From contig NW_021826036.1 of the NCBI RefSeq assembly GCF_006345805.1, positions 1 through 13,958 of the forward strand: DNA of 13,958 nucleotides. Reading direction: 5' to 3'. The DNA is from Octopus sinensis (lineage: Eukaryota). Position 1 is the first letter of the stretch, and each line of letters begins with the position of its first letter. The notes below the pieces were generated by a model. That model had not been told where the DNA came from and ran no database searches. It saw nothing but the letters and a program-made list of their open reading frames with translations. A program made the position numbers and the translations under genes. Below are positions 1 to 13,958 of the stretch, in pieces.

Positions 1-101
1 CTTTGCCTGGAAAGCACCGCCGGACCTTGGAATAATTTGGTGCCGGGTCACACAAAAAGAATGTATATTTAAATTTCATTTCTATTTTAATGATTATCGC
101 A

Positions 102-173
102 ATTAGATTGCGGCCATACTGGGGCATCACCTTGATGAAGTTTAGTCGAACGAATCAAGCCCATGAACGAGCC
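102..173 (-). mobile_element. SINE family A (CORE-type), 3' tail fragment
   Basis: gattgcggccatactggggcatcaccttg...tagtcgaacgaatc is a diverged reverse complement of the tail seen at 500-560 and 5385-5450 (gtcga...ggcggtgctccagcatggccgcagtc). Confidence 0.7.
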
Positions 174-240
174 CGTTTCTTAAAAGCTTCATTTTCGTAG
201 CTGAGAACACATATTCTCTACAAACTGTAGCATTGCAGTT

Positions 241-575
241 GTGTGTGTATGTGTGAGTGTGTGTATGTGTGTGTATGTATGTGTGTGTATATATAATAAT
301 ATAAAAAATATATATAGGCATGTATACATACATATATGTACATACTAACACACACACACATACATACATATATGTATATGTCTGTGTGTGTGTTTGTGTG
401 TCTGTGTTTGTCCACCCACAACATCGCTTGACAACCAATGCAGGTGTGTTTACGTCCCCGTAACTTAGCGGTTCGGCAAAAGAGACCGATAGAATAAATC
501 CTGGGATCGACTAAAGGCGGTGCTCCAGCATGACCGCAGTCAAATGACTGAAACAAGTGAAAGAGTAAAAGAGTA
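241..575 (+). mobile_element. SINE family A, 3' half (internal TG/TA microsatellite plus body and tail, no tRNA head)
   Basis: After mixed (TG)n/(TA)n: catcgcttgacaacc...gtaacttagcggttcggcaaaagagaccgatagaata...ggcggtgctccagcatgaccgcagtcaaatgactgaaacaag and an aaagagt-repeat tail. Matches the copies at 4936-5220 (-) and 5221-5474 (+). Confidence 0.85.
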
Positions 576-898
576 TATATATTGACAACATAGCAATAAT
601 GTATAAATCCGGAAATGAATGATAACAGACGATAAATGTCATTTATCCATCGTCTGTTTTTATTCATTTGCTTATAATACGACACGTCAGACGTTCTAGA
701 GTATACCAAACAACGTTTGATCAACACAACGTATGCTTTGGACCAGCCCTGAGGTGCTAAATACTCGCAGGGGTGGTTTTCTCTGAGTTTACAACCTGAA
801 TATTTACGGGATATTTATTCGACCAAAGGTAGTGATCACATATTAACTTAACCCTACTTGGTGCATATCATTCAAGTACCCGACTATCTCAAGATCCT

Positions 899-982
899 TA
901 TATATATATATATATATAATATTATATATATATATATATGTATCATATATATATATATATATATAATATATATTATATAGTA
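899..982. repeat. (TA)n microsatellite
   Basis: Direct reading. Confidence 0.95.
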
Positions 983-1350
983 TACAGCCGGATATTATCG
1001 GTAAAGGTTTTAGTTGACATTCTGTACAAGAGATTGTAGATCTACAGCGCCAGTAACAGTTAAGCTTCGTGCAATGGCCATACTCGATAACGAGGGGGCA
1101 GCCATAATATATACACGCATATATGTTTGGGATAGTGAATTGTGAAGTAAAGAGCAGATAAAAACTATTAAGAAATGAAATTATATAACTGCAGACGCAA
1201 AATGGTAGAATAATTAGAAGAAAAAGAAGAAACACGAACCTTTTGCAAATCAAATATATTCTATCGCATATTTTTAATAGTTTTGGAGTGTGAATCTTTT
1301 CAAAGTGACTATATTTGCTTTAAGCTCTTTGACTCTTGGAATATATTTAC

Positions 1351-1368
1351 TTAAGAGCTTTCTCGGAT
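1351..1368 (-). other. Candidate 18-nt micro-exon (weak)
   Basis: Minus strand reads tttatattccttctacag|ATCCGAGAAAGCTCTTAA|gtaaat. Good acceptor, moderate donor, length a multiple of 3. Confidence 0.25.
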
Positions 1369-1436
1369 CTGTAGAAGGAATATAAATCCATCCTATTGAA
1401 AGAAATTATTCTAACGTATTCGCAAACGGTATTTGC

Positions 1437-1592
1437 AACCCCCAAACCACAAAAACAAAAAACCCAAAAAAAATCAAGACAAAAACAAGGGCAAAACGAA
1501 GACAAAAAATAAAAACAGAAACAAAAGCAAAACGGAAACAAAAAAACAACAAAAAAACAACAGAAGCCAAAACAACAAACGAAAAAGAAAAC
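1437..1592. repeat. A-rich (CAAAA-like) low-complexity tract
   Basis: Direct reading; it accounts for the K/N-rich and F-rich ORFs at 1347-1624. Confidence 0.9.
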
Positions 1593-1681
1593 AAGTGGAA
1601 TTGTTAACCTGGAACGTGTGGTAGAATAGTTATAGTCTTCATTTAATTAGACGGGATTACTCTCATAAACTAGTGTCCGAT

Positions 1682-1687
1682 TTATTA

Positions 1688-1727
<40 letters not shown>

Positions 1728-1794
1728 CGTCGTCGTTGTTGTTGTTTTTGTTTTTGTTGTTGTTGTTTTTGTTGTTGTTGTTGTTGTTGTTGTT
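1682..1794. repeat. Compound (TTA)n-(TTG)n microsatellite
   Basis: Direct reading; it accounts for the poly-L ORF. Confidence 0.95.
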
Positions 1795-1928
1795 TCACAA
1801 AGGGTATAGAAAGATTAATGTCTCTGAAAAATTTTTTGTACAAAACAGAAAAAGATAATTGAAGCAACCAGCAGAACTTCTTAAAATTTTGAATAGCCCA
1901 GCATATTAGTTATATCTGAACGTTAGAT

Positions 1929-2022
1929 TTCTCTCCTCTCTTTGTCTCGCTCCTCTCATCTCTATCTCTCTCTTCTGTCTCTCTCTTCTCTCTCTCTCTC
2001 CTCTCTCTCTCCTCTCTCTCTC

Positions 2023-2082
<60 letters not shown>
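1929..2082. repeat. (CT)n microsatellite
   Basis: Direct reading; it accounts for the RE-repeat and LS-repeat ORFs. Confidence 0.95.
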
Positions 2083-2085
<3 letters not shown>

Positions 2086-2606
2086 GGAAAATCCATTGTT
2101 TACAAACAGAGATCGATCTCATTAAATATTATAATTATTTTTCCTCATCATTAAATATTATAATTCTTTTTCTTCCCAGATTTGTTATTACAATAATTAT
2201 TAGGAATGCAAACTGAAGACAAAAAAAAAAAACAACAAAAAAACAAACAAACAAACAAATGCGTAAAAAACGTCAGACATTCTATAATGATATCGAAATA
2301 AGTTCGGAAAGTGGGGTCGCTTGAGTCCTACAACAGATTGTTTGCTAACGAAGGGGCTGAAAAAAAAATAGCGTTTGGAATGTTTTTTTTGCGAGCGACT
2401 TCAAAAAGATATTTATTAAGGATCTTTATTAACAGGATATTTATTACGAGGAGGGACTTTTAAAAATATTTCACAGGATTTTGATGGGCAAAACATATCA
2501 AGGCTTGTTCAGAATGTTTAGTCGATTTGGTCCGGCAACCAAAACTATTTCCTATTGACTTTGATGATTTTATTGTTATTTTTGACGCCACAGAAAAAAA
2601 ATTGGT

Positions 2607-2870
2607 GAAAGGTACGTGGCCTTGTGGTTAGGATGTTGTATACCAGCTCGGAAGATCGTGGTTTCGGTTCCCGGACCGAAAGATGCTTTGTGTTCTTGAA
2701 TAAATCGCTTAATTTCCCGATGCTCCGGTCTATTCTGTTGTAAAATGTGTAACCTTGCGACGGAATGGCGTCCCGATCAAGGGAGTCAACGAGTGTGTTG
2801 TGATATTGATCTCTTGCACACCATGGAAAGCAGGTAACCGATTCTATTCGTCCCAGAACACGAGATAGTA
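2607..2870 (+). mobile_element. Old tRNA-derived SINE (family D) with possible V-domain-like core; 3' end uncertain
   Basis: Box A-like tggccttgtgg (2617-2627) and box B-like ggtttcggttccc (2660-2672), then tgtgttcttgaataaatcgctt and aaccttgcgacggaatggcgtcccgatcaaggg (2751-2783). The last motif resembles the V-SINE core as I recall it. Confidence 0.55.
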
Positions 2871-2879
2871 ATATCCAGC

Positions 2880-2972
2880 AGTTGTTGCCATTGTTGCTTT
2901 TGTTGTTGATGATGGTGATGAATATGAAGATGACGACGATGATGACGATGACGACGGCAACGACGATGGTGA
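2880..2972. repeat. Mixed (TGT)/(GAT)/(GAC) triplet repeat
   Basis: Direct reading. Confidence 0.85.
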
Positions 2973-3903
2973 TATGAAATTGCACAAACTTGCATCGTTG
3001 TTTCTTTGTTGGCTCCTGAATGACTGCAAATGCTGATAAAAGCGAATTTTGAAGGAATTCATTATCAGTCCATTACATGATTTCAAAACATTATTTGCTT
3101 CAACAGTTGCACAGTGAATAAGACTTTTAGCAGTGCATCAACTCTTTAGTGGACATCCATTCGTATGTGTGTAATTACAAGATGTTGATTGCTGGTTTTG
3201 TAATAGAAAGGAATACTTGCATCTGTTCGTATGCGATAATGATTGTCCAAAATTAACTGTAGCTTGAATATGAGAAAATTTTACAGTTTTTATCGAAATT
3301 CTTATAAAACATATGGTTGGGAAGTGTTTAGCAACAATTTAAGAAATTTTTGGCTACAGGGAGTCAAGAATTCTTGACTAAAAGGAGGATTACACTAATT
3401 TATAATCTTACTTCTAATTTCATTCTTAGTGATATTACGTGGGGGATTAACAAGAAGATTATACTAACTTTTAATTTTATTTCAGGTTGTATGAGGTGGT
3501 AGGCTGTCTCTTTTGATGTAATTAATTTTGTTAATTGAAACTACTATGTTGTAAGAACTTTGCTTCATTATAGGAAAGGTTATAGATACGTAAAGATATA
3601 TTTATAACTAGCTTGCTTAAAAATTGTATTGTGTGATTCGATTGTCTGTTGATGTTATACAGTGAACGATAGGTCATTGCTGTTTTTAGAGTGAGCATTA
3701 TCATCAAGATAATAATTGACTACATTAAAATTATATTCAATTATTCTCGTCAAATTAAATTCCTTGAAAAATGTTAGAGTTCATCCCAGAATCTTTCAGA
3801 ATTTTAATAGTAGTTTCTGATTATCAACAAACCGTTATCTTCATAAAAACCTCTGATAATATATAATAGGGAAACTTAGTGTGTAAGTGGTTTACGATAT
3901 GTA

Positions 3904-4292
3904 TATGGAAGCACTCCGTCGGTTACGACGATGAGGGTTCCGGTTGATCCGAATCAACGGAACAGCCTGCTCGTGAAATTAACGTGTAAGTGGCTGAGCA
4001 CTCCACAGACACGTGTACCCTTAACGTAGTTCTCGGGGATATTCAGCGTGACACAGAGAGTGACAAGGCCGGCCCTTTGAAATACAGGTACATAAGAAAC
4101 AGGAAGTAAGAGTGAGAGAAAGTTGTGGTGAAAGAGTACAGCAGGGATCACCACCATCCCCTGCCGGAGCCTCGTGGAGCTTTTAGGTGTTTTCGCTCAA
4201 TAAACACTCACAACGCCCGGTCTGGGAATCGAAACCGCGATCCTATGACCGCGAGTCCGCTGCCCTAACCACTGGGCCATTGCGTCTCCACC
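3904..4292 (-). mobile_element. Full-length tRNA-derived SINE (family C) with a 12-bp target-site duplication
   Basis: Minus-strand head GTGGAGACGCAATGGCCCAGTGGTTAGGGCAGCGGACTCGCGGTCATAGGATCGCGGTTTCGATTCCCAGACC has box A (TGGCCCAGTGG) and box B (GGTTTCGATTCC). It is flanked by ttacgatatgta (3892-3903) and ttatgatatgta (4293-4304), and has two stem-loops near the 3' end (3917-3930, 3937-3963). Confidence 0.85.
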
Positions 4293-4935
4293 TTATGATA
4301 TGTAGTCTCAATATGTCGCTTAACTCATCTGGCTGAGACCCTTGCTTCCTGACTCACATCAAAAGAAACATTAGAAAACCGTTTTTTCCCTTCGAATACT
4401 ATTGCTATAAAAAAAAACAAAAAGAGTTTGTAACCTATAAATAATAATTTTGGAACTTCTAACGAAAATGGAATGCATCGTTTAAAAGATGGTTTTATCT
4501 CCAATCCCAAACTAAACGAAACAGCAATTTTATTTGATAGATATTGATTTCAATCAAGAGATTACACAGTTGGTGTTTTTCCAGTTTTACCAAAGGAGTA
4601 AATGAAACCCAATTTTCATTAGGTTATCTATAAAACATGAGCGCTGATAACGTTAAATATCCGCTTTGGTAAGGGTTAACAAGTCCTGTCGAGCGATTGT
4701 TAGCAGAATTTATGACGTGACATCATAGTATAAAATACAGGTTTCATAACGATGGGGACTTTACTCTAAGTTCCATATTTAATTCGGTGACGATGTTTTT
4801 CGTTTCGCTGTTGTTATTATCATGTAAAGTTATAAAGTTCGATCTTTTGCAATTGTTGGTTATGGAATTAGATAAGAATTTTATGTTATTTTCATTTATC
4901 TGTTTCATTGCGTTTTGTACGAAGGTACACAGTTT

Positions 4936-5220
4936 TTCTTTCATTCTTTCATTTGTTTTTAAGTCATTCGACTGCGGCCACGCTGGAGCACCACCTTAAA
5001 TGGTTCTAGTCGAGCAGATCGACCCAGGACTCATTCTTTTGTAAGCCTAGTACCTTATTCTATCGATCTCTTTTGCCGAACTGCTAAGTTACGGGGTCGT
5101 AAACACACCAGCATCGGTTGTCAAGCGATGGTGGGGGCACAAACACAGACACAAAGACAAACACACACACACACAAGAACACACACACAAACATACACAC
5201 ATACATACATACACACATAT
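4936..5220 (-). mobile_element. SINE family A, 3' half
   Basis: gtcattcgactgcggccacgctggagcaccacc...cttttgccgaactgctaagttacgggg...catcggttgtcaagcgatg, running into (CA)n. Reverse complement of the 380-575 body. Confidence 0.85.
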
Positions 5221-5474
5221 ATATGTATATGTCTGAGTGTGTGTGTGTCTTTGTGTCCCCCCCCCTACTACACCGTTTGTCACCCGGTGTTTATATTTTT
5301 AAGTCAGTATAACTTAGCGGTTCGGCAAAAGAGAACCGATAGAATAAATACCCGGCTTAAAAAGAAAAAAATAAGTCCTGGGGTCGATTTGTTTGACTAA
5401 ACATTCTTCAAGGCGGTGCTCCAGCATGGCCTCAATGTAACCACTGAAACAAGTACAGGAAAGATAAAAGATAA
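5221..5474 (+). mobile_element. SINE family A, 3' half, inverted relative to 4936-5220
   Basis: (TG)n, then taacttagcggttcggcaaaagagaaccgatagaata...gtcctggggtcgattt...ggcggtgctccagcatggcc...actgaaacaag and an aaagat-repeat tail. Confidence 0.85.
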
Positions 5475-5475
5475 C

Positions 5476-5684
5476 AACAGCTGCAGCAGCAACAGCTGCA
5501 GCGGCAGCAGCAGCAACAACAACAACAACAACAAAATTTCTACCGATCTAGGTTTATCAATTTCTTTTGGCCTAATAATAATGCAAAAACAAAAAAACAA
5601 AACAAACAAACAAAACAATCGATGCATCAATCAGTCAGTCAATCAATCAGTCAGTCAATCAATCAACAGTCAATCAATCAATCA
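5476..5684. repeat. (CAG/CAA)n at 5476-5535 and (TCAA/TCAG)n at 5627-5684
   Basis: Direct reading; they account for the S/N-rich and Q-rich ORF 5416-5718. Confidence 0.9.
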
Positions 5685-5865
5685 AATGATTTCTATTTTA
5701 TTTTCCAATGTTCAATAGCTTTTACATGACTTGATTGTAGAGCCACAATATGGCGTCCATTTCATTTTTTCCTGTTTTCTGTTTTCCTTTGCATGAAACA
5801 AACGAAATTTCCCCTGATAGTTGACTTGCTCAACCGTCGAATATTCTTCACCTATTTTAACTTAC

Positions 5866-5877
5866 CGTTGTTCGTAG
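5866..5877 (-). other. Candidate 12-nt micro-exon CTACGAACAACG
   Basis: Minus strand reads cattttctttttctgtttctttttttttaag|CTACGAACAACG|gtaagt: a ~28-nt pyrimidine tract, AG at 5879-5878 and consensus donor GTAAGT at 5865-5860. Confidence 0.5.
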
Positions 5878-5922
5878 CTTAAAAAAAAAGAAACAGAAAA
5901 AGAAAATGTTATGTCTGTGTTT

Positions 5923-6046
5923 AAGTTGGCGAGCTAGAAGAATCGTTTGCCATTCCGGACAAAATGCTCAGCAGCGTTTCGTCCGTCCGTCTTTGCGTTC
6001 TGAGTTCTAAATTGCGTTCCAGGTCCATTTTGTCGTCTTTCATTCT
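5923..6046 (+). mobile_element. SINE family B, diverged 5' half
   Basis: ggcgagctagaagaatcgtt...aaatgctcagc...gcgttctgagttctaaatt matches the head at 11186-11080 (-) and 11427-11500 (+). Confidence 0.7.
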
Positions 6047-6257
6047 GATGTGTGTGTGTAAGTGTTAATAATATCTTTATGTGTGCGCGCGTGTTTGTTG
6101 AAACGAATGAATAATTTGCATATCCACCGAGTACTTTACCCCACCTATAATCCCAAATGTGTTGAGAGCAACTGAAGCAAGAAGATTCGCCCTGAGCAGG
6201 AGAACCATTGGAAAGGAGTGAAAGGTTTCCATGATAAGTAGAAACATAAAGTAAACA

Positions 6258-6311
6258 TACATACACATGTATGTATACATATACATATATATATATATTA
6301 TATATATATAT

Positions 6312-6348
<37 letters not shown>

Positions 6349-6430
6349 ATAATAAATAAATAAAAATATATATATATATAGATATATAATAAAAAATATA
6401 TATATAATATATATATATATACATATATAA
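6258..6430. repeat. (TA)n-rich microsatellite abutting the palindrome
   Basis: Direct reading. Confidence 0.95.
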
Positions 6431-6520
6431 AATATTATTAGAGACAAAACCACTATTTTGCAAAACAAACAAGGAAAGAGTAATCAATACATAAAATTTT
6501 AATAAATAGTCAAAAAACCG

Positions 6521-6563
6521 CCACTACAATTGTTTCTTGTCTTGATCGACAATCTTCAGGTGG
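6521..6563 (-). ncRNA. Minimal type I hammerhead ribozyme motif with palindromic stem III
   Basis: CCAC-CUGAAGA-UUGUC-GAUCAA-GACAA-GAAA-CAAUUG-UA^GUGG. Stem I CCAC/GUGG, intact core, 5-bp stem II, stem III ACAAUUGU self-complementary, GUA cleavage triplet (cut between 6525 and 6524). Confidence 0.75.
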
Positions 6564-6619
6564 ACTTCCCATAAGTCAGTTTCAAATTATTCATAATTTG
6601 AAACTGACTTATTGGAAGT

Positions 6620-6663
6620 CCACCTGAAGATTGTCGATCAAGACAAGAAACAATGTGTAGTGG
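6620..6663 (+). ncRNA. Minimal type I hammerhead ribozyme motif, second copy
   Basis: CCAC-CUGAAGA-UUGUC-GAUCAA-GACAA-GAAA-CAAUGUG-UA^GUGG (cut between 6659 and 6660). One extra G breaks the stem III palindrome. Confidence 0.7.
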
Positions 6664-6837
6664 CGGTTTTTTTTGACTATTTATTAAAATTTTATGTATT
6701 GATTAAGTCTTCCTTGTTTGTTTTGCAAAATAGTGGTTTTGTCTCTAATAATTTTTAAATATTTACTAAAAAATTGATTTAATCCTAAATCTGATTTTTT
6801 CCCTGTAAATTTGGATTTATTCCTAATATTTATTATG

Positions 6838-6838
<1 letters not shown>

Positions 6839-6915
<77 letters not shown>

Positions 6916-6930
6916 TAGATAGATAGATAG

Positions 6931-6984
<54 letters not shown>

Positions 6985-7016
6985 TAGATTGATAGATAGA
7001 TGATAGATAGATAGAT
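6839..7016. repeat. Compound (TA)n-(GATA)n microsatellite
   Basis: Direct reading. Confidence 0.95.
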
Positions 7017-7136
7017 TTAAATATTACGTTAGGAACGTACTAGAGGTCGTTCACCCTTAAACTGCCAGCGTCTACTAGATTCAAAAGAGACAGCTGAATG
7101 TGTTTTCTACCTTGTTTCACATTTATGTCGTACTTT

Positions 7137-7138
<2 letters not shown>

Positions 7139-7178
<40 letters not shown>

Positions 7179-7210
7179 CTATATAATATATATATATATA
7201 TATATATATT
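7139..7210. repeat. (TA)n microsatellite
   Basis: Direct reading. Confidence 0.95.
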
Positions 7211-7829
7211 ACGCCTTCTGGGTCCAGCTCGCTTTGCTTTGAAACAATGCAGTCCGGATCTTACCTGCTCCTGTATTCGCATTCGTACACCTGGCCGCCC
7301 TGGTGTACCACCAACCGTGGAATATATAAAGAACTTTTTTCAGAAAAATAATCTACAACCTACCGTCTCAATAAACCACTCTTGCCTCTGAAAGTTGTTT
7401 TTTTTTTAATATTTACTACGGATTGTTTGAAGCTAACTTTTTTCCTACACCTCGATCCCTGGGCCTTATATATATATATATATATATGATGTGTTGCGAA
7501 TTTATGGAAAGAAATCCTGTAAAACTCAACAATCCAGTTTAAAAATGGAGAAGAGAAGTTGTTAAAATATATATAAGAGAATTTTAATCAATGCAAACGA
7601 TCGTTTCGTACAGATATAAAAATAATGCAAATTCATTATCGAATTCAATTGAATTGAATTAATTAAATAAATTAATTATATATCAATGTACTCTCTCGAG
7701 TCAAGACTATTGAAAAGGCTGCAAGAGGCAACGAAAATAAAAAATAAGAAATAAGTGGAAATTTTACCGGTGAGTGTGTTTTATATTATAAGGCACAAAA
7801 AGAAGAAATGACTCTCCCCCCAGACAACA

Positions 7830-7877
<48 letters not shown>

Positions 7878-7888
7878 ATATATATATA

Positions 7889-7923
<35 letters not shown>
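7830..7923. repeat. (TA)n microsatellite
   Basis: Direct reading. Confidence 0.95.
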
Positions 7924-8062
7924 CGTGTATACACACATGTGTGCAGTAACACGCGCGTATTTCAATTAACGTTTAGATATTCCGATAGAATTCTATTTCC
8001 TTCCTTTCACATGTTTTCTTTCGACCCTCTTTCAACCCCCTCTTTCGCCTCCCTTTTTTTTT

Positions 8063-8530
8063 TCATTTCTTTCGACTATCATCAACTTCACACGTAGCAT
8101 CAGCATCATTTATCATCCTCCTCATCACCACTGCCACCGCTATCACACCACCACCACCACCACCGCCACCACTTCCACCGCTGCCGCCGCAAATATCATC
8201 ATCATAATCATCATCATCATCATCTTCTTCACCATCTTCTTCGTCTTTTTCTACTTCTTTCGTCTTCGTTTTCTTCTGCTTCCTATTCTTCTTCTGCCTC
8301 CTGCCCGTTCTCCTCGTTCTCAATTTCATCATCATCCTCATTCTTATCAGCGTTCTCATCGACTTCACCATCACCACCACCACCACCACCACCACCACCA
8401 CCACCACCACCACCACCACCACCACCTTCCGCTGCCGCCCGCCCGCCGCCACCACCACCACCACCACCACCATCACCACCACCACCACCACCACCACCAC
8501 CACCACCAACATCAACATCATTATCATCAA
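8063..8530. repeat. Mosaic of triplet repeats (CAT, CAC, TCT, GCC)
   Basis: Direct reading; it yields the poly-V/D/G ORF on the minus strand. Confidence 0.9.
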
Positions 8531-8601
8531 CTCATTCTCTCCCTTTTCTTTTGGAGTACTGTCTTCTAATCAACCTACTTCCATCCGCATCTTCCTGTGT
8601 C

Positions 8602-8614
8602 ATCACACACACGA

Positions 8615-8650
<36 letters not shown>

Positions 8651-8694
8651 AGAGAGAGAGAGAGAAAGACAAGAGACAAGAGAAAGAGGAAAGA

Positions 8695-8751
<57 letters not shown>

Positions 8752-8965
8752 GAGAATGAGAGAAAGGGATAAGTATCTAATACACACATACACACGCACA
8801 CTTATACCAACAAACGCGCAACACAGCAAATAAACACGTAAACATACACACCTACACACATCACTCAATCTCTCTTTCTCTGTCTGTCACACAGACGCAC
8901 ACCCACACACGCACACACACACACACACAACACACACAACACACACACACACGCTCACACACAAA
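8602..8965. repeat. (CA)n-(GA)n-(GAAA)n compound microsatellite and a further (CA)n
   Basis: Direct reading. Confidence 0.9.
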
Positions 8966-9124
8966 CACTTATACAGACAGATTAACACTTCCGTTGAGAG
9001 AGCTCCACGAGATTACCATTATTCATTGAATAACAGCTTAACATCCGGGTCGTCAAATTGTCTTCATTCCCCCCCCCCCCCCAACAACCACCCAACCTTC
9101 TTTCTTAATCTTCTCTCTTGCCCC

Positions 9125-9127
<3 letters not shown>

Positions 9128-9161
<34 letters not shown>
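9128..9161. repeat. (CT)n microsatellite
   Basis: Direct reading. Confidence 0.95.
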
Positions 9162-9164
<3 letters not shown>

Positions 9165-9368
9165 CACCCACTTCGCCTTTCTCCTTTTCCCCATCTCTTT
9201 ATCTCTGTTTTTCTTCATCTTTCTAAAAGACTCCCAGCCTCTCTCTGCCGTACGTAAACTTTACAAAAACAATGGCTGTATTCTTTATCGTATGTTTTGT
9301 TAAAACTTTTTAAATATTTGTTTCATTCATTTTTAATTTCGCTGTGGTGTGCATAAATATTGTTCTAA

Positions 9369-9460
9369 TAGAATAAGTCCTGTAGTCGATTTCTTCGACT
9401 AAAACCGCTGAAGGCGATGCCATAGCATGGTCGCTGTCCAATGAGTGAAACCAGGTAACA
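9369..9460 (+). mobile_element. SINE family A, diverged tail fragment
   Basis: tagaataagtcctgtagtcgatttcttcgactaaa...gaaggcgatgccatagcatggtcgctgtccaatgagtgaaacc. Confidence 0.7.
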
Positions 9461-9490
9461 GTTAAGTTACGACAAGATTCCACACAATCC

Positions 9491-9551
9491 CAGTCCATTA
9501 AATTCACTCCCAAGGCATTAGTCGGCCTGGGGCTATAGCAGAAGACATACT
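9491..9551 (-). mobile_element. SINE family A, CORE-region fragment
   Basis: aaattcactcccaaggcattagtcggcctggggctatagcagaagac is the reverse complement of the gtcttctactatagcctc...ccttgtgagtggattt segment at 12237-12306. Confidence 0.7.
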
Positions 9552-9824
9552 TTCCTGAAGAGATCCGAAATGGGACGAAACTTTAAAGCGCATTCAAATA
9601 TCTTCTGCATATTGGTTGGGAATTTCTTTGCGTTCACGTCGCTTCGTAAATCGAGAGCATTGGCGATTCGACGAATAGTTGCAAAGATATCGGCAGACTG
9701 ATTCATGCCTTCAAGTTAGTTTCCATTTCGTTACACGAAGCCAATTCAGTTTCTTGGTTTGCTTCGTTGCGCTGTGAAGCGCTTCTGAGTTTGACTTCCT
9801 TTGATCTTTCTCACATTTTGTCGC

Positions 9825-10547
9825 TAACGCCTGTCTTTCATCGTTTTATTCTTAACACTCGTCTCCCACAATTTTTACGTAACGCCGATCTCTTGCAATT
9901 TTTTTTCCGCAACGTCAGTCTCTTAAAATTTTCCCTAACGCTTAACTACTGTCTCTCACAATTTTCTATAACGCCTGTTTCTCATAATTTTCCATAACGC
10001 CTGTTCCTCACAATTTTTCCGTAGCTCCCACCTCTCATAAGTTTTTCCGTCACCCCTGCTTCTTACAAGGTTTTCCATAACGCCTGTTTCTCACAATTTC
10101 CCATAACGCCTGTTCCTCACAATTTTTCCGTAACTCCCACCTCTCATAAGTTTTTCCGTAACCCCTGCTTCTTACAAGGTTTTCCATAACGCCTGTTTTT
10201 CACAATTTCCCATAACGCCTGTTTCTCACAATTTTTCCGTAACTCCCACCACTCATAAGTTTTTCCATAACCCCTGCTTCTTACAAGGTTTTCCATAACG
10301 CCTGTTTCTAATAATTTTCCATAACACCTGTTTCTCACAATTTTTCCGTAATTCTCACCTCTCATAAATTTTTCCATAACTCCTGCTTCTTACAAGGTTT
10401 TCCATAACGCATGTTTCTCACAATTTTTCCGTAACGCCTGCCTCATAAAATTTTCCATACTTCCTGGTCCCTCACTATTTTCCCCGTAACGTCTGTATCT
10501 CAATTTCCCGCTAACGTCTGTCTCTCACATTTTTTTTATCGTAACAC
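9825..10547. repeat. Minisatellite of 26-28-bp monomers with a 4 x 109-bp higher-order core (9969-10404)
   Basis: Monomers A26, B27, C28, D28 repeat in order, with units starting at 9969, 10078, 10187 and 10296. Units 1 and 2 differ at 4 of 109 positions. Degenerate monomers lie on both flanks. Confidence 0.95.
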
Positions 10548-10928
10548 AAAACCCCTGCTCGTCTGCACAATTTTAGTTATGTTTCACATATATTCAATTA
10601 CACTCATCTTGAATTTCATCTCATAGAAGTTCCGCTTTTTCCTTCCGTGAAATGATGTTGGAATAGATTTACAGTTTAGAAACCAATGAGCAACAACGAA
10701 TATATTTACATTGACTAACGATGAACACAATCTTAAAACTGTAAATATTAACTGCAATAATTCTTCTCGTTACATCTCAATTGCCACACTTAATGCTAAA
10801 TTAACCTGTGAACCAATAACTTGCTACGTATCCGCTTATTAATCCACCGGTGCTCAGCCATGCACAGACATCAGTCTCCTGTACCATCCGATGCGCTCGA
10901 AATTCCATAATTATTCAATGATTTGTTA

Positions 10929-11188
10929 ATAATTCATTCTACCAAAGACACACGACCTGGAATTTGCGGTGGGGTGGGATGGGATGGGGTGGGGGAAGGG
11001 TTAGTCGACTACACTACCAACCCCTTCCCTTGGATTTAAAGACACATGTTTTATCGACCCTGAAAGAATAAAAAGTAAATGTCGACCTCGGCGGCGTTTG
11101 AACGCAGAGCGTAAAGCTGGAATAAATGCCGCTAAGCAATTCTTTTTCCCCCCGGGGTGCGCTAACGGTTCTGCTAGCTCGTCGCCTT
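10929..11188 (-). mobile_element. SINE family B, near full length
   Basis: Minus strand reads aaggcgacgagctagcagaaccgttagc...ctctgcgttcaaacgccgccgaggtcgac..., a C-rich stretch, and an ...agaatgaattatt tail. Confidence 0.8.
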
Positions 11189-11199
11189 CAATCGTCACA

Positions 11200-11316
11200 A
11201 TTTTTAGCACAAGGTCTGCAGTTTCAGGGCTGGGCCTAATCGATTATATCAATTCCAGTGTTCAACTGCAACTTATTTTATTGATCCTGGAAGGATGAAA
11301 GGCAAAAGTCGACCTC
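11200..11316 (-). mobile_element. SINE family B, 3' half
   Basis: gcacaaggtctgcagttt...cttattttattgatcctggaaggatgaaaggcaaaagtcgacctc is the reverse complement of the 11498-11610 segment. Confidence 0.75.
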
Positions 11317-11426
11317 ATCCTTTTTGGAGACAAATAAAATAAAAGTATCAGTCAACTACTACAATCAATATATTCGACTAAACCCAATCCACTAAAATTG
11401 TGCATTTAGTAGAAGGGATTATTATT
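11317..11426 (+). mobile_element. SINE family B, diverged 3' half
   Basis: atcctttt...aaagtatcagt...tcgactaaaccc...tgtgcatttagtagaagggattattatt parallels catcttttcgg...tcgacttaacccc...tgtgcctaacttagaaaggatcattatt in the next copy. Confidence 0.6.
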
Positions 11427-11628
11427 AATCGTTAGCACACCGAGCGAAATGACGAGTGGTATTTCCCCCGTCGCTGCGTTCTGAGTTCAAATTCCGCCGA
11501 GGTCGATTTTTGCTTTTCATCTTTTCGGAGGTCGATAAGTTGAGTACTGGGGTCGATGTAATCGACTTAACCCCCGCTCCCTCCACCAAATATCAGGCCC
11601 TGTGCCTAACTTAGAAAGGATCATTATT
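11427..11628 (+). mobile_element. SINE family B, nearly full length (lacks the first ~15 nt)
   Basis: aatcgttagcacaccgagcgaaatg...gcgttctgagttcaaattccgccgaggtcg (box B-like gagttcaaattcc)...ggggtcgatgtaatcgactt...agaaaggatcattatt. Confidence 0.8.
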
Positions 11629-11751
11629 AGTAGTATTAGTAGCAGTGGTAGTCGTGGTAGTAGTTGTATCAAGACGGGAGATTGGCAGATTCATTAGAGC
11701 CACGGATAAGAAAATGCCTTGCGGTATTCGTTTCGGCTCTTTTTTTTTTAT

Positions 11752-11797
11752 TGTGTTGTTGTTGTTGTTGTTGTTGTTGTTGCTGCAGCTGTTGTTA
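11752..11797. repeat. (TGT)n microsatellite
   Basis: Direct reading; it gives the poly-C ORF. Confidence 0.95.
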
Positions 11798-12144
11798 TTG
11801 TTTAGATAATGAGAAAAGTATAAGACTTGACAGTTTCCAATATTTCTTCGTTGAGAAATTCCGTTTTGTTCTGCAGGCTGTTGTCTGAAATTACGGGATC
11901 AATCTACTTTGCGCAGGAGAGACTCGGTTTTTTTGTCTTCCAGCGATCTTCGTGGTGGTCAATTTGAGACATCGGAAAAGCTAACATAAAAAAAAAAAAA
12001 AAAAAAAAAGATTTACGTGTGTCTTTTTTTTTTCTTTTTTTCTCTTTTTGCTGGTCAACAACAATTGTTTTTCCTTTTCTTTTTTTCGGTGTTATGCTTT
12101 GAGCGCTCAATAATTGTATGTTGGTAAAAAGAACTGCTTATTTA

Positions 12145-12334
12145 GAGGCGCAGGCGTGGCTGTGTGGTAAAAGAACTTTTGTTTCCCAGCCACCTGGCTC
12201 TGGGTTCAGTCCTACTGTGTGGCATCTTGGGCTAGTGTCTTCTACTATAGCCTCGTGTCTTCTACTATAGCCTCATGCCGACTACTAAAGCCTTGTGAGT
12301 GGATTTGGTTGACGAAGCTGAAAGAAGCTCGTCG

Positions 12335-12381
<47 letters not shown>

Positions 12382-12403
12382 ATATATATACACATATACA
12401 TAT
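12145..12403 (+). mobile_element. SINE family A, 5' half (tRNA head, CORE-like domain, TA microsatellite) with a 20-bp internal duplication
   Basis: gaggcgcaggcgtggctgtgtggt (box A-like), gggttcagtcc (box B-like), cttgggctagtgtcttctactatagcctc (resembles the CORE domain as recalled from octopus OR-type SINEs), ending in (TA)n. Confidence 0.8.
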
Positions 12404-12498
12404 ATCCACTCTTTTCCCATGTTATACTGAATATTAAGCTAATACATTCCATGTAAACGTCCTTTCTGACTTTGTTATTTGTTATTTTTAATTTTCGA

Positions 12499-12504
12499 TC
12501 TACT

Positions 12505-12538
<34 letters not shown>

Positions 12539-12720
12539 ATATAAAATCCGTTGTCTGTCTGTCTGTCTGTGTTCTAGGATCTTGGGCATCCTCCATCCGA
12601 TTACGCTCTAATTTGATATGTAGATACCGACGGTATCAGGGCGTGGATAAGTCTTGAAAAAATTACAAAAATCGATTCCAAGTGAGAATGCGATCGATAA
12701 AGCCGTTTTTGTCCTGCTTT
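12499..12720 (+). mobile_element. Probable non-autonomous Helitron-like element, 5' part; 3' end not found
   Basis: A|TCTAC start, (TA)n, tatataaaat, (TCTG)n tract, then ccgatt...aatttg. This layout is typical of invertebrate Lep1-like non-autonomous Helitrons as I recall them. No hairpin-plus-CTAG 3' end is visible. Confidence 0.4.
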
Positions 12721-13029
12721 TCTTCTGTCAAACTGTACATAACTGCAACTTCCATTTTTTGTTGTTTTTGTACTACTTAAAGGCACATTTCTTTCCTGCC
12801 AAGCTTACTGTTTAAATCATGTTTGTTGTTGTCTCCCAGTCAACAGCCTTATTATTACTGGTACTTTAAACTCTTCGGTTGCATATTTGTATGAATAAAA
12901 TCGTTTTTCTTTGGAATAGAAAAAAAGTCTATCTTTATTTCTTCTTTTGCTGGTGACTCAAAATTAGGTTAACTCAGTGTTTCTAAAAGGAGAGGCCTAT
13001 GGGACAGTCGGACAAGTTGTTTTGGGAAA

Positions 13030-13530
13030 ATATATAGAGTTGGAATTTACAGAAAGGCAAAAGACGAAGACAGGTGTATAAACAACAAACAGGTGTATTA
13101 GTTTAACGCTGGGAAGCTGACAAAGTCTTTTACGTTTCGAGCCTACAATCTTCAACAGAAAGGAACACAGAAAATAAGCAGAGGGAGAATAAAAATAGCT
13201 TTAGGGGCTAGTGGTCAATCATACAGTGGAGTGAAGGGTAGTAGGGAGGAATGAAGTAGAGGAAGAGAAGAGATTGAGATAAGTAATGGGGAGAAGAGGA
13301 AGGGTAAAGTGAAAAAGAAAAGAAAGAAGAAGAACTGTTTGAAGTGGAGAAAAAAGCTGCTTGAGTGGAGCAAGGAGAGGAGAGAAACAATGGAGTGGAG
13401 GGTAGTAGGGGTTGAATGGATTGGAGGAAGAGAAGAGGATGAGATGAGGGAGGGAATGAAGAAGAGTGGGGAAGGTAAAGAGATGGTGTCAAAAATAGTA
13501 AAATGGATATGGAATATGGAAAAGATGTAA
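13030..13530 (-). mobile_element. Probable PLE-derived remnant: pyrimidine-rich tract followed by hammerhead-bearing pseudo-LTR; boundaries approximate
   Basis: On the minus strand a ~300-nt C/T-rich tract (13230-13530) precedes the hammerhead-like motif. The PLE assignment is inferred from that motif. Confidence 0.4.
13127..13162 (-). ncRNA. Degenerate minimal type I hammerhead motif (second PLE-like family)
   Basis: CUUU-CUGUUGA-A-GAUU-GUAG-GCUC-GAAA-CGU-A^AAAG. Stem I CUUU/AAAG, palindromic stem III ACGU, GUA triplet. The core has A6>U, and stem II has one mismatch and one wobble. Confidence 0.5.
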
Positions 13531-13611
13531 AAGCGACGAGAAAATAGAAATTCCGAATGAACTCAACAGAGCGTGAAATAATAAAGTCACAATTGTGTTA
13601 TATATCATTAC

Positions 13612-13958
13612 AACACACATATATACATACATAAGCACACACACACATATATATACACATACACAAGCACACACGCATATGCATACACACACACACACAT
13701 TTATATATATATACATGCATAAGCACACGCATATATACGCAGACGCGCATATATTCAGACGTGGACACACACAAGCACATACGTATATATACATACATAC
13801 GCACCCACACACTGGCATCAACAGACACACGCACACACACACACACACATTCATACATACATATACATACACAAGCACACACACATATAAATGCATAAGC
13901 ACAGGCATTCACACACACATTCACACTTACACACTCACGCATACACTTTCTCTCTCAC
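13612..13958. repeat. CA/TA/CG dinucleotide mosaic
   Basis: Direct reading; it accounts for the VC-repeat ORFs. Confidence 0.95.

What the first reader, a model, noticed from the sequence alone, without database searches (positions are those of the whole stretch)
6521..6663. Two divergent minimal hammerhead ribozymes, one on each strand
Seen: both strands carry CCAC-CUGAAGA-[UUGUC GAUCAA GACAA]-GAAA-[stem III]-UA^GUGG, with the complete conserved core, a GUA cleavage triplet and correct type I topology. The minus copy has a perfectly self-complementary stem III (ACAAUUGU); the plus copy has a 1-nt insertion there. Established: minimal type I hammerheads with palindromic stem III mark Penelope-like pseudo-LTRs and animal retrozymes, and cleave best as dimers. 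Inference: this is an ORF-less ribozyme-bearing mobile unit. Caveats: pair 10.1-11.1 is U-A instead of the usual purine-pyrimidine, and stem I is only 4 bp.
Basis: partly seen in the sequence, partly recalled or inferred. Interest (0 to 1): 0.85.

Follow-up and report, generated by a model that had tools for sequence, protein, structure and literature searches.

The report
Head-to-head Penelope-type insertion with hammerheads
The two "ribozymes" are one minimal hammerhead motif present in both arms of a mirror-image insertion left in a TA microsatellite by a high-copy, non-coding retroelement of the Penelope type. This arrangement is already described, and the motif looks selected, but cutting is untested.

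Summary
A complete type I hammerhead-like motif lies on the + strand at 6620-6663 and on the - strand at 6521-6563.

The two copies are not independent. They are the two arms of a 327-bp near-perfect palindrome (6430-6756), which has an 82-bp tail on one side only (6757-6838) and (TA)n on both flanks.

The genome, noted as octopus by earlier scan entries, holds at least 1,061 copies. These copies show:
- variable 5' truncation;
- head-to-head arms;
- a one-sided tail;
- spliced and intron-retaining forms;
- chimeras.

Together these are the published signature of insertion by Penelope-like element (PLE) machinery. They do not fit a DNA-transposon MITE.

Evidence that the motif is probably a genuine PLE-type minimal hammerhead:
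- My descriptor gave 0 hits in 46 Mb of random sequence.
- The predicted lowest-energy dimer is a double hammerhead.
- A diverged subfamily (375 hits) differs only at N7, in loop II, and by a compensatory swap at pair 10.1-11.1.

Evidence against:
- No Rfam hammerhead model matches it.
- Pair 10.1-11.1 is not G-C.
- Copies rarely end at the predicted cut site.
- An A13U variant was still copied.

Verdict: a new member of a known kind. Catalysis is unproven. The scan reached the same reading earlier on other DNA of this genome.

The parts
6270..6429 (.). (TA)n-rich microsatellite on the left flank; the insertion target
   Evidence: Nearly all aligned copies abut (TA)n here.
6430..6590 (-). Inverted arm: an antisense copy of the element RNA from its 5' leader to the inner reverse-transcription start. 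It lacks the tail.
   Evidence: Inverted repeats I4 and I20; alignment of 22 copies.
6521..6563 (-). Hammerhead-like motif, identical to the family consensus (stem III ACAAUUGU). The predicted cut lies between 6525 and 6524.
   Evidence: Descriptor hit; alignment A1.
6591..6592 (.). Centre of the palindrome, where the two copies join head to head. Its length varies from copy to copy.
   Evidence: I20, 2 nt between the arms; centre indels.
6593..6610 (+). 5' leader (exon 1 remnant). The splice junction lies between 6610 and 6611.
   Evidence: The leader is followed by GT at 266 genomic places. The unspliced long form ends in TTTTAG immediately before ATTGGAAG.
6593..6756 (+). Sense arm of the insertion
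6620..6663 (+). Hammerhead-like motif with a private 1-nt insertion (G at 6655) in stem III. The predicted cut lies between 6659 and 6660.
   Evidence: table 4: the base at 6655 is left out by all contigs spanning it.
6667..6674 (+). T8 run just 3' of the motif. Many 5'-truncated copies end here or a few bases further 3'.
   Evidence: 23 arm ends fall at unit positions 76-88, inside or just 3' of this run (unit 77-83), in 60 random copies.
6757..6838 (+). One-sided tail, present only at the right end. It is more decayed here than in the consensus.
   Evidence: The tail concept comes from PMC8557442 and PMC11167929.
6839..6912 (.). (TA)n microsatellite on the right flank

Best explanation
Window 6430-6838 is an inert copy of a high-copy, non-coding retroelement mobilised by Penelope-like (RT plus GIY-YIG endonuclease) machinery.

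Proposed mechanism:
1. A master copy is transcribed from a start about 20 nt upstream of a 5' splice site.
2. An intron of about 1.8 kb is either removed, giving the short form seen in this window, or retained, giving a long form.
3. The 3' module of the RNA starts exactly at the splice acceptor, 9 nt before helix I of the hammerhead. It is used as template at a (TA)n target.
4. Both DNA strands prime reverse transcription, at two different internal start sites.
5. The two cDNAs run to the RNA 5' end and are joined head to head.

The product is a palindrome with a variable centre and a tail on one side. That is why the same hammerhead appears once on each strand.

The motif itself is a PLE-type minimal type I hammerhead. 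It is kept by selection in the master lineages. If it cleaves, it most likely does so only as a dimer through its self-complementary helix III.

Cleavage is not needed for copying, because most copies keep the sequence 5' of the predicted cut.

Shown here: the architecture, the copy number, the spliced and unspliced forms, and the pattern of differences between subfamilies. Inferred: the identity of the enzyme, the two-strand priming, and catalysis.
For: Architecture:
- The palindrome, the one-sided tail and the (TA)n flanks recur in 22 aligned copies, with indels concentrated at the centre.
- The 29-nt arm/tail junction occurs 1,061 times in the genome.
- In 60 copies taken in listed order along contig C1, sense-arm homology starts at unit positions 1-9 in 15 copies. 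It starts at 21-27 in 22, of which 16 run into a shared long-form upstream sequence. It starts at 76-103 in 18 and at 121-150 in 4.
- Variants occur with tails at both ends, as solo arms and as local tandems.
- L026 is a 1.27-kb palindrome in which other sequence, including an Rfam-passing hammerhead, is fused to the same 3' module in both arms at the same nucleotide. One single-stranded template copied twice explains this.
- Symmetric variants appear in both arms of a copy: L004/L008, and A13U in L007/L015.

Splicing:
- The long form ends in TTTTAG immediately before ATTGGAAG.
- Leader plus GT occurs 266 times, against 0 for the control pattern. It lies about 1.97 kb upstream of the arm/tail junction in L084, L101, L105, L115, L117 and L126.

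Literature match:
- Inverted 5'-truncated copies, the tail and the (TA)n preference (PMC8557442).
- Both strands cleaved and extended, two RT start sites that define the tail, and a hammerhead about 90 nt upstream of them that is not needed for insertion (PMC11167929).
- Pairs of minimal hammerheads on opposite strands, a 4-5 bp helix I, a palindromic helix III, and an intron ending at helix I in D. virilis (PMC4209133).

Motif:
- 0 descriptor hits in 46 Mb of random sequence.
- The same genome has Rfam-passing hammerheads with the same layout.
- The lowest-energy dimer of A and of B is the double hammerhead, with an 8-bp intermolecular helix III.
- Subfamily B has 375 hits. Over 62 nt it differs from A at 8 of 26 free positions. 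It differs at only 2 of 36 constrained positions, and those two are the compensatory U-A to A-U swap at 10.1-11.1.
Against: - No Rfam hammerhead family matches, even at E<=10 on 85 bases.
- The whole-genome Hammerhead_1 search did not list this family.
- Pair 10.1-11.1 is U-A or A-U, not the G-C that is highly conserved in PLE minimal hammerheads. The usual extra base before 10.1 is also absent (PMC4209133).
- Helix I is 4 bp, with no evident loop-loop contact.
- As a monomer the hammerhead fold is not the lowest-energy structure. The same holds for the canonical ones.
- Within the main family, the core is no better conserved than loop II.
- An A13U core variant was copied into both arms of two loci.
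- None of the 60 sampled copies ends at the predicted cut. The ends cluster 6-18 nt 3' of it. Only 9 loci genome-wide have centres within 8 nt of it.
- The covariation rests on a single pair between two subfamilies.
Confidence: 0.72

Rival explanations
1. The insertion is of the Penelope type as described, but the hammerhead-like motif does not cleave. It is conserved as an RNA structure for another reason, for example as a protein-binding or RNA-dimerisation element, or it is a relic of a hammerhead whose catalysis has been lost.
For: - No Rfam match.
- The 10.1-11.1 pair is not G-C, and helix I is short.
- A13U copies were still mobilised.
- Copies do not end at the predicted cut site.
- PLE minimal hammerheads cleave poorly in vitro (PMC4209133).
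- Hammerhead mutants do not affect insertion by the anole PLE (PMC11167929).
Against: - All 11 invariant core nucleotides are intact in both subfamilies, although about 30% of free positions differ.
- A merely structural element would not need CUGA.GA and GAAA to stay unchanged.
- The predicted dimer is an exact double hammerhead.
Confidence: 0.22
2. The element is a DNA-transposon MITE or foldback element that targets TA, and the hammerhead match is a coincidence.
For: - A long perfect inverted repeat, TA-rich flanks, no ORF and a high copy number.
- Only one covarying base pair.
Against: - The tail is one-sided.
- 5' truncation points vary.
- Solo arms and chimeras exist.
- Spliced and intron-retaining forms share one junction nucleotide.
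- Variants are shared symmetrically by both arms of a copy.
- The descriptor gave 0 hits in 46 Mb of random sequence.
Confidence: 0.03
3. The palindrome is a hairpin RNA gene, such as a microRNA or siRNA precursor.
For: Sub-threshold Rfam matches to several microRNA precursor models, and a very stable hairpin.
Against: - All these matches are far below their gathering scores and hit both strands. That is expected for any long hairpin.
- More than 1,000 dispersed copies exist, with variable arm lengths.
Confidence: 0.03

Closest known systems
Minimal hammerheads of Penelope-like elements (Cervera and de la Pena 2014, PMC4209133)
   Same: - Type I topology and a complete core.
- A 4-bp helix I.
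- A short self-complementary helix III, which implies action as a dimer.
- Pairs about 100 bp apart on opposite strands, in truncated PLE insertions.
- An intron that ends next to helix I, as in D. virilis Penelope.
   Different: - Pair 10.1-11.1 is U-A (subfamily A) or A-U (subfamily B) instead of the highly conserved G-C.
- There is no extra base between positions 9 and 10.1.
- Helix II is 5 bp.
- No RT/GIY-YIG ORF has been linked to the family.
PLE insertion architecture (Craig et al. 2021, PMC8557442; Frangieh et al. 2024, PMC11167929)
   Same: - An inverted 5'-truncated copy joined head to head.
- A tail at one end.
- A (TA)n target.
- Non-autonomous derivatives that share the 3' end.
- A hammerhead about 100 nt upstream of the inner RT start, compared with about 90 nt in the anole element.
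   Different: - The tail is about 80 bp rather than 30-40 bp.
- The element is non-coding.
- The most common form derives from a spliced RNA.
Animal (non-LTR) retrozymes
   Same: Small non-autonomous elements carrying type I hammerheads with a weak helix III, thought to derive from PLE pseudo-LTRs (bioRxiv 10.64898/2026.07.22.740005).
   Different: - Retrozymes are direct tandem repeats whose hammerheads release unit-length RNAs that become circular.
- This copy has one hammerhead per strand, in inverted orientation, so it cannot release a unit.
- The local tandems I inspected (L068, L069) lack the motif.
Rfam Hammerhead_1 (RF00163) members in the same genome
   Same: The same layout: CUGAAGA, a 5-bp stem II, GAAAC, and an 8-nt (quasi-)palindromic helix III. 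Some of these also have only a 4-bp helix I.
   Different: - Those score 34-48 bits and have G10.1-C11.1.
- This motif gets no reportable score.

Membership tests
Hammerhead ribozyme (type I) | Conserved core: C3 U4 G5 A6 N7 G8 A9, G12 A13 A14, the A15.1-U16.1 pair, and H17 not G | tested here: met
   All are present in both arms and in subfamily B. The cleavage triplet is GUA.
Hammerhead ribozyme (type I) | Three helices around the core, with the open ends in helix I | tested here: met
   Helix I is 4 bp, helix II is 5 bp plus a 6-nt loop, and helix III is 2 bp as a monomer or 8 bp as a dimer. 100% of cells are paired in alignment A1. The lowest-energy dimer is a double hammerhead.
Hammerhead ribozyme (type I) | Match to the curated covariance model (Rfam RF00163 and related families) | tested here: not met
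   No hammerhead match at the gathering threshold. None at E<=10 on 401 bases or on about 85 bases either.
Hammerhead ribozyme (type I) | Covariation in the helices and invariance of the core across diverged relatives | tested here: inconclusive
   Between subfamilies A and B there is one compensatory pair (10.1-11.1). There is no disruptive change in 36 constrained positions, against 8 changes in 26 free positions. Only two lineages are compared. Within family A there is no signal.
Hammerhead ribozyme (type I) | Site-specific self-cleavage | not testable with these tools
   All the public runs were contigs and show no RNA ends. Truncated genomic copies do not pile up at the predicted site.
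PLE minimal hammerhead (Cervera and de la Pena 2014) | Typical features: G10.1-C11.1, an extra base before 10.1, and palindromic 15.2-16.2 and loop 3 | tested here: inconclusive
   The palindromic helix III is met (ACAAUUGU). G10.1-C11.1 and the extra base are not met. The paper lists these as recurrent features, not as requirements (PMC4209133).
Penelope-like element insertion (non-autonomous) | An inverted 5'-truncated copy joined head to head, a one-sided tail, and a microsatellite target | tested here: met
   compared with PMC8557442 and PMC11167929.
Penelope-like element insertion (non-autonomous) | RNA intermediate | tested here: met
   Spliced and intron-retaining forms share the same junction nucleotide. 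5' truncation is also seen.
Penelope-like element insertion (non-autonomous) | 3' end shared with an autonomous element that encodes RT plus GIY-YIG | not tested
   There is no such ORF in the window.
Animal retrozyme | Direct tandem repeats with one hammerhead per unit on the same strand, able to release circular RNA | tested here: not met
   In this window the two motifs are inverted. The tandem loci inspected lack the motif. Same-strand pairs of subfamily B 406-456 bp apart exist but were not examined.

The most novel reading that the evidence does not exclude
The self-complementary helix III may act mainly as an RNA dimerisation module rather than to cut RNA. It would pair two template RNAs with two-fold symmetry inside a dimeric Penelope RT-endonuclease. 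Each DNA strand of the (TA)n target would then prime on one RNA, and the two cDNAs would meet head to head. Under this reading the hammerhead dimer is the cause of the palindromic insertions, and weak or absent cleavage is expected. A related reading is that the splice acceptor placed 9 nt before helix I makes the 3' module an exon trap, which produces palindromic retrocopies of host 5' exons.
Probability: 0.1. Interest if true: 0.7.

Novelty: new member of a known kind. Interest (0 to 1): 0.3.

Why it matters
- The finding gives a clean, high-copy example outside the species in which PLE hammerheads were described. It shows how Penelope-type machinery shapes a genome rich in TA microsatellites: more than 1,000 palindromes that look like MITEs or microRNA hairpins but are retro-insertions.
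- The spliced and unspliced pair proves an RNA intermediate without needing an ORF.
- The motif extends the tolerated 10.1-11.1 pairs of natural hammerhead candidates to U-A and A-U.
- It also shows that Rfam models miss such variants, which matters for ribozyme censuses.
- None of this changes the known picture of PLE hammerheads.

Tried and rejected
- **Rfam**: searched at the gathering threshold and at E<=10 on 401-, 85- and 86-base stretches. No hammerhead match, only sub-threshold microRNA models that respond to any hairpin.
- **Early objection dropped**: I first argued that the perfect hairpin would out-compete the ribozyme fold. The palindrome is made at the DNA level from a single-arm RNA, so the objection does not apply.
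- **Monomer folding as a test**: rejected as uninformative, because the Rfam-passing hammerheads of this genome also fail to fold as monomers.
- **Core conservation within family A**: uninformative, at about 0.5-0.8% divergence per site.
- **Junctions at the cut site**: only 9 loci genome-wide lie within 8 nt of it, and there is no pile-up in 60 random copies.
- **DNA search with the AT-rich tail**: returned nothing because of word masking.
- **Extending the long form toward an ORF**: I did not try to get flanks another way.
- **Third subfamily**: a search requiring G or C at position 10.1 found only mutated family A copies, a random hit and one single-copy motif.
- **RNA evidence**: all 21 runs are assembled contigs of about 60 nt over this repeat. 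They show presence in four organism labels but no transcript ends.
- **Pfam on the ten window ORFs searched**: nothing above the cut-offs.

Full report
**1. What is in the sequence**

The + strand at 6620-6663 and the - strand at 6563-6521 each read as follows:
- CCAC, then CUGAAGA;
- a 5-bp stem II (UUGUC/GACAA) closed by the loop GAUCAA;
- GAA, then a short stem III;
- U, A, and then GUGG.

My own descriptor recovers exactly these two sites in the window. It requires the full core, a helix I of at least 4 bp, a helix II of at least 4 bp, a helix III of at least 2 bp, and H17 not G.

The extra G at 6655 in the + copy is private to this locus. It is absent from the 21 other genomic copies aligned. 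It is also left out by every laid contig spanning that place in four public runs (table 4). The family's stem III is therefore the self-complementary ACAAUUGU.

**2. The two motifs are one motif copied twice**

The region 6430-6756 is a 327-bp near-perfect palindrome. It consists of pair I4 (arms 6430-6517 and 6669-6756, 94% complementary) and pair I20 (arms 6529-6590 and 6593-6654, 98% complementary). As one strand it would fold at -233 kcal/mol.

That hairpin is why Rfam returns only sub-threshold microRNA-precursor matches on both strands.

An 82-bp stretch (6757-6838) belongs to the repeat at the right end only. Both ends abut (TA)n.

**3. It is a retro-insertion of the Penelope type, not a MITE**

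The window's own genome is 2.72 Gb in 13,516 contigs, and earlier scan notes call it an octopus.

Copy number and truncation:
- The first-look search gave 1,653 candidates for the palindrome. The best are 94-98% identical.
- The 29-nt arm/tail junction occurs 1,061 times exactly.
- I took 60 junction hits in listed order along contig C1 and mapped them to a 250-nt sense unit. The table shows where sense-arm homology starts.

| Start of homology (unit position) | Copies |
|---|---|
| 1-9 | 15 |
| 14 | 1 |
| 21-27 | 22 |
| 76-103 | 18 |
| 121-150 | 4 |

- Many copies have an inverted partner arm with its own end point.
- Some copies have no partner arm, some have tails at both ends, and some are locally duplicated.
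- The centre of the palindrome differs in length from copy to copy.
- Variants such as the A-to-G change in stem III (L004, L008) and A13U (L007, L015) occur in both arms of the same copy.

Locus L026 is decisive for a single-stranded template. It is a 1.27-kb palindrome, and each arm carries:
- unrelated sequence;
- a roughly 200-nt repeat with an Rfam-passing hammerhead (36.4 bits);
- then the same 3' module as in the window, joined at the same nucleotide in both arms.

These features match published descriptions of Penelope-like elements (PLEs):
- heavy 5' truncation;
- an inverted truncated copy joined head to head;
- a tail at one end only;
- a preference for (TA)n;
- non-autonomous derivatives that share the 3' end (PMC8557442).

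The anole PLE protein cleaves and extends both DNA strands. It starts reverse transcription at two internal sites, and the spacing between them is the tail (PMC11167929). In that element the hammerhead cut site lies about 85-92 nt upstream of the start sites. Here it lies 97 nt upstream of the inner one.

**4. Proof of an RNA intermediate: spliced and unspliced forms**

- In 16 of the 60 sampled copies, the sequence upstream of unit position 23 is a shared AT-rich stretch. It ends in a pyrimidine run and AG, directly before ATTGGAAG.
- In the short form (this window), the same nucleotide is preceded by a 22-nt leader.
- I predicted that the leader should be followed by GT in unspliced copies. 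The 21-mer made of leader plus GT occurs 266 times, against 0 for the reversed control.
- It lies 1,972-1,986 nt upstream of the arm/tail junction in long-form loci L084, L101, L105, L115, L117 and L126 (coordinates).
- The short form is therefore the spliced version of the long form.
- In L026 a foreign sequence is joined at exactly the same acceptor nucleotide.
- The acceptor lies 9 nt before helix I. This recalls D. virilis Penelope, where the intron ends at helix I (PMC4209133).

**5. Is the hammerhead real?**

*For:*
- The descriptor gave no hit in 46 Mb of order-2 Markov sequence. In 508 kb of real sequence it hit only this family and the canonical hammerheads.
- The genome holds Rfam-passing type I hammerheads with the same layout, some with a helix I of only 4 bp.
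- Two copies of the motif cofold into an exact double hammerhead as the lowest-energy structure. Helix III becomes an 8-bp intermolecular duplex, at -22.0 kcal/mol against twice -6.5 for the monomers. The canonical motif behaves the same way.
- The strongest evidence came from a loose end in a contig of another organism label, which revealed a second subfamily. Subfamily B gives 375 hits within 3 mismatches, mostly as head-to-head pairs.
- B has CUGACGA, stem II AUGUC/GACAU and loop AUUGAA, with otherwise the same helices.
- B's 9 nt upstream differ from A at 3 positions. Its 10 nt downstream differ at 1 position. Farther flanks differ by more than 3 mismatches.
- Over 62 aligned nucleotides, 8 of 26 unconstrained positions differ. 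Only 2 of 36 constrained positions differ, and those two are the compensatory swap of 10.1-11.1 from U-A to A-U.
- Fisher's exact test gives p=0.013 overall and p=0.004 within the motif. At that neutral rate, the chance of no disruptive change is about 3e-6.
- The pair count shows 100% pairing, with one pair changed on both sides.

*Against:*
- No Rfam hammerhead model gives any match, even at E<=10 on about 85 bases.
- The 10.1-11.1 pair is not G-C, which is highly conserved in PLE minimal hammerheads (PMC4209133).
- Within family A, core, stems and loop are all equally near-invariant, at 0.3-0.6% substitutions per site once the polymorphic 15.3 site is set aside.
- A13U copies were mobilised.
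- Truncated copies do not end at the predicted cut. 23 arm ends fall at unit positions 76-88, one falls inside the motif, and none at 71-75. Only 9 loci genome-wide have centres within 8 nt of the site.
- Uncleaved RNA is therefore the usual template, as reported for the anole element (PMC11167929).

My estimates:
- about 0.8 that the motif is under selection as a hammerhead-shaped RNA;
- about 0.6 that it cleaves at all, most likely weakly and as a dimer.

**6. Comparison with what is known, and verdict**

Cervera and de la Pena (PMC4209133) described pairs of minimal hammerheads 100-700 bp apart on opposite strands in truncated PLEs. They also described the 4-5 bp helix I, the palindromic helix III, dimer-dependent activity and low activity in vitro.

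The present case is a new family of that kind. It differs in its unusual 10.1-11.1 pair, its lack of an ORF and its spliced leader.

It is not a retrozyme in the strict sense, because this copy has no same-strand tandem hammerheads.

Earlier notes of this scan reached the same head-to-head PLE reading on other DNA of this genome. I read them only after reaching mine.

**7. Limits**

- No autonomous partner was identified.
- The long form was seen only about 320 nt upstream of the acceptor, plus the position of its donor.
- The covariation rests on two lineages.
- The public runs were contigs only.
- Catalysis is untested.
- The tools never named the organism. "Octopus" comes from earlier scan notes.

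Noticed in passing
L028/L029 (G000:C16:25146363-25146839, - strand): Two Rfam-passing Hammerhead_1 motifs (34.3 bits each) lie 431 bp apart on the same strand. This is a direct tandem arrangement of the retrozyme or pseudo-LTR type.
   Followed up: no
L026:1438-1640: A roughly 200-nt repeat unit carrying the canonical hammerhead has at least 993 first-look candidates in the genome, at 82-88% identity. It is a separate and older hammerhead-bearing family.
   Followed up: partly
L026:636-1906, and a 100% identical (over the part matched) copy at G000:C12:50403703-50404617: A 1.27-kb palindromic chimera. Other sequence plus a canonical hammerhead unit is fused to this family's 3' module exactly at the splice-acceptor nucleotide. 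The module seems able to capture upstream exons.
   Followed up: partly
G000:C1:151012666, 151013674 and 151014691 (also C1:64850486/64851489 and C2:13508093/13509116): The leader-plus-GT 21-mer recurs at steps of about 1.0 kb further upstream of long-form copies, without accompanying 3' modules. The structure of the 5' part of the long form is unexplained.
   Followed up: no
Unit positions 76-88 (window 6665-6677 equivalent): 5'-truncated arms end in a tight cluster in or just after the T run, 6-18 nt 3' of the predicted cut, and almost never inside the motif. This could reflect a reverse-transcriptase stop at a folded domain, or trimmed ends of cleaved RNA.
   Followed up: partly
G000:C16:33412067-33412101 (- strand): A single-copy hammerhead-like motif: CUGAUGA, a perfect 5-bp stem II with G10.1-C11.1, then GAAAC and AAUUGUA. 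Its helix I differs from this family's.
   Followed up: partly
Subfamily B, 10 nt after GUGG: Subfamily B has TTTATTT where family A has a T7-8 run. The run is therefore not conserved.
   Followed up: no
window:9853-10506: A tandem array with a 109-bp period (listed as overlapping 218-nt stretches). The inner copies are 91-100% identical (family D4).
   Followed up: no
window:514-558, 5410-5454 and 9411-9455; window:379-497 against 5055-5173: Three copies of a roughly 45-nt segment (76-84% identical), and a 119-nt inverted repeat 4.5 kb apart (84% complementary). These probably belong to another dispersed repeat (families D17 and I2).
   Followed up: no
window:8137-8546: A long CAC/CAT-type trinucleotide tract with strong GC skew. 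The ORF across it has only sub-threshold, low-complexity Pfam matches.
   Followed up: partly
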